Shown piece after piece: positions 1 through 64,000 of a stretch of DNA of 64,000 nucleotides. Made by a program: the position numbers and the translations under genes. The stretch is taken from contig JAVRCV020000015.1 of assembly GCA_034530615.2 (NCBI GenBank), forward strand, positions 96,001 through 160,000, written 5' to 3'. The stretch comes from Aulosira sp. ZfuVER01 (GTDB lineage: Bacteria > Cyanobacteriota > Cyanobacteriia > Cyanobacteriales > Nostocaceae). The notes below the pieces were generated by a model that searched no databases, had not been told where the DNA came from, and saw only the letters and a list, made by a program, of their open reading frames with translations. The first letter of the stretch is position 1. Each line of letters starts with the position of its first letter.

Positions 1-79
1 GAATTTTGGAGTATTTTTGGCTCGTGCAATTCGATTCGCTTAGTATATAATGATGGATTGTGTCGATCAAAGCCAAACC

Positions 80-277
80 ATGCCTAAACTCAAGACTCGT
101 AAAGCAGCGGCGAAGCGATTCCGTGCCACCGGCACAGGTAAAATTGTGCGTCGTAAAGCTTTTAAAAACCACCTTCTAGAGCACAAAACTTCTAACAAGA
201 AGCGCAACCTGTCCAAGTCTACACTTGTACACGAACGCGATGAAGATAATGTGCGTTTGATGCTCCCCTATTTGTAA
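80..277 (+). CDS. rpmI: 50S ribosomal protein L35
   Basis: [21 protein letters not shown]; start trimmed to ATG at 80; precedes rplT. Confidence 0.97.
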
Positions 278-298
278 GTCCTTCAGGAAAATTAAGTT

Positions 299-655
299 AT
301 GACACGGGTAAAACGCGGTAACGTAGCTCGTAACCGCCGCAATAAAATTCTCAAACTAGCTAAAGGTTTTCGCGGTTCCCACTCAACTCTGTTTAGAACT
401 GCTAATCAACAAGTAATGAAGGCGCTACGGAGTGCCTACCGCGATCGCAAAAAGAAAAAGCGCGATTTCCGTCGCCTCTGGATCGCCCGCATCAATGCTG
501 CTTCAAGGCAACATGGTTTGAGTTACAGCAAGCTAATCGGCAACCTCAAAAAAGCCAATATCCAACTTAATCGCAAAATGTTGGCACAATTGGCAGTTGT
601 CGATCCAGCTAGCTTTAGCAAAATTGCTGAATTGGCAAGCCAAGCTAGAGGATAA
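299..655 (+). CDS. rplT: 50S ribosomal protein L20
   Basis: [11 protein letters not shown]...[23 protein letters not shown]. Confidence 0.98.
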
Positions 656-667
656 AGGTGCTAACGG

Positions 668-1483
668 ATGAATAACGGATGTAACAGATGGCAAGCAATT
701 AATCAGTTACATCTGATATTATCCGCTACCATATTATTGATTTTTTGCTTTTGCTTTCTGGGGATAGGTTCGATTGCATCTGCTGCCGAAATGCCAGAAA
801 TTCAGCAGCGAGGCTATTTAACTATTGCTGTCAAAGATAACTCGCGTCCCTTAGGATTTAGAGATGCTAAGGGGAATTTGCAAGGTTTAGAAATTGACTT
901 AGCACAGCGTTTGGCAGTTGATTTATTAGGTAAACCAAATGCTGTCAAGTTGCAACCTGTAGCAAATCGCGATCGCTTATCTGTAGTCTTAAACAATAAA
1001 GTTGATTTTGCCATTGCGAGGGTAACAGCAACAGAATCGCGCTCTCGCTTGGTTAGTCTCAGTGTTCCTTACTACTATGATGGCAGTTATTTAGTTGTAA
1101 AAGATACTGCCATCCAGCAGATAAATGATTTAGCAAAACGCAAAATCGCTGTACTCAAAAACTCCAGTACAATTGGTGATGTCAGGTACTATGTGCCCAA
1201 TGCCGAGTTAGTAGGAGTGAGTTCCTATGAGGAAGCGCGATCGCAAATGGAAAGTGGGAAAGTGCAAGCTTTTGGTGCAGATGCTAGCGTTCTCAGTGGT
1301 TGGGTGCAACAATATCCCCAATATCGGCTACTACCAAACAAACTATCTACAGCACCTTTATCTGTAGTCATGCCCAAGGGATTGCAGTACGATGATTTAA
1401 GACGACAGGTAAATGAAGCGATCGCACGTTATCTAGCTGAAGGTTGGCTGAAGCAACGCGCTCAATATTGGGGTTTGCCATAG
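668..1483 (+). CDS. Amino-acid ABC transporter substrate-binding protein (SBP family 3)
   Basis: Signal peptide, IQQRGYLTIAV, GLEIDLA motifs; start uncertain. Confidence 0.85.
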   Translation: MNNGCNRWQAINQLHLILSATILLIFCFCFLGIGSIASAAEMPEIQQRGYLTIAVKDNSRPLGFRDAKGNLQGLEIDLAQRLAVDLLGKPNAVKLQPVANRDRLSVVLNNKVDFAIARVTATESRSRLVSLSVPYYYDGSYLVVKDTAIQQINDLAKRKIAVLKNSSTIGDVRYYVPNAELVGVSSYEEARSQMESGKVQAFGADASVLSGWVQQYPQYRLLPNKLSTAPLSVVMPKGLQYDDLRRQVNEAIARYLAEGWLKQRAQYWGLP

Positions 1484-1605
1484 TTGAGTCATTGGTCATT
1501 AGTCATTGGTTAGTAGAACATAAACAATGAACAAAGAACAAATGACAGATGACAAAAAGCTGATAATAAATAAGAAGACTCTTTATAATTTCCTATTTCA
1601 AGACA

Positions 1606-2130
1606 ATGGATAACAGTCTAGCGGTTGTTTATCTCTCGATTTTTGTAGGTATACTCGCATTTGCAGTTGTGAGTATTTTTCGCCAAATTTTCAAAACTCG
1701 TAAAATTGAAAGTTCCTTATCACGATTAAAAAACAAGTTGAGTAAAGATAAGGGTACGACTCAAGAATATTACGAGTTAGCTAGTATTTATTCTCAAAAG
1801 AAAATATATTCTCAAGCGATCGCGCTATTTCAAAAAGCTCTCAAAGCTGCGGAAGAAGAGAAAGAAGAAAACGTTGCTCCCATTTACAATGGACTGGGCT
1901 ATGTTTATTTTGCCCAAGAGCAGTATGATTTAGCAATTCGTCAATACAAAGAAGCCCTGAAAATCAAACCTGACTACGTAACAGCGCTAAATAATCTCGC
2001 TCATGCTTATGAGCGCAAAAAATTAACCGCACAAGCCCTCCAAACTTACGAAGAAGCACTCAAATTTGCTCCTAATAATTCTACTGCTAAACGCCGTTCT
2101 GAATCTTTGCGCCGCTTAGTTTCTGCCTAA
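1606..2130 (+). CDS. ycf37: TPR membrane protein, Ycf37-like photosystem I assembly factor
   Basis: N-terminal TM helix plus three TPR repeats; size fits Ycf37. Confidence 0.65.
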   Translation: MDNSLAVVYLSIFVGILAFAVVSIFRQIFKTRKIESSLSRLKNKLSKDKGTTQEYYELASIYSQKKIYSQAIALFQKALKAAEEEKEENVAPIYNGLGYVYFAQEQYDLAIRQYKEALKIKPDYVTALNNLAHAYERKKLTAQALQTYEEALKFAPNNSTAKRRSESLRRLVSA

Positions 2131-2163
2131 TTAATCAGCCGTGATAGCAGTATTGGAAGCCTC

Positions 2164-2199
2164 AGATTCCCAACTCTTATAGAAGTTGGGAATCTTTTT
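2164..2199 (+). terminator. Inverted repeat followed by T-run
   Basis: agattcccaact (2164-2175) / agttgggaatct (2184-2195) then tttt. Confidence 0.65.
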
Positions 2200-2373
2200 A
2201 TTTACTAATTTTTATACCTGATTTGCATAGATATCGTTGTTTCATTCAAATTGGTGAAAATATCGCAGGATGAGTAGTGCTAATAAAAAATCTAAAATTC
2301 AAATAAATCTATTCGGTTTACCAATACAAGCTGGGAATATAGATAACTATACATTCCTGTAAATATCTAAAGA

Positions 2374-4353
2374 ATGATTAAGCGGGTACGGTTCTTTAGT
2401 TTAGCAATTGCCATTATTATTTTCGTTGTTGGCGCTCTAGGTTCTAGGGAAATGTTATCTGCACAACAGCCTGCAATTTCCCATCCTCTAACTGCGTTAA
2501 CATCAGCAGAAATTAACACAGCGGTTGCAGTTGTGAAGAAAGATAAAAAGCTCACTGATAAGGCTGTGTTTCCCTTAATAACTCTGCAAGAACCAGATAA
2601 AAAAGAAGTTCTAAATTTTACACCAGGGAAAAATTTTCAGCGACAAGCTTTCTTGGTAGTGTATGAGCAATCCCAAAATCAAACCTATGAAGGTATAGTA
2701 GACCTCAAAACAAAAACCCTAAGTTTTTGGAAACAAATACCTAATGTTCAACCGGCAATTATTAATCCAGAATACGATCTAGCAAAGCAGATTGTACAAT
2801 CTGACCCCCAATGGCAAGCAGCAATGCAGAAACGGGGAATTACAGATTTTGATAAAGTCAAAATTAATTGCTGGGCACCAGGGATATTAAGTAATGAGGA
2901 AGCTGCAAAAGGTAAGCGTTTTTGTCGAGCATTATCTTACTATAAAGGCAATAATTGGAACTATTTTGGCAGTCCAATTGAAGGTGTAGTGGCTACAGTT
3001 GATTTAAACACAGGTAAACTCGACAGTTTTGTAGACAACGGGATAGTACCTTTCTCTAAACAGAACTGGAACTATGATTTGCAATCTTTGGGTAAATTAC
3101 TTTCACCGCCCAAATTATTAAAGTTTCTCCAACCTCAAGGCGCTAGTTTCCGAATAAGAGGTAATACGATTAGCTGGCAAGGTTGGAATTTTCGCTATCT
3201 CATGCATCCCCGTAGTGGGTTAGTTCTTTACCAAGTAACTTATGACGATGGAGAAAAAATTCGACCAGTGTTATACCGGGCTAGCCTATCAGAAATGGTA
3301 GTACCTTATGGCGATCCTGACCCGACCTGGGCTTTTAGAAATGCCTTTGATGTGGGCGAATATAACTTTGGCTCCCTAGCAACCTCAATGGAGTTAGGTA
3401 AAGATATTCCTGAAAACGGCTTGTTGTTGAATGCTGTTTTAGCTAATGAACAGGGGGAACCCTACGAAATGCCAAAAGTTATTGGTATTTACGAACGCGA
3501 TAATGGCATACTCTGGAAGCATTACGAATACAACACCCAGAAAAATTATGTTCGTCGCAGTCGAGAACTAGTGATAACTATGACGGCGGCGATTGATAAT
3601 TATGATTACAGCCTGAATTGGATTTTTCACCAAGATGGCAGTTTAGAAATTCAGAACGACTTAACAGGAATTATTTTAGTACAGGGAACAGCAGCGGAAA
3701 AACAGTCTGAGGATAATTCCTATGGTCGGCTAATAGCAAAGAACATCTTCGGTGTAAATCATCAACACTTCTTCAACTATCGCTTAGATATGGATGTAGA
3801 CGGTCAGGCTAATTCTGTGATGGAAATGAATGTTCAAGCCTTACCGATAGATAATAAAAATTCTCTAGGAAATGCGATCGCAGTTACAGATACTCCATTA
3901 ACAACAGAAACCGCTGCTGTCCGCGATTTAGATATGAAACACAGTCGCGAATGGATGATTGTTAACGCAAATCGCCAAAATACTCTAGGAACTGCTCCAG
4001 GTTATATGCTAATGCCAGGAGGTAATACCATATTTTTCCCTGTAGAAGGTGCAAAGATTCGTGAGAAAGCTGGCTTTGCGACTCATCATGTTTGGGTGAC
4101 AAAATATCAGCCAGATGAACTTTACGCTGGCGGAGATTATCCTAACCAAAGTCAACCAGGGCAAGGTTTACCTAAATATATAGCCAACAATGAACCTTTG
4201 ACGGGTGAAGATATCGTACTGTGGTACACAATGGGCGTTACTCATGTTCCCCGACCAGAAGATTGGCCTGTGATGCCAACGCACCGAGTAGGATTTAAGT
4301 TAGTTCCCAGAGGATTCTTTAACCGCAATCCTACAATCAATTTACCTGAGTAA
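2374..4353 (+). CDS. tynA: Copper-containing primary amine oxidase (TPQ), exported
   Basis: DNYDY topaquinone motif, NHQH and THVPRPEDWPVMP copper-ligand motifs, signal peptide. Confidence 0.9.
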   Translation: MIKRVRFFSLAIAIIIFVVGALGSREMLSAQQPAISHPLTALTSAEINTAVAVVKKDKKLTDKAVFPLITLQEPDKKEVLNFTPGKNFQRQAFLVVYEQSQNQTYEGIVDLKTKTLSFWKQIPNVQPAIINPEYDLAKQIVQSDPQWQAAMQKRGITDFDKVKINCWAPGILSNEEAAKGKRFCRALSYYKGNNWNYFGSPIEGVVATVDLNTGKLDSFVDNGIVPFSKQNWNYDLQSLGKLLSPPKLLKFLQPQGASFRIRGNTISWQGWNFRYLMHPRSGLVLYQVTYDDGEKIRPVLYRASLSEMVVPYGDPDPTWAFRNAFDVGEYNFGSLATSMELGKDIPENGLLLNAVLANEQGEPYEMPKVIGIYERDNGILWKHYEYNTQKNYVRRSRELVITMTAAIDNYDYSLNWIFHQDGSLEIQNDLTGIILVQGTAAEKQSEDNSYGRLIAKNIFGVNHQHFFNYRLDMDVDGQANSVMEMNVQALPIDNKNSLGNAIAVTDTPLTTETAAVRDLDMKHSREWMIVNANRQNTLGTAPGYMLMPGGNTIFFPVEGAKIREKAGFATHHVWVTKYQPDELYAGGDYPNQSQPGQGLPKYIANNEPLTGEDIVLWYTMGVTHVPRPEDWPVMPTHRVGFKLVPRGFFNRNPTINLPE

Positions 4354-4395
4354 ATAACTGTGAACAACCCCAGGAAAACTTAAATACTTTTTACT

Positions 4396-4420
4396 CGTTA
4401 CCAGGCTCACCCTGGTAACG
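4396..4420. repeat. Short palindromic dispersed repeat
   Basis: cgttaccagg-ctcac-cctggtaacg, perfect 10-bp arms. Confidence 0.6.
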
Positions 4421-4428
4421 CATTTCGC

Positions 4429-4664
4429 AAGAGGATATTGCTATAGTAGCATACGAAATTCATTTTCTATATTGTTCTTGCTAACTAGATAGTTAAGTGT
4501 ATTTAAATGAATTTCTATATCCTTAAATTTATTTAAAGTTTTTTGCAAATAAACAAAATAATCCCAGACCCTTATAGAGTCTGTTAATGTATTTTGAGAA
4601 TATTGGAAATATCATCTTCATTTGAACAATTTAAATATGTCTAACAAAGGAAATTAAATTTCAT
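4429..4664 (-). pseudogene. Truncated DpnII/MboI-family restriction endonuclease remnant
   Basis: Manual translation TLTDSIRVWDYFVYLQKTLNKFKDIEIHLNTLNYLVSKNNIENEFRMLL*QYP resembles DpnII-family N-termini; two in-frame stops and a frameshift; lies right after the methylase. Confidence 0.7.
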
Positions 4665-4683
4665 ATCCAGTTTGGATTGCTAC

Positions 4684-5625
4684 CTAGTAGTTCATAATCA
4701 ATAACTCATTTATTAACTGTCTTTTTAATACATTACTGTTTATATTCCTTGTCGCTCTTACCCTTTCTATGTGATACCCAGCATAAGCTTCTTCAAAAAA
4801 ATTATCGTTGATATTTTCATTTTTAGGATCGGAATTACTTAGCATGAGTAATGCGCCCTTATTGTCTAGTTCTTTAAAAAAGTCTCGCAACCTCAATTGC
4901 TCGAAATCATTAAATGATTGCTTTGAATAGGATGTAAAGTTAGATGTTTTACTAATTGGTCTATAGGGTGGATCAAAGTAAACAAATGTTTGATTATCTA
5001 CAAAATTTTCACACTTAGTAAAATCTCCATGATTAATTTGAGTTTTTTGGAGAATTTTAGCCACTGCTATCAAGTTTTCTGGATCGCAAATACATGGTTT
5101 TTTATATTTACCTACTGGAACATTAAAATCACCTTTAGAATTAAATCTGAAAAGTCCATTAAAACAAGTTTTGTTCAAAAAAATAATTTGTGCAGTTCTT
5201 TCTACCCATTCAAAATTATATTTGTTCAAATAGATGTAGTTTTTTCTTGAATTAAAATGTGTCCTCATTTGATAAAAATATTTGCTTCTTTCGCTTTCAT
5301 CAAAAGACAAATATTTCATTTCAATTTTAGATAAAAGTTTAATTACATCTTCGACATTTTGTTTAATTGTCTTATAAGCTATAACTAATTCTACGTTTAT
5401 ATCAGAAATAAATAATTCTTGAATAGAATCATATTTATGCGCTATGTAGAAGAATAATGCACCACCTCCTATAAAAGGTTCTATGTACCTTTTTATTGAG
5501 ATTGAGCCTTTCAACAATTCATGGGGGAGAAAATTATTTATTTGCTCGATTAACTGACTTTTTCCACCAGCCCATTTCAAAAAAGGCTTTGGGATTGTTG
5601 AAAGCGTTGGGACATTTAGATGCAT
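4684..5625 (-). CDS. Dam/DpnM-family DNA adenine methyltransferase
   Basis: KPFLKWAGGK, EPFIGGGA, FNGLFRFN, YFDPPY motifs. Confidence 0.93.
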   Translation of the reverse strand: MHLNVPTLSTIPKPFLKWAGGKSQLIEQINNFLPHELLKGSISIKRYIEPFIGGGALFFYIAHKYDSIQELFISDINVELVIAYKTIKQNVEDVIKLLSKIEMKYLSFDESERSKYFYQMRTHFNSRKNYIYLNKYNFEWVERTAQIIFLNKTCFNGLFRFNSKGDFNVPVGKYKKPCICDPENLIAVAKILQKTQINHGDFTKCENFVDNQTFVYFDPPYRPISKTSNFTSYSKQSFNDFEQLRLRDFFKELDNKGALLMLSNSDPKNENINDNFFEEAYAGYHIERVRATRNINSNVLKRQLINELLIMNY

Positions 5626-5808
5626 TGGCTTAACCTAGATATACCAGATCCCTTCAATATAGTTCATGTGTACCAAAAGTTTGTTTAAGATAGCACAAAT
5701 AATGATAGAAGCACAATTAAATATATGTGCCAACCCCACAACATCGGTACTCGCCCCTACACCAACTTTGAGTGCGATCGCATGAGATAAAGAAGCGATC
5801 GCTTAATA

Positions 5809-5932
5809 TTACTCACTAGGTAGATTATCAGGGTTAATGCCGAGGGAGCGTAGGTACTGCGCTAATTGTTCAGCGCGTTCTCGTTCTTGCTGTGCTTGTT
5901 CTTCTGGGGTCAAATAGCGATCGCCTTTTTCG
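5809..5932 (-). pseudogene. C-terminal remnant of a Uma2 (DUF820) gene
   Basis: Reads EKGDRYLTPEEQAQQERERAEQLAQYLRSLGINPDNLPSE*, like the C-terminus of the ORF at 25156-25833; no 5' part. Confidence 0.75.
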
Positions 5933-6200
5933 TGATTTCCAGATCCCAACTTCTTTGAGGAAACTTTACTGAAAATAAAGATTTATGTCACTTAAACAAC
6001 ACAATGTTGTTTAAATTAAGAGCTACATCCCAAGTAGCCAACAGGTTTGAGCGATCGCATCCGACTTGAAACTTAATATTTTCCCCATTTTATAAGGGCT
6101 ACAAGTTTTGAGACAATCAGACAACGATGAGAAATTCCGCAATCATAGTCCACCTATTATCGGACTCCGTATTGTTTCAGTTTAAAAGGGAGAACACCTG

Positions 6201-7727
6201 ATGAAATTGGCTTACTGGATGTATGCAGGGCCAGCCCACATAGGTACACTGCGAATCGCCAGTTCTTTTAAGAATGTCCATGCCATCATGCACGCCCCTC
6301 TCGGCGATGACTATTTTAATGTCATGCGCTCCATGCTATCGCGGGAGAGGGACTTTACCCCAGTGACAACCAGTGTTGTTGACCGTAACGTTTTGGCACG
6401 CGGTTCTCAGGAGAAGGTGGTAGATAACATTACCCGCAAAGATGCTGAAGAACACCCAGATTTGATTGTGTTAACTCCCACCTGTACTTCTAGTATTCTG
6501 CAAGAAGACTTGCACAACTTTGTAGAACGGGCACAACTGGAAGCGAAAGGAGATGTCATTCTAGCGGATGTCAATCACTACCGCTACAACGAACTACAAG
6601 CAGCCGATCGCACTTTGCAACAAATAGTGCAATATTACATTGATAAAGCCCGCAAAAAAGGCGAACTACCAGAAGGCAAAACTGCAAAACCCTCTGTCAA
6701 CATCATTGGTATTTCTACCCTTGGTTTCCATCATCAGCATGACTGCACCGAACTGAAAAAGCTGATGGGTGATTTGGGAATCGAAGTAAACACCGTGATT
6801 CCTGAAGGCGCTTCTGTCAACGAATTGAAGAAGATGCCGCAAGCTTGGTTTAACCTAGTACCTTACCGCGAACTCGGTTTAACAACAGCTCGTTACTTAG
6901 AAGAACAATTCGGCACTCCCTACGTAGACATTACCCCAATGGGTGTTGTAGAGACTGCTCGCTGTATCCGCAAGATTCAGCAGGTAATTAACGCCCAAGG
7001 TGCTGAGGTTGAATACGAAGACTTCATCAACGAACAAACCTTGTATGTATCTCAAGCTGCTTGGTTCTCGCGCTCCATCGACTGTCAAAACTTAACTGGT
7101 AAAAAAGCTGTGGTGTTTGGTGACAACACCCACGCCGCTGCACTTACCAAAATTCTGTCACGGGAGATGGGGATTCACGTTGTTTGGGCTGGAACTTATT
7201 GCAAATATGATGCAGACTGGTTCCGCGAACAAGTGAGTGAGTATTGCGATGAAGTATTAATTACCGACGATCATGGTGCAATTGGGGATGCGATCGCCCG
7301 CGTCGAACCTTCCGCCATCTTCGGTACGCAAATGGAACGCCACGTTGGTAAGCGGTTGGATATTCCCTGCGGTGTCATAGCTGCACCCATCCACGTGCAA
7401 AACTTCCCCATCGGTTACAAGCCATTCTTGGGCTACGAAGGTACAAATCAGATTACAGATTTAATCTACAATTCTTTCACTTTAGGAATGGAAGATCACC
7501 TTTTAGAAATATTTGGTGGACACGATACCAAGGAAGTAATTACCAAAGGAATTTCTGCCGAATCTGATTTGAATTGGACAAAAGATGGTTTAGCAGAATT
7601 GAACAAAATTCCCGGATTTGTGCGCGGTAAAGTCAAGCGCAACACTGAGAAATTTGCACGCGATCGCGGCATCAAAGATATCAACTCTGAAGTGTTGTAT
7701 GCTGCTAAAGAAGCTGTTGGCGCTTAG
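6201..7727 (+). CDS. chlB: Dark-operative protochlorophyllide reductase subunit B
   Basis: [18 protein letters not shown]...HAPLGDDY; C-terminal PCP_red domain. Confidence 0.98.
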
Positions 7728-7932
7728 TTTCGCAAGTTAATCGAGAAGATTCAGGAGTGAGGAGTCATATATACTCTTTACCCTGATTTTTTGTATCCCC
7801 AGAATAGAAGGATTTTAGGGGGAGTATTACTGTGGCTTTAAGAAATGCAAAAATCGAGAGTAAAATTCAATATTCTGTTACTTGTGTAGTTAAAAGTAAG
7901 ATATAGTAAGACCTTCAATAAGGGAGGGTAAG

Positions 7933-8169
7933 ATGACTTCGCAAGTTGTAGATACCACCTCAAAATTAATTACTAAGCTGAAAAATCTAGCACCCGAACA
8001 GCAACAGCAGGTGCTAGATTTTGTTGAATTTCTAGCACAAAAATATCCTCAACCCCAAGCACCACCTGATAAACGGGTATTAGGTTTAAACCAAGGTGAG
8101 ATTTGGATGAGTGATGATTTTAATGACCCCTTACCAGATGAATTTTGGTTAGGTGAAGGCGAGGGATGA
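7933..8169 (+). CDS. Antitoxin (DUF2281/VapB-like)
   Basis: QQVLDFVEFL and IWMSDDFNDPLP; overlaps the PIN toxin start. Confidence 0.8.
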   Translation: MTSQVVDTTSKLITKLKNLAPEQQQQVLDFVEFLAQKYPQPQAPPDKRVLGLNQGEIWMSDDFNDPLPDEFWLGEGEG

Positions 8170-8555
8170 AACTATTATTAGACACTCATGTACTGATTTG
8201 GTCAGCAGGAAATCCAGAAAAACTATCCCAGAGAGTTAGAAACCTATTAATTGATACTAACAACCTTTGGGTAGTTAGCATCGCTAGTGTGTGGGAATTA
8301 CAAATTAAATCTCAGCTTGGCAAGCTAAATTTAAGCTCACAGCTTCCTAATTTTATAGAAACTCAACAGAGAGTAAATAATCTACAGATACTATCGATTG
8401 AATTGTCTCATATTTATGCGCTAGAAAATTTACCAAAGCACCACCGCGATCCTTTTGACCGAATTTTAATTGCTCAGGCAACTATTGAAAAAATGCCTTT
8501 GTTAAGTATAGATGTAATCTTTGATTCGTATCCAGTTCAAAGGATATGGGAGTAA
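8166..8555 (+). CDS. vapC: PIN-domain VapC toxin
   Basis: LLLDTHVLIW, HRDPFDRILIAQA. Confidence 0.9.
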   Translation: MKLLLDTHVLIWSAGNPEKLSQRVRNLLIDTNNLWVVSIASVWELQIKSQLGKLNLSSQLPNFIETQQRVNNLQILSIELSHIYALENLPKHHRDPFDRILIAQATIEKMPLLSIDVIFDSYPVQRIWE

Positions 8556-8775
8556 AAATACAGATTCGATAAATTTAGATTGCGATCGCATTACTAGGAC
8601 TAATACGATTTCACTTGAATAATAATACAGATACGTGGGTAAGGGTTTAGCAATGAATGCTAAATTTAAATCCTCACAATTTCCTCACATTTAGTTGCTA
8701 AAAATACATTAGTAGTAAAACAAAGACAAAATCACCCCGACCATTGTGCCGGGTTTTCTTGATTGTAGGTATTTT

Positions 8776-9033
8776 ATGACACAATCTCATTGGCAAGATA
8801 AAGACAGATTTCTTTACTCTCGCAGTCGTTACTACGGTCAATTCAACCCAGAGCATTTTGTGTTTAATGCTAATCTTCAAGAATTTTCCCAAAGAGTAGG
8901 CTATATCACTGCATTAGAAACATCTGGTAAACTTTCTCCCGAACAAGCTTATAAGCAAATAAAAGCGCTCTGGAAACAGTTGAAGCACAGCAAACAGGAA
9001 CTCAAGATTGGTGATAATCCGCCACAAATTTAG
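8776..9033 (+). CDS. Conserved small cyanobacterial protein
   Basis: FLYSRSRYYG...FNANLQEFSQRV...LETSGKLSPEQAY; start trimmed to ATG 8776. Confidence 0.75.
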   Translation: MTQSHWQDKDRFLYSRSRYYGQFNPEHFVFNANLQEFSQRVGYITALETSGKLSPEQAYKQIKALWKQLKHSKQELKIGDNPPQI

Positions 9034-9099
9034 TTAATTGCAATTAGCATTACTGAAGATTTTCGGGCAAAATCCCCAATAGCTGTATATTTTCTGTTA

Positions 9100-9681
9100 T
9101 TAGTTCAAAATCTGTGCTAGGTCTAATACAAATCCTGGTAAAACATCCTCTCCTGACAAGCTAGTAGGGGATTGTAAAACCTCAACTTCCCGTCCTAAAC
9201 GATAAATTTCTACCCGTTGATTTTGCGGGTCAATTAGCCAACCTAAACGCACGCCATTATCAATATACTCTTGCATTTTGCGTTGCAGTATCTCTAGGCT
9301 GTCTGTAGCCGAACGTAATTCTGCTACAAAATCCGGAGCCATAGGTAAAAATTTAGCTGGGTCTGGGTTCAAGGCCATTAATCGTTCTCGGTTTACCCAA
9401 GATGCGTTAGGTGAACGATTCGCACCATTAGGGAGTTTGAAACCTGTGGAAGAGTCAAAAGTTAGCCCTGTACCATCAGCATCAGCCCAATTACCTAAGC
9501 GCTGCGTCAGTCGGCTATTGCGATTTCCGCTTTCCCATCCTGTTGGTGGCATAATAATTAGTTCTCCCTCCGCCGTCAACTCAAGACGCAAATCTCGATT
9601 ATTTTGACAAATTTGGAAGAATTGCTCATCTGTTAGCTCAATGGTAGGGTGTAGGTTGAGAATTAGGGCATTCATACTCAT
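9100..9681 (-). CDS. Uma2 (DUF820) family protein
   Basis: ELIIMPPTG, DSSTGFKLPNG, PDFVAELRS, GVRLGWLIDP. Confidence 0.9.
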   Translation of the reverse strand: MSMNALILNLHPTIELTDEQFFQICQNNRDLRLELTAEGELIIMPPTGWESGNRNSRLTQRLGNWADADGTGLTFDSSTGFKLPNGANRSPNASWVNRERLMALNPDPAKFLPMAPDFVAELRSATDSLEILQRKMQEYIDNGVRLGWLIDPQNQRVEIYRLGREVEVLQSPTSLSGEDVLPGFVLDLAQILN

Positions 9682-9793
9682 ACCATTTTGGAGTGACTAA
9701 GCTTTTAGCGATCGATCTGTCGCAATCATTTTTCAAATTGGTATTAGAATCCCAATCTTGCTAAGTGTAGCCTAGCATTACATCTACAGTTAA

Positions 9794-12700
9794 TTAATTC
9801 CCAAATATGGGAATCTGAATGATAAACTCTGCACCCTTACCAGGTGAAGAGAAACACTCGAAAGTACCTTTATGGGCTTCCGTAACTATTTGATAACTAA
9901 TCGAAAGTCCCAAACCTGTACCTTTACCTTCTGGCTTTGTGGTAAAGAAAGCTTGAAAAACTTTTTGTTTTACTGACTCAGATATTCCCGGGCCATTATC
10001 AGCAATGCAAATTTTTACTTGCTTATTATCTGCTGTGGTAGAAATTGTGATGACATTGGGATTCTGTTCTAAAAATGCATAAGTCTTGCCTTCATTCGAC
10101 TCTTCCAATGCATCAATAGCATTCGCTAGCAAATTCATAAACACCTGATTTAATTGTCCAGGATAACAAGCGACTTGAGGTAAATTGCCGTAATTCCTAA
10201 TCACATAAATCGCTGGACGTTCTGGACTCGCTTTCAAGCGATGGGACAAAATCATCAGCGTGGCTTCAATTCCTTCATGAATATCAACTGCTCTTTTATC
10301 TAAACCATCGTTGCGTGAGAAGTTGCGTAAAGACTGCATAATATCTCGAATCCGATGGGTTCCCACCTTCATTGAAGAAAGCATATTTGGCAAGTCTTTG
10401 AGGAGGAAATCTAAATCAATCGCCTCCATTTCATCGATGATTTCGGCTGGTGGGTTAGGTAAGTGCTGTTGATAGAGATGTAGTAAATTAATTAAGTCAT
10501 CAATATATCGTTTGGCATGAGTGAGGTTAGTAAAAATAAAGCTGACAGGATTATTCACTTCATGGGCAACTCCTGCTACAAGTTGACCTAAAGATGATAT
10601 TTTCTCTGTATGAACGAGTAGAGTTTGAGTTTGTTGCAGTTTTAACAAAGCTGCTTCTAAATCTTGGGATTTTTCTTGTTCTTTAGCATAAAGGCGAGCA
10701 TTTCTAATAGCGATCGCAGCTTGAGAAGAGAGTATTTTTAAAAGTTCTAGACGTTCAGGAGTAAATGCTCCAGTCACCAAATTATTTTCTAAATAAAATA
10801 TCCCGATGAACTTGCCTTGATAAAAGATAGGCACACATAATACTGATTTACATTCATGGGTTTGAATATATGAGTCTTTATTAGAAATGGGGTCAAGTTT
10901 TGCATCCCTAATTACCAATGGTTGCTGAGTTCTAGCTACATAATTGATTAGCTTTTTGGGGACAAGTTCACTATTTTCTACTGGGGTTGATAGCAAAGTA
11001 ATTTGCATATCTACCATGCTAGTATCAATTGCTTCAATAAATAGTTGATGATTTTTTTCTAAAATCAAGCAACCTTTTTGGGCACCAGCATTTTCTAAGA
11101 TGATATGTAGAAGCGTGCGCGGTAAACATTCTAAGGAGATTTCGTTAATAATCGCCTCACTCGCTTTCACTACTGTGGCTATATCTAAATTTGCACCAGT
11201 GCTGGTTGTAGAGTGTGTACTCAGGGATACATCAGATTTTAATGCTATAGAGATGCTACCTGTAGGTGCGATCGCACTGGTGCTGCGAAGAATTAAATCG
11301 GGGTATCGCTTTTCTAGGTTTTTGACTTTGGCGGAACTACCCCAACGGTTGTAACCGTAGTAAGCCTCAGTCATGTACAATTGAGCAATCTTTTTCTTAC
11401 CCAGTGACAGATATAACTCTGCGGCGCGTTCATTAGAGAGTGCTTCTTCTTGAATGTAACCGTTTTCAGCAGCTCCAGCAATGGCGCGATCGTAGTAATC
11501 CATCGCCTCTAAATACTCCCCCAACGCCCAATGGTACTCAGCTTGGACTAAACAAAATTTGTGCCAGTGATTCATGGGTGCATAATCTGCCCATTGCTTC
11601 AGCTTTTCTTGGTTAGCAATCACCCGCAACAACAAAGTTTCTTTTTCCGGACTTGGGGTTTGAGATAAGAGAGCAAGCTGAGTGAGAGAATCATAAAAAT
11701 GGAAAACTGGTACCATAAAAGATCCAGTTACCCCATCTAAGTATTGTTTCGCCAGAGAAGCGACTTCTGCTGCTTGCTGATACTCTCCAAATAGGTAACA
11801 AAGAATCAATTTATTGACGTATAAAGTGCCAAGAGCATAGCGATCGTTAGCCTGCAAATGTAAAGGCAGCATGATTTCTTCGTTGTATGCTACTCCTTGC
11901 AATTTTCCAGGAGTAAGAACATCAATAGTTAAATTTAATACAGATTGCTGAATAATTTTGAGACAGTTATGGGCACTTTCTTGCTTGATTTGATCCAAAG
12001 CTTGACTGTAAGTTGCTATCTCTGGTTCTAAGCCTCTCAGTTCCTTGCTGAGGAAATAAGAAAGAGAGCAATAATTGTAGGCACAATAGGCAGAATACTC
12101 TAAATCGCCTGTTTCCAAACCATTTTGATGTGCTTCTAGTAGCGGTAGTAGGGACTCTCGAATATGATGCTTCCACGGCTTCACAAACGGGTAAATTATA
12201 CTGAAGGTACTAGTTTTGAGTTCCTTACCGGGGAGACTTGATAATAAACCTAATGCCAATTGACCAGCGCGATCGCCTGCATCAATATCCCCAACGACTC
12301 CGCAGAGAATAGCTGCATACCAAGCGTATGCGAGAGTAGAGACTGGGGCATTGCCATATCGTACCGAGAGCCTTACCTGCTTAAATACAATTAAGGGCAG
12401 CAACATTGGTACTGCTTGATAGACTGCCGCCGTCACTGTACCGATAATCCGCACGACTGCGAGGATTTGCGGATCGGTCATTTCTGGTATATCAATTAAA
12501 TCCTCAAAACTCCTTCCTTCCAACATCAACTGGGTTACTTGCAAACTCTGGGTGATATCTGCTTGACTAGGTGTGTCGGGAAATCTGACACCTAAAAGTT
12601 CGAGAATAGTTAATGCGGTTGTGATAGCGTCAGGCTGTCTACTCTGGGCTACATAAGCCTGAATTTTCACCTCATAGACCTTCACTTTATCGAGTAGTGT

Positions 12701-15202
12701 ACGGGCATTTTGCAATACTTGGCTGGCTAAATTCTCCATTAACTCGTAATCGCCACCTAAATATGCTGCTTCTGTGGCTTCAACTATCAAAGCTAAAGTT
12801 AAGTCATATTCACTCAGCCAGCTATCCACTGCGAGGAGATTTATACCTGTAGTTAAATATGCGATCGCAACTAGATAAGCCGTTGCAGCTTTAGCTTTTC
12901 TCCCAGCCAGTAAATTTAATTCAGCCAGCCGTTGCTTTGGAGATTTCTCTGTAATGAAGGCAGCACCGACATTTAGTTGATTAATAATATCAAAAATATT
13001 TTCCTCTAATTGTTCAGGAGGCGTCTTTTGCAACAACTGCTGACCAATTTTGAGATGGTTAATCTGTTTCTCGCAATCGGGAATTAGGGAATATGCGGCT
13101 TGCTGGATGCGATCGTGCAAAAATCGGTAGGTAATAATTGAGTCATTAAATCCTAAAGCGGCTAACTCTTCTTTAGTAAAGAGTAGAGGGATACGGCATT
13201 CATTATTCAATGGTAAAATCAGACCCAATTGCAAAGCTGGTTGTAATGCTTCTGCCACATTTTGCAGATTTTTGGCGCTAACTACTGCTAATACATCTAA
13301 ACTAAAAATATTGCCAATACATGCTGCTAATTGCAATAATATTTGCGTAGTTTCTGGTAGCTTTTGAATATTGCCTGTAACTAAATCAACAACATCTTTC
13401 TCTACAAGATTAATAGTTTGAATGGGCTGCATATCCCACAGCCAAATCCCTCGAACAAAATCAAATTTCAGCAGATTATCTTGATAAAGTATCTTGAGTA
13501 ATTGGGTCAAGAAGAAAGGATTACCCTGAGTTTTATTAAATAAAATTTGCGCTAGTTCAGGGATATTTTCAGAATTTCTCAACGTATCTGTAAGCATAGC
13601 GCAGACATGAGATAATTCTAATGGACGTAACACAATATTGTTAATAATCGTGTCTGCTTGTTGAATTTCAGCAAAAGTTTTGATTAATGGATGACTGGTG
13701 CTAACTTCGTTATCTCGATATGCTCCAATCAACAGTAAATATTGACTATCTGGGTTAGTCATTAACACCTGAATTAGTTTCAATGAAGCAGAGTCAGCCC
13801 ACTGTAGGTTATCTAAAAATAGCACTATGGGATGTGACTGTTTTGTAAAAACCTGAATAAAAGACTGAAACACTCGATGAAAGCGATTAAGGCTTTCTGT
13901 TGCGCATAGTTGGGGAATGGCTGGCTGTTTACCAATAATTAGTTCAACTTCGGGAATCACATCAACGATCGCTTGGCCATTACTACCCAGTGCTTGCAGC
14001 AGTTTTTCTTTCCAAGTTTTCAGCCTATCGCTATTTTCAGTTAATAATTGCCGCACTAAAGATTGAAAAGCCTGAATCACAGAAGCATAGGGAATATTCT
14101 GTTTAAATTGATCGAATTTACCTTCAATGAAATAACCCTTGTTTCTAACTATCGGCTTATGTACCTCATTCACCAACGATGACTTACCAATTCCCGAGTA
14201 GCCAGAAACCAACATGATTTCGCTCTTACCTTGGCTAATGCGCTCAAATGCTGCTAACAAAGTTGCAACTTCTGCTTCTCGTCCATATAATTTTTGGGGG
14301 ATGAGTAATTGGGAAGTGCGATCGCGTTGTCCGGGGATAAAATCAGGAATCTCGCCTGTAATTTGGAGTTGCTCAAGACAAAATTCTAAATCAGCTAATA
14401 GTCCCAAAGCACTTTGATAGCGGTCTTCAGCATTTTTTGCTATTAGTTTCATCACAATAGCAGCAAGAGTTTGAGAAACCTCTGAGTTTAACTGTGCAAT
14501 TGGAGTAACTGACTTGGCAATATGACAGTGAATCATCTCCAGTAAATCGTCAGTTACAAAAGGCAATTGACCAGTTAGCATCTCATAGAATGTTATCCCC
14601 AATGAATAAAAATCACTGCGATAATCTACAGTGCGATTCATCCTCCCAGTTTGCTCAGGAGACATATAAGCAACAGTCCCTTCCAGTTGATGAGGATTAG
14701 TCAGTTGCGGTGTTTCTCGATCTAAATATGAGGCAATACTAAAGTCAGTGATTTTAACAATTTCGGTCTGCGGATTAATGATGATATTTGCAGGTTTAAT
14801 ATCTTTATGAATAATGCCTTTATGATGTAGCGATAACAATGCTTTTGTTAATTGCACAGCAATCTTGAGAAAAGAAACTTCACAAAGTTGCTGTTGAGAA
14901 AGAAATTGCTTGAGACTGATGCCATCAAAATCTTCTGCTACTAATGCCAAACGGTTTTGGTAGGTTTCTAAGCCATAAACTTTAACAATACCTTCGCAGT
15001 TTTTGCAGTTAAGATTTTCTATAGTTTTATATTCGTGCTGGAAGCGAGTAATTTGCTCCAAAGTAGGATATTCATCCTTAAGAACTTTCAGGATCACAGA
15101 CTGCTGGTTTTTTTGGGACCAAGCTCGGTAAACAATTGTGTTAATTCCTTCCGATATAATTTCTGTTAAGTCATAACCTGGAATTATTGAAGTTAACACC
15201 AT
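9794..15202 (-). CDS. Ser/Thr kinase-AAA ATPase-GAF-histidine kinase (HstK-like)
   Basis: HKDIKPANII, YMSPEQTGR, GYSGIGKS, GAF, AHEVNNP H-box, GTGLGL. Confidence 0.93.
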   Translation of the reverse strand: MVLTSIIPGYDLTEIISEGINTIVYRAWSQKNQQSVILKVLKDEYPTLEQITRFQHEYKTIENLNCKNCEGIVKVYGLETYQNRLALVAEDFDGISLKQFLSQQQLCEVSFLKIAVQLTKALLSLHHKGIIHKDIKPANIIINPQTEIVKITDFSIASYLDRETPQLTNPHQLEGTVAYMSPEQTGRMNRTVDYRSDFYSLGITFYEMLTGQLPFVTDDLLEMIHCHIAKSVTPIAQLNSEVSQTLAAIVMKLIAKNAEDRYQSALGLLADLEFCLEQLQITGEIPDFIPGQRDRTSQLLIPQKLYGREAEVATLLAAFERISQGKSEIMLVSGYSGIGKSSLVNEVHKPIVRNKGYFIEGKFDQFKQNIPYASVIQAFQSLVRQLLTENSDRLKTWKEKLLQALGSNGQAIVDVIPEVELIIGKQPAIPQLCATESLNRFHRVFQSFIQVFTKQSHPIVLFLDNLQWADSASLKLIQVLMTNPDSQYLLLIGAYRDNEVSTSHPLIKTFAEIQQADTIINNIVLRPLELSHVCAMLTDTLRNSENIPELAQILFNKTQGNPFFLTQLLKILYQDNLLKFDFVRGIWLWDMQPIQTINLVEKDVVDLVTGNIQKLPETTQILLQLAACIGNIFSLDVLAVVSAKNLQNVAEALQPALQLGLILPLNNECRIPLLFTKEELAALGFNDSIITYRFLHDRIQQAAYSLIPDCEKQINHLKIGQQLLQKTPPEQLEENIFDIINQLNVGAAFITEKSPKQRLAELNLLAGRKAKAATAYLVAIAYLTTGINLLAVDSWLSEYDLTLALIVEATEAAYLGGDYELMENLASQVLQNARTLLDKVKVYEVKIQAYVAQSRQPDAITTALTILELLGVRFPDTPSQADITQSLQVTQLMLEGRSFEDLIDIPEMTDPQILAVVRIIGTVTAAVYQAVPMLLPLIVFKQVRLSVRYGNAPVSTLAYAWYAAILCGVVGDIDAGDRAGQLALGLLSSLPGKELKTSTFSIIYPFVKPWKHHIRESLLPLLEAHQNGLETGDLEYSAYCAYNYCSLSYFLSKELRGLEPEIATYSQALDQIKQESAHNCLKIIQQSVLNLTIDVLTPGKLQGVAYNEEIMLPLHLQANDRYALGTLYVNKLILCYLFGEYQQAAEVASLAKQYLDGVTGSFMVPVFHFYDSLTQLALLSQTPSPEKETLLLRVIANQEKLKQWADYAPMNHWHKFCLVQAEYHWALGEYLEAMDYYDRAIAGAAENGYIQEEALSNERAAELYLSLGKKKIAQLYMTEAYYGYNRWGSSAKVKNLEKRYPDLILRSTSAIAPTGSISIALKSDVSLSTHSTTSTGANLDIATVVKASEAIINEISLECLPRTLLHIILENAGAQKGCLILEKNHQLFIEAIDTSMVDMQITLLSTPVENSELVPKKLINYVARTQQPLVIRDAKLDPISNKDSYIQTHECKSVLCVPIFYQGKFIGIFYLENNLVTGAFTPERLELLKILSSQAAIAIRNARLYAKEQEKSQDLEAALLKLQQTQTLLVHTEKISSLGQLVAGVAHEVNNPVSFIFTNLTHAKRYIDDLINLLHLYQQHLPNPPAEIIDEMEAIDLDFLLKDLPNMLSSMKVGTHRIRDIMQSLRNFSRNDGLDKRAVDIHEGIEATLMILSHRLKASPERPAIYVIRNYGNLPQVACYPGQLNQVFMNLLANAIDALEESNEGKTYAFLEQNPNVITISTTADNKQVKICIADNGPGISESVKQKVFQAFFTTKPEGKGTGLGLSISYQIVTEAHKGTFECFSSPGKGAEFIIQIPIFGN

Positions 15203-15320
15203 CGTTTCTCCTTTCCGTAAACTTAAGCGCTCACTTCATATATTTCCCAATCAGAAAGCCAGAATTTAACGTAACGCGGAAGTCCCTACCCAGAGAGCTT
15301 ACGGAAAAAATCATCTTTGC

Positions 15321-15361
15321 TAAAGTGAAGCGCAACATTGAGAAATTTGCAGGCGATCGCG
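15321..15361 (+). repeat. 41-bp direct copy of chlB 3' sequence (7628-7668)
   Basis: 38 of 41 nt identical by manual alignment; ends at a HIP1 site. Confidence 0.85.
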
Positions 15362-15444
15362 TCGTTTCACTTCGTTAATTTCTTACAGAAAGTTGCATTG
15401 GGCATTGGTATTCTTTCCCATGCTTCATTCCCTATACGCGCGAA

Positions 15445-15469
15445 ATCCCACCCTTTTTAGGGGTGGGAT
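15445..15469. terminator. GC-rich hairpin downstream of secA
   Basis: atcccaccc / gggtgggat arms. Confidence 0.5.
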
Positions 15470-15520
15470 GAGCTTAAAGGCTTGTAGACATTAGATATCC
15501 AAACATTTGCTGCTTTCGTG

Positions 15521-18313
15521 TTAAACCATCTCTGAGGATGTTTGCACTACTGGCTGAGGCTGAGGCTGGAACATGAACAAGGAGTAAACCACATCTCGGC
15601 GGATGTTGACCATCATATCCAAGAAGAGTTCGTAACCCTCGCTCTTGTACTCAATCAGCGGGTCTTTTTGACCGTAACCACGCAATCCTACGGATTCACG
15701 CAAGGCATCCATTTGTTGCAGGTGTTCTCGCCACAGAGTGTCAATCCGTTGCAAGATAAAGAAGCGTTCAGCTTGCCGCATCAACCCTGGTTGAATTTGG
15801 TCAATCTGGGCTTCTTTGATGTCGTAGGCAATTCTTACCTGTTCGTGAAGGAAGGCCTTAATTTCGGCTACCGCCATATCTTCTAATTGATTGGCCTGCA
15901 AGTCTCCCAACAGATAAACAAATTCTTTGACTTTTTCCACCAACTTTTCTAACTCCCACTCTTCCGAGGGTAGATCTACGTTGATGTAGTAGTCAACGAT
16001 TTCACTCATCGTTTTTTCGGCGTAGGTAATTACCTGTTCTTTCAAGTCTTGCCCTTCTAGCACCCGACGACGTTCAGCGTAGATGGCGCGACGTTGATTA
16101 TTCATCACTTCATCGTACTCAAACACCTGCTTCCGGATGTCGTAGTAGTAGGTTTCAACTTTTTTCTGTGCGCCTTCCAAACTGCGGGTGAGCATTCCCG
16201 ATTCGATGGGCATATCTTCTTCCACGTTGAAGGCATTCATTAATCCAGCAACGCGATCGCCACCAAAAATTCGTAGTAAGTTATCTTCTAAACTCAGGAA
16301 GAATCTCGTGGAACCAGGGTCGCCTTGTCTTCCAGCTCGTCCGCGTAACTGGTTGTCAATCCGCCGTGATTCGTGGCGTTCTGTACCAATGACGTGTAAA
16401 CCGCCTAGTTCTACTACTTCTTCGTGTTCACGGTGGGTGAATTGCTCGTATTCTTGCTTGATCTGTTTGTAAGCTGCCCGCAATGTTTGAATTACAGGGT
16501 CATCAATGGGGCCTTTTTCGGCGGCTACAGCAATTTTTTCTTCTGCTTCTAATTCGGGTAAGCTGCGATCGCCATACTCACGCACCGCCAAGTCCACTGC
16601 TGCTTTTAATTGTTGCTCTGTCTGTTGGCTCAACTGAGTGGGGAAAATTTCTGGCGAAGCTTTCCAAGTTTTCACTTTTTTGCCTGGAACAAATCCTTGA
16701 CCACCACTACTTCCACCTGGCAAACCAGCGGCTCTTTGGATGCCAAAGGTGTCCTCATCTTCTGGTTGGACAATCCGAGGCATAAAATATTCCCGCAGCT
16801 TCAGACGAGCCATGTATTCGGAGTTACCACCAAGGATAATATCCGTACCTCTACCAGCCATGTTTGTGGCGATGGTTACAGCACCTCTACGTCCAGCCTG
16901 AGCAACAATCTCCGCTTCCCGTTCCACGTTTTCGGGTCTGGCGTTGAGTAACTCGTGGGGGATTTCCATCTCCTTGAGCAGTTCGCTCAAATACTCAGAT
17001 TTTTCCACACTTGTGGTACCTACTAGTACAGGTCTGCCAAGTTCGTGCATTTCTGCACATTCGCGCGCGATCGCCTTCCATTTGCCTGGTTCTGTCTTAA
17101 AGACCATGTCAGACAAGTCTTGGCGTCTTCTAATCCGGTTGGTGGGAATGATTGTAACTTCAAGTTTGTAAATTTTTTCAAACTCTGCTTCTTCTGTTTT
17201 TGCCGTTCCCGTCATTCCACCCAGTTTTGGATAGAGCAAGAACAGGTTTTGATAGGTAATTGTCGCCAGAGTTTGAGTTTCCGGCTGAATTTCTACGTGT
17301 TCTTTAGCTTCAATTGCTTGGTGCAGTCCATCACTCCAACGCCTTCCGGGAAGTACCCGACCGGTAAATTCATCAACGATTACCACTTCCCCGTTACGGA
17401 CAATGTAGTTTACGTCCTTGAGGAACAGTTCTTTGGCTTTAATCGCATTAAATACAAAGTGCGCCCACGGGTCTTCTGGGTCAAATAAATCTGTCACACT
17501 CAACAGTTCTTCTGCTTCTGCAAAGCCTTCATCTGTCAACAGTACGTTACGAGCTTTTTCATCTACTTCGTAATGCTCATCTTTTTTCAGTGTGAAGGCA
17601 ATTTCGGCAGCTTGTAAGTATTTTTCCGTCGGTCTTTCTACCTGTCCAGAAATAATTAGTGGCGTCCGCGCCTCATCAACTAAAATCGAGTCTACTTCGT
17701 CGATAACGCAGTAATTAAATGGGCGTTGCACCACATCTGCCATTGATGTGGCCATATTATCCCTCAGGTAATCAAAACCTACCTCACTGTTGGTGACATA
17801 AGTAATATCACAGTCATAATTTTTCTGACGTTCACTGGGAATCATGCTCGCCTGAATTAGTCCCACGCTCAATCCCAGGAAGCGGTGTACCTGTCCCATC
17901 CATTCCGCATCCCGACGCGCCAGGTAATCGTTCACTGTAATAACGTGTACACCTTTACCTGTCAGGGCATTGAGATAACTCGGCAATGTTGCCACCAGGG
18001 TTTTACCTTCCCCAGTCTTCATTTCCGCAATCTGCCCAGTGTGCAGAATAATACCGCCCAACATCTGTACATCAAAGTGCCGCAAGCCTAAGACTCGCCT
18101 TCCTGCTTCCCGAACTACCGCAAAAGCTTCCGGCAGGATATCATCTAGGGTCTCGCCTTTGGCAAGCCGCTGTTTAAATTCTCCCGTTTTGCCTTTCAAC
18201 TCCTCATCGGAAAGGGCTTTAATTTCTTCCTCTAAGAGGTTAATTTCCGTAATGTAAGGTTGGTATTTCTTAAGTTTACGAGCGTTGGGATCGCCCAACA
18301 AGTTCTTTAGCAT
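15521..18313 (-). CDS. secA: Preprotein translocase ATPase SecA
   Basis: [50 protein letters not shown]. Confidence 0.99.
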
Positions 18314-18610
18314 GGCAGGTTATGGCACTAAATAAAGGGGGATGGGAATTAAAGTTTCGGCATAGATTATAAAAATTTAACCCAACCCAGCCTTTTTGGT
18401 TGTTGATGGGTATGAAATGATAATTAACTCACAAACAGCAAAAAGGCTGGCCAATCAGTTTACTAAATGATTGGATTTATTTCATATCTTATGTTTGAAC
18501 TTTATTCATAGTATCATTTCACCCCCAGCTGAGGCAGAGAACGCCGACTATGCTCAAGTAGCGATTTCCCCCCTATGGGGTGTCATTGGCCATCACCACG
18601 TCTCCCTTAT

Positions 18611-18972
18611 CTAACCTTCCTCACCATAAAAATCAGCCACAATAGCTCGAATTTCATTTGCACCAATATCTTCTTGGTCGGATTTGGAATAAATCGTTAA
18701 TAACAAAATACTTGTTGGTGACTCAACTTGATAAATCAAGCGATATCCAGCGCTTTTACCCTTTTGAATATTACTATTGCGAACTCTGACCTTGTAAACA
18801 GCGTACTGCTCACCAAGGCCAGCAATCCTTCTCCTACAATGTTTCCTTGTTGTAGTTCCTCGATAATTAGTTGAACATCAGAGCGAATATTACGAAATCT
18901 TTTGGAGAGTCTGTAAAGTTTCTCCTCAAACTCATCGGAGAATCGAATTGAAACCGCATCATCACTCTGCAT
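18611..18972 (-). pseudogene. RelE/HigB-like toxin, frameshifted
   Basis: MQSDDAVSIRFSDEF...GNIVG continues after a 1-nt shift near 18830 as RIAGLGEQYAVYKVRVRNSNIQKGKSAGYRLIY...IYSKSDQEDI...EEG*. Confidence 0.85.
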
Positions 18973-19216
18973 CAATCCTGTCCCATAGCTCGCTAATTGG
19001 TCGAGTTTGACCAATTTTTGCTTGGTGTAAGGCTCTCCTCAAGCTAGCTTTAATTTCCTCAACTGGTGTATCGTCGTCGAATTCTTCTGATTCTGCTGGT
19101 TCTGGAACTAATACAATCACCCTTACTTGATGGGGGTAAGTTGTTCCCTGAATTGGCTCATCTAGAATTAGGTTTCCCTGAGCGTCAATCTTGCCCGTTA
19201 CTTCGATCGCTTTCAT
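18962..19216 (-). CDS. Putative antitoxin
   Basis: MKAIEVTGKID...TRPISELWDRIDAE; overlaps the toxin start; start trimmed to 19216. Confidence 0.75.
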   Translation of the reverse strand: MKAIEVTGKIDAQGNLILDEPIQGTTYPHQVRVIVLVPEPAESEEFDDDTPVEEIKASLRRALHQAKIGQTRPISELWDRIDAE

Positions 19217-19374
19217 CTGCCATCCCACCTTATTTTTGTAGCAGATTCTAACACGCCCAAATCTAGGCAGAGTCAAGAGTCAAGAGTTATTTCTCCCTTG
19301 TCCCTCCGAAGTTCAGATCGCCGGAAGCCGGCGCTCCGACTTCTCTCCTTGTCCCCCTTGTCCCCCTCATCCCC

Positions 19375-19959
19375 TCACGGCGAGTTCTCCATTTCTGGAC
19401 TCAGGCGGCGGAAATTGTACTCTCCGGCGCTGGGATGACAGCTAACACAGCTACTAATTTGAACAGGGCGTGGTAGCTTAACTTTAGGATGCAAAGCTTT
19501 GAAATAACGCGAGTTGTTGACGCGATAAGCTGTTTCTTCATCTTTTCGTTGAGAACGAGAGAAAGTTTGAAGATACTTCCAAACTAAGATGCGTGGCGGA
19601 TCGACTAGAGGCTGTAGCTGTACGCCATAGTGCTGTGAGTCTTCTAACAGATTTTTCCAGGTTTGGGTGGGTAAAACTGCTGGCGGTAAAGCTACATGAC
19701 AAGTTGCGCAGTTTTCCAAATATAATTCTTGCCCTAGTTTATATTGGGCTGGCACTACATCAACAGTGCCAATTTCCGAGTTAGGGGTAGCACCTTGGAC
19801 ATTACTAGCTAAGGCTAAAAGCCAACCCATTGCTAGACTCCACACCAATATTATCAACATTAAACCGAAAGGTTGGCGTTTGAATAAGCGTCCGGCGTTT
19901 CGCCGTAGCGCTTTGCTATCGCCTTTAGGGCGAGATCTACGCTTCACAAGATTTGACAT
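19375..19959 (-). CDS. Dihaem cytochrome c family protein
   Basis: CATCH and CVSCH haem motifs; N-terminal hydrophobic segment. Confidence 0.85.
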   Translation of the reverse strand: MSNLVKRRSRPKGDSKALRRNAGRLFKRQPFGLMLIILVWSLAMGWLLALASNVQGATPNSEIGTVDVVPAQYKLGQELYLENCATCHVALPPAVLPTQTWKNLLEDSQHYGVQLQPLVDPPRILVWKYLQTFSRSQRKDEETAYRVNNSRYFKALHPKVKLPRPVQISSCVSCHPSAGEYNFRRLSPEMENSP

Positions 19960-20136
19960 TCCTCACATTCCTAAATTCTTAGCTGTAGCACTTAAATCTT
20001 ACGGTTATTGAATGATCGCTATATTGTCCGACGCTCAAATTTTTGCATATGTTCTCTCTGTATAAGATATGTAGATTGAGGAATGACACGAAAGTAATTG
20101 TTTAAAATAAGCCTGGAAATATTTGCAGGTAAATCT

Positions 20137-20463
20137 ATGGCAGAAATTCAAGTGGCGATCGCGGGTGAAGATGCTGTGGCTGCAACGGAGGAACTTTTGG
20201 CGATTCCTGGTATATCTGGTAACTATGCGGTAAGTTCAGAAGTACAGGAAAGAGAGCCAGTAGTTACAACAGTTGCTACCATCGTGGGGATTGTCGGGGG
20301 GACGATCGCAATTGCTGAACAAATCCGCAAGTGGTATCAAGAGTATCAAGCCAAACAGTCTGGTAAAAAAATTGAAAAAGTTTTGATTGTGGGGCGCAAT
20401 GGTAGGCGATTGCTGTTGAAGAATGCGACGGTGGAGGAAATTCGGCAAATTTTGGAAGGGTGA
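20137..20463 (+). CDS. Small protein with central hydrophobic helix, partner of the CHAT gene
   Basis: MAEIQVAIAG...VTTVATIVGIVGGTIAIAEQIRKW; co-oriented upstream of CHAT-NTPase-TPR. Confidence 0.75.
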   Translation: MAEIQVAIAGEDAVAATEELLAIPGISGNYAVSSEVQEREPVVTTVATIVGIVGGTIAIAEQIRKWYQEYQAKQSGKKIEKVLIVGRNGRRLLLKNATVEEIRQILEG

Positions 20464-20624
20464 GAGTAACGTAGACGCAAAGCGGCTTGCCATAGGCTAC
20501 CGCAAAGGCACGAAGGGCACAAAGAAAGAAGAGTTTGAGAGAGATTATCTGCGATCGCTTCTAAATTCTCTGGAATTGGGGGTGATAGACTTGGGGCAAA
20601 TACTGAAGTCTTAGGATTCGGAAT

Positions 20625-23600
20625 GTGCAAATCCTCCACCTCGACCTCAAACCAGTTGATGAGAATTACGTAGAGTTACGTTATTTTGTTGATAATCCAA
20701 ATCAGTATGAAAGGCGATCGCTTGCTTTAACAGAAATCGCTGATTTGATTGAGTTGGCGGAACGAGATTATTACGTTTCGTCGTTACCAGAGGATTATAC
20801 GGTAACTGGGCGGCGATTATATAAATGGTTGGATGGGAGCGATCGCACTCTGCAATCCTTACTAGATAAGCATCGGCGGGAAGGGGTGATGTTAGCGATC
20901 GCTACATCTGAAAAACTCGCCCATCTACCTTGGGAAGTTTTGCATGATGGTAGTAGTTTCTTGGTGCAACGTGTACCGGCGGTAGTCCCGGTGCGGTGGG
21001 TGTCGGATAGCACGGTAAAAAAATTGACTGTTGATGGGGAACTAGAAAACCGGGCTTTGCAAGTTTTGTTTATGGCAACTTCGCCGTTGGATGTTGCACC
21101 TGTGCTGGATTTTGAGGCGGAGGAAGCAAAGATTCTAGAAGCGACAGCACGACAACCTTTAGCATTGACTGTGGAAGAAAGCGGCTGTTTGTCGGAGTTG
21201 GGTTATTTAGTCGATAGTTACGACAGGGATTATTTTGATGTTTTACACCTGACTGGTCATGCTACTTTACAAGATGGGCAACCGCGCTTTGTTACAGAAA
21301 CTCTAACAGGTGAAGCTTACTATGCCAGTGCGGAAGATATCGCCCAAGAATTACAATTTCGACTGCCTAAACTGATTTTCCTCTCTGGTTGTCGCACTGG
21401 GCAAGCTGGGAATGCAGGTGATGTGCCTTCAATGGCGGAAGAATTGCTGAAGTCAGGAGCAAAAGCGGTTTTGGGTTGGGGGCAAAAAGTTTTAGATCCG
21501 GATGCGACAGATGCGGCTGCGGCATTGTATCAGGAATTGTCGGCGGGGAAGCAAATCGCTGAGGCTGTTGCGAGTACCTACCAAGCATTAATTAAGAACA
21601 AAGCGCGGGATTGGCATTTATTGCGGTTGTATGCAGCAGGTAATTTACCGAGTTCTTTAGTCACACCCTTGCGGACTCGGGGACGGAAACCAGCACCACC
21701 GCCTTCTGTTACTACCCAGTTTTTAGATCCTGCGGGTAAGGTGAAAGTCCCGACGCGGGAAAGTTTTGTTGGTCGTCGCCGTCAATTGCAAAATTGTTTA
21801 AGGGTACTGACGCAATCAACCGATGAAATTGGAGTGTTGATTCATGGCATGGGCGGTTTAGGTAAAAGTAGTTTAGCAGCTAGGCTGTGCGACAGACTGC
21901 CGAATTTTGAGCGCGTTGTTTGGGTAGGACACATTGATGAAGCTAGTTTAGTGAGTCGCTTGGCGGAAAAGTTGGATGACAACGAACAACGCAAAAGCTT
22001 ACAAAATTACGATGAAGAATTGAAGTTTCGGCTGCGGCGAGTTTTCCAGCAATTGCATGAGGGTGGAAAGTCGTTTTTGTTGGTGCTGGATGACTTTGAA
22101 GGAAATTTAGAACCCCGCAATGAGGGTTATGTGCTGCAAGCGGCAGCAGCCGAAGTGTTGAAAGCTTTAGTTTGGACGATTAGAGAAAATTACACATCCC
22201 ACCGCATCATTATTACTTGCCGTTACGATTTTGAATTTAGCCAGTTGCAGTATTTCTACAAGCAGCCATTGGAAGCAATGCGAGGCGCAGATTTGCGAAA
22301 AAAGTTTAATCGCCTCACTGCCTTTGGTGCTAAATCTCAGGTGGATGAGGCGTTGAAGTTACAAGCGCAGAGGTTGGCGGATGGGAATCCCCGCTTGCTG
22401 GAATGGTTGGATAAGATTCTGCAAAATACAACAGTCGATCAAGCCGCAATTTTAAATCGGTTAGTAGCCGATCCGGTGGAGTTGCGAGAGCAAGTTTTGG
22501 CAGAGGCGCTGCTGCAACAGATGGATACAACCATGAGGGAGATGTTGTCACGGGGTTTAGTGTTTGAGTTACCAGTACCCAAGGAAGCTTTAGCGGCAGT
22601 TTGTGAGAGTATCCCCAATTTGGAAGATTACATTAATCGGGCGGTGGCGTTGGGGTTGTTGGAAGTCAGCCATGATGAGGCGTTGCGAGTGCCGCGCATT
22701 TTGCCTGTCCATTTAGCAGAAGACGGGGAAGCTTTGTATAGGCAAGCGGCTGAGGTGTTGTATCGCCTTTGGCATAGGGGCAAAGGCTACAGAGAAGAAC
22801 AAATGCTACAAATGCATTGGCTTGCATCACGGGGGAAGTTGGAAAAAATAATTGTAGAGATTGCAATAGGACTAATCCCTGAATGGGTTAACCGTAGTAG
22901 ATTTCGTGAAACCATCAAGATTTGCCAAGATACGTTAGCAATCGTTGAAAATAATCGTATTCTCTCGATTTTAGCCTTTGCTGAACATCAATTAGGTAAG
23001 GTTGATCAAGCATTAGAGCATTATCAACAGGCATTAAAATGCTGTCCACCAGACGATAAAAACAGAAAAGTGGAAACGCTTTATATGTTGGGAATTTTGC
23101 AGAATGCTATTGGACAGTTTGCAGAAGCAATTATTAGCAATCAACAATCTCTAAAAATTTTGGAAGGTATTTGGCAGAGTAGAGCTACAGAAATATACCA
23201 ATTGTTAATGCACAAAGCCAAATCAGAACAAATTGAAGAAGCCATAGAACTGTACCGTAATGCCACAAACGCTAAGGCATTAAACTTACTCCAACTGTCA
23301 GTTTATAAAAATAATATTGGCAACATCGAAGAAGCAATTGATCTTTGCCAACACTCATTGTTGCTCAGTCAAAGTATAGGTGATAGTCGTTTAATGGCAA
23401 CAATCCTGAACCAACTATCAATCCTTACAGGCAACACTGGTAACATTGAAGAAGCATTTACTCTTGCTCAAAAATCTTTAGCTCTTAAAGAGGATACTGG
23501 TAATATCCAAGGTAAAGCAGCAACCTTGCATCAACTAGCAAGCCTCGAAGCTCAGACTGGAAAAAGCGAGGAAGCCATAGCTATTTATCAAGAATCTATA

Positions 23601-24707
23601 GCTCTTAAAGACAGCATTGGTGATGTCTATGGTAAAGCTATGACATTGTGGCATTTAGGATGTATTGAAGCGGAAACAAATAAAAATTTTAATCAAGCTT
23701 TAGTTTATTTACAACAGTCATGGGAAATTTTAGAGCAACTCAAATCTCCTAATGCTGAGAAAGTGAAACAATCACTTGCCAAAGCAAAAACACAGGCAGG
23801 TAAACAGAAATTTGCACAAGGTAAATTTGAAGAAGCACTTGATTTATATGAACAATCTCTTGTACTTCAAGAAAACAATACCGAAACCTCTCTTAGGGCA
23901 GCTACTCTACATCAATTAGCAATTCTGAAAGCTAACTTAGGCGATATTGCTGTGGCAATTACACTTTTTCGGCAGGCACTTGCAATTGAAGAATTTGCTA
24001 ATAATTTACAAGAAAAGGCAAAGACACTATCAATGCTAGGGCAGTTATTGGCAGTACAGGAAGACTTTGATGAAGGATTAGATTATTTACAAAAATCTTT
24101 GGATATATTCCAAAATATCCAATCACCTGATGCTGACATAGTAAGAGAAGCAATCGCTAGATTAGAACGGACACGAGCAGTATTTCTCTATGACCAGGCA
24201 ATAATAAAAATCGAACAGGATCAACCACAACAAGCAATCACTCTTTTTCAGCAATCTCTGATACTTACTGAACATATTGGTGATGTTCAAGGTCAGGCTG
24301 TGACGTTGCAGCAATTGGGAATACTCAAAGCCAATAACGGAGAAACAGAAGAAGCGATCGCCCTATATCAACAATCCCTGGCGCTCAAGGAACAAATCGG
24401 CGATGTCCAAGCCAAAGCGGCGACGTTGCAAGAACTGGGGAGACTCAAAGCCAATGGCGGCGAAATCACCGAAGCGATCGCCCTTTTTCAAAAATCCCTG
24501 GCACTTTTTGAACAAATCGGCAATGTCCAAGGCAAAGCAATGACGTTGTGGTGGTTAGGGGGTATAGCAGAACAACAGGGTAATTACAATCAAGCACTAG
24601 ATTATTTGCAGCCAGCTTTGGAAATATTGCAGCGTATCCAATCACCTGATGCTGAGAGAGTGAGGCAAATGGTAGCGAGAGTACAAGATTTAATTCGTAA
24701 TTCGTAA
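20625..24707 (+). CDS. CHAT (caspase-like) protease-STAND NTPase-TPR protein
   Basis: LPWE, LHLTGH and FLSGC catalytic motifs; HGMGGLGKS and LLVLDDFE Walker motifs; many TPRs. Confidence 0.9.
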   Translation: MQILHLDLKPVDENYVELRYFVDNPNQYERRSLALTEIADLIELAERDYYVSSLPEDYTVTGRRLYKWLDGSDRTLQSLLDKHRREGVMLAIATSEKLAHLPWEVLHDGSSFLVQRVPAVVPVRWVSDSTVKKLTVDGELENRALQVLFMATSPLDVAPVLDFEAEEAKILEATARQPLALTVEESGCLSELGYLVDSYDRDYFDVLHLTGHATLQDGQPRFVTETLTGEAYYASAEDIAQELQFRLPKLIFLSGCRTGQAGNAGDVPSMAEELLKSGAKAVLGWGQKVLDPDATDAAAALYQELSAGKQIAEAVASTYQALIKNKARDWHLLRLYAAGNLPSSLVTPLRTRGRKPAPPPSVTTQFLDPAGKVKVPTRESFVGRRRQLQNCLRVLTQSTDEIGVLIHGMGGLGKSSLAARLCDRLPNFERVVWVGHIDEASLVSRLAEKLDDNEQRKSLQNYDEELKFRLRRVFQQLHEGGKSFLLVLDDFEGNLEPRNEGYVLQAAAAEVLKALVWTIRENYTSHRIIITCRYDFEFSQLQYFYKQPLEAMRGADLRKKFNRLTAFGAKSQVDEALKLQAQRLADGNPRLLEWLDKILQNTTVDQAAILNRLVADPVELREQVLAEALLQQMDTTMREMLSRGLVFELPVPKEALAAVCESIPNLEDYINRAVALGLLEVSHDEALRVPRILPVHLAEDGEALYRQAAEVLYRLWHRGKGYREEQMLQMHWLASRGKLEKIIVEIAIGLIPEWVNRSRFRETIKICQDTLAIVENNRILSILAFAEHQLGKVDQALEHYQQALKCCPPDDKNRKVETLYMLGILQNAIGQFAEAIISNQQSLKILEGIWQSRATEIYQLLMHKAKSEQIEEAIELYRNATNAKALNLLQLSVYKNNIGNIEEAIDLCQHSLLLSQSIGDSRLMATILNQLSILTGNTGNIEEAFTLAQKSLALKEDTGNIQGKAATLHQLASLEAQTGKSEEAIAIYQESIALKDSIGDVYGKAMTLWHLGCIEAETNKNFNQALVYLQQSWEILEQLKSPNAEKVKQSLAKAKTQAGKQKFAQGKFEEALDLYEQSLVLQENNTETSLRAATLHQLAILKANLGDIAVAITLFRQALAIEEFANNLQEKAKTLSMLGQLLAVQEDFDEGLDYLQKSLDIFQNIQSPDADIVREAIARLERTRAVFLYDQAIIKIEQDQPQQAITLFQQSLILTEHIGDVQGQAVTLQQLGILKANNGETEEAIALYQQSLALKEQIGDVQAKAATLQELGRLKANGGEITEAIALFQKSLALFEQIGNVQGKAMTLWWLGGIAEQQGNYNQALDYLQPALEILQRIQSPDAERVRQMVARVQDLIRNS

Positions 24708-24754
24708 TTAAGGAACTTGGAATTTACACCATCTTCAGTTGATCGCTTATAAAA

Positions 24755-24794
24755 CGTCATTGCGAGCGAAACGGAGTGGAGCGAAGCAATCGCA
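24755..24794. repeat. Cyanobacterial dispersed repeat
   Basis: cgtcattgcgagcgaaacggagtggagcgaagcaatcgca, a pattern I recognise as common in Nostocales intergenic DNA. Confidence 0.55.
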
Positions 24795-25088
24795 GAGGCT
24801 TTGCACTCCGTTAATGAGTCTTTGAACTCCGTTAACGAGGCTCTGAACTCCATTAATGAGTCTTTGCACTCCATTAATGAGTCTCTGAACTCCGTTAATG
24901 AGTCTCTGAACTCCGTTAACGAGGCTCTGAACTCCGTTAATGAGTCTTTGAACTCCGTTAATGAGGCTTTGAACTCCGTTAACGAGGCTCTGAACTCCGT
25001 TAACGAGTCTTTGAACTCCGTTGACGGGTCTTGAAGCTCCGTTAATGAGGCTCTGAACTCCGTTAACGAGGCTTTGATACTCGTTCAC
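24795..25088. repeat. Tandem array of fourteen 21-bp units
   Basis: Consensus GAG(G/T)CT(C/T)TGAACTCCGTTAA(C/T), no spacers; units 12 and 14 degenerate. Confidence 0.95.
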
Positions 25089-25155
25089 CAGTTTTTGAGA
25101 CTAGTACTTGGGTTATCCTAGCTTGCATCTACCCCAATTCAGCCCGAAGCAGATT

Positions 25156-25833
25156 CTAAACCAAAGAATCTGGATCTACGCCCAGCGATCTGAGACGTTC
25201 TGCCAGCATTTGAGCACGTTGTTCTGCTTGTTGCACTCGTTCTTCTGGTGTTAATAAACGCTTTCCTGACTCGTTATACCAGTAAAGCCACTCGCGGGTA
25301 ACGCCTAAATATGTACCCCTTTCGCTACCAATCCCTAACCCAATTTCCGGTAGCCAAACGGGATTTCCTCGCTGCAATTGATACTTGCCATTTACCAAGC
25401 GATACACTTCTAAAGTCGCTTTTCTCCGTCGCTGGGGATTATAAACGACATAATATAAAACTTCTAACTGGGCATAAAATTCTTTCTTGGTGCTGTATTC
25501 CCCGCGCCGTGTTTGAAAAACCACTTCTAATGCCATAATTGGCACGCGCTGTTCTTCCCAAAGCACATAACTTAAACGCAGATTCTCATCAAAAATTCGT
25601 TCAACTCCCAGACTCAAAAACCCATCTGGTACAATTGCCGGCTGATCGGGATCGTAATAAATCCCCATATCAACGCCGAAAAACCAGTCCATACGATCTG
25701 CCCAGACAAAAGCTAGTATGGCTTTGAGTAAACCGGAAACCAAATTTTGTAATTCATTATCTACAGGGGTATCGTCAGAGTCGGGCAAATCCTCGGCTGA
25801 AGGTAAGCAGTCTAGCGGATCGTACTGTAGCAT
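25156..25833 (-). CDS. Uma2 (DUF820) family protein
   Basis: LPSAEDLPDSDDTPVDNELQ, IVPDGFLS, coiled-coil tail. Confidence 0.9.
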   Translation of the reverse strand: MLQYDPLDCLPSAEDLPDSDDTPVDNELQNLVSGLLKAILAFVWADRMDWFFGVDMGIYYDPDQPAIVPDGFLSLGVERIFDENLRLSYVLWEEQRVPIMALEVVFQTRRGEYSTKKEFYAQLEVLYYVVYNPQRRRKATLEVYRLVNGKYQLQRGNPVWLPEIGLGIGSERGTYLGVTREWLYWYNESGKRLLTPEERVQQAEQRAQMLAERLRSLGVDPDSLV

Positions 25834-26134
25834 GACCTGATTAGCGTTGATCTCATACTTTGATCATAGTGCTGCTTACACAGCACCTAGCCCTGGCGAT
25901 TAGAAAAATACTGTATAAGTAGCATTGCCTCTTTAATTTGGGTAGAAAATAAAATTTATCACAACAGAAACATCAGCTTTTTAAGCCTCTTCGCCGACGG
26001 CGAGAGGTTTGGACAGGGGTTCTTTAAATACATCTAACTCACGTTCCAATACGCAAATTGGGGAACCCCTACACATGAGTGGCTCCCCAACCTACAAAAA
26101 TTCAATTCCCACAACTTTTTGCGGTGATGTGTAC

Positions 26135-27043
26135 TTAGGGAATGGGAAGCGATCGCAATAATCGCTCTACAATACTTCGCGCACTACGGCCTCCCCTAGG
26201 AATGAGGCGATGACAAAGAACATGAGGAACAAGAAATTTCACGTCATCGGGAATCGCATAATCACGCCCCAAAATAAAAGCTAGTGCTTGGGTAGCTTTT
26301 TGCAAGGATACTGTACCGCGAGGGCTGACACCAAGAGAAATTTCCTCATCCTGCCTTGTCGCCCTTACCAATTCTAAAATGTACTGTTGCAAAGGAGTTT
26401 CCACTCTTACCTGAGAGCAGAGTTGGCGCAATTGAGCTACTTCTGCCAAAGTAATACAAGCCTGTAAATCCTCAACCTTGATATTATCCGCAAGGTTTTG
26501 CAACATTTGCAGTTCATCTGCTTCCGAAGGATATCCCAAACTCAAAGACAGCATAAACCGATCCATCTGCGCTTCTGGTAAGGGAAAAGTGCCTTGATAC
26601 TCAATCGGGTTCTGAGTAGCAATCACAAAGAAAGGCGTAGGAACAGCACGAGAAACCCCATCAACTGTGACTTGATGTTCCTCCATCACTTCTAGCAAAG
26701 CTGACTGAGTACGAGGTGTAGCGCGGTTGATTTCGTCAGCTAGCAGCACATTGGCAAATATTGGGCCAGGGAGAAAGCTAAATTCGCCGCTTTTCGGGTT
26801 CCAAATGTTAGTGCCAGTGATATCAGTAGGCAGTAAGTCTGGGGTACATTGTAGTCGTTGAAACTTACCATCAACTGAACGAGCCAAGGATTTAGCTAGA
26901 AGGGTTTTCCCAACACCAGGGACATCTTCTAGCAAAGCATGACCACCGCCTAAAAGAGCGACTAGCACCAAACGTATTGCATCTGTTTTACCAACGATGG
27001 TACGAGACAGGTTTTGTGTTAGAGCGTCAATTTTTTCTCTCAT
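26135..27043 (-). CDS. MoxR family AAA+ ATPase
   Basis: EDVPGVGKT, DEINRATPRTQSALLE, ATQNPIE; start trimmed to MREKID. Confidence 0.93.
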   Translation of the reverse strand: MREKIDALTQNLSRTIVGKTDAIRLVLVALLGGGHALLEDVPGVGKTLLAKSLARSVDGKFQRLQCTPDLLPTDITGTNIWNPKSGEFSFLPGPIFANVLLADEINRATPRTQSALLEVMEEHQVTVDGVSRAVPTPFFVIATQNPIEYQGTFPLPEAQMDRFMLSLSLGYPSEADELQMLQNLADNIKVEDLQACITLAEVAQLRQLCSQVRVETPLQQYILELVRATRQDEEISLGVSPRGTVSLQKATQALAFILGRDYAIPDDVKFLVPHVLCHRLIPRGGRSARSIVERLLRSLPIP

Positions 27044-27051
27044 GCACCACA

Positions 27052-27170
27052 AGATTGGGGAATTGGGGATTGGGCATCGGAAACAATTTTAGATTTTAGA
27101 TTTTGGATTTCAATCTAAAATCCAAAATCGCAAATCCAAAATCCAAAATTCCTTGTCCCTAGTCCCCTTT
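27052..27170. repeat. Short tandem heptamer repeats (STRR-type)
   Basis: attgggg, ttttaga and aaatcca runs. Confidence 0.75.
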
Positions 27171-27198
27171 AGTTTTCCCAATCAGCACTCACAACTCA

Positions 27199-28320
27199 TC
27201 ACTCAGAAAGCAAAACTTCTTTAGCGACAGTGCAATCAAGTTGAATTTGCGTTTTCAAGGCTTCTAGAGAAGAAAATTTTTGTTCGGGGCGGAGAAATTG
27301 TACTAGCTGCACAGCCAGCTTTTTACCATACAAATCTTCAGCCCAATCGAACAAATGAATTTCCACAGATGTATCAGTACCATCGACTGTGGGACGATTC
27401 CCGATATTCATCACTCCCAGTTGGGGATGAGCCGCATCTGGTGTTTCATCGAGAATGGAAACGCGGACAGCATAAACGCCTAGGCGCGGCAAAAACTTAT
27501 CTTTTGGGAGTTGGAGGTTAGCTGTAGGAAAACCAATAGTTCTACCAAGCTGCTTACCTTGAATCACAACACCAAAGAGAGTATAAGGGCGTCCTAGGAG
27601 GAGATTTGCGCTTTTGATATCCCCATTTTCTAGGGTTTGGCGGATCAGCGAAGTACTAATTGGTGGCTCTTGCGTTGCAGGAATGCTCAGACAATTAGTA
27701 TCTGCTGGCAAGTTACCGCTATCTGTATAGGTTTCTAAGGCAACAATTGTTACAGGAATATCATACTTAGCGGCGAGTAATTGTAAATCCTTGGCTGTAC
27801 CAGTGCGCTGTTTGCCAAAACAAAAATCTTGCCCAACACTAAGTTGCTGACATCTGAGTTGTTGTATGAGAATCTTTTCGACGAAATCTTCTGGAGATAA
27901 AGCAGATAATTCTTTATCAAAGGGCAATAGTACCAGCTGTTCTATCCCCAGCGATCGCAATTGTTCAACTTTCTCATCAAGTGGAGTTAATAAAGCACGG
28001 GGTTGTCCCGAAAAAAACTCCTGTGGATGGGGATGAAAAGTGACAACAGTTGAGTAGATATGTTCTTGTGTTGATGCTGTGGGGGTTTTTTGTTGGGGTG
28101 AGAGTTCTAGTACATTTCTCTCATCTGCCACCAAGTTGCGATCGCCCAAAGCAGTCTCTGGGACTTGTCTTTTTGCCCGCCGCAAAACCGGTTGGATGAC
28201 TCTTTGATGACCAAGATGCACACCATCAAATTTGCCAAGAGCAACAGCAGTTGGCGTTAGCAGCCCTTCGGTCGCAGACGCAACCCGCACAGAACACCCA
28301 TTTTGAGACAAATTTAGCAC
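27199..28320 (-). CDS. ribF: Bifunctional riboflavin kinase/FAD synthetase
   Basis: GKFDGVHLGH, ISTSLIR, GRTIGFPTAN, NIGNRPT. Confidence 0.96.
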   Translation of the reverse strand: MLNLSQNGCSVRVASATEGLLTPTAVALGKFDGVHLGHQRVIQPVLRRAKRQVPETALGDRNLVADERNVLELSPQQKTPTASTQEHIYSTVVTFHPHPQEFFSGQPRALLTPLDEKVEQLRSLGIEQLVLLPFDKELSALSPEDFVEKILIQQLRCQQLSVGQDFCFGKQRTGTAKDLQLLAAKYDIPVTIVALETYTDSGNLPADTNCLSIPATQEPPISTSLIRQTLENGDIKSANLLLGRPYTLFGVVIQGKQLGRTIGFPTANLQLPKDKFLPRLGVYAVRVSILDETPDAAHPQLGVMNIGNRPTVDGTDTSVEIHLFDWAEDLYGKKLAVQLVQFLRPEQKFSSLEALKTQIQLDCTVAKEVLLSE

Positions 28321-28383
28321 GTGGATTCTGGGATTTTAGGTTTATTTAGCTATCAGCCACAAGCTACCCTATGGGTAACTGCC

Positions 28384-28729
28384 AAGAGGAGGACACATTT
28401 TACGAATGGCCCACTACTCCACTGATTGTAAAGCCGGAGCGTCTTCGGCTCTTACCCTGGCATTTTGTGCCATCAGCCGAAGTGTTTACACTACTCCTTT
28501 GACTATTGTCGCAAGTGAGGGCGTCTTGCGCTGTCGGCTTGACGGCTCGTTGCTGAGTCCAGAGAACCCCACACCAAAGCCAAAAAGGCTCTAGCTGTAA
28601 ATTTTGGGTATGGCGAGTATTTTACCCGGTCAGACTCAATAGAGGTAGTCTCTGGGCATTTACGCTTCCCTGGTAAACCCGCAAAGGTGTCTTCCAGTTT
28701 TTGCAGTTTAGCCAAAAGTAACCTCTCCC
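28384..28729 (-). ncRNA. Candidate large structured RNA (~345 nt), family not recognised
   Basis: More than a dozen mutually compatible nested stems; G-U pairs favour the minus strand; no convincing ORF. Confidence 0.6.
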
Positions 28730-28788
28730 GCTTAGAGCTTGCGATCGCTAATCTAATCTAAAATCTACCATTGCTTCCACTGCAAGCT

Positions 28789-29685
28789 TTAGGCAGAAAA
28801 GTTGCTCACAGGACAAGATTCTGATACTGACATAGAAACAGGAATATTTAGTACCATTCCTTCCCTGGCCATGATTGCATTCGGAAATTGCTCAACTACT
28901 TGTTTACCTATACCATCCAAAAAATCATCGTTGTGTGCGGGGTCATGGTGGAAAATTACTAAAGTCTTGACTTTAGCAGCTTTAGCCACCTTCACAGCTT
29001 CTTGCCAAGTAGAATGTCCCCAACCAATTCTGGGCGATGTTGGAGAATGGTACTCGTCATCAGTATAGGTAGAATCGTAGATGAGGATGTCCGCATTCCG
29101 AGATAGCCACAGGACATTTTCATCCAAGCGATCGGGAAAATGTTCAGTATCGGTAATATATGCAGCAGCGCCATCACGCCAGTTAATTCGATAGCCTACA
29201 GCTTCACCGGGATGGTTGAGTGGTGCTGTTTCTACGGTAATGTCATTGATGTGTATTGTTTGCCCTGCGGTAATGTCACAAAAATTCAAGTTTGCCTGCA
29301 TAATTTGCAAAGGCACCGGAAAATTTGGGTGGAGCATTTGGTCATTGAGACGCTGTTCGATTGTGGAACCATCAGGAGCAATTGCGCCGTAGATCTTAAA
29401 ATTGTTCCCCTTGATAAATCCTGGAGCAAAGAAGGGAAATCCCTGCATGTGGTCCCAGTGAGAATGAGTGAAGAACAGATGACCTTCTGTCGGCATTTGG
29501 CGCAACAAAGATTGCCCCAAAACATGTAGTCCGGTTCCACCATCGAAAATTAAGCGTTTACCGCCCACTTGCATTTCAATGCAAGGGGTATTACCGCCAT
29601 AACGCACGGTGTGTGTTCCTGGACTGGGGATGCTGCCGCGAACGCCCCAAAATTGCACGGTAAATTGGTTATCTAACCTAGACAT
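28789..29685 (-). CDS. MBL-fold metallo-hydrolase
   Basis: WGVRGS, GGNT, THSHWDH, WGHS, FHHDP; start trimmed to MSRLD. Confidence 0.9.
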   Translation of the reverse strand: MSRLDNQFTVQFWGVRGSIPSPGTHTVRYGGNTPCIEMQVGGKRLIFDGGTGLHVLGQSLLRQMPTEGHLFFTHSHWDHMQGFPFFAPGFIKGNNFKIYGAIAPDGSTIEQRLNDQMLHPNFPVPLQIMQANLNFCDITAGQTIHINDITVETAPLNHPGEAVGYRINWRDGAAAYITDTEHFPDRLDENVLWLSRNADILIYDSTYTDDEYHSPTSPRIGWGHSTWQEAVKVAKAAKVKTLVIFHHDPAHNDDFLDGIGKQVVEQFPNAIMAREGMVLNIPVSMSVSESCPVSNFSA

Positions 29686-29978
29686 GGGTGTTGCTTGCTG
29701 GACTGAGCGGGCGATCAATAAAACAAATTGTTACTTATTTTTGTTCAGTTTATGCGGTATTACCATTTTGCTAGAGGAGAATTTCTTGGTAAAACAGCAT
29801 ACCTTTTTTAAGGCTAGTTTTGTAAACCTGAGTGAGATATTACTAAGCACAAGCCTTAAGTTGTTTGGGCTTAAGTTAGCAGTGAGATCGAGAGCGTTTC
29901 TACTTTATATCCTAAATTTGGCGATAATGTATTTAACTACCTCCAGAGTTTCAAAGTTTTCTTTGAATAACAAAGTTT

Positions 29979-30776
29979 TCACGGAAATTTAAATTCCCAC
30001 TCCGACAATTGGGTGATGCCATTTGCGTATGTGAGATTGTATTGTAATGGCGTTATACTAATGTAGTTTTTACGGATAACATGCACGTCAATGGGTATGT
30101 TTTGAGGCAAGTTGAAGCCTTCTGGCGGTTCTACATCCTCAAGCACTTCACCCGTTAACCAGTAGTAGGTTTTACCACGAGGATCGACTCGCTTGTCAAA
30201 AACATCAACGTAGCGCCGCACTCCCTGACGAGTGATTGTGACTCCAGCAATTTCTTCCCACTGTACAGGGGGAATATTGACATTGAGTAACATCAACTCT
30301 GGCAGGGGTTTGGCTGCCAATTGTGCTACTAGAATTTGGGCAAAGCGAGCAGCAGCTTGAAAGTCTTTAGATGTATGACTGGCAAGACTCAAGGCGACAC
30401 TGGGAAGGCCTTCAATTATACCTTCCATCGCAGCAGACACCGTTCCGGAATAAAGAATTTCCGTCCCTAAATTGGCTCCTTGGTTAATGCCAGAAAGTAC
30501 TAATTCAGGTGGTGAATCTAACAAAGCCCAAAGTGCCAATTTCACACAGTCTGATGGTGTGCCATCGCAAGCCCAAGCTTTGACTGCTGGGTGAAAAATG
30601 GACTCGACAATTTCTGCGCGAATTGGTTGGTGTAAGGTTAATCCATGTCCAGTTGCCGATCGCTCTCGATCTGGGCAAACTACGGTCACATCATGACCTG
30701 CCTCTGCCAAGCTGTTGGCTAAGGTACGAATACCCAAGGCAGAAACTCCGTCATCATTGCTAATGAGTAATTTCAT
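29979..30776 (-). CDS. surE: 5'/3'-nucleotidase SurE
   Basis: [30 protein letters not shown]. Confidence 0.97.
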
Positions 30777-31032
30777 CGTTATTGGTCATTAGTCATTGGT
30801 CATTAGTCATTAGTTATTTGATATTAGACATTTGTCAATGTCTGGTGTCACAAGCATCAGGCAAAAAAAACATCCTCACACACCTAATCACCTCTAAACT
30901 GGTAAACAGAGGTTTGGTTCGCCCTAGCCTTTGGCCTGTTAAGGTCATATTACTAAGCTCATTGGTGATTTGTTCTTAGTTCTAGAATTAATGACAAATG
31001 ACGAATGACAAATGACTAATGATTAATAACTA

Positions 31033-32025
31033 ATGACTAGCAATTTAGAGGCTCAACTTTTAGCACTACGGCAGGAAGGAGAAAAAGCGATCGCAGCCGC
31101 TGATACCTTGGAACGCCTGGAAGAACTCAGAGTTAATTATCTGGGTAAAAAAGGTCAACTTGGGGCACTGTTGCGAAGTATGGGGCAAATGAGTGCAGAG
31201 GAACGCCCAAAAATTGGGGCGATCGCCAATACTGTTAAAGAATCCTTACAAAATAGTTTAGACAAGCAGCGCACTGCCCTAGAAACTGCTCAAATTCAAG
31301 CCCAGTTAGAGGCTGAAACTCTGGATGTGACTATGCCGGGAATTTACAGCCCCCAAGGTCGCATTCATCCTCTAAATGGCATTATTGACCGGGCGCTGGA
31401 TATCTTTGTCGGTATGGGCTACACCGTGGCTCAAGGGCCAGAGATGGAAACAGATTACTACAATTTTGAGGCGCTGAATACTCCACCTGACCACCCAGCC
31501 CGTGATATGCAGGATACCTTCTACCTGCCAGATGGCAATCTCCTCCGGACTCATACATCTTCAGTGCAAATCCGTTACATGGAAACTGAGGAACCACCAA
31601 TTCGAGTGGTTGCACCAGGGCGAGTTTACCGTCGAGATAACGTAGATGCTACTCATTCGGCAGTTTTTCATCAAATAGAACTTTTAGCCATTGATGAGGG
31701 ACTAACATTTACAGACCTCAAGGGCGCGATTAAGGTATTTTTGCAAGCTATGTTTGGCGATTTGCCAATTCGCTTCCGTGCTAGTTATTTTCCATTTACA
31801 GAACCATCAGCGGAAGTTGATTTGCAATGGAATGGTCGCTGGCTGGAGGTGATGGGTTGCGGTATGGTCGATCCTAATGTGTTGAAATCTGTTGGTTATG
31901 ACCCAGAAGTTTATACTGGGTTTGCTGCTGGTTTCGGTGTGGAACGCTTTGCGATGGTTCTGCACCAAATCGATGATATTCGTCGCTTGTACGCCAGCGA
32001 TTTGCGGTTTTTACGGCAATTTTAG
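31033..32025 (+). CDS. pheS: Phenylalanine-tRNA ligase alpha subunit
   Basis: [31 protein letters not shown]. Confidence 0.98.
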
Positions 32026-32029
32026 GAGA

Positions 32030-32158
32030 GGGCAGAAGGTGAGCTACTGCGGTGGACGGGTTCCCCGGCATAAAGGAGGCAGTGCGTTGGGCGGCTTTGC
32101 CGACTTGAAGCAACTGCCGTCAAGTGGCGAACCCGAAGGGCAGAAGGCAGAGGGCAGA
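32030..32158. repeat. Cluster of small dispersed repeats within a GCAGAAG heptamer tract
   Basis: ctactgcggtggacgggttccccggcataaag [gaggcagtgcgttgggcggctttgccgacttgaagcaactgccgt] caagtggcgaacccgaagg, flanked by gggcagaagg. Confidence 0.6.
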
Positions 32159-32356
32159 AAGAGAAGGAACCCACATTTAAAAATCTTGTCATTACAAACC
32201 CCTTTGGGGTAAGGAACAGGCAAGAGGGAACAGAGAAGAGTTATCGAAGACTTTAGTTGTATACAATTCTTCTTTTTTCACTGTTGCTCTAAACCAGAAA
32301 AGACAGTTTTCATTTCTTCTGCCTCCTGCCTCCTGCCCTCTGCCTTTCTTAATAAT

Positions 32357-33802
32357 TTATGACAAACAGCGATCGCAATGTCCACAATGCCAGTTAGCAG
32401 CTTCTTTGTCAAAACCAAAGGCGTTTAACAAAAACTGCCAGCGACACTGTTTGGCATGCAAATACTGATTCATCTGCTTGGCAGCTTGTAGTTGGGTTGG
32501 AGGTTGCTTTTCCACTCCTTGCTTGATGATGTAATGGAAAGGGTCAAGCCAATTTAACTGACCGCCGCTGTGGAGTAAAGATAGGGCGATCGCACTTTCA
32601 GGAAATTGTCGCGTTACGGCATTGACTTCTCCCTGTTTGGGCAGTTTTTTCACTAATTGCTGTGCTGTTTGCTGTTGCGATCGCATTTGTTCTTCAAAAA
32701 ACTGCTGTCTTTGCTTATCTCCTGAATCTAACCAGCCTGTGGGTTCACTTACCAAGGTTAGTGCTTCGGCGGGTTTACCATCTCTGCCGGCGCGGCCAAT
32801 TTCTTGCACATATTCTGAAAGCAGCAGCGGTGCATGAAAATGTATTACCCAACGCACATCAGGCTTATTTATCCCCATGCCAAATGCACAGGTACAAACC
32901 ACAAATGGTATCTTCCCACTTAACCAGCTAGCTTCGACAGCACGGCGTTCTTCGGCACTCAGTCCGGCATGATAACTAGCTGTGGCATAACCCATCTCTG
33001 CTAAAGTTACTGCTAATTTCTCACTATCTCGTCTGGTACGCACATAAACTAATCCCGCTTGTTGGGGTCGCTTTTGAATAAATTTGACTAATTTTTGCTT
33101 TCTACCCCTTGGAGTCCAAGCTATGCAGACGTTAAGATGCAGATTAGGACGGTAGGGATTGAGGCGATAAATATCTGGTTTTTGTAATTGTAAAACTGTA
33201 GAAATTATTTTTTGAGCTAAAGGGTCAGCCGTTGCTGTAAAGGCTGCAAGACTAATTTTTGTTCCTGGTGGTTTTGATTTGAGTAATGCCGACCGCACTG
33301 CTCCTAATCTGCGATAAGCTGGGCGAAATGTTTCACCCCACTGCACTAAACAATGGGCTTCATCTAAAATGATGCCGTTAATCTGCAATTGCGGTTGACA
33401 CAACCTTTCCCAAACTGGAGTACTTAGTAAAGTTTCTGGTGATAAATATAATAATCTCAGTTTTTGTCGTTCCAATGCTTGCAAAGTTAGACGACGTTGG
33501 GATGAAGGTAATTCGCTATGTAACAATGCTGCACTCAGGTTTAATTGACGTAATTCCTGAACTTGGTTTTCCATCAATGCTACAAGGGGGGAAACTACCA
33601 AAGTTAATCCTGTTTGTAGAAGTGCAGGAAGTTGAAAACAAATTGACTTACCCCCACCTGTTGGCATAATAATTAGTGCATCTTTTTGTGCCAATAAACT
33701 ACTGACAATTTCTCCCTGTGGCGGACGAAAATCGTCGTAACCCCAAATTTTTTTAAAGGTAGCAAGGACTGATTCCCAAGATGTGCTTCCTGCTTGATTC
33801 AT
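32357..33802 (-). CDS. recQ: RecQ family ATP-dependent DNA helicase (short form)
   Basis: MPTGGGKSICFQLP, DEAH, QEIGRAGRDG, terminal CGHCDRC. Confidence 0.9.
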   Translation of the reverse strand: MNQAGSTSWESVLATFKKIWGYDDFRPPQGEIVSSLLAQKDALIIMPTGGGKSICFQLPALLQTGLTLVVSPLVALMENQVQELRQLNLSAALLHSELPSSQRRLTLQALERQKLRLLYLSPETLLSTPVWERLCQPQLQINGIILDEAHCLVQWGETFRPAYRRLGAVRSALLKSKPPGTKISLAAFTATADPLAQKIISTVLQLQKPDIYRLNPYRPNLHLNVCIAWTPRGRKQKLVKFIQKRPQQAGLVYVRTRRDSEKLAVTLAEMGYATASYHAGLSAEERRAVEASWLSGKIPFVVCTCAFGMGINKPDVRWVIHFHAPLLLSEYVQEIGRAGRDGKPAEALTLVSEPTGWLDSGDKQRQQFFEEQMRSQQQTAQQLVKKLPKQGEVNAVTRQFPESAIALSLLHSGGQLNWLDPFHYIIKQGVEKQPPTQLQAAKQMNQYLHAKQCRWQFLLNAFGFDKEAANWHCGHCDRCLS

Positions 33803-34171
33803 AATTAATAATAGATGTAACCCTATCTCTGCTGAATATAGCCTCTTTCATTCAGGTAACGTTTCAGTAATTTCATCATCTTCGGAAACATGAGATTGCT
33901 GGAAGATTGGATATTGGATTCCTCTCTATAGCAATCCGATTGTGAACTCTTGAACAATAATTGATTCTGATTCCTATATTCTGGCTGCTGAATTCTTCTT
34001 CAATCATTAAATAAAATTAAGTGTATAAGTTAAGTGTGCTTTCTAAATAAGAATTGGGAATTATAAGTTTTGGTCTGTTTGTGACTAAAATTTTAATATT
34101 AAAAAACTCAGAATTTCTTTATTTTTAGCTAATAAAATTGACAAGAAGGCTGACGATAAATTTTAAAATTT

Positions 34172-35899
34172 ATGAGTACACTCATCAGTGGTGTTTATGA
34201 TTTTCGTTTATTAATTCTTTCAGTAGCGATCGCACTTCTTGCTGCTTACACTGCTTTGGATCTAGCTGGACAAGTGCGTACATCTTTGGGGTATGCGCGG
34301 ATTGGCTGGTTGATTGGTGGTGCAATCGCAATGGGAACTGGTATTTGGTCAATGCATTTTGTGGGAATGCTGGCTTTTTGTTTACCAATTCCTGTGAAAT
34401 ATGATGTTTACACTGTGCTGATATCGATACTGGCTGCAATCTTGGCCTCAGGATGTGCCTTATTTGTGGTCAGTCGGGAAGTGATGAGTATCCCCAATTT
34501 GCTTGGCGGTAGTCTGTTGATGGGGCTGGGTATTACTACTATGCATTACACTGGCATGGCAGCAATGCACTTGAGTGCTAGTATCCATTACAACTATCTA
34601 TTAGTCGGAATTTCAGTTGCGATCGCTTTTATCGTTTCATTAGTGGCTTTGTGGCTGGCATTTCATTTACCCGATCGCAGCACCAGTGCCCATAGAAAGC
34701 AGAAAATAATTAGTGCGATCGTTATGGGTGCAGCCATCCCCATTGTGCATTACACAGGCATGGCAGCTACTAGCTTTCATGTCACAGCAGTAGCAGATAT
34801 ATCATCAGTCATGACCTTTGACTCTTCTGTCCTATCCACTACTATCGGTATTGTCACCTTTGCAATTTTAGGATTAGCATTGCTAATCTCTTTAGAGACA
34901 ACTGCAATGGAGAGAACGGTAGCCTTAGCCAATCTCGAACGTGAAATTGCCCAACGTCAGCAGGTAGAAAAGCTTCTACAAATTGAACAAGCGCGGAAAC
35001 TGGAACAGGCTTTACAAGAATTGCAGCAAACTCAAGCGAAATTAGTCCATACAGAAAAAATCTCTTCCCTAGGACAACTAGTTGCAGGTGTTGCTCATGA
35101 AGTTAATAATCCTGTAAGTTTTATCTCTGGTAACTTGTCTCATGCTCATCAGTATGTTCAAGATTTAATCGGGTTACTCAATCTCTACCGCCTAAAGTTT
35201 TCCAATCCTGGTATAGAAATTGAAAAGCAAATAAAAACTATTGAGTTGGAATATTTGCTTGAAGATTTACCTAAAATGATTTCCTCGATGAAACTTGGTA
35301 CTGACCGCATTAAAGAGATTATGGAATCTTTGCGGAGTTTTTCACGAGTAGACGGAACTGATAAAAAGACTGCTGATATTCATCAGGGAATTAACACCAC
35401 CCTCATGATTTTGCAGCATCGTCTCAAAGCGCAACCAAATCGTCCGGCTATTCAAGTTGTGAAGCACTATGGTAATTTGCCTCAGCTTGAATGCTATGTC
35501 GGACAACTCAACCAAGTTTTTATGAATTTAATAGCCAATGCAATTGATGCTTTAGAAGAGTCTAACAGTGACAAGAGTTTCGCCGATATACTTGAGCATC
35601 CCAATGTGATTACCATTAGTACCAGTAAAGATGATGGTTATGTAACGATCTCAATTGCTGACAATGGGACTGGAATGCCAGAAGAAGTGCGTAGACGCTT
35701 ATTTGACCCATTCTTCACAACCAAGGTAGAGGGGAAAGGTACAGGCTTGGGATTGGCTATCAGTTATCAAATTATCACAGATATCCACGGTGGTAGTTTG
35801 CAGTGTGTCTCTCCTCTAGGAAAAGGTACAGAGTTTATTATTCAAATTCCTACACTGACAACAGTTTCCCACAGTTCACGCTCTGCACTCTATGTTTGA
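34172..35899 (+). CDS. MHYT-domain sensor histidine kinase
   Basis: [20 protein letters not shown] repeats; AHEVNNP; GTGLGL. Confidence 0.92.
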
Positions 35900-35915
35900 T
35901 GACTCATAAAAATAA

Positions 35916-35952
35916 CCCTTGCAATTCTCCTCAAGTAGAAAATTGGCAAGGG
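35916..35952. terminator. Hairpin between convergent genes
   Basis: cccttgcaatt ... aattggcaaggg. Confidence 0.55.
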
Positions 35953-35970
35953 TTGCAAGCCAAGATGGAT

Positions 35971-37575
35971 TTACACTTTCTGCGGAGTTCCTTGCTCTGC
36001 CTTTTCTTTCGATTGCAAAGATGCGTACAATCGATTCAGTGCATTAACGTAGGCTTGAGCAGACGCAACGATGATATCTGTGTTGGCTGCATGTCCAGAA
36101 AAGATGCGCGATTCATGCCGTAACCGGATAGTTACTTCCCCGATTGCATCAATACCTGCTGTTACTGATTGTACAGAAAATTCAATTAGCTGGTTGGGTA
36201 CGTTTACTACCCGATTGATTGCTTTGTAAACCGCATCTACAGGCCCAGTACCAATTGCCGCATCCGTTAATTCTTCACCTTCTGGAGTGCGCAGGGTGAC
36301 TGTGGCGGTAGGTTTGGCATTACTACCACAAGAAACTTGCACCAACTCTACTTTAAACAAATCTGGTGCTTGCTGAATTTCATCATTAACAATCGCTTCC
36401 AAATCCCAATCAGAGATTTCTTTCTTTTTATCAGCGACTTCTTTGAATCTGAGAAATGCTTTATTTAATTCGGTTTCTGACAGTTCAAAACCCAATTCTT
36501 TCAAGCGGGTGCGGAAGGCATTTCTCCCGGAATGTTTGCCCAAAACTATTTGATTGTCTGTCAAGCCAATCAATTGAGCATCCATAATTTCATAGGTGAG
36601 CTTGTTTTTTAAGACACCATCTTGATGAATGCCAGATTCGTGAGCAAAGGCATTTGCACCGACAATTGCTTTATTTGGTTGCACTAGCATTCCTGTCAAA
36701 TTAGAAACCAGGCGTGAGGAGCGATAAATCTCTCTGGTGTCGATATTTGTCAGAGGTTGTTCTGAATCTACTGGGCGTCCTAAGAAGGGATTGAAATATT
36801 GTCGCCGGACGTGCAAAGCCATAACTAATTCTTCTAAGGCTGCATTTCCAGCTCGTTCGCCAATACCATTGATGGTGCATTCTAATTGTCTGGCACCATT
36901 CTTCACAGCTTCTAAGAAGTTAGCAACTGCTAAACCTAAGTCATTATGTCCGTGAACGGAAATAATTGCTTTATCAATATTTGGGACGTTTTCTTTTATC
37001 CCCTTAATTATTGCCCCAAATTCGCTGGGGGTTGTATATCCGACAGTGTCAGGAATATTAACTGTTGTTGCCCCAGATGCGATCGCTCGCTCTAATACTT
37101 GATACAAAAATTCGGGATCGGAGCGTCCGGCATCTTCGGGAGAAAATTCTACATCATCAGTGAAGGTTTTCGCATAAGCTACCATTTCTTCCGCGATCGC
37201 CAAAACTTCTGATTTGGTCTTTTTCAGCTTGTACTCCAGATGAATATTAGATGTGGCGATAAAAGTATGTATTCTGCCTTTAGCAGCCGGTTTAATCGCT
37301 GCTGCTGCTGCTTTGATATCATCATGCTTTGCTCTGGCCAAACTACAAATTACAGGGCCATTTTCTGTGCCGACAGTTTGGGCAATTTTGCTGACTGCTT
37401 CAAAGTCTCCAGGACTGGCAAAGGCAAATCCTGCCTCAATCACATCTACACCCAGACGCGCTAGTTGCTTGGCGATTACCAGCTTTTCGTCTATGTTTAG
37501 GGTCGCTCCCGGACATTGTTCTCCATCTCGCAATGTCGTATCAAAAATGATAATTCGTTCTGGTTGGCTGCTCAT
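35971..37575 (-). CDS. leuA: 2-isopropylmalate synthase
   Basis: [35 protein letters not shown]. Confidence 0.96.
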
Positions 37576-37670
37576 TTTCTCTTTGTTTAGTTTAGGGTGG
37601 ACTTTTCGCTATAACTACCTGAGATTTTAATTTTTTACTCTTTACATTTGTAAATAAATATTAACTATAA

Positions 37671-38192
37671 TTAGCCTTCAGTTTTTTCTATTCTGTCTCT
37701 AATATCATTCAAGTCTATATATCTATCAGTAGCATTACGTAATTCCCTAGCAATCATTCCCTCTGTCGAAACTACTGTAATATGTGTATTTTTTGAGCGT
37801 AATAATTCAATTGCCCTTTCAAAATCTCCGTCACCACTGAATAAAACTACTCTATCGTATTGATCTACTGTATTGAACATATCTACAACAATTTCAATAT
37901 CTAAATTAGCTTTTTGCGAGTACCTCCCGGATGAATCATCATAATATTCTTTGAGAATTTTCGTTCGGACTGTATATCCTAAACTAATTAGAGCATCTCT
38001 GAAACCTCGTTGATCCTGTGGGTCTTTTAAGCCTGTGTACCAAAATGCATTAATTAATGTTGTTTCTGCTTGTTCGTTTCTAAAGTATTCTAATACTCGT
38101 CGCGGGTCGAAGAACCAACCATTTTTTTGTTGAGCATAGAACATATTGTTTCCGTCTACAAAAATAGACAGACGATTCATTGGAGAACCCAT
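37671..38192 (-). CDS. NYN-domain (LabA/DUF88) protein
   Basis: IFVDGNN, KANLDIEI, LFSGDGDF. Confidence 0.9.
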   Translation of the reverse strand: MGSPMNRLSIFVDGNNMFYAQQKNGWFFDPRRVLEYFRNEQAETTLINAFWYTGLKDPQDQRGFRDALISLGYTVRTKILKEYYDDSSGRYSQKANLDIEIVVDMFNTVDQYDRVVLFSGDGDFERAIELLRSKNTHITVVSTEGMIARELRNATDRYIDLNDIRDRIEKTEG

Positions 38193-38921
38193 AGAAAATT
38201 ACACCTAATAATAGAAAAGAATTTTAGATTGAACAATAGATTATAGCAATTATCAAACGCTCTATTTGCTAATATCTATAAAGTATAACTTCATGTATAG
38301 CTTTTATCTTAACCTCTTTTAATTCATAAGAATGGGCGAAACATTGGAGCAGATCCTAAACGCTGAACCTTGTTGTTCCGAGACGCTGCAAGACTTACCC
38401 TACGATCAAAATCTACCAATAAAATTGACTTAGTAACAGCATGATTAACTGTATAACAGTCAAGTTTACTCCTAAAGAGGTATGGTAGAGGTTCCAAGGT
38501 AGAATGTAGGCTAATGCCCATCTCTAGGTTTTGCCATCAACAACAGCACACACTTTTTGGAAAAGATTGGCGTTGCAGCAGTGACAGAAGTTGTTCAAGA
38601 GAAACTTCTGGTAAATCCTCTGTTAGGGCTATAGCTGTTGAGTTGGGTAGATCCTCACCTCAACCAAGTCCGCAAACAAAGTATCTCTGGGTTAAGCCTG
38701 TGGAAGCATCACAGATTGCACCTCTTAAGAGAGAATTAGGTCGGCAGTGTTGAGATGAGGAGACTCCTGCACAAACACAATCCCAATGCAAATTTGTTGA
38801 AGAATAATGGATAATTTACAAATGTATAAGTTTTTCATTTAACTCTTATTTCAATGTGGTTGCACTAAAACAGGGTCTGAATAAATAAAAGTGTTGTACC
38901 TAAATCAATCAATAACACGAT

Positions 38922-41255
38922 ATGGCAGAAGAACCTACATCTAGCCTAACTAAAAAATATGTCTCTGCTACCAATAGACAGTTAGGCAAACCGACAAAAG
39001 CAACTTCAACCACATCAACCTACCATTCCAAGCTGATGACTTGGTTTGGTCATCTGCTAACTGGTGCTTCAGCAATCGGGGCAGCACTGCTGAGTACTTC
39101 GGGGATGGGTATGGTGCAATTGCTGGAAAGTCAGGCGCTTTCCACTTTTTTTCAACTGCGCGGGCCGATTGTACCTCCAGAAAACATCGTGATTTTGGCA
39201 ATTGACAATCAATCCGTATCAGTCCCTGAACAGTACTATAAAACAGATCCACAACAGTATGCTTACCTGGAACCACTGAAATCTTTTCCATTTCAACGTG
39301 CTGCATACGCTCAAGTAATCAGAAAATTGATGCAGGCTGGGGCCAAGTCTGTGGCAGTTGATGTGGTTTTTGATACGCCTAGCAGTTATGGTGCCGCCGA
39401 CGATCGCCGACTCCAAGAAGTCTTGCAAAAATATGGCAGTAAAGTTACCTTAGCAGCGCTATATGAAAATTCTGAGTCACATCAAGGAACTTGGAATCAA
39501 CTGACGCAACCTCAGTCGATGTTTCGCATAGGGGCTGTATCTATCGGCACAGTTAATTTCCCTTTGGAAGTAGATGGGAAGATTCATCGATTAGCCAGTG
39601 AGTTTAATAAGACATTAGATCAACAAGATGTCTTAATAGACAAAGTGCCTTCCTTTGACGAAGCAGCGCTAAGGGCAGCCAAAATTAAATATTCTCGACC
39701 AAAAGGCGATCGCATTTATTTTTGGGGGCCTGCTGGGACATTTGAGCCAGTTCCCTTCTGGTACGTACTCGATCCGCAAAACTGGAAAAACTATTTGCAG
39801 CAGGGAAAGTTTTTCAAGAATAAAATCGTCGTGATTGGAGCTACAGCACAGTTAGGCAATGATTATCATCGAGTAGTGGCTGGCAACAATTGGCTGTATC
39901 CTGAACGCATGTCAGGGGTAGAAATTCATTCCAATGCGATCGCAACTTTGATGAAAAATAAAGCGATCGCGTCAGGAATTGGCAGTCCACCCATGCAAGG
40001 TTTATTTGTGCTAGCCATAGTTGGAGGTGCAATCTTCCTCTGTACTAGAAGCAAGCGAGGCATAAATCGATTGATCAACAGCATTTTCCTAGCCACAATT
40101 TGGGGAGGAATTAGCTATGTATTATTTGTACATCAGCAATTAATTTTCCCCACAACCATACCAATAGTAGCGATCGTCTGGAGTGGATTAACCTACCTAG
40201 GAACTGAAATAGCTAGAGAAAGTATTAAAAAACGCCAGTTAGTAGATATATTTCAGAAATATAAATCTTCTCCAGTTGTCCAAGAAATTATCAGCCAGCA
40301 AGATGACTTGCAAGATTTACTTCAGCAACGAGATTTAGCCGTAGCTGGGAAAATACTTGGTGGACGCTACAAAATTGTCAAAGTTCTCGGTTCTGGTGGA
40401 TTCAGCGAAACTTACATTGCTGAAGATATCCAACGTCCAGGAAACCCCCGATGTGTAGTTAAACAGCTAAAACCAGCCAACATCACATCAACAGGATTAC
40501 AACTTGCCAGACGTTTATTTAACTCCGAGGCAGAAACTTTAGAAAGATTGGGAAAACACCAGCAAATTCCTCAATTATTGGCTTATTTTGAACAAGATGC
40601 TGAATTTTATTTAGTTCAAGAATATATAATTGGACATCCTCTCAGTCAGGAATTACCCTCAGGTCAACCCCTGCTAGAAACCACAGTTATCGAGATTTTA
40701 CGAGATTTATTGCAAACATTGGCATTTGTGCATCAAAACAGTGTGATTCACCGTGATATTAAACCCAGCAATATTATCCGGCGACATGGAGACTGGAAAC
40801 TGGTATTGATAGACTTTGGTGCTGTCAAAGAAGTCGCTGCACCGCAAATGGAAAATCAAGAACAGACCCCCTTCACCATTGGTATTGGGACTAAGGGTTA
40901 TGCACCCAACGAGCAATGTTTTGGACGTCCCCAATACAGTAGTGACATCTATGCAGTTGGAATGATTGGAATCAAAGCTTTGAGTGGGATTGCACCCCAC
41001 GAGTTCGATAGAGATGCTGAAGGAGAGTTGCAGTGGAGAGATAAAGTCACGGTCAGCCAACCCTTGGCAGAGATTCTCAGTAAAATGGTTTTGGAAGACT
41101 ACAAGCAGCGCTATCAATCTGCAACAGAGGCTTTAGAGGCGTTTTCTCAGTTGGCAAGTTATTCCAATAAAAACTCTGTAAACGAAAACAACTTATCAAT
41201 CAAAACTGCACCTTCCGACGATCCAGATGCTCCTACCACACCTTGGAATGGATGA
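38922..41255 (+). CDS. CHASE2-domain Ser/Thr protein kinase
   Basis: ILAIDNQS, GVEIHSN, three TM segments, LGSGGFSETY, HRDIKPSN, DFG. Confidence 0.92.
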   Translation: MAEEPTSSLTKKYVSATNRQLGKPTKATSTTSTYHSKLMTWFGHLLTGASAIGAALLSTSGMGMVQLLESQALSTFFQLRGPIVPPENIVILAIDNQSVSVPEQYYKTDPQQYAYLEPLKSFPFQRAAYAQVIRKLMQAGAKSVAVDVVFDTPSSYGAADDRRLQEVLQKYGSKVTLAALYENSESHQGTWNQLTQPQSMFRIGAVSIGTVNFPLEVDGKIHRLASEFNKTLDQQDVLIDKVPSFDEAALRAAKIKYSRPKGDRIYFWGPAGTFEPVPFWYVLDPQNWKNYLQQGKFFKNKIVVIGATAQLGNDYHRVVAGNNWLYPERMSGVEIHSNAIATLMKNKAIASGIGSPPMQGLFVLAIVGGAIFLCTRSKRGINRLINSIFLATIWGGISYVLFVHQQLIFPTTIPIVAIVWSGLTYLGTEIARESIKKRQLVDIFQKYKSSPVVQEIISQQDDLQDLLQQRDLAVAGKILGGRYKIVKVLGSGGFSETYIAEDIQRPGNPRCVVKQLKPANITSTGLQLARRLFNSEAETLERLGKHQQIPQLLAYFEQDAEFYLVQEYIIGHPLSQELPSGQPLLETTVIEILRDLLQTLAFVHQNSVIHRDIKPSNIIRRHGDWKLVLIDFGAVKEVAAPQMENQEQTPFTIGIGTKGYAPNEQCFGRPQYSSDIYAVGMIGIKALSGIAPHEFDRDAEGELQWRDKVTVSQPLAEILSKMVLEDYKQRYQSATEALEAFSQLASYSNKNSVNENNLSIKTAPSDDPDAPTTPWNG

Positions 41256-41598
41256 TCTTCACAAACTTTTGATCGGTGAGATGCATTGATGACTGTATCT
41301 AAGTTTTTTGGTAACTTCAGCTATCTTTACCCCTGAAAGTCAGCAATAATTAGATGTATGCCTATGTAGATTCAAAAATCTTAACATTTTTGGACTGATA
41401 ACCCTGCCTTCCTATCTCTGGTAGGGTTAATTTTTCACATTTTATTGCTAATAAAGAGCTAAATTTCAGTAATGAAAGCACTTAAATCTCGACATGATTT
41501 TTATTGCGATCGCATTCACAAAGAGTACTAACTATCAACGCCATCTGTTAAACTTCAGTACTCACAGAGCTTTCAAGGGGTAGGGAGCCAGCACGTGT

Positions 41599-43725
41599 AT
41601 GTCAGAATTATGGAATCTTTTTTTTACTTCCGGGCCTTTTATTCCGCATGGGCACTGCTATCTGTGGAAAACTGATTTAGTATGGCTGCACATCTTATCT
41701 GACGCAATTATTGCACTAGCTTATTACTCTATTCCAGCAACACTTTTCTACTTCGTTAACAAGCGACAGGATCTACCCTTCCATTGGATATTTCTACTTT
41801 TTAGTGGATTTATCGTCGCTTGTGGTACTACTCACTTGATGGAAATTTGGACGCTTTGGCATCCAACCTATTGGCTGTCAGGCTCCATTAAAGCTGTAAC
41901 TGCAACCATATCTTTATTTACAGCAGTACAACTTGTACCTTTAGTTCCGCAAGCCTTAGCACTCCCTAGCCCTGCTCAATTAGAACAAGCAAACCAACAA
42001 CTGCAGACACAAATAGCCGAAAGGTTAAAAATAGAAGCGGAATTAAGAAAATACCAAAATCATTTAGAAGAGTTGGTTACTATTCGCACTAATGAAATCT
42101 CTAAAGCCAACGAACAATTACAGCAAGAAATCGCTGAACGCCAGCGCATTTTAGAAGTTTTACGACAAAGTGAAGAACGCTATCGTTATTTAGCTGAGGC
42201 AATTCCTCAACTTGTCTGGACAACAGATACTAACGGTGAAGCTAATTATTTCAATCAGAATTGGTGCAATTACACTGGCCTAACCTTAGAGCAATCATTA
42301 GGTTCTGGTTGGATGGTGGTATTACATCCAGAGGATGTAGAAATTACTTATGAAGCATGGTCAAATGCTGTCAAAAATAGCACTTTATATGAAACTGAAT
42401 ACCGCTTTAAACGGGCGGTTGATGGTTCTTATCGCTGGCAGCTAGCACGAGGCTTACCCCTGAAAGATGAGCAAGGTCATGTAGTGAAGTGGTTTGGTAC
42501 TTGTACTGATATTCACGAGCAAAAGGAGATACAACAAGAACGCGCCCACTTACTAGAATTAGAACAAGCCGCAAGAGCGAAAGCAGAAACCGCCAATCGA
42601 ATTAAAGATGAATTTTTAGCCATACTTTCCCACGAACTACGTACCCCCATGAATGCAATTCTTGGCTGGTCAAGATTGTTGCAAAATGGCGAATTAGAAC
42701 CAGAAAAGACATCTCAAGCCCTAGCAACAATAGAACGCAATGCCAAGTTACAGGTGCAACTGATTGAGGACTTGCTGGATATCTCCAGCATTTTACAAGG
42801 TAAACTGACTTTAAATGTGACAAATGTTCACTTAGAATCTATTGTTTTGTCTGCACTGGAAACAATGGCATTGGCTGCACAAACCAAGTCAATTCATGTG
42901 AGTACAGTATTTGAATCGCATCTAGGGACAATTTTGGGTGATTCTACTCGCTTGCAACAAGTCGTTTGGAATCTCTTGTCTAACGCTGTTAAATTTACTC
43001 CCAAAGGAGGAAAGGTAAAAGTGCAATTGAGCAAGGCTGATGGCTATGCTCAAATCATAGTTAGCGATACAGGTAAAGGAATTAGTGCTGAGTTTTTGCC
43101 TTATGCATTTGATTACTTCCGTCAAGCAGACAGCAGTTCTACAAGAAAATTTGGCGGGTTGGGTTTAGGATTGGCAATTGTCCGTAATATTATCGAAATG
43201 CATGGCGGTACAGTCACCGCAGCTAGCCCTGGTGAAGAGCAAGGGGCAACTTTCACGGTCAAATTACCGCTTCAACAAGACAAAAGTCAAGATTTGTTCA
43301 ACGAACAAAATCACTCCTCTTCCTTAACACCTAGTTCTTTTTCCCTGGCTGGCGTGCAAATTTTGGTTGTTGATGATGATGTAGATTCGTTAGAATTTGT
43401 TGCTTTTGTATTAGAGCAAGATGGGGCGAATGTTATTGCAGCATCTTCAGCATTAGAAGCATTACAAGTTATAGAACAGCAAAAGCCAGATGTGTTAGTC
43501 AGCGATATTGGTATGCCCGATATGGATGGCTATACCCTGATGCGTCAAGTCAGAGCCTGGAGTGCAGAACAAGGAGGAAAAATTCCGGCGATCGCTCTGA
43601 CTGCCTTTGCGAGACAATACGATCGGCAGCAAGCGCTGCAAGCTGGCTTTCAGATGCATTTAGCCAAACCTGTGAATCCAGAAGAATTAGTTGCAGCTAT
43701 TGTTAAACTGGCTGAAGTACTATAA
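41599..43725 (+). CDS. Hybrid histidine kinase with ethylene-receptor-like membrane domain, PAS and REC
   Basis: SDAIIALAYYSIP, FIVACGTTH, SHELRTP, GLGLGL, SDIGMP. Confidence 0.9.
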   Translation: MSELWNLFFTSGPFIPHGHCYLWKTDLVWLHILSDAIIALAYYSIPATLFYFVNKRQDLPFHWIFLLFSGFIVACGTTHLMEIWTLWHPTYWLSGSIKAVTATISLFTAVQLVPLVPQALALPSPAQLEQANQQLQTQIAERLKIEAELRKYQNHLEELVTIRTNEISKANEQLQQEIAERQRILEVLRQSEERYRYLAEAIPQLVWTTDTNGEANYFNQNWCNYTGLTLEQSLGSGWMVVLHPEDVEITYEAWSNAVKNSTLYETEYRFKRAVDGSYRWQLARGLPLKDEQGHVVKWFGTCTDIHEQKEIQQERAHLLELEQAARAKAETANRIKDEFLAILSHELRTPMNAILGWSRLLQNGELEPEKTSQALATIERNAKLQVQLIEDLLDISSILQGKLTLNVTNVHLESIVLSALETMALAAQTKSIHVSTVFESHLGTILGDSTRLQQVVWNLLSNAVKFTPKGGKVKVQLSKADGYAQIIVSDTGKGISAEFLPYAFDYFRQADSSSTRKFGGLGLGLAIVRNIIEMHGGTVTAASPGEEQGATFTVKLPLQQDKSQDLFNEQNHSSSLTPSSFSLAGVQILVVDDDVDSLEFVAFVLEQDGANVIAASSALEALQVIEQQKPDVLVSDIGMPDMDGYTLMRQVRAWSAEQGGKIPAIALTAFARQYDRQQALQAGFQMHLAKPVNPEELVAAIVKLAEVL

Positions 43726-43804
43726 GAATGTTGTCAATATTAATAATTTTTGGCTGAAGTTTTGAAAATCTATTAATAAAACTAGGCGATCGCTCCATAT
43801 TTAA

Positions 43805-44251
43805 TTATGGAAAAGCTTTATTATTAATCAAACGTTTTATTTCTGCTAATAACACAGTAGGTTCTACAGGCTTATTAACATAACTTTGAAAACCCGATGC
43901 TAGAGCCATGCTACGACTTTCATCAGAACTAAGAGCAGTTAAAGCTATAGCTGGTATCTCTCGTTGTTCTGAAATGCTGCTGTCTCTGATTTTGCGAATT
44001 AAAGAATAACCATCAACTTCTGGCATAGCGATGTCAGAAATTAAAATATCAAATTTTAACTGTTTGATGTTTTCTAAGGCGATTAGGACTGATGTTGCCG
44101 TTTTTACCTGCAAGCCGTTATTTTCTAGGATAAACGTAGTTAGGATCAGACTATCTTCGTTATCATCTACTAACAGAACTCGCAAACCATCTAGAGATTG
44201 AGAATTTTTTGTATCTTCTTGGGGATGCTTGTTATCAGCATTAGTGGTCAT
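43805..44251 (-). CDS. Single-domain response regulator
   Basis: VLLVDD, SDIAMPEVDG, ALTA, KP. Confidence 0.92.
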   Translation of the reverse strand: MTTNADNKHPQEDTKNSQSLDGLRVLLVDDNEDSLILTTFILENNGLQVKTATSVLIALENIKQLKFDILISDIAMPEVDGYSLIRKIRDSSISEQREIPAIALTALSSDESRSMALASGFQSYVNKPVEPTVLLAEIKRLINNKAFP

Positions 44252-44297
44252 GATTAATATGTGCCTCCCTAGTTGCCTGCATCAATTACGGAGGAAC

Positions 44298-44334
44298 TCC
44301 CACAAGACAGTTAGATAATAGCTGTCTTGTGGGA
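44298..44334. repeat. Perfect 13-bp inverted repeat
   Basis: tcccacaagacag / ctgtcttgtggga. Confidence 0.6.
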
Positions 44335-44382
44335 ATCTAACAACAAGCTACCACAACATTAGACATGATGTATCAAGGATGT

Positions 44383-44428
44383 AGGCTGAAGGATGAAATC
44401 CAAAAATCTTATTTTCATCCTTCAGCCT
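44383..44428 (-). terminator. 16-bp inverted repeat directly after the TROVE stop codon
   Basis: aggctgaaggatgaaa / tttcatccttcagcct; no clear U-tract on the minus strand. Confidence 0.55.
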
Positions 44429-44430
44429 TT

Positions 44431-46035
44431 TTAAAGTTCACCAGTAGCTAGCATCTGGATAATGCGAGGTGTTCCAGGATCGAACCCGGCCAAATCCCAG
44501 GAAAGAGGATCTTGAGGATCTACCAAAGTAATGTTGTAAGGTGCAAGGGTAACATACACTGCCTTGGCATTGGGATTCACCTTTTGGCGGTACTGCGTTA
44601 ATGCTTGACTGGGATGCTTAGAACCAGCCCATGACTCATTATCAGTCCAAAAGCAAACTACATCTGCTTTGAACTTATTCTTAATCATCCAGTCGTAAGC
44701 TACAGAAGCATCTGTTCCACCGAAGTTTTGATTGCTAGCTTTGCGAAGTGCAGAACTAAAACTATCTTTGGCTGTAATACCTAATTCTCGAAATTCGGTA
44801 GCAAAGCCGCGAATCATGTAGTTTTGCTCTGCCTTTGCTGTTACCAGTGCCATTGTAGTGGCGATTTCGCAGCAGCTTAAACCTACTGAATCAACTACAC
44901 CCCAAGACATTGAGCCAGAAACATCTACAGCGTGCATGAAAACTTTGCCTGTGGGTTGCACCATATCAAAAGATAGTTCAACCGCCTTTTCTAGGATGTG
45001 TACGATTCGGGGGACTGGTTCCCAAGTCTTCTGGCTGCGTCCTAATTTGCCACCAGATTGATAAGTCTTGAGAGCTTTCAAAACATCAATCGGATGGATG
45101 CGACCTTTGCGCAGATGTTCTTTGTTGTTGAGAACTCCTTCTACTCGCAGAATATTGGCACTTTCATCAGCGCGTAGTACCCCTAATTCGGTTAAAGAGC
45201 CAAGGTTACGCAGCATTGCACCAATTGGCATTTCCTGAAATAGTAATTGCCAAGCTTGTTTATCCATCTTACCCACAGGTGCAGCCATTTCATGAGTTAG
45301 GCGTCCTTGTGCGATCGCAGTATGGGTTTCGCTAGGATTGCGCTTGAGCCACTCATACCACCAAATCTGCGCCAATGCATCTGTTGGGATATCTGCTGGC
45401 AAATCTTCCCAACCTTTAACAACCCACTCAAATAATTCGCGGTGAGTTTCTGTAGGTGGTTTGACATGGAACAACCGCAATGCATCTCGGTGAGAGAAGC
45501 CTTGACGCTGTTGATATTTCAAAAGTTGATAAGCCAAACCTTTGACATCTTCCTGCGAAAGCCAAGTTTTTCCAGCTTCGCGCACCACCTTACCAAATCC
45601 CCGCAGCGATTTGGTATAGTTCAGCCATTCGTAGAAGTGGCTACCAGTGCGGACAACTTGCCCAAAGATTTCACCAAATGCCTTTTTGGCTTCTGCTGTT
45701 TCACCCATCGATAGCAGCACTAAAGCCAAGATAGGCGCACTATTGTTGATGGCGCGTCCATCGCTAGCATAGAGAATTTCCTCCGCAACACGCCCCGGAT
45801 TTTCCGCCACAGCTTGTTTGATAACTGCAACAAAATCTTCAGTTAATTCCTGCTTTCCCGCGTAGTAAGTGCTTTTTGCTGTGCCAATCAATAAGCAACG
45901 GCGCAGCATTTTCCAAATACCCGCATCAAACATATACCCGCCGGAACGTCCTTTAATCATTTCTGCTTCCCGTCCGGGGATAGGCTGATTTTGTGGTGTA
46001 TTTGTCTTCTTTTTAGTGAAGAAATTGTAATTCAT
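44431..46035 (-). CDS. rsr: Ro60/Rsr ortholog (TROVE plus vWA domains)
   Basis: LLKYQQRQGFSHRDALRLFHVKP, MLRNLG, RIHPIDVL; vWA DVSGSM, GGTD, TDNESW. Confidence 0.92.
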   Translation of the reverse strand: MNYNFFTKKKTNTPQNQPIPGREAEMIKGRSGGYMFDAGIWKMLRRCLLIGTAKSTYYAGKQELTEDFVAVIKQAVAENPGRVAEEILYASDGRAINNSAPILALVLLSMGETAEAKKAFGEIFGQVVRTGSHFYEWLNYTKSLRGFGKVVREAGKTWLSQEDVKGLAYQLLKYQQRQGFSHRDALRLFHVKPPTETHRELFEWVVKGWEDLPADIPTDALAQIWWYEWLKRNPSETHTAIAQGRLTHEMAAPVGKMDKQAWQLLFQEMPIGAMLRNLGSLTELGVLRADESANILRVEGVLNNKEHLRKGRIHPIDVLKALKTYQSGGKLGRSQKTWEPVPRIVHILEKAVELSFDMVQPTGKVFMHAVDVSGSMSWGVVDSVGLSCCEIATTMALVTAKAEQNYMIRGFATEFRELGITAKDSFSSALRKASNQNFGGTDASVAYDWMIKNKFKADVVCFWTDNESWAGSKHPSQALTQYRQKVNPNAKAVYVTLAPYNITLVDPQDPLSWDLAGFDPGTPRIIQMLATGEL

Positions 46036-46043
46036 GACTTCAT

Positions 46044-46063
46044 CTCCCGGCCCTTGCGGGCAA
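46044..46063 (-). promoter_or_regulatory. GCAA hairpin abutting the rsr ribosome-binding site
   Basis: TT-GCCC-GCAA-GGGC-CG-GGAG-N8-ATG; 16-mer identical to 46693-46708. Confidence 0.7.
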
Positions 46064-46072
46064 AAATGAAAG

Positions 46073-46198
46073 GTGGCAGGGCAGGACTTGAACCTGCGAC
46101 ATCCGGCTTAAAAGGCGATAACCCTAATTCGTCGGCCTTTGCAGGCAAGGGGTGAACAAGGATGTTTTCGGAGCTCTACCGACTGAGCTACCTGCCAC
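46073..46198 (-). ncRNA. tRNA-like Y RNA candidate, unit 4 (no encoded CCA)
   Basis: Acceptor GTGGCAGG/CCTGCCAC, D arm GCTC-AGTCGGTA-GAGC, T arm GCAGG-TTCAAGT-CCTGC, 69-nt arm in place of the anticodon arm. Confidence 0.85.
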
Positions 46199-46276
46199 AT
46201 GAAAAGTTATGAGTTGTGAGCTATAAGTGCTGAGTTTGGAATTTTTAACTCAGTACTCAGCACTTAGTACTGATTT

Positions 46277-46403
46277 TGGTGTAGTGGGGCGGGAGTCGAA
46301 CCCGCGATGCTCGTCTTGCAAACGATAACCCTCAATTCTTCGGCCTTTGCAGGCAAGGGGTGAATAAGGATATTAAGCGCCTTACCACTTGGCTACCCAC
46401 CAC
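46277..46403 (-). ncRNA. tRNA-like Y RNA candidate, unit 3
   Basis: Acceptor GTGGTGGG/CCCACTAC then ACCA; D arm GCC-AAGTGGTAA-GGC; T arm GCGGG-TTCGACT-CCCGC; expanded central arm. Confidence 0.85.
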
Positions 46404-46453
46404 ATAACAATTCAAAATTCAAAATGCAAAATTCAAAATTCAAAATTAGATTT

Positions 46454-46579
46454 TGGGTGGCGGGGCGGGATTTGAACCCGCGACCTCTCGAACCCAAATC
46501 GATAACCCTAATTCGTCGGCCTTTGCAGGCAAGGGGTGAATAAGGATGTTTAGCGCTCTACCACTGAGCTACCCACCAC
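46454..46579 (-). ncRNA. tRNA-like Y RNA candidate, unit 2
   Basis: Acceptor GTGGTGGG/CCCGCCAC then CCA; D arm GCTC-AGTGGTA-GAGC; T arm GCGGG-TTCAAAT-CCCGC; expanded central arm. Confidence 0.85.
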
Positions 46580-46615
46580 ATAACAATTCAAAATTCAAAA
46601 TGCAAAATTAGGTTT

Positions 46616-46741
46616 TGGTGTAGCGAAGCAGGATTTGCATCTGCATCTCCAGAAGTGAAATCAAGGGGCATTTGCGATAACCCTCGATACATCGGCCCTT
46701 GCGGGCAAGTTGGGCGCTCTGGTATTTGAGCTATCCGCTAC
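46616..46741 (-). ncRNA. tRNA-like Y RNA candidate, unit 1 (divergent)
   Basis: Acceptor GTAGCGGA/TTCGCTAC then ACCA; D arm GCTC-AAATACCA-GAGC; atypical T arm GCAGA-TGCAAAT-CCTGC; shares the GCAA hairpin and AGGGTTATCG. Confidence 0.75.
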
Positions 46742-46783
46742 GGCTGAAAGCTTACTCTTTTTGGAAGATTGACTTGTATTATT

Positions 46784-46812
46784 AATGTAGTATGCGTATT
46801 ACTAGATGTCAA
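46784..46812 (-). promoter_or_regulatory. Sigma70-type promoter for the RNA array and rsr
   Basis: TTGACA (46807-46812), 17 nt, TACATT (46784-46789). Confidence 0.75.
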
Positions 46813-47174
46813 GAGTCTAGAAAGTTAATGTTGCAACTTATCTTTTAGTGGAGAAGTCTTTGTAAACACTTGAGCTTCCTAATGCTATGTATAGTAATAT
46901 ACTGAAACTATTAAGTATATATAAACACTAAATAATGATTTTTGCTTAGTCTTTCATTATTGGCAAAAACTGCTTTTATCGGCAAAACCTTTGATTTAAG
47001 CTCGCTACAGGCTGAATAGTTTTCCAATTCTTCAGGCAGCTTACAGTGTATAAAAATTAGTAATGTTATATTTTTCCAACAAATTTGCCGCAAGTTTGCC
47101 AAAATATACAAAAAAATGTCACAATTTTTGCCAAGATAATAATTATTTCTTTTCTAACAATTCACTTGGCAGCA

Positions 47175-47912
47175 ATGAGCATGAGTGAAAAGACACTAGA
47201 AGGCAGCGGGAAGGCTTTTCTCGTTCTGCTTTTGCCCATCTCGTTTTTGATTATTTTCCTTGTTTCTACTTGGAAATTTTTGCTGGCTTTCATGGTGCTG
47301 CTTATTGGTTTCAATATTTGGCAGTGGCATCAATGGCAACAGTGGTGTCAGCAAGTTAATCCTATTTTCCATCGGCTGGTTCAGGAAAATCAGGGCAGAG
47401 TGACACCAATGGACTTGGCAATCAAGGGTAATTTTTCTGGAGCAATAGCCAAACGTTACCTAGATACTAAAGCCAGCGAATTTGGTGCCAGTCTTCTGAA
47501 TTCTGAAGATGGCAATCCGGTTTATTACTTTATCAATGCCACCATTTTGGGAAGCATACTCGAAAGTAGTGAGCCTGTTAAAGAACTTCCTTCGCAATCG
47601 TTTGCCAAAGCCGATCCTGTGCTACTAGCACCAACGCTACAACAGCCTCAGCCGGAAGAAACAGACGATGAATTATTGCCACCAGCAACTCATGAAGCAG
47701 TCAAAATTCCTTTAGAAAAACAATTAGTTTTTGGCTCTCTGATTCAATCAGAACTTGCTAAACGGCTAAATGTTTATTCCAGCACAGTATATAAACGGCG
47801 CAATGACCCTGATTTTCCTGAATGGAGCCGCAGCCGCGATCCAGATGGTATTGCTTGGTCATTCTCCCGAAAATCTAAGGAATTTTTCCCCTTGGAAGAA
47901 GATAAAAGTTAA
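47175..47912 (+). CDS. Conserved membrane-anchored hypothetical protein
   Basis: Two TM segments; C-terminal QSELAKRL...WSRSRDPDGIAW; start trimmed. Confidence 0.75.
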   Translation: MSMSEKTLEGSGKAFLVLLLPISFLIIFLVSTWKFLLAFMVLLIGFNIWQWHQWQQWCQQVNPIFHRLVQENQGRVTPMDLAIKGNFSGAIAKRYLDTKASEFGASLLNSEDGNPVYYFINATILGSILESSEPVKELPSQSFAKADPVLLAPTLQQPQPEETDDELLPPATHEAVKIPLEKQLVFGSLIQSELAKRLNVYSSTVYKRRNDPDFPEWSRSRDPDGIAWSFSRKSKEFFPLEEDKS

Positions 47913-48090
47913 AACTAGAAACTTGATTTTCCTAACTTTTGCCAAGGAAAAAATATCAACCATCAGTCAACAGTGAATAGTGAGGAGTTTTTCAGATGGG
48001 AGTCAAATACACCCATTTCTGTAATTCGTAAGTTTGAGTTGGGATTGAAACCTCAACTAAAACTTTGAGAACTATTAACTGCTAAATGTT

Positions 48091-49251
48091 TCAATTTTTA
48101 GCTTTTGCCGCTAAACCTACAGCTGCATTGATTGACGTTAATCCGCTTTCTTCTAACTTAGAAAGTAAACCTGTGAGAATACGGCGTACCATCATTGGGC
48201 CTTCGTAAATCCAGCCTGTATAGACTTGAATCAGGCTAGCACCAGCAGTAATTTTTTCCCAGGCATCTTCTGGGGTAAAGATGCCACCAACGCCGATAAT
48301 TGGCAATTCTCCTTGGGTTTGCTGCCAAATAAACCGAATTACTTCGGTGGAACGATCGCGTAATGGTGCGCCGCTAATTCCACCAGCTTCTTCTTGCACA
48401 GTTTTGCCTGTTTGCGAAATTACCTGGGTTTTCAGCAGATCGCGGCGAATAGTTGTGTTAGTAGCAATTAACCCCGCCATTTGGTAAGTATTTGCCAAAG
48501 CAATAATATCAGCGATCGCTTCCCATTCTAAATCAGGGGCTATCTTGACAAAAATAGGCTTTTGTGTTTTATTGTCTTGTTGCAATAAATCCAAGATAGA
48601 GCCGAGCATGGCTGCATCCTGGAGCGATCGCAACCCGGGTGTATTCGGAGAAGACACATTAACTACAAAATAGTCTCCCAAGTCCTTAAGCAAACGAAAA
48701 CTATTGAGGTAATCGTTTGCAGATGCATCTAAGGGGGTTACTTTAGACTTACCCAAATTTATACCTATAGGTATTCGCTGGTTTAATTCTTGTTTCCCTT
48801 GTGCCAATCGTGCCGCCATTGCTGCTGCACCGCTATTATTAAAACCCATGCGGTTGAGGACAGCTCGATCTAACGGTAAACGAAACAAGCGGGGACGAGG
48901 ATTTCCGGGCTGGGGAATAAATGTCACTGTTCCCAATTCTGCAAAGCCAAAACCAAGGCTTGACCAGATTTGGGCAGCAATGCCATCCTTATCAAACCCA
49001 GCTGCTAAACCTAAGGGGTTGGGGAAATTAAGCCCAAAGAGATTTTGCTCTAAACGCGGATCGTATAAGCATAATGACTGCTGGAGCAAGTGATTCACCC
49101 ATCTAGTGCTTAGGCGATCGCTACTTTGGGACAGCCAGCCAAGAGTATTAATCGTCTTGTGGTGTAACCACTCTGGATCTGTTTTGAGCAGATTAAACAA
49201 CAGTGGACGAATTGCTAATTGATAAATATCCATGCTAATCAGAGTTGCCAA
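48091..49251 (-). CDS. pyrD: Quinone-dependent dihydroorotate dehydrogenase
   Basis: [31 protein letters not shown]. Confidence 0.97.
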
Positions 49252-49399
49252 AAATAGTATCTAGAGATATTTGGAGATGGGGTATTGGGCGTTGGGCATT
49301 CGGCAAGAAGGCAATAGTTATTTCTTTCCTCCCCTGCTCCCCTGCTGCCTCATCTCCCCTATTTTCAAATGCTAATTTTGAACGCAACTTAGTATCAGG

Positions 49400-52324
49400 G
49401 TGCTTTTCTGGGCATCTTATATATTACAAGTTATGTTGACTAATAATCAGATGGGACCGCCAGAAAAACCTATAGCTGCTGAAAAACAGATAATTTCCTT
49501 GGGGCGTGTCCTCCAGAAACTCAGGGAAGAGGATAATGTTGAAGTTTTAATTGAAACTACTATTGCTTATATTAAAGAGCAGTTTGAGTACCAACTCATT
49601 TGGATTGCTCTTTACGATCGCCTGAATCATACATTATCTGGCAAAGGCGGGATGACGCCTACTAAGGACACCAATTTTTTACAACAGCGGTTAGTTCTTA
49701 GTCCTGGAGATTTATTAGAACAAGTCGTAATTGAACAGCGTCCCCTAGGTGTAGCCGATTTAAGAGATGAACATCGGGCTGACACATTGCAGGAAGTGGC
49801 GAAAAAATTCCAAATTCAAGGAACAATTGTTTTACCAATTCGCTACAGAGACCGCTGTTTGGGTTTGGTATTACTAGGTTCGCAAAGCTGGGGCTATTTA
49901 CTCGCTGGAGATGCCAAAGCAAGGCTGTTAATGGTTTTAGCTGAACTGGGAGCAGTACTTTATCAACATGAGATCGATTTGCAGCAAAAGCAAACCAAGC
50001 GGATTGAGGAGCCTTTGTTGCGATTGTTAGAAAACTTACGCTCCTTAGGTAATCTAGATAAAAAACTAGAAGCAGTAGTGGAAGCAACTCATCAATTTGT
50101 TTCCCCATCCCGAACAAATATTTACTGGTTTGAAAGGGAAGGACGCTACTTTTGGTGTCGGATGAACAATCAGCTGCTCAACCTTGGTCGCAACACTGGG
50201 CCTCAGCAACCCGCCGTGGGAATTTCCGTGCAGGACTTGAGCGAATTTTATTATGCTTTAGTAGTCAATCAAATTGTCTGGATTGGCGAGTCGCGGAGTT
50301 CTTTAAACAGTCATGTTACAGGTAAGCTACTACAACGCCTGCGGGTGCGATCGCTGTTGGCATCTCCCATAATCTATCAAAAGGAATTGCTGGGTTTTCT
50401 AGCAGTAGAAGGCAATCAACCGCGTATCTGGACGGATGCAGATAAAAATTTCATCCAAGGTGCTGCAGGATTAATATCTCTGGTTGCCCCTACTGAAAGC
50501 ATGGAAAGCACCATTAAACAAATTCAAGCGGATGCCCAGTTAACTAGTCAAGTTGCTCAAGCTATCTATAGCGAGCATGACCTTCAAGAAGTACTGCGCA
50601 TTTGTGCGCAGAGAGTTTTAGAGCGACTAGCTACCACCCGCTTTTTATTGTTGCGGTACGACCCTGACCAAAATCATTATCAAATTCTGCACCAAAGCCA
50701 GATTCAAAATCGCCGGTCTTTGTCATTTACACTCAATGCTCTTAAAGATTTGGATAGACAGCTTTTGCAGCGTGTCACTGAAGCAGTAGAGATTGAGAAT
50801 TTAGACGAAGATTTGCGATTTTTTAATTGGCGTCCCTTTTTTATCGAAAGTGGCGTACATTCCTTGTTGGTTTGCAACTGCTCTCAAGGTAATTCACCGA
50901 CAGCGATTGTAGTTATTGCTCATGAAACTCACCGTTCTTGGACAACTTTAGAAAAGGAACTGCTATGGGTTGTCAGTCAACAAGTTGGTGTCATTGTTCG
51001 TCAGTGGCAACTGCAAGGCAATAACGAGCAGCAAAAAACAATTTTACAAAGCTTTCAACAATGCTTGCGCATCTTGGCACAAACCCAGAGTAAAACAACA
51101 GACACAGAAGAACATCATTTAGAATGCACCGCACTCCAACAAATAGCATCTGTACTAAGTTGTCCCCTGGCATTGATGCTATCTTGGTCGCCTGGTCAGC
51201 ATCAGGCAAAAATTATCCCTGGGGTAATTACCAATAAGGGATTTGAGATTGATGCTAATACATCGATATTTTTTCAGACAGAAGCTCTCATACAATGGGC
51301 ACTTGGCCAAGAAGGTTATCTCAGCATCAGAGTAGATGATTTACCCCCAGAAACTAGAAATTGGTTGAACGGATCGGATATTGGTCAAATTTTGGTGATG
51401 GTATTACGTACTTCCTATGCTTATCAACCCACAAGTGTGGTGTTATTGGCAGACCATCGAGAGCGTTATTGGTCAGAACACAGCCTCAGTGCGGCGGAAG
51501 CTCTTGTTTGCCAGTTAGCTTGGTTGAATCGTCAAAAGCAAATCACCCAACTTCTAGAGTTCACAACTGAAGACTTACGACAACTCAATTGGTATAAGCA
51601 TCGTCGTCTAGAAGAAATTCACAGAGCCGCAACACCTTTGCTTTCTCAAATCCATGATTCGGGGGTTCCGGCGCAGGAACTAAAGGAAACACGCCCCCAG
51701 CCACTACTGCGACAGTTAGAGTATACAACAGCCTCGATCGCAGAACTGCTAAAACATGAGCAGTGGCAGTTACAGATGAAATGGGAAATTATACCCGTAG
51801 CCAGTTTACTGAAGCGAGCGATCGAAAAAGTAGACAATTTACTCAAACAACATAAGCTGTGGGTAGGTGTGCATGGTTTAGGACAGTCTGTTGTCCCTCA
51901 GGATTCACTAAAAAATTCTGCGGATCTGAAAGTAACTCAAACCGCAGGCAATCAATCTTCGATGGCGATCGCTGGGGACATTAAAAAAATTGAATTAGTG
52001 CTGCATGAATTGTTGGTTTTAGCCTGTCATCGTTCTCAGCCAGGAGGCAGAATCGATATTTGGTGTCGCCGCTTAGATGAGGGAATGTTAGATATTTCGA
52101 TTACAGACAGCGGTCCTATAGAAGCGTTGCTATTAGAAGCGCTAAATCAAGATCAACCCAAGGATGTGCTTGCTGTCTCTAGCCTCGATGAACCACCAGG
52201 TTTGCACCTCCTCATCTGCAAAAATCTCATGCGCCAAATGAAAGGAGAATTGCATTTCTATCAGTTACCAGATAATCGGGTAGTCAGTCGCTTACTGCTG
52301 CAATTAGCTAATCATTCTCAGTAA
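49400..52324 (+). CDS. Multi-GAF protein with degenerate HATPase-like C-terminus
   Basis: Several GAF-like segments; ISITDSG...PPGLHL without a canonical G2 box; start probably near 49433. Confidence 0.8.
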   Translation: MLFWASYILQVMLTNNQMGPPEKPIAAEKQIISLGRVLQKLREEDNVEVLIETTIAYIKEQFEYQLIWIALYDRLNHTLSGKGGMTPTKDTNFLQQRLVLSPGDLLEQVVIEQRPLGVADLRDEHRADTLQEVAKKFQIQGTIVLPIRYRDRCLGLVLLGSQSWGYLLAGDAKARLLMVLAELGAVLYQHEIDLQQKQTKRIEEPLLRLLENLRSLGNLDKKLEAVVEATHQFVSPSRTNIYWFEREGRYFWCRMNNQLLNLGRNTGPQQPAVGISVQDLSEFYYALVVNQIVWIGESRSSLNSHVTGKLLQRLRVRSLLASPIIYQKELLGFLAVEGNQPRIWTDADKNFIQGAAGLISLVAPTESMESTIKQIQADAQLTSQVAQAIYSEHDLQEVLRICAQRVLERLATTRFLLLRYDPDQNHYQILHQSQIQNRRSLSFTLNALKDLDRQLLQRVTEAVEIENLDEDLRFFNWRPFFIESGVHSLLVCNCSQGNSPTAIVVIAHETHRSWTTLEKELLWVVSQQVGVIVRQWQLQGNNEQQKTILQSFQQCLRILAQTQSKTTDTEEHHLECTALQQIASVLSCPLALMLSWSPGQHQAKIIPGVITNKGFEIDANTSIFFQTEALIQWALGQEGYLSIRVDDLPPETRNWLNGSDIGQILVMVLRTSYAYQPTSVVLLADHRERYWSEHSLSAAEALVCQLAWLNRQKQITQLLEFTTEDLRQLNWYKHRRLEEIHRAATPLLSQIHDSGVPAQELKETRPQPLLRQLEYTTASIAELLKHEQWQLQMKWEIIPVASLLKRAIEKVDNLLKQHKLWVGVHGLGQSVVPQDSLKNSADLKVTQTAGNQSSMAIAGDIKKIELVLHELLVLACHRSQPGGRIDIWCRRLDEGMLDISITDSGPIEALLLEALNQDQPKDVLAVSSLDEPPGLHLLICKNLMRQMKGELHFYQLPDNRVVSRLLLQLANHSQ

Positions 52325-52791
52325 GTATTAGTCTTTGCCAATAAGCATTGGGCATTTTATCTTTCCCTGCTTCCCTGATTTCTCATTAGGACTGTCTTCC
52401 TACGCAATTCTGTCTTCTTGAACTCAGTAATTACCATGACATTATTGAGTTTTGAGCATTACATAAATTTTGGCTCAGATTGTGAGGGGTATAACCCATA
52501 AATTTGCGGACTTTTGCGGCTAGAAAATGCTTGTCGCAACTGAATATTTATCTTTGTTTGAATTACTGGTAATGCTGCTACAATCTTTCTCTGAAGAGGC
52601 TTTGCCGCCTGATATTAAGTCCAAATAATAGTAAATAGCCCAAAAATACTGCCTAAGTTGACTAGAAATAACCCTCTAGGGGGATTAACCCCACATTTGT
52701 TAGTAAAAAGTATCTACCCGTTGTAACAATCTGGTTATAATTATTTTCCATCGCTCTCGCAAATTTTTTCTCCAATCTGCACAGTATCAAA

Positions 52792-52962
52792 ATGGGGCGT
52801 AAACGTTCTAAATCTGACTTGCCTACAAAAATCTGTCCGGTATGCGAACGTCCCTTCACCTGGCGCAAGAAATGGCAAGATTGCTGGGACGAGGTGAAAT
52901 ACTGCTCAGAACGTTGCCGCCGTCGGCGTTCTGAAGTTAAAAATGAAACTGACTCAAACTAA
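52792..52962 (+). CDS. DUF2256 family small Cys-rich protein (missing from ORF track)
   Basis: MGRKRSKSDLPTKICPVCERPFTWRKKWQDCWDEVKYCSERCRRRRS. Confidence 0.88.
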   Translation: MGRKRSKSDLPTKICPVCERPFTWRKKWQDCWDEVKYCSERCRRRRSEVKNETDSN

Positions 52963-52994
52963 CACCACACAGACGCAAATAGCGCAAGGGATAT

Positions 52995-53981
52995 ATGAAG
53001 TTACAGGTGCAGCCAAAATTAATTATTCATGGAGGGGCTGGTAGTTCACTACACGGGAAAGGCGGAGTGGAGGCGGTGCGTCAAGCACTCCATACAGTAG
53101 TAGAGGAAGTGTACTCTCTCCTCATTGCCGGAGCAAATGCCTCAGAAGCAGTGGTGCAAGGTTGCCAATTGTTGGAAGATAACCCCCGCTTTAATGCTGG
53201 TACTGGTTCTGTACTACAATCTGATGGTCAAATCCGTATGAGTGCTTCTCTGATGGATGGGACATCAGGGCGCTTTAGTGGTGTAATAAATATCTCGCGG
53301 GTTAAAAATCCTATACAGTTGGCACAATTTTTACAAACCTCACCAGATAGGGTACTGTCAGATTACGGTTCAGCTGAACTAGCGCGGGAGTTACAAATTC
53401 CTAGCTATAACGCTTTAACAGATTTGCGGTTGCAAGAATGGATACAGGAACGTCAGGATAATTTTAAAAGCACGATGGCTGGGGTGGTAGCAGAACCAGA
53501 ACTTGTAGAAAGCAGTAATGCCGGACGCGGCACTATAGGTGTAGTAGCTTTAGATACTCATGGTAGATTAGCATCCGGTACTTCCACAGGCGGTAAAGGC
53601 TTTGAGAGGATTGGCAGAGTCAGTGATTCTGCAATGCCAGCAGGTAATTATGCGACAAGTATGGCTGGTGTCAGCTGTACTGGAATTGGTGAAGATATTA
53701 TCGATGAGTGTTTGGCAGCGAAGATAGTGGTACGTGTGACTGATGGGATGTCTCTTCAGGAGGCTATGAAACGCTCATTTGCTGAAGCACATAATAACAA
53801 ACGGGATTTGGGCGCGATCGCCTTAGATGCAAGTGGGGCGATCGCTTGGGGTAAAACCAGCCAAGTCTTGCTTGCTGCATACCACGACGGTAACAGGATT
53901 GGTGATACTTTAGAACTTCCAATTGCGACCAATGTTGGCTGTATTGTTAGTCCTGAGTCTTCAGTCGTGAGCGCTGAGTAA
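52995..53981 (+). CDS. Isoaspartyl peptidase/L-asparaginase (Ntn hydrolase)
   Basis: IIHGGAG, FNAGTGS, GTIGVVA, TSTGG, GRVSDS. Confidence 0.92.
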   Translation: MKLQVQPKLIIHGGAGSSLHGKGGVEAVRQALHTVVEEVYSLLIAGANASEAVVQGCQLLEDNPRFNAGTGSVLQSDGQIRMSASLMDGTSGRFSGVINISRVKNPIQLAQFLQTSPDRVLSDYGSAELARELQIPSYNALTDLRLQEWIQERQDNFKSTMAGVVAEPELVESSNAGRGTIGVVALDTHGRLASGTSTGGKGFERIGRVSDSAMPAGNYATSMAGVSCTGIGEDIIDECLAAKIVVRVTDGMSLQEAMKRSFAEAHNNKRDLGAIALDASGAIAWGKTSQVLLAAYHDGNRIGDTLELPIATNVGCIVSPESSVVSAE

Positions 53982-54003
53982 TCAACTCAGCACTCATAAC
54001 TCA

Positions 54004-55359
54004 TTACTCAGCACTCTTATTGCGCCAACCAGGTTTGACTACTTGACGTGCGCGAGCAATCACCAGAGCATCATCAGGAACATCTTCTGTTACAGTTGAA
54101 CCGGCTGCCACGTAGACATCATTGCCTAGGGTAACTGGAGCAACCAAGACACTATTGGAACCAGTTTTAGTGCGATCACCTATTTTTGTTGGGTGTTTTT
54201 TGACACCGTCATAGTTGGCAGTAATTGTACCTGCACCGATGTTGACTTTCGTGCCAGCAGTGGTATCGCCTAAATATGACAAATGTGCCACATTCGTGCG
54301 ATCGCCTAATTGTGTATTTTTTAATTCCACAAAATTACCGATACGGCAACCAGCACCTACTTTAGCCTGACCGCGTAAATGGCTATAGGGGCCAATTTGG
54401 CTTCCTGCTTGCACAATGCTATCCCTAACTACGGAATACTGTACTGTGACATTTTCACCCAACTGGCTGTTTTCAATTAAACTCCCAGGACCAATGTGAC
54501 TTCCTGACTTAATCACAGTATTGCCACGCAGGTGAGTTTGAGGTTCAATAATCACATCTGGCTGTAATTCTACAGTGTCATCAATAGTAATACTGCTGGG
54601 GTCTATCAGCGTGACACCTGCCACCATCCATTTTTCCTTAACTCGTCTTTGCAAAATTTCGTAGGCATTTGCGAGTTGTAAGCGATCGTTGATGCCAAGA
54701 ATTTCTTGATAGTCTTCCACATCTACTGCCATCACTTTCCCAACTTGAGTTACAGCATCAGTGAGATAGTATTCTTTTTGGCTATTATTTGCTTCTAGGT
54801 GAGGTAACACCTTTGCTAAATTTTGCCAACGGAAGCAGTATACTCCGGCATTAATCCGGCGATTTTGTCTTTGAGCAGTAGTGCAATCCTTGTCTTCAAC
54901 GATTTGTTGCACAATATTTTCACTATCGCAAAAAACGCGCCCGTAACCTTTAGGATCGGGCAAATATGCTGTAAGAATAGTGGCAGCATTCTGATTTTCT
55001 TGGTGAGTTTGCAAAAGATTTTTCAGTGTTTGGGTACTTAACAACGGAACATCACCGTTTAACACTATTAAATCCCCAGCGTAATCTTCCAAATAAGGAA
55101 GTAATTGCTGGATCGCATGACCTGTCCCTTGTTGTACAGTCTGTTCGACAAACTCCAAACCAGGGATTGACTGCATGGCTGCTTTTACTTCTTCAGCCTG
55201 ATATCCCACGATCGCTAACCGCCGTGAAGGCGAAAGAGGTTCTACACTGTTAATCACTCTCTCTACTAGCGATCGCCCACCCAAAGAATGTAAAACTTTG
55301 GGCAGCTGTGATTTCATCCTTGTGCCGCGTCCCGCCGCTAGAATTGCTACAACTACCAT
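54004..55359 (-). CDS. glmU: Bifunctional UDP-GlcNAc pyrophosphorylase/acetyltransferase
   Basis: [17 protein letters not shown], hexapeptide repeats, ANYDG. Confidence 0.98.
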
Positions 55360-55515
55360 AACTTAGCTATCAGCTATTAATGAATTGCGCTTTTGCGCTT
55401 GGTATTTTGAGATTGAGCCTCAAATATTACCAGTTGATCATCATAGACTGAAATCCCCGGTCATAATTAATTAGATCACCATCAAAGCTATTACTAAGTT
55501 AGAAGGTAGTCATTT

Positions 55516-56163
55516 TCACCGCAGAGCTTGATTTGCGACTTCAATTACCTGTTTTGCAGCTTTCTCTTTGCGTTCGCTGTAGCGATCTGTTAAGTAGTCC
55601 ACCTTGTCTCGTAGCAACAAGGTGAACTTATAAAGTTCTTCCATGACATCCACAACGCGATCGCGGTAAGGCGAATCCTTCATCGTACCGTCCTCATTAA
55701 ACTCCTGATAGGCTTTAGCTACCGAGGATTGATTGGGGATAGTAAACATCCGCATCCAGCGCCCCAGAATTCTTAATGTGTTGACAGCGTTGAAAGACTG
55801 CGATCCACCGCTGACTTGCATCACAGCCAAAGTTCTGCCTTGCGTCGGGCGAACGGCTCCTACACTGAGGGGAATCCAGTCAATCTGGTTTTTCATGATG
55901 CCACTAATATTACCGTGCAGTTCCGGGCTAGACCAAACCTGCCCTTCCGACCAAAGGCTTAATTCGCGTAACTCCTGCACTTTTGGGTGTGTGTCAGGTA
56001 CGCTACCGTGGATCGGTAGTTCACGTGGATCGAAAAACTTTACCTCTGCGCCAAACTCTTCAATGATGCGTGCTGCTTCCTCTGCTAAGAGACGGCTATA
56101 GGAACGCTCACGCAGAGAGCCATACAAAAACAAAATTCTGGGGGAATGGTCAAATGTTGTCAT
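55516..56163 (-). CDS. arsH: Arsenical resistance flavoprotein ArsH
   Basis: [25 protein letters not shown]; start trimmed to MTTFD. Confidence 0.95.
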
Positions 56164-56204
56164 AGAGATGTCAGGATACAGATTAATCAGTGCAGAGCTA
56201 CAGA

Positions 56205-56624
56205 CTAAGAACAGGCGCAACCTGAAGGGGTAACTTCAACAGGTTTAATATCCCGCACTTGCGAGTCAGCCAAAACTTTATAAATCTCCCAAGGTGCGCC
56301 ATCTGGGTCATGCACCCATACTTTATCTTGAAGGGCATAGCAACAAGTCACTTGCTCTTCTGTCCGAGTTTCCATTCCAAGTTGTTGCAGGCGATCGCTT
56401 GCTGTATTAACTTCCGTAGTTGTGTCAACCTCCACACCTAAATGGTTGAGAGTAGCAGCCGCCTCTTGATTCTCAATCAATACGAGCTTTAGAGGAGGTT
56501 GGGCGATTGCAAAGTTGGCGTAACCAGGGCGAAGTTTTGCAGGTTTAGTACCGAAAAGCTTGCTATAAAAATCAACAGCAGCATCGATATTACTAACATT
56601 TAAAGCAATTTGAACGCGAGACAT
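56205..56624 (-). CDS. arsI: ArsI/CadI family glyoxalase-fold enzyme (C-As lyase)
   Basis: [29 protein letters not shown]. Confidence 0.85.
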
Positions 56625-56641
56625 GATAGTTATCCTTACGA

Positions 56642-57052
56642 TCAAACTTGTGTAAATTCTTGGGTGAGTGATTCAATTAGTTGAGTCACTCGTTCTTTAA
56701 TCTCATCGCGCACTCTGGGGAAAATTTCTGGCTGTTCGGCTGGATCGTCTAATTGCCAATCTGCAAATACTTCTCGTACAACCCACTCTGTTGGCAAATT
56801 TACGCCACAACCACACAGAGAAATCACAACATCAAATTCTTCTGGTTGGAAGTCACTCAGAGGTTTGGAGTGTTGATCGGTAATGTCGATGCCAACTTCT
56901 TTCATCGTAGCGATCGCTTCTGGTCTAACAATACTTGCTTCTAATCCAGAGCTTGTCACTTCAATCTTTCCTTTACCAAGTGTTTTGGCAAAGCCTTCCG
57001 CCATTTGCGAGCGTGCAGAATTCTTTTTACAGACAAACATTACACGTTTCAT
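56642..57052 (-). CDS. arsC: Arsenate reductase, LMW-PTP fold, cyanobacterial type
   Basis: CKKNSARSQMAE, SLCGC, LDDP. Confidence 0.92.
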   Translation of the reverse strand: MKRVMFVCKKNSARSQMAEGFAKTLGKGKIEVTSSGLEASIVRPEAIATMKEVGIDITDQHSKPLSDFQPEEFDVVISLCGCGVNLPTEWVVREVFADWQLDDPAEQPEIFPRVRDEIKERVTQLIESLTQEFTQV

Positions 57053-57064
57053 GCTTCCATTCCT

Positions 57065-58135
57065 CTATAAAGTTCTCGATTCAGGTGCTGAGAAATAATG
57101 TTTTTGAAACCAGAAGGCAACATTAACAAGACTAATCAATACAGGTACTTCCACTAGCGGCCCGACTACAGCTGCAAAAGCCGCACCCGAATTAATGCCG
57201 AATACGGCGATCGCTACTGCGATCGCCAACTCAAAATTATTTCCTGCGGCTGTAAATGCTACACTTGCGGCTCTGGAATAGTCTGTCTTAATTCGCCACG
57301 CCATGTAAAAGCTAACCAAAAACATGACAATGAAATAGATAATCAGCGGAATTGCAATCTTCACCACATCTAGGGGAATTTGAACAATTAAATTCCCTTT
57401 TAAGCTGAACATGACGACGATTGTAAATAACAAAGCAATCAATGTGATCGGGCTGATTTTAGGGACAAATTCTTCGTGATACCAGCGCTTGCTTTTCGCC
57501 TTCACTAAAAAGAAACGAGTGAAAAATCCGGCTAAAAAGGGAATACCAAGATAGATGAATACACTTTGGGCAATCTCGGCAATGCTGACGTTAACGATAC
57601 TACCTTGCAATCCAAATAGGGGCGGTAGTACACTAATAAAAAACCAAGCATAAGGACTGTAGAAAATGACCTGAAATATGCTGTTGAAAGCAACCAATCC
57701 AGCAGTGTACTCTGTATTACCTCGTGCTAGATCGCTCCACACAACTACCATCGCAATACAACGGGCTAATCCAATCAAAATCAATCCCGTCATGTATTCT
57801 GGATAATTTCGTAAGAAGATAGTCGCCAGTGCAAACATCAGAATTGGCCCGATAATCCAATTCTGAATTAGTGACACACTGAGAATTTTTCCGTTGCGAA
57901 ATACATCCCCTAACTCTTCATACCGCACCTTAGCCAAGGGTGGGTACATCATTAGAATTAACCCAATGGCAATTGGGATATTAGTCGTTCCTACCTGAAA
58001 CTGATTAATAAATGCTTCGACTCCAGGAAGAAAATAACCTAAGCTAACCCCAACAGCCATTGCCAGAAAAATCCATAAGGTCAGGAAGCGATCGAGAAAA
58101 GAAAGCTGTTTAGAAATGGTTTTCGTCGTCATCAT
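57065..58135 (-). CDS. acr3: ACR3 family arsenite efflux transporter
   Basis: [30 protein letters not shown]. Confidence 0.95.
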
Positions 58136-58188
58136 TTATTCCACAGAAACTTACCAATGTTTGAGCTTCATCTAGTAGCTTAAAAAGT

Positions 58189-59244
58189 CTAGAATTTGGC
58201 TTCTTTGCGTAACAACTCACCAATTGTTAAGTTCATTTCTGCTTTTCCATCAAAAACTGTTCCTACTTTGCCTTTGTACAAGTGAACATAATTGATTTGG
58301 TAGCCATCATTTGGTAGAGGTATATACCCCACAGAACTGACTGTTTTTGGTGCTTTCTGAATATAGAAATCTACAAAGTTGTACAGCGTTCCTCTGTTTG
58401 GTAAAGACTGAGGATTGATATAGATAAACAAAGGCCGAGAAAGTGGTTGATATTGTGCTTTCTCTACAGCTTGAGGAGATGGCGATACTGCACCGCGTCC
58501 GTTATCAATGGAGAGTGCTTTTAACTTATCTTGATGTTTTTCGTAGTACGCATAACCAAAGTAACCCAAAGCATTAGGGTCTTTACTTACGCCATCTACC
58601 AGTACCTCATCATCTTCACTGGCTGTATAGTCGTTGCGAGATGTTCTGACTTTACCTACAACTGCTTCTGTAAAGTAGTCAAAAGTACCAGATTTTTTAC
58701 CTGCACCATACAAAGTCAAAGGACGATCTGACCAAGATGCACGTATTTGGTTCCAGCGGGTGATTTTTCCTTCAGCAGCAGGTTCCCAAATTTTCTTTAA
58801 TTCTGCTACTGTGATATCTTTTGCCCAGTTATTTTGCGGATGAACAGCAACAGTAAGGGCATCAAAAGCGATAGGAAGCTCTATGTACCCTACCCCATTT
58901 TTCTTGCACGCTTCCATCTCTGAGAGCAAAATCGGTCGGGAAGCGTTGTTGATGTCTGTTTCTCCAGCACAGAATTTTTCAAATCCGCCTGTAGTACCAG
59001 AAAATTTCACTTCTACTGGTGATGAAAACTCTTTGGCGATCGCTTGGCTAATTGGATATACCGTACTAGAACCATCAATTTTTATCGTTGTTCCGGCCTT
59101 GGTAGTGTTACTAGCTTCAATAGCTTTTGGGGAATTTTGACTTTGAGTACTAGAAGTTGAGCTAGTTGCACAACTGCCTACTAAAGCCAGCGTTCCCAGC
59201 GCGAGAGCCAATTTCTTAACTTTTGCTGGCATTGACCTCTCCAC
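58189..59244 (-). CDS. pstS: Phosphate-binding lipoprotein, PstS/SphX family
   Basis: Lipobox [32 protein letters not shown]. Confidence 0.88.
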
Positions 59245-59275
59245 CCTGTGTTGTGGCTAAGTTTTTCTCTCTTAT

Positions 59276-59345
59276 TTCAAGAAAACTTGATGTATGGAGG
59301 TCTTGTCAAGTATGAGATATAAAAATTCATCAAAAAAAATTGATG
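59276..59345 (-). promoter_or_regulatory. Two ArsR-type operator boxes
   Basis: ATCAATTTTTTTTGATG and ATCAAGTTTTCTTGAA on the minus strand, with TTGACA between them. Confidence 0.75.
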
Positions 59346-59363
59346 TATTATTCAGGAACTTCT

Positions 59364-59684
59364 TTAGCAAGGGCGCGCAGGTAACACTTTAATGAAGCGG
59401 CGATAATCGGATAAATATTGCTCTAAGACAACAAATTGAGCCAAATTCAAACTGTAGTAAATCCAGCGTCCTTCTTGACGCGATCGCACTAAGCCAGCTT
59501 CTTTGAGAGTTTTGAGGTGAAAAGACAGTTTCGACTGAGTAACTCCTAACGCCGCGCACAAGTCACACACACATAGTTCTTGCTCACGCAACAATTCCAA
59601 AACCTTCAGTCGTAAAGGTTCAGAAAGAGCATGAAAGCCTGCAACAATCGCATCGGAAGTGAAAGTGGGGAGAGAATCCATCAA
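59364..59684 (-). CDS. arsR: ArsR/SmtB family repressor
   Basis: ELCVCDL, SKLSFHL, RQEGRWIYY. Confidence 0.93.
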   Translation of the reverse strand: MMDSLPTFTSDAIVAGFHALSEPLRLKVLELLREQELCVCDLCAALGVTQSKLSFHLKTLKEAGLVRSRQEGRWIYYSLNLAQFVVLEQYLSDYRRFIKVLPARPC

Positions 59685-59770
59685 GTTTTATTGAAATATT
59701 TTTTGATATTTACCAGTCTAAGCTAACTTTAACTTAGTGGTATATCGCATTAATTTTGATGAGTTCGTTC

Positions 59771-61000
59771 TTAACAACCTTTTGTTTTGATAAAATCTGC
59801 AAACTGCTGCATGAGTTTGGGATTGCGCCAACCGGAATTGGTTTCATCTAGCATCAAATTCAGCGCTTCTTCTGAGGTAAAACTCTTTTTGTAAGGTCTT
59901 TCGCTTGTCAGCGCATCATAAATATCGAGAACCTGAAATACTTGTGCTAAGTAGGGAATATCTTCACCTTTGAGTCCATCAGGATAGCCCGATCCATCCC
60001 AGCGCTCATGGTGATGGCGAATAATCGGAATTACACCCCGCATACTACGTAGTGGCTGACAGATTTTTTCCCCAATGGAAACGTGCTGTCTCATAATCTC
60101 CCACTCTTCGGGGGTGAGTTTGCCTTTTTTCAGTAACACGGCATCGGGAATACCTACCTTACCAATATCGTGAAGATAACCACCCCACATCAAATCTCGA
60201 ATTTGGTTGCGTGAAAGATTGAGGTATTCACCAAAAGCTTGTCCTAGTTTGACTAACCGTTCGCAGTGATCGCCAGTATTAGGATCTCGACTTTCAATTG
60301 CCATAGCAACGGAAAATAGTACTTTTTCGGCATGATCTAAGTCTTCATTCAGCCGCTTCTGCCTTACCAAGGATTTAACACGCGCTGCTAATTCTACCCG
60401 ATCGAAGGGTTTGGTGAGAAAATCATCGGCTCCAACTTCAATACCCCGGATACGCGATCGCCTGTCATTTAAAGCTGTAATAAAAATGACCGGAATTAGT
60501 CTAGTATGCTCATTTTGTTTAAGAATCTGGCAGACTTCAAACCCATCCATTCCTGGCATCATTACATCCAGCAAAATCAGATCTGGTTGTTTTTGGGCAA
60601 CCATCTCTACTGCCATCGAACCACTGTCAGCTTCAATTACTTCGTACCCTTCCATCCCCAATAGCGCCACAGCGGTCATCCGGCTAGCAGCGTGGTCATC
60701 AACTACTAAAATTTTTGGCAGTTCTGAATCCATGCCATTGACTTTAGAACCTTGGGCTTGTATCACTCTAGAGTCTAATGATTCCTCATCAGTATTAAGA
60801 TTTTTCTGTTTCATCCAAGAAGGCAATGCTGGGGTTTTTTCAAGCATAAACTCTCCTTTAGATAAGCCCATTGAATCACCCTCTACATTTTGTAATTCTA
60901 GGGCATGATTTGAACTTATATTCGTCAATTTGCTCAGGGGGTTAGACCCATCAGCATTTTTTTCGATAGAGCTTATATGCTTGGATTCCCATTGACTCAC
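59771..61000 (-). CDS. REC plus HD-GYP phosphodiesterase response regulator
   Basis: DVMMPGMDG, HDIGK, HHERWDGSGYP, RPYK. Confidence 0.93.
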   Translation of the reverse strand: MSQWESKHISSIEKNADGSNPLSKLTNISSNHALELQNVEGDSMGLSKGEFMLEKTPALPSWMKQKNLNTDEESLDSRVIQAQGSKVNGMDSELPKILVVDDHAASRMTAVALLGMEGYEVIEADSGSMAVEMVAQKQPDLILLDVMMPGMDGFEVCQILKQNEHTRLIPVIFITALNDRRSRIRGIEVGADDFLTKPFDRVELAARVKSLVRQKRLNEDLDHAEKVLFSVAMAIESRDPNTGDHCERLVKLGQAFGEYLNLSRNQIRDLMWGGYLHDIGKVGIPDAVLLKKGKLTPEEWEIMRQHVSIGEKICQPLRSMRGVIPIIRHHHERWDGSGYPDGLKGEDIPYLAQVFQVLDIYDALTSERPYKKSFTSEEALNLMLDETNSGWRNPKLMQQFADFIKTKGC

Positions 61001-61760
61001 AAAACTGCTCCAATTTTCTCAATAAAAGTTAACGTTGTCACGTTTTCAAAATTGTAAGTTTAGTACTTGCTTGTATTTCAGCCGCAATTTTCCAAACTTG
61101 ATGCAATTATGATATCCATTTTTTTTAATAACAGATACATTATGTTTTTCAATAAATATTAAAAAAATTAAACAGTTCGCTAAGTCTGTTAATTTTCTCA
61201 GTTTGCTACGAGCAATTTACTTCAATTTCTACTCAGTTTTTTTACTTAGATTTTTTTAAGATACTAGCCATCGTAATTCCTGTATTTACTCGGTTCTTTT
61301 CTCAGTAAGAGCTAGACTTTAAAGTTTTTATTTTCCTCTCAAGGTATAAGTAATTTTGCGAATTGGTTCTAGTGCATTATCTACTAAATAATCCCTAAAG
61401 TTGAGTGATTTAGAACACAAAAATTAATGATCTTGATTACTAGAAACAATTAATCTTTGACCGGACTAATGACTCCGTGAGTTTTTCTTAACCATAAATA
61501 ATTTAGTTTGTATAAGTCAAGAATGCCAGCTTCTTTTTTTTCCAAAAAATGCAAATTATTTAGCAAAAAACACATGATTGGGGAATCATTTTTTTGCGGC
61601 TAAAAATTAAATATGAGGTGAATAGCTGTGATGTCTTCTAACAAAGCGATTTATATCCAAGCATAAATACTCAATCTATCCTTAGCTTTGTTCCATCCTG
61701 AAGGTGCGACCCATACATGGACTGCTGACGAAAAGCCGCTTTGTATTTACGCATAACAAA

Positions 61761-62666
61761 TTAAGAATCGCCTTCCCTAAACTCTTGAGTTGTAAGCCAC
61801 CTTTTTCGCCAACGGGAGGTAGGCTCTAGAGAAGAAGCTTGTTGCTCTTGTTGTCGTCGCATCAATATAACATAGGCAGGGTCATTCAATAGGGGGTCGC
61901 GGTAGGGAATAGCAGCACGAGTTTGCAAATGCTCTATTTCAGACGGGGAAAGCAAATTTAGTGCAAAAGTACTATAAAACCCTTGATGAACTGCTACTGT
62001 ACCAGGCGATCGCCTTCCTACTGGTGGGGTAGAAGCGATCGTTAAGCCAGTCGTTAATAGCGCTGTGCGTACAGAAGCAGCACAAGAATAAGTTGCAAGA
62101 ATACCATCCGGGTGCAAACACAAAGATACTTGTTTGATAAATTCCACAGTCCATAATTGAGGACACTGAGGCGGCGAAAAGGGATCGAGAAAAATTGCAT
62201 CCGCTAGAAAACCTTGCTGCTGTAAGAGTTGAATCGATTCTCTAGCATCCCCAAGGATTAACTCAGCCTTCAAGTACTCTTGTTGCACCTGATACTTAAA
62301 AGCTAGCTGATGCAACATATCGGTATACTTGTAGTCCCAATTATCAAATAAGTGATGAGCGATCGCAGCTTGGGGTACAGATGGATTGAGTTCTAACGCC
62401 ATGAGTTCAACAGAACAATTGGGATTTACGTCCCAAATAGTCTGCAAAGCCGCTGCTGTGTTGTATCCTAGACCATAACAAATGTCCAAAAGCCGTAACA
62501 CTGGTTTTTGGGCACGAGCAGCCAGTTGAGTAGGTTCTGCAAACTTGAGAAAACTCTCTTGCTTCGCTCCATAATGACTGTGAAAAGCTTCGCCAAACTC
62601 ATGGGAAGTAAAAGTAAAGGAACCATCTGCCGTAGGTTGTGGTACAAATGTGTCAAAATCTGGCAT
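61761..62666 (-). CDS. MnmC-like (MnmD) tRNA methyltransferase domain protein
   Basis: TADGSFT, FHSHYGA, CYGLGYN, FLDPFSP, LATYS. Confidence 0.85.
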   Translation of the reverse strand: MPDFDTFVPQPTADGSFTFTSHEFGEAFHSHYGAKQESFLKFAEPTQLAARAQKPVLRLLDICYGLGYNTAAALQTIWDVNPNCSVELMALELNPSVPQAAIAHHLFDNWDYKYTDMLHQLAFKYQVQQEYLKAELILGDARESIQLLQQQGFLADAIFLDPFSPPQCPQLWTVEFIKQVSLCLHPDGILATYSCAASVRTALLTTGLTIASTPPVGRRSPGTVAVHQGFYSTFALNLLSPSEIEHLQTRAAIPYRDPLLNDPAYVILMRRQQEQQASSLEPTSRWRKRWLTTQEFREGDS

Positions 62667-62777
62667 CTTAGCAATAAAACACAGAATACTATCAGCTAAT
62701 AATCTAAATTACCAATGACCACAAGGGGCAGGAGAATAGAGAGCAAGGGAGGATGAGGGAGACGAGGAGAAATAGTA

Positions 62778-62829
62778 AATGCCCAATGCTCAATGCCCAA
62801 TGCCCAATGCCCAATGCCCAATGCCCAAT
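62778..62829. repeat. AATGCCC heptamer tandem repeat (STRR-type)
   Basis: About seven consecutive units. Confidence 0.85.
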
Positions 62830-62834
62830 AACAA

Positions 62835-63656
62835 ATGACAAACGACAAATTAATTGTTTCGCCAGCATGGTTATTTGAACATCTGAACGATCCGCAAGTG
62901 GTGATTGTTGATTGTCGCTTTTCGTTGGCTAATCCCCAACTAGGACGACAGCAGTACCAAGAAAGCCACATCCAAGGATCTTACTATCTAGATTTGAACC
63001 AAGATCTTTCTAGTCCTGTAGAAGAACATGGAGGCAGACATCCTTTACCTAATCCCCTTGATTTAGCTCAAAAGTTATCAGAAATCGGAGTAAATTACCA
63101 AAAAACTTTGGTTGTAGCTTACGATGATTCGCGGTTTGCCTTTGCAGCGCGTTTGTGGTGGCTGTTGCAATATTTAGGACATGAACAAGTGGCGGTATTA
63201 GATGGAGGCTTTAGCGAATGGCAAAAAGCTGGTTATCCTGTTACAAATATTATTCCTCAACCTCAAACTGCTAGCTTTGTTCCCCAAATTCAAACAGATA
63301 AAGTAGTAGATATTCAAACCGTAAAAAGTAAAAAAGATTTGCCAGAGGTAATTCTGGTAGATTCGAGAGAAAGCGATCGCTATCGAGGAGAAAGAGAACC
63401 AATTGATAAAATTGCTGGTCATATACCTGGTGCTGTGAATTATCCTTGGCAAGAAGTTACAGATGCTTCAGGATATTTACTTTCACCAGCAGCACAACGC
63501 CGTCGCTGGGAAAAACTAGCAACTGCTGAGGAGATTCTAGTTTATTGTGGTTCTGGTGTTACTGCTTGCGTGAATTTACTTTCTTTAGAACTAGCAGGAA
63601 TTTCTAAAGGTAAACTGTATGCTGGTAGCTGGAGTGATTGGATTAGTTATATGTAG
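62835..63656 (+). CDS. Rhodanese/3-mercaptopyruvate sulfurtransferase
   Basis: GGRHPLP, GHIPGA, YCGSGVTAC, YAGSWSDW. Confidence 0.93.
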   Translation: MTNDKLIVSPAWLFEHLNDPQVVIVDCRFSLANPQLGRQQYQESHIQGSYYLDLNQDLSSPVEEHGGRHPLPNPLDLAQKLSEIGVNYQKTLVVAYDDSRFAFAARLWWLLQYLGHEQVAVLDGGFSEWQKAGYPVTNIIPQPQTASFVPQIQTDKVVDIQTVKSKKDLPEVILVDSRESDRYRGEREPIDKIAGHIPGAVNYPWQEVTDASGYLLSPAAQRRRWEKLATAEEILVYCGSGVTACVNLLSLELAGISKGKLYAGSWSDWISYM

Positions 63657-63815
63657 TTTTAACTCCGGAGACCTGCGATGCTCGGTATTTCCAAAATAGG
63701 TAAGTAAAATACAATAAAATAGAATTTGTCAAGTGTTTTTTATCTATATTTAGAGAAGCTACACGGCTTAAACTGTGGCAGAACTATTAAGCAATATTAT
63801 TACAGCTAAGAGCAA

Positions 63816-64000
63816 ATGAGCGAAACTAGCCAACGGCGAATTGTAATTGGGGATGTGCATGGTCACTATGAAGGATTAATGACTTTATTGGCAGCCATTG
63901 CTCCAGGGTCAAACGATCAACTCTATTTTCTAGGAGACTTAATCGATCGCGGTCCTCAAAGCGCACAGGTAGTTAAGTTTGTCAAAGAAAATAACTATCC
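63816..64000 (+). CDS. Metallophosphoesterase/Ser-Thr phosphatase (partial, runs off window)
   Basis: IGDVHG, FLGDLIDRGP. Confidence 0.88.
   Translation, partial: MSETSQRRIVIGDVHGHYEGLMTLLAAIAPGSNDQLYFLGDLIDRGPQSAQVVKFVKENNY

Follow-up and report, generated by a model that had tools for sequence, protein, structure and literature searches.

Locus and extent of the element

The window analysed here, a 64,000-nucleotide stretch of the genome of Aulosira sp. ZfuVER01, carries an MBL–ribF–AAA operon on its minus strand (Table 1). The element sits within the 468 nt that separate the MBL hydrolase gene from ribF, upstream of ribF as a sequence-only reading of the window had placed it. We find that the element is real and family-wide, and that it is larger and differently folded than first described. 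The limits of that description (28384–28729) are too narrow, as the closing stem P1 and both conserved motifs fall outside them; the element extends over approximately 28321–28765 of the minus strand. The annotated ribF start is supported by GTG/ATG swaps and in-frame insertions. Genome-wide and profile searches gave no further copies in this genome, so that the element is single-copy. A 40-nt match on contig C31, antisense and upstream of a biotin-carboxylase-like ORF, was rejected as a paralog (profile E value of 0.58, not significant).

Table 1. Features of the MBL–ribF–AAA locus in window coordinates
Feature	Positions	Strand	Remarks
MBL-fold hydrolase	28789–29718	-	PF12706, under RNase Z cut-offs; usual upstream operon neighbour
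22-nt 5′ motif	28744–28765	-	Family consensus GATTTTAGATTAGATTGGTGAT; here AGCGAT replaces GGTGAT
Candidate -10 hexamer TAGATT	28750–28755	-	TAGATT in 112, TAAATT in 8 and GAGATT in 1 of 121
Octamer GCGATCGC, which we take to be HIP1	28741–28748	.	Created in this copy; 15,482 strand-counts in the genome
P1 5′ arm	28730–28739	-	This copy has mismatches relative to the family
Rod 5′ arms: P2 28715–25, P3 28705–13, P4 28684–95	28684–28725	-	Comparative rod
Variable multibranched interior	28401–28683	-	Homologous across several genera; repeatedly deleted
Rod 3′ arms: P2 28361–70, P3 28373–80, P4 28388–400	28361–28400	-	Includes the small hairpin 28363–79
P1 3′ arm	28348–28357	-	Closing stem, 10 bp
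A/C-rich initiation region of ribF	28321–28347	-	Conserved; 28332–39 complementary to 28758–65 (P0)
ribF, bifunctional riboflavin kinase/FAD synthetase	27199–28320	-	GTG start
MoxR-type AAA ATPase	26135–27052	-	Third gene of the MBL–ribF–AAA operon

Elsewhere in the window, at about 46070–46710 of the minus strand and directly upstream of a Ro60/TROVE gene (44431–46035), four tandem tRNA-like units follow one another at a spacing of 176–208 nt, separated by heptamer repeats; they have D and T arms and an insert in common. They most likely form a cluster of bacterial Y-like RNAs; the match to YrlA is weak (24.2 bits against a cut-off of 69), the tRNA match reaches 37.7 bits, and neither ARAGORN nor the Rfam scan of the whole window detected the units. 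An ORF of repeated seven-residue units (a 21-nt tandem repeat) occupies 24747–25088 of the minus strand, downstream of a large TPR-like ORF.

Distribution and sampling of homologs

A DNA search located the element in all 14 genomes of the genus (this one included) and in 19 of 24 further members of the family; none of 16 genomes from other families matched. In addition, protein searches placed ribF in 121 genomes at the order level and 201 at the family level, from which 120 upstream regions were picked by hand (35 outside the family and 85 inside). Among the 85 family-level (Nostocales) loci, chosen by the RibF protein alone, the element is present in 78; the 3′ motif, allowing up to five mismatches, was found in 84 and the 5′ motif in 78. 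Pooling with the earlier loci gave 169 family loci, 129 of them distinct, and 122 motif calls, which after removal of two false calls and addition of one variant left 121 homologs. The element is thus present in 121 of the 129 distinct loci, the 5′ motif being absent from eight. At eight loci (L069, L091, L135, L137, L198, L230, L054 and L190) the 5′ half is lost or degenerate and the 3′ motif is mostly kept; these natural losses are useful functional controls. An exact motif scan yielded 84 loci, of which 18 without a ribF match were dropped as chance matches, and the named relatives are almost all heterocyst-forming cyanobacteria. Because these exact-scan loci were chosen by their 3′ motif, conservation of that motif is inflated, and because kin are not independent the shuffle counts given below overstate significance.

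The element was not found among the 35 ribF loci from other Cyanobacteriales, where a covariance model also gave nothing significant; the gap upstream of ribF is usually short there and not alignable. The 5′ pattern occurs in nine of 190 genomes outside the family, compared with seven for a reversed control, and three weak matches of model R1 in 96 such genomes were all heptamer arrays on inspection and were rejected. By eye, many of the outside loci (L113–L132 and L138–L152) carry TATGT(C/A)AAAATGTAAA directly before the GTG start, and some also a TTGNC-N7/8-GT(C/A)AA near-palindrome; this is a possible leaderless promoter or regulator site.

Fold and comparative support

All 15 arm pairs that had been listed for this locus are indeed complementary (with arm limits of our choice for the small hairpin 28363–79), and the 14 main ones are nested, none crossing another. 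The multibranched fold built from them was not confirmed: 12 of the 15 arms have less than one expected pair in the ensemble of 28744–28318, and homologs retain the outer helix and most inner arms poorly. In 22 long homologs, 66.4% of its cells are paired compared with 80.8% for a comparative rod, the latter figure being favoured by derivation of the rod from the alignment on which it was scored and slightly lowered by one rod helix (columns 141–149) in the wrong register, with 3% paired. Two-sided changes in the proposed fold are at shuffle level in these homologs (27 pairs versus 27.6; 321/500 shuffles). The arms of the small hairpin are complementary, but it represents an alternative local fold without covariation, and no compensation was seen in the basal local hairpins (28363–79 and its 5′ partner; 500/500 shuffles).

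The minus strand folds better than the plus strand (z of -2.38 versus -1.11), and the ribF-sense strand is the more stable one in 94 of 121 homologs. Antisense transcription from the ribF start was rejected, being opposed by the asymmetry of G-U versus A-C positions and by the absence of such a unit from the part of the PCC 7120 table consulted. The GC-richness noted earlier was borne out (0.50 versus 0.42 for the window); control upstream gaps have a mean of 0.35 (n = 65), with 2% reaching 0.48. Comparison with shuffled sequence gave z of -2.4 to -3.0, but values of -3 or lower also occur in 9 of 65 control gaps, so that the single-sequence signal is modest; z is -2 or lower in 49 of 63 cores compared with 15 of 65 control gaps.

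P1 shows two-sided change at nine of its ten pairs among 36 short homologs picked from 70 (2/500 shuffles), with further pair types in the same set (4/500 shuffles). Among 110 homologs with distinct arm pairs, the arms of one homolog pair better with each other than with arms swapped in from the rest (-15.1 versus -11.9 kcal/mol; 0/10000), and the corresponding value for position-matched control gaps is -5.0 kcal/mol. The stem ends 26–29 nt before the ribF start in 103 of the 110 rows scored. A structure-blind mutual-information scan of both arms, based on the alignment only, failed to single out P1 as a distinct helix. In 107 of 121 homologs one helix takes in at least 85% of the element's length; among 65 controls, 42% reach a different threshold of at least 90%. 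For the window's copy, a fold constrained to P1 and P4 lies 5.7 kcal/mol above the minimum. As judged from the aligned homologs, conserved pairing with compensatory change is confined to P1, and the interior is weak in this respect.

In long homologs the rod P2–P4 is an irregular continuation of P1, and it is dispensable in short ones, the shortest forms having a rod of only about 12–14 bp. A long basal rod fits the homologs better than the multibranched fold proposed earlier, with weak covariation: two-sided-change cells exceed shuffles (0/500) and pair counts do not (64/500). Interior two-sided changes are not above shuffles in either of two tests (64/500 and 161/500), and the consensus fold of 11 long copies by RNAalifold received no bonus for covariation (+1.27). 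The length from motif to start ranges from 60 to 575 nt (median of 213 nt in 121 homologs), and sister rows in a quick tree of 125 MBL rows (nine left out) differ by hundreds of bases, e.g. 97 versus 367 and 125 versus 374. In pairwise alignments, single internal deletions spare P1 and often remove one side of P2–P4. In 61 pairs, identity is 0.68 in the interior and 0.82 in the rod, against 0.59 for four-fold sites in the MBL gene; the choice of alignment can inflate these values. At four loci (L007, L008, L010 and L012) a tandem duplication near the P2/P3 3′ arm repeats 18 nt of that arm.

A search for intrinsic terminators gave 0 terminator-like sites. A transcription attenuator or leader peptide was rejected on this ground and because indels are of all sizes; an ATG uORF of at least 20 residues is present in only 53 of 121 homologs.

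Conserved motifs flanking the folded domain

Columns of the 5′ motif are 88–100% conserved. The motif is related to the GATTTT(A/G)GATT heptamer-type repeats of the genome and is unique as a 22-mer. Within its candidate -10 hexamer, the A, A, T and T positions are invariant in 121 rows, and transcription is predicted from the sequence to start at about 28743. In L134, L183, L204 and L213 the sequence changes right after the hexamer and a different stem replaces P1. Elsewhere, the motif is kept with another or a divergent gene upstream (L062, L067, L075, L210 and L216). These two observations lead us to read it as an internal ribF promoter. No -35 box was found near the motif; as its ~20 near-invariant bases also exceed what a -10 box needs, a protein-binding or RNA role is conceivable.

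The two flanks could pair with each other (P0) in 90.6% of cells; none of the eight P0 pairs shows a two-sided change, and one is broken in 12 of 36. The element carries terminal 8-bp inverted repeats (GATTTTAG/CTAAAATC) that are common in the genome: the outer 8–11 bases of the flanks form an inverted pair of a repeat counted 166 and 204 times. We take these repeats to belong to the heptamer tandem repeats (STRR-type) or small dispersed repeats of Nostocales. A partner lies within 500 nt for 70 of 301 heptamer arrays, and the pairs often enclose short loops. The second weak covariance-model match proved to be a bare heptamer pair, and such pairs also precede other genes. Arrays of the AATCTAAAATC type (AAAATC) lie within 40 nt before same-strand starts in 32 cases versus 6 for the reversed orientation (this genome, crude ORF calls), which suggests that heptamer arrays are used as translation-start regions.

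The first 13 codons of ribF (28282–28320) are conserved even at synonymous positions (mostly 85–100%). They look like the non-coding motif that precedes ribF in other families, which hints that a signal at the nucleotide level overlaps the coding sequence.

Expression data

One 758-nt metatranscriptome contig of a relative covers 28002–28732, running from the element into the ribF coding sequence. It misses the predicted start by about 10 nt, and the MBL gene was uncovered in that run. As a single contig of ~90% identity that may derive from DNA, it is a weak hint only. Two further RNA-library runs (X2 and X3) contained short or divergent pieces only and were left out.

In Nostoc PCC 7120, alr4847-alr4848-alr4849 are listed as one transcript, for which the part of the table consulted gives only the upstream start (PMC10287535); the genes are labelled as MBL, riboflavin kinase/FAD synthetase and AAA, respectively (PMC13056922, consulted in part). 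As one start is listed per unit, this table is silent on an internal start. From its coordinates the PCC 7120 gap is inferred to be ~130 nt, i.e. a short form. In the parts consulted, neither this table nor the supplements of PMC5580265, PMC3610870, PMC4734099 and PMC9938897 gave an internal start at the gap, and the 327-sRNA table of PMC4734099 has no coordinate within the interval.

Comparison with known systems

An Rfam scan of the window gave no match at gathering level and one chance match by E-value; 20 homologous loci gave only a eukaryotic 3′ UTR, far under the cut-off. The scans confirm the earlier failure to match the element to RNase P, tmRNA, 6S and SRP RNAs or to an FMN riboswitch. 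The first four share its size range and a closed, multibranched or rod-like fold; they differ in that each has its own gene elsewhere, and those of this genome were located on other contigs or at other positions. No FMN riboswitch was found in this genome. RF00050 likewise lies upstream of a flavin-pathway gene on the same strand, but the ribF element has no match to its model, no fixed-size aptamer and no expression platform that we could find.

Like the repeats assigned above to the STRR type, the flanks are high-copy, enclose short loops elsewhere and stand before starts. Unlike them, the pair at ribF is fixed across the family, is extended into unique 22–23-mers and surrounds a folded domain of up to ~500 nt that is single-copy. 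Classification as a MITE or dispersed mobile repeat was rejected: the terminal inverted repeats are present, but several genomic copies are not.

The closest likeness is to structured 5′ leaders of cyanobacteria (PMC12873609) and the long 5′ UTRs of Nostoc (PMC10287535), as far as the consulted parts of these papers describe them: they lie in cis upstream of one orthologous gene and combine a long leader with a covarying stem on the sense strand. The ribF element differs in an interior that varies about tenfold between flanks and spacing that are fixed. The former study covered 931 orthologous groups, with up to 500 nt around each; its main text, in the portion available to us, does not mention a ribF structure, and the element may be among its unnamed structures. 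Full-text literature searches, with subscription papers largely outside their reach, gave no prior description. We regard the element as a structured ribF leader, apparently uncatalogued, in which the base is fixed and the interior elastic. The two possibilities raised by the sequence-only reading, a large ncRNA or a ribF leader, can be separated. The leader is upheld by the sense strand, the fixed spacing to the ribF start and retention beside ribF where no MBL gene lies upstream; the large ncRNA is not supported, given homologs of 60–575 nt, repeated interior deletion, no terminator and, as a weak point, an RNA contig that enters ribF. Most likely, the element is an mRNA leader that has not been catalogued and not a new free-standing RNA.

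Alternative interpretations

Four other readings are ordered here from the least to the most improbable. The element could be an intercistronic processing or stability element with no promoter of its own, in which the rod is cut (e.g. by RNase III) or blocks decay and so uncouples the ribF mRNA. The single operon transcript listed for PCC 7120 (in the part consulted), the long irregular rod P1–P4 and a 5′ motif conserved beyond the needs of a -10 box agree with this, and the RNA contig end at 28732 fits a processed end equally well. The motif is nevertheless kept beside divergent upstream genes (L067 and L075), conservation peaks on a TAnnnT-type hexamer and the rod shrinks in the shortest forms, and we regard this reading as unlikely, if still the best of the four. 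It is improbable, to a greater degree, that the locus is a mostly neutral relic, a degenerate nest of repeats or miniature transposons in which selection acts only on promoter and start-region bases and folding is a by-product. Flanks that are inverted members of an abundant repeat, similar pairs before other genes, an interior freely deleted (often in one arm only of P2–P4) and interior changes at shuffle level are what such a relic would show. Single copy, compensation in P1, identity of rod and interior above that of four-fold sites (with the reservation on alignment choice given above) and the excess of stable cores over control gaps speak against it.

A junction at P1, with GGUGAU on one side and AAAUAAACC on the other, might bind flavin or RibF and gate the start codon. 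Such a switch would explain the fixed position before ribF, the strong conservation of unpaired bases to either side of P1 and the lack of an FMN riboswitch in the genome, and this copy has alternative folds that cover the start, which does not imply their occurrence family-wide. However, there is no similarity to the FMN riboswitch and no terminator, the interior is dispensable, GGU/ACC pairing lacks covariation and GGUGAU is replaced in several taxa, this copy included; we consider the switch very doubtful. Least probable of all is a large, independent non-coding RNA that has a function of its own. It would account for a GC-rich region folding as one domain and for long forms common to several genera and conserved above four-fold sites; however, the tenfold length range and sister-taxon deletions leave neither a stable length nor a conserved core, no terminator was found, the RNA contig continues into ribF and the sRNA table of PMC4734099, in the part consulted, has no coordinate here. 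Both an FMN riboswitch and an independent large ncRNA are unlikely because the interior is dispensable.

A proposed promoter-leader model for ribF

With a probability of roughly 0.55, we interpret the element as a ribF promoter joined to a self-contained structured 5′ leader inside the MBL–ribF–AAA operon of Nostocales. A variable folded domain is bracketed by the 5′ motif, the compensated stem P1 and the A/C-rich start region at fixed spacing. The 5′ motif would act as an internal promoter with TA(G/A)ATT as its -10 box and a start at about 28743, and the RNA would consequently begin a few bases before P1. Judging from folding, P1 would close the whole leader on itself, which would leave the ribF start region mostly single-stranded at any leader length and the 5′ end double-stranded; the latter should also protect the leader from nucleases. 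In read-through RNA from the MBL promoter, the additional 5′ motif could pair with the start region (P0) and damp ribF translation, so that promoter choice would set RibF output.

The start region is predicted to be unpaired at a fraction of 0.62 in RNA from the predicted start versus 0.40 in read-through RNA, and RNA from the predicted start gives the larger value in 60 of the 62 rows, which represent 61 homologs because the window's copy was counted twice. Shuffled leaders fall only slightly short (0.57 versus 0.62; 44 of 62 rows), and the window's own copy is a counter-example, its start region being paired even from the predicted start (0.32 unpaired). As to origin, an inverted pair of heptamer repeats (GATTTTAG/CTAAAATC) may have been fixed in the ancestor of Nostocales, and the domain inside it may then have grown and now be trimmed by deletions under mild selection.

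A further-reaching proposal, which we rate as improbable, is that the fixed inverted-repeat pair works as a translation gate, with read-through RNA folded over the ribF start and silent and promoter RNA translated, and that the conserved junction next to P1 also reads flavin status or RibF. If true, the gate would give a lineage in which we found no FMN riboswitch a flavin-control element with a freely expandable domain.

The finding provides a family-wide cis-element for an essential flavin enzyme of nitrogen-fixing cyanobacteria, in which control of FMN and FAD synthesis is little described. Its natural series of lengths allows the function of a leader to be separated from tolerated growth, and it also offers a case in which to study how heptamer repeats of the genome turn into promoters and start regions.

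Follow-up and report, generated by a model that had tools for sequence, protein, structure and literature searches.

A conserved hairpin at the start of rsr, the gene for the Ro60 orthologue Rsr, suggests that Ro60 shuts off its own production when it outnumbers its partner RNAs. The hairpin is a real and conserved feature of the rsr start. It was analysed in the window (the whole 64,000-nucleotide stretch of Aulosira sp. ZfuVER01 DNA) and in the leaders of related genes.

Five copies of one hairpin in the rsr region

The 16-nt hairpin sequence has five copies, all on the minus strand: one in each of four tRNA-shaped Y RNAs and one against the Shine-Dalgarno sequence of rsr. TTGCCCGCAAGGGCCG is found in the rsr leader (46048-46063) and identically in RNA unit 1 (46693-46708), and TTGCCTGCAAAGGCCG in RNA units 4, 3 and 2 (46133-46148, 46341-46356 and 46517-46532, respectively). 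These positions agree exactly with those given in a sequence-only reading of the window, which had also described a C-G versus U-A change at the pair closing the GCAA loop; the sequence of the copies bears this change out. Exact matches to the pattern YTTGCCYGCAARGGCCG in the 8.0-Mb genome are confined to these five sites, and with up to two mismatches the pattern has nine genome matches, compared with three for the reversed control. The five copies are not a chance occurrence. A one-mismatch site on contig C51 is without Y-RNA context.

The leader copy (46048-46063, minus strand) is a Ro60-type helix and a candidate Rsr operator, with a 4-bp stem, a GCAA loop, a bulged C at 46049 and a U-G pair. 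On its 3' side follow the Shine-Dalgarno GGAG (46047-46044, minus strand), eight further nucleotides and the rsr ATG (46035-46033). Sequence and position profiles identify the Shine-Dalgarno and place its first G where the Y RNAs have an A after GGCCG. A predicted extended leader stem (46038-46071, minus strand, -14.5 kcal/mol) pairs the Shine-Dalgarno and the spacer with a U-rich stretch after RNA unit 4. No Rfam family matched the rsr leader.

The Rsr protein

The rsr gene (44431-46035, minus strand) encodes a 534-residue Ro60 orthologue containing TROVE and vWA domains (Pfam PF05731 and PF25045, above cut-off). Among solved structures it is closest to D. radiodurans Rsr, human Ro60 and Xenopus Ro60, with E-values of 8e-77 for PDB 2nvo and 4e-72 for human Ro60. 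His-190, as counted on the alignment, corresponds to His-187 of human Ro60, the histidine that contacts Y RNA (PMC4030889). The TROVE ring, the vWA domain and the Y-RNA contact histidine by which a Ro60/Rsr protein is recognised are thus all present; the score against the NCBIfam Rsr equivalog was 328 bits, under its cut-off of 900. A perfect 16-bp inverted repeat (44383-44428) lies immediately 3' of the rsr stop codon and is likely a terminator or a stabilising stem.

The upstream Y RNAs have a predicted tRNA layout

The four RNA units, each 124-127 nt long, share a tRNA layout with an 8-bp acceptor stem, a D arm, a long arm that replaces the anticodon arm, a variable arm and a T arm, and the hairpin caps the long arm in each of them. 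Unit 1 (46616-46741, minus strand) has the 8-bp acceptor stem, the D arm, the Ro60-type helix (46693-46708) replacing the anticodon arm, a degenerate T loop and an encoded ACCA. Unit 2 (46456-46579, minus strand; helix 46517-46532), likewise a tRNA-ordered Y RNA, has no encoded CCA in register. The tRNA-ordered unit 3 (46277-46403, minus strand; helix 46341-46356) encodes ACCA and scores 37.7 bits against the Rfam tRNA model, with a 64-nt insert in the anticodon arm. Unit 4 (46072-46198, minus strand; helix 46133-46148) is CCA-less and its 3' end abuts the leader stem. All four have a D arm, a T arm and the Ro60 motif and lie on the same strand as rsr within 1 kb of the gene, as expected of YrlA RNAs. 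By their predicted pairing they do not show the permuted YrlA order, in which the RNA ends in the Ro60 stem and the acceptor stem is closed by a loop, and they score 24 bits against the YrlA model RF02553 (cut-off 69).

Cyanobacterial arrays have been read in the permuted, canonical YrlA order spanning two units (Chen 2014, PMC4201824); for Nostoc, Calothrix, Anabaena and Cyanothece, Table S1 of that paper gives putative YrlAs whose ends lie 103-1320 nt from Ro. In contrast to RF02553 and these putative YrlAs, the four units favour a true tRNA order with free ends. The survey of this order covered 223 distinct full units, which come from 125 of 138 cyanobacterial loci. Acceptor pairing within the unit is complete (8/8) in 200 of the 223, and CCA is encoded in 77. 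Across 56 distinct adjacent unit pairs, acceptor strands pair better within units in 45, better across units in 3 and equally well in 8. Since the acceptor stems pair better within units than across them, the units, whose ends are those of the predicted pairing, are best read as tRNA-ordered Y RNAs with a loop-closed Ro60 helix. The leader hairpin would then be a copy of this Ro60-type helix.

The element had been called an RNA cap hairpin in the sequence-only reading. It is a hairpin in both the RNAs and the leader, but instead of a generic cap it is the bulged helix that holds the presumptive Ro60 site of YrlA-type RNAs (PMC4201824). The GNRA loop stressed in that reading proved not essential; leader loops are 3-5 nt long and many are non-GNRA, and this variation rules out the GNRA loop as the recognised feature.

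The spacers between the RNA units (46224-46273, 46409-46449 and 46585-46612) contain a strong inverted repeat (units 3-4) and heptamer repeats of the TTCAAAA type. In a number of other loci (L015, L016, L021, L022, L023, L034, L040, L045, L047, L143, L146 and others) a lone extra RNA unit lies just downstream of rsr, about 1630-1830 nt after the rsr start; none was seen in the window. In four of them, an acceptor stem, a Ro60 helix and a T arm are present and no clear D arm is seen. These units are described by eye only, because the D-arm pattern misses most of them. A pattern search for RNA units in four genomes was too loose (controls also matched) and missed known units; only checked matches in G091 and G158 were used.

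The leader hairpin is conserved and tied to the start codon

A total of 148 loci were collected and three partial matches were dropped; start codons were assigned in the remaining 145, of which 138 are above 60% identity. The leaders were subjected to a strict mimic test requiring four pairs, a bulged pyrimidine, a closing pair and a location 4-26 nt from the start. The sequence-only reading had called for a check of hairpin conservation before TROVE start codons, and the hairpin is indeed conserved: 67 of 78 distinct cyanobacterial leaders pass, against a mean of 1.1 and a maximum of 3 for dinucleotide shuffles, although these counts overstate independence because close Nostoc kin make up many of the rows. 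Passes also include the deepest cyanobacterial rows (66-72% identity; L053, L054, L058 and L066). Among the 11 leaders that fail, eight have the hairpin in place with one mismatch, as judged by eye, and the others are L050, L051 and L052. The L050 leader contains neither the hairpin nor a clear Shine-Dalgarno. In L051 and L052 a 59-codon ORF lies between the array and rsr, and the hairpin remains at the start of that ORF. When the same test was applied to the ORF starts of the Aulosira genome, 7 of 4811 passed, rsr included. The other six are without close likeness to the motif, and a wider Rsr regulon in this genome is not supported.

In 56 of 71 leader/last-unit combinations, 12 nt separate the last G of the hairpin from the start codon (range 6-15 nt). 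The last Y RNA helix in the same combinations lies 44-1452 nt from the start, as found with a loose unit pattern that may count a few false units (within 2 kb, L058 has none). In G091 several ORFs intervene before the nearest RNA unit found, which is 5.4 kb upstream, yet the leader hairpin is in place. The hairpin is also intact in G011 (C1, 5310890-5313339), in which rsr is in two pieces about 860 nt apart. A copy of the putative primary RNA site thus stands at the gene's own ribosome-binding site and is conserved in position (67/78 leaders; 6-15 nt), as in an operator. The 5' arm of the 4-bp leader core pairs better with its own 3' arm than with the strand of the last RNA in 41 of 54 informative loci, equally well in 13 and worse in none. 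This preference for its own strand (41:0), together with the fixed distance to the start codon, argues against the arm being the 3' strand of a last canonical Y RNA.

Predicted folding and covariation

The core hairpin pairs with a probability of at least 0.97 even in the 801-nt predicted precursor, in which the unpaired probability of the Shine-Dalgarno is 0.01-0.4. Opening the ribosome footprint from -16 to +12 at rsr is predicted to cost 13.4 kcal/mol, a value reached by 1% of 400 sampled ORF starts (taken as the first ATG, which is imprecise); the median cost is 11.8 for 90 distinct leaders and 5.8 for the sampled ORF starts. The stability of the leader alone is unremarkable (z -1.57), with 14 of 200 shuffles equally stable.

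Covariation of the core was assessed in 30 of the 39 distinct hairpins, those with a 4-nt loop. Here 97% of cells pair, and the closing pair is C-G in 19, U-A in 7 and U-G in 4. Seven two-sided cells occur at the closing pair, a number matched by none of 500 shuffles; within cyanobacteria covariation is found only at this pair, and the structure slid by +1 scores higher (0.208 versus 0.183). UUGCC, the bulge register and the U-G pair are present in all 39 hairpins, across cyanobacterial Rsr of 66-100% identity. Pairing in the outer stem that buries the Shine-Dalgarno amounts to 78%, with two-sided changes in 13 cells (3 of 500 shuffles); several lineages lack this stem.

The leader hairpin resembles the Ro60 site of Y RNAs

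The Ro60 helix of metazoan Y RNAs and of D. radiodurans Yrn1 and Yrn2 has in common with the leader hairpin a short helix and a bulged pyrimidine followed by a G (PMC4201824; PMC4030889). The presumptive Ro60-binding motif of YrlA and YrlB RNAs is GNCGAAN0-1G, and in the YrlA-II alignment the Calothrix, Stanieria and Gloeocapsa RNAs begin with the motif strand seen in the 3' arm of the hairpin (Chen 2014, PMC4201824). The leader motif strand is the same as that of the cyanobacterial putative YrlAs and adjoins a Ro60 gene whose product keeps the contact histidine. In the window the bulged base is a C followed by a G, and the leader reads GCCGG in place of the full motif. Because the helix and the bulge are present but the full GNCGAA motif is absent, and Rsr binding is predicted from these features, the leader hairpin is called a mimic here and not a proven site. 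The likeness of the helix nevertheless bears on the regulator. The earlier suggestion that either free Rsr or a partner would bind the hairpin can be narrowed, since a helix with the presumptive Ro60 site of YrlA-type RNAs points to Rsr itself and not to an unnamed partner.

The leader hairpin has its own distinctions. It lies on an mRNA, whereas the Y RNA helix lies on a non-coding RNA; it is closed by a 3-5-nt loop, whereas the Ro60 helix of Y RNAs is formed by the two ends of the RNA; and it lacks the internal loop, the upper stem and the GGUUAUC element of Y RNAs, and the base after the motif is usually G, not A. Of the 39 distinct leader hairpins, 23 have a bulged C and 16 a bulged U, whereas U is found in 4 of 223 RNA units; the base after the motif G is G in 34 of the 39 leader hairpins versus A in 216 of the 223 units. 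Loss of the bulged C disrupts Ro60 binding in human Y RNAs (PMC4030889), and the frequent bulge U therefore counts against Rsr binding. A G after the motif's G is found in other natural Y RNAs too; M. smegmatis YrlA, which co-precipitates with Rsr, also has a G after the bulge-G (PMC4201824). The bulge U and the G-for-A change in leaders could reflect relaxed selection or mark the weaker site that a titration circuit requires. D. radiodurans Rsr protects the analogous nucleotides G7, G8, C9, G11 and A12 (PMC4201824). The counterpart of A12 in the window leader is the first G of the Shine-Dalgarno, so that bound Rsr would overlap the ribosome site. The RNAs listed by Chen 2014 stop short of the leader hairpin, which is unmentioned in the covered portions of the main text and supplement (PMC4201824).

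Mimics outside cyanobacteria

The mimic has a patchy distribution among actinobacterial and phage Rsr clades. In Nonomuraea (L151) it precedes rsr and follows a last Y RNA that is complete; in Streptomyces phage Phredrick (L158) it stands at rsr though two ORFs separate rsr from the RNAs. Among leaders collected with these two as queries, 11 of 39 metagenomic (shuffles 0.3; 28 without) and 21 of 28 viral leaders (shuffles 0.1) pass, fractions that are biased upward because the queries were chosen for carrying the mimic. With the mimic-less Bxz1 as query, 2 of 18 Bxz1-like phage leaders pass and 16 do not. None of 7 distant Rsr from the same phylum has the mimic, and neither do the four classical YrlA-type loci tested (L153, L154, L155 and L159), in which the RNAs follow rsr. 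In the distant loci L059-L064, also from this phylum, the Y RNAs are in canonical order and different hairpins lie at the Shine-Dalgarno or cover it; in L063 the 3' strand of the last RNA could, as judged by eye, pair alternatively with the Shine-Dalgarno region.

In seven actinobacterial-type loci (L151, L160, L162, L164, L165, L172 and L174) the leader motif GGGUCG is that of the locus's own RNAs, whereas most Streptomyces phages have GGGCCG in the leader and GGGUCG in most of their RNAs. In L151, L162, L164, L165, L172 and L174 a separate mimic lies downstream of a 3' strand that belongs to the last RNA itself, as found in a search without chance control. In 59 distinct cores across lineages, which were selected for pairing, two further pairs are changed on both sides; the two-sided changes in other Rsr clades are G-C to A-U and C-G to U-A. 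A FastTree of 105 Rsr proteins was built, including 26 of the 145 phylum loci, with 10 near-duplicates left out and 6 short rows dropped. The mimic is carried by 40 of the 105 in several separate, well-supported clades, with 14 changes, at least 12 of them forced; on this tree, which is in effect unrooted, repeated gain is not separable from loss.

A motif-first scan of viral contigs gave 30 matches, none with rsr within 2 kb and most inside coding sequence, and these were treated as chance. No cyanobacterial-type rsr was found in the viral contigs. In L274 and L287 a hairpin of the leader pattern, probably there by chance, precedes the Shine-Dalgarno and ATG of a 385-aa phage ORF named capsid-like by eye. 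One metagenomic Rsr clade (L178, L188-L190, L196-L200, L204-L207 and L215) has a common CACTCGAC just before the Shine-Dalgarno, without the mimic, which could be another regulatory element.

The predicted array promoter carries a TrcR-like box

The predicted promoter of the array (46776-46812, minus strand) has a -35 element TTGACA (46812-46807) and a -10 element TACATT (46789-46784). Overlapping the -10 element is a TrcR-like box (46776-46793, minus strand) that resembles the footprinted TrcR site of the Anabaena trcR promoter (PMC10272220; PMC8421152), where the arrangement relative to the -10 is the same (PMC10272220). Of 122 distinct array promoters, 103 contain the box core TA[AC]TACA, for which the expectation is 0.025 per region. 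With such a box at its promoter, the Y RNA-rsr operon probably belongs to the TrcR translational-stress regulon and is probably induced by translational stress. RtcR makes the corresponding link in Salmonella.

A proposed model of Rsr autoregulation and its alternatives

Translational autoregulation by RNA mimicry is exemplified by the operators of ribosomal proteins L1, S8, S15 and L20 and of thrS; ribosomal proteins are matched to rRNA via rRNA-mimicking operators. CsrA and CsrB exemplify the titration of an RNA-binding protein by a sink RNA. By analogy with the mimicry operators, the primary site of Rsr would be copied at its own ribosome-binding site and the primary RNAs would form a higher-affinity sink; the protein would differ in being Ro60/Rsr, and the sink in being a co-transcribed Y RNA array.

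On balance we consider it likely, though well short of certain, that free Rsr binds the leader helix and represses rsr translation while the Y RNAs titrate Rsr away. A single transcript would carry the four tRNA-shaped Y RNAs and then rsr, each Y RNA displaying a putative Ro60-binding helix and the mRNA presenting a fifth, stripped-down and slightly degenerate copy against the rsr Shine-Dalgarno. New Rsr would go to the Y RNAs first, the leader presumably having the lower affinity. Surplus Rsr would settle on the leader copy, cover the start of the Shine-Dalgarno and keep the stem that buries it shut. The outcome would be less rsr translation, with Rsr matched to its RNAs. In 10 RNA runs 4-5% of the sequence words were found, and four of these runs gave only short contigs of relatives; one such contig spans the last unit, the leader and the rsr start, which is not proof of a transcript.

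Rsr may instead bind the leader and activate the mRNA or alter its fate, through PNPase recruitment, protection of a new 5' end or opening of the outer stem, which seems unlikely but deserves weight. Y RNA helices tether Rsr to PNPase, and D. radiodurans Y RNAs need Rsr for stability (PMC4201824). Moreover, the 3' end of unit 4 lies at the leader stem, so that an mRNA released by tRNA-type 3' processing would begin with the hairpin. However, the hairpin keeps a tight distance to the start codon even where the mRNA 5' end would be distant, which fits an action on initiation. Activation would be in keeping with the opening of the Y RNA stem by Ro60 on binding (PMC12135203), but the outer stem that it needs is missing in several lineages. 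It is improbable that the hairpin is a relic of a duplicated RNA unit, kept as an Rsr-independent translation brake or a 5' stabilising stem. A generic stem need not keep UUGCC, the bulge register and the U-G pair (39/39) across Rsr of 66-100% identity, and lineage-matched sequence reappears in separate Rsr clades, even though arrays expand by tandem duplication, the leader differs from the RNA consensus at two positions, the bulge and the base after it, and in the predicted fold the leader buries the Shine-Dalgarno by itself.

A role in maturation, with the 5' arm serving as the 3' strand of a last canonical-order (YrlB-like) Y RNA from unit 4 or the hairpin as a cut site for array release, is quite improbable. 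It could draw on the canonical order of Chen 2014, on the shared precursor upstream of rsr from which M. smegmatis YrlA and YrlB derive (PMC4201824), and on the spacing of about 65 nt between the hairpin and the last helix in many Nostocales. Against this stand the 41:0 outcome of own-strand pairing and a hairpin that tracks the start codon and not the array. In addition, acceptor stems pair better within units in 45 of the 56 adjacent pairs and worse in 3, and the last RNA of L151, L162, L164, L165, L172 and L174 has its own 3' strand upstream of the separate mimic (in the search without chance control). That another protein recognising the same helix, such as an effector of the Rsr particle, is the regulator appears very improbable. 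The helix is retained in the leader without the A of the GNCGA motif, and Rsr binding in cyanobacteria is itself predicted; the helix is, however, the recognised Ro60 site, and the 30 motif-first viral matches, none next to rsr and most in coding sequence, indicate that no second gene family travels along in that set.

Implications of a possible repression by Rsr

Ro60, a human autoantigen, is a ring that serves RNA quality control and is gated by Y RNAs. Y-RNA-free Rsr has activities of its own (PMC4201824), and the mimic would explain how cells and phages could avoid this form. The 16-nt operator would also be a minimal natural ligand for probing the binding needs of Rsr. A full-text literature search (listings and abstract openings) gave no report of Ro60/Rsr autoregulation, although reviews may hold an earlier mention, and the term 'autoregul' is absent from the searched passages of 10.1101/312249 and PMC12135203. 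Neither TROVE nor Ro60 occurs as a term in the main text of a 2026 survey of cyanobacterial RNA structures, whose supplement may already list the hairpin (PMC12873609). In the searched literature Ro60 has no part in regulating its own mRNA.

More tentatively, Ro60/Rsr may be a sequence-specific translational repressor whose Y-RNA-mimic operators were repeatedly gained or retained by bacteria and phages, where they would set the Rsr:Y RNA stoichiometry. In cyanobacteria the promoter would place this circuit under TrcR, with Rsr made only when translational stress induces intact tRNA-shaped Y RNAs. Rsr could also control genes beyond rsr, because the operator can be captured by another gene, as in L051 and L052. 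The 59-codon ORF of these two loci, for which no match was found in the Aulosira genome, lies 206 nt upstream of rsr, has a hydrophobic N-terminus and has taken over both the hairpin and the Shine-Dalgarno.
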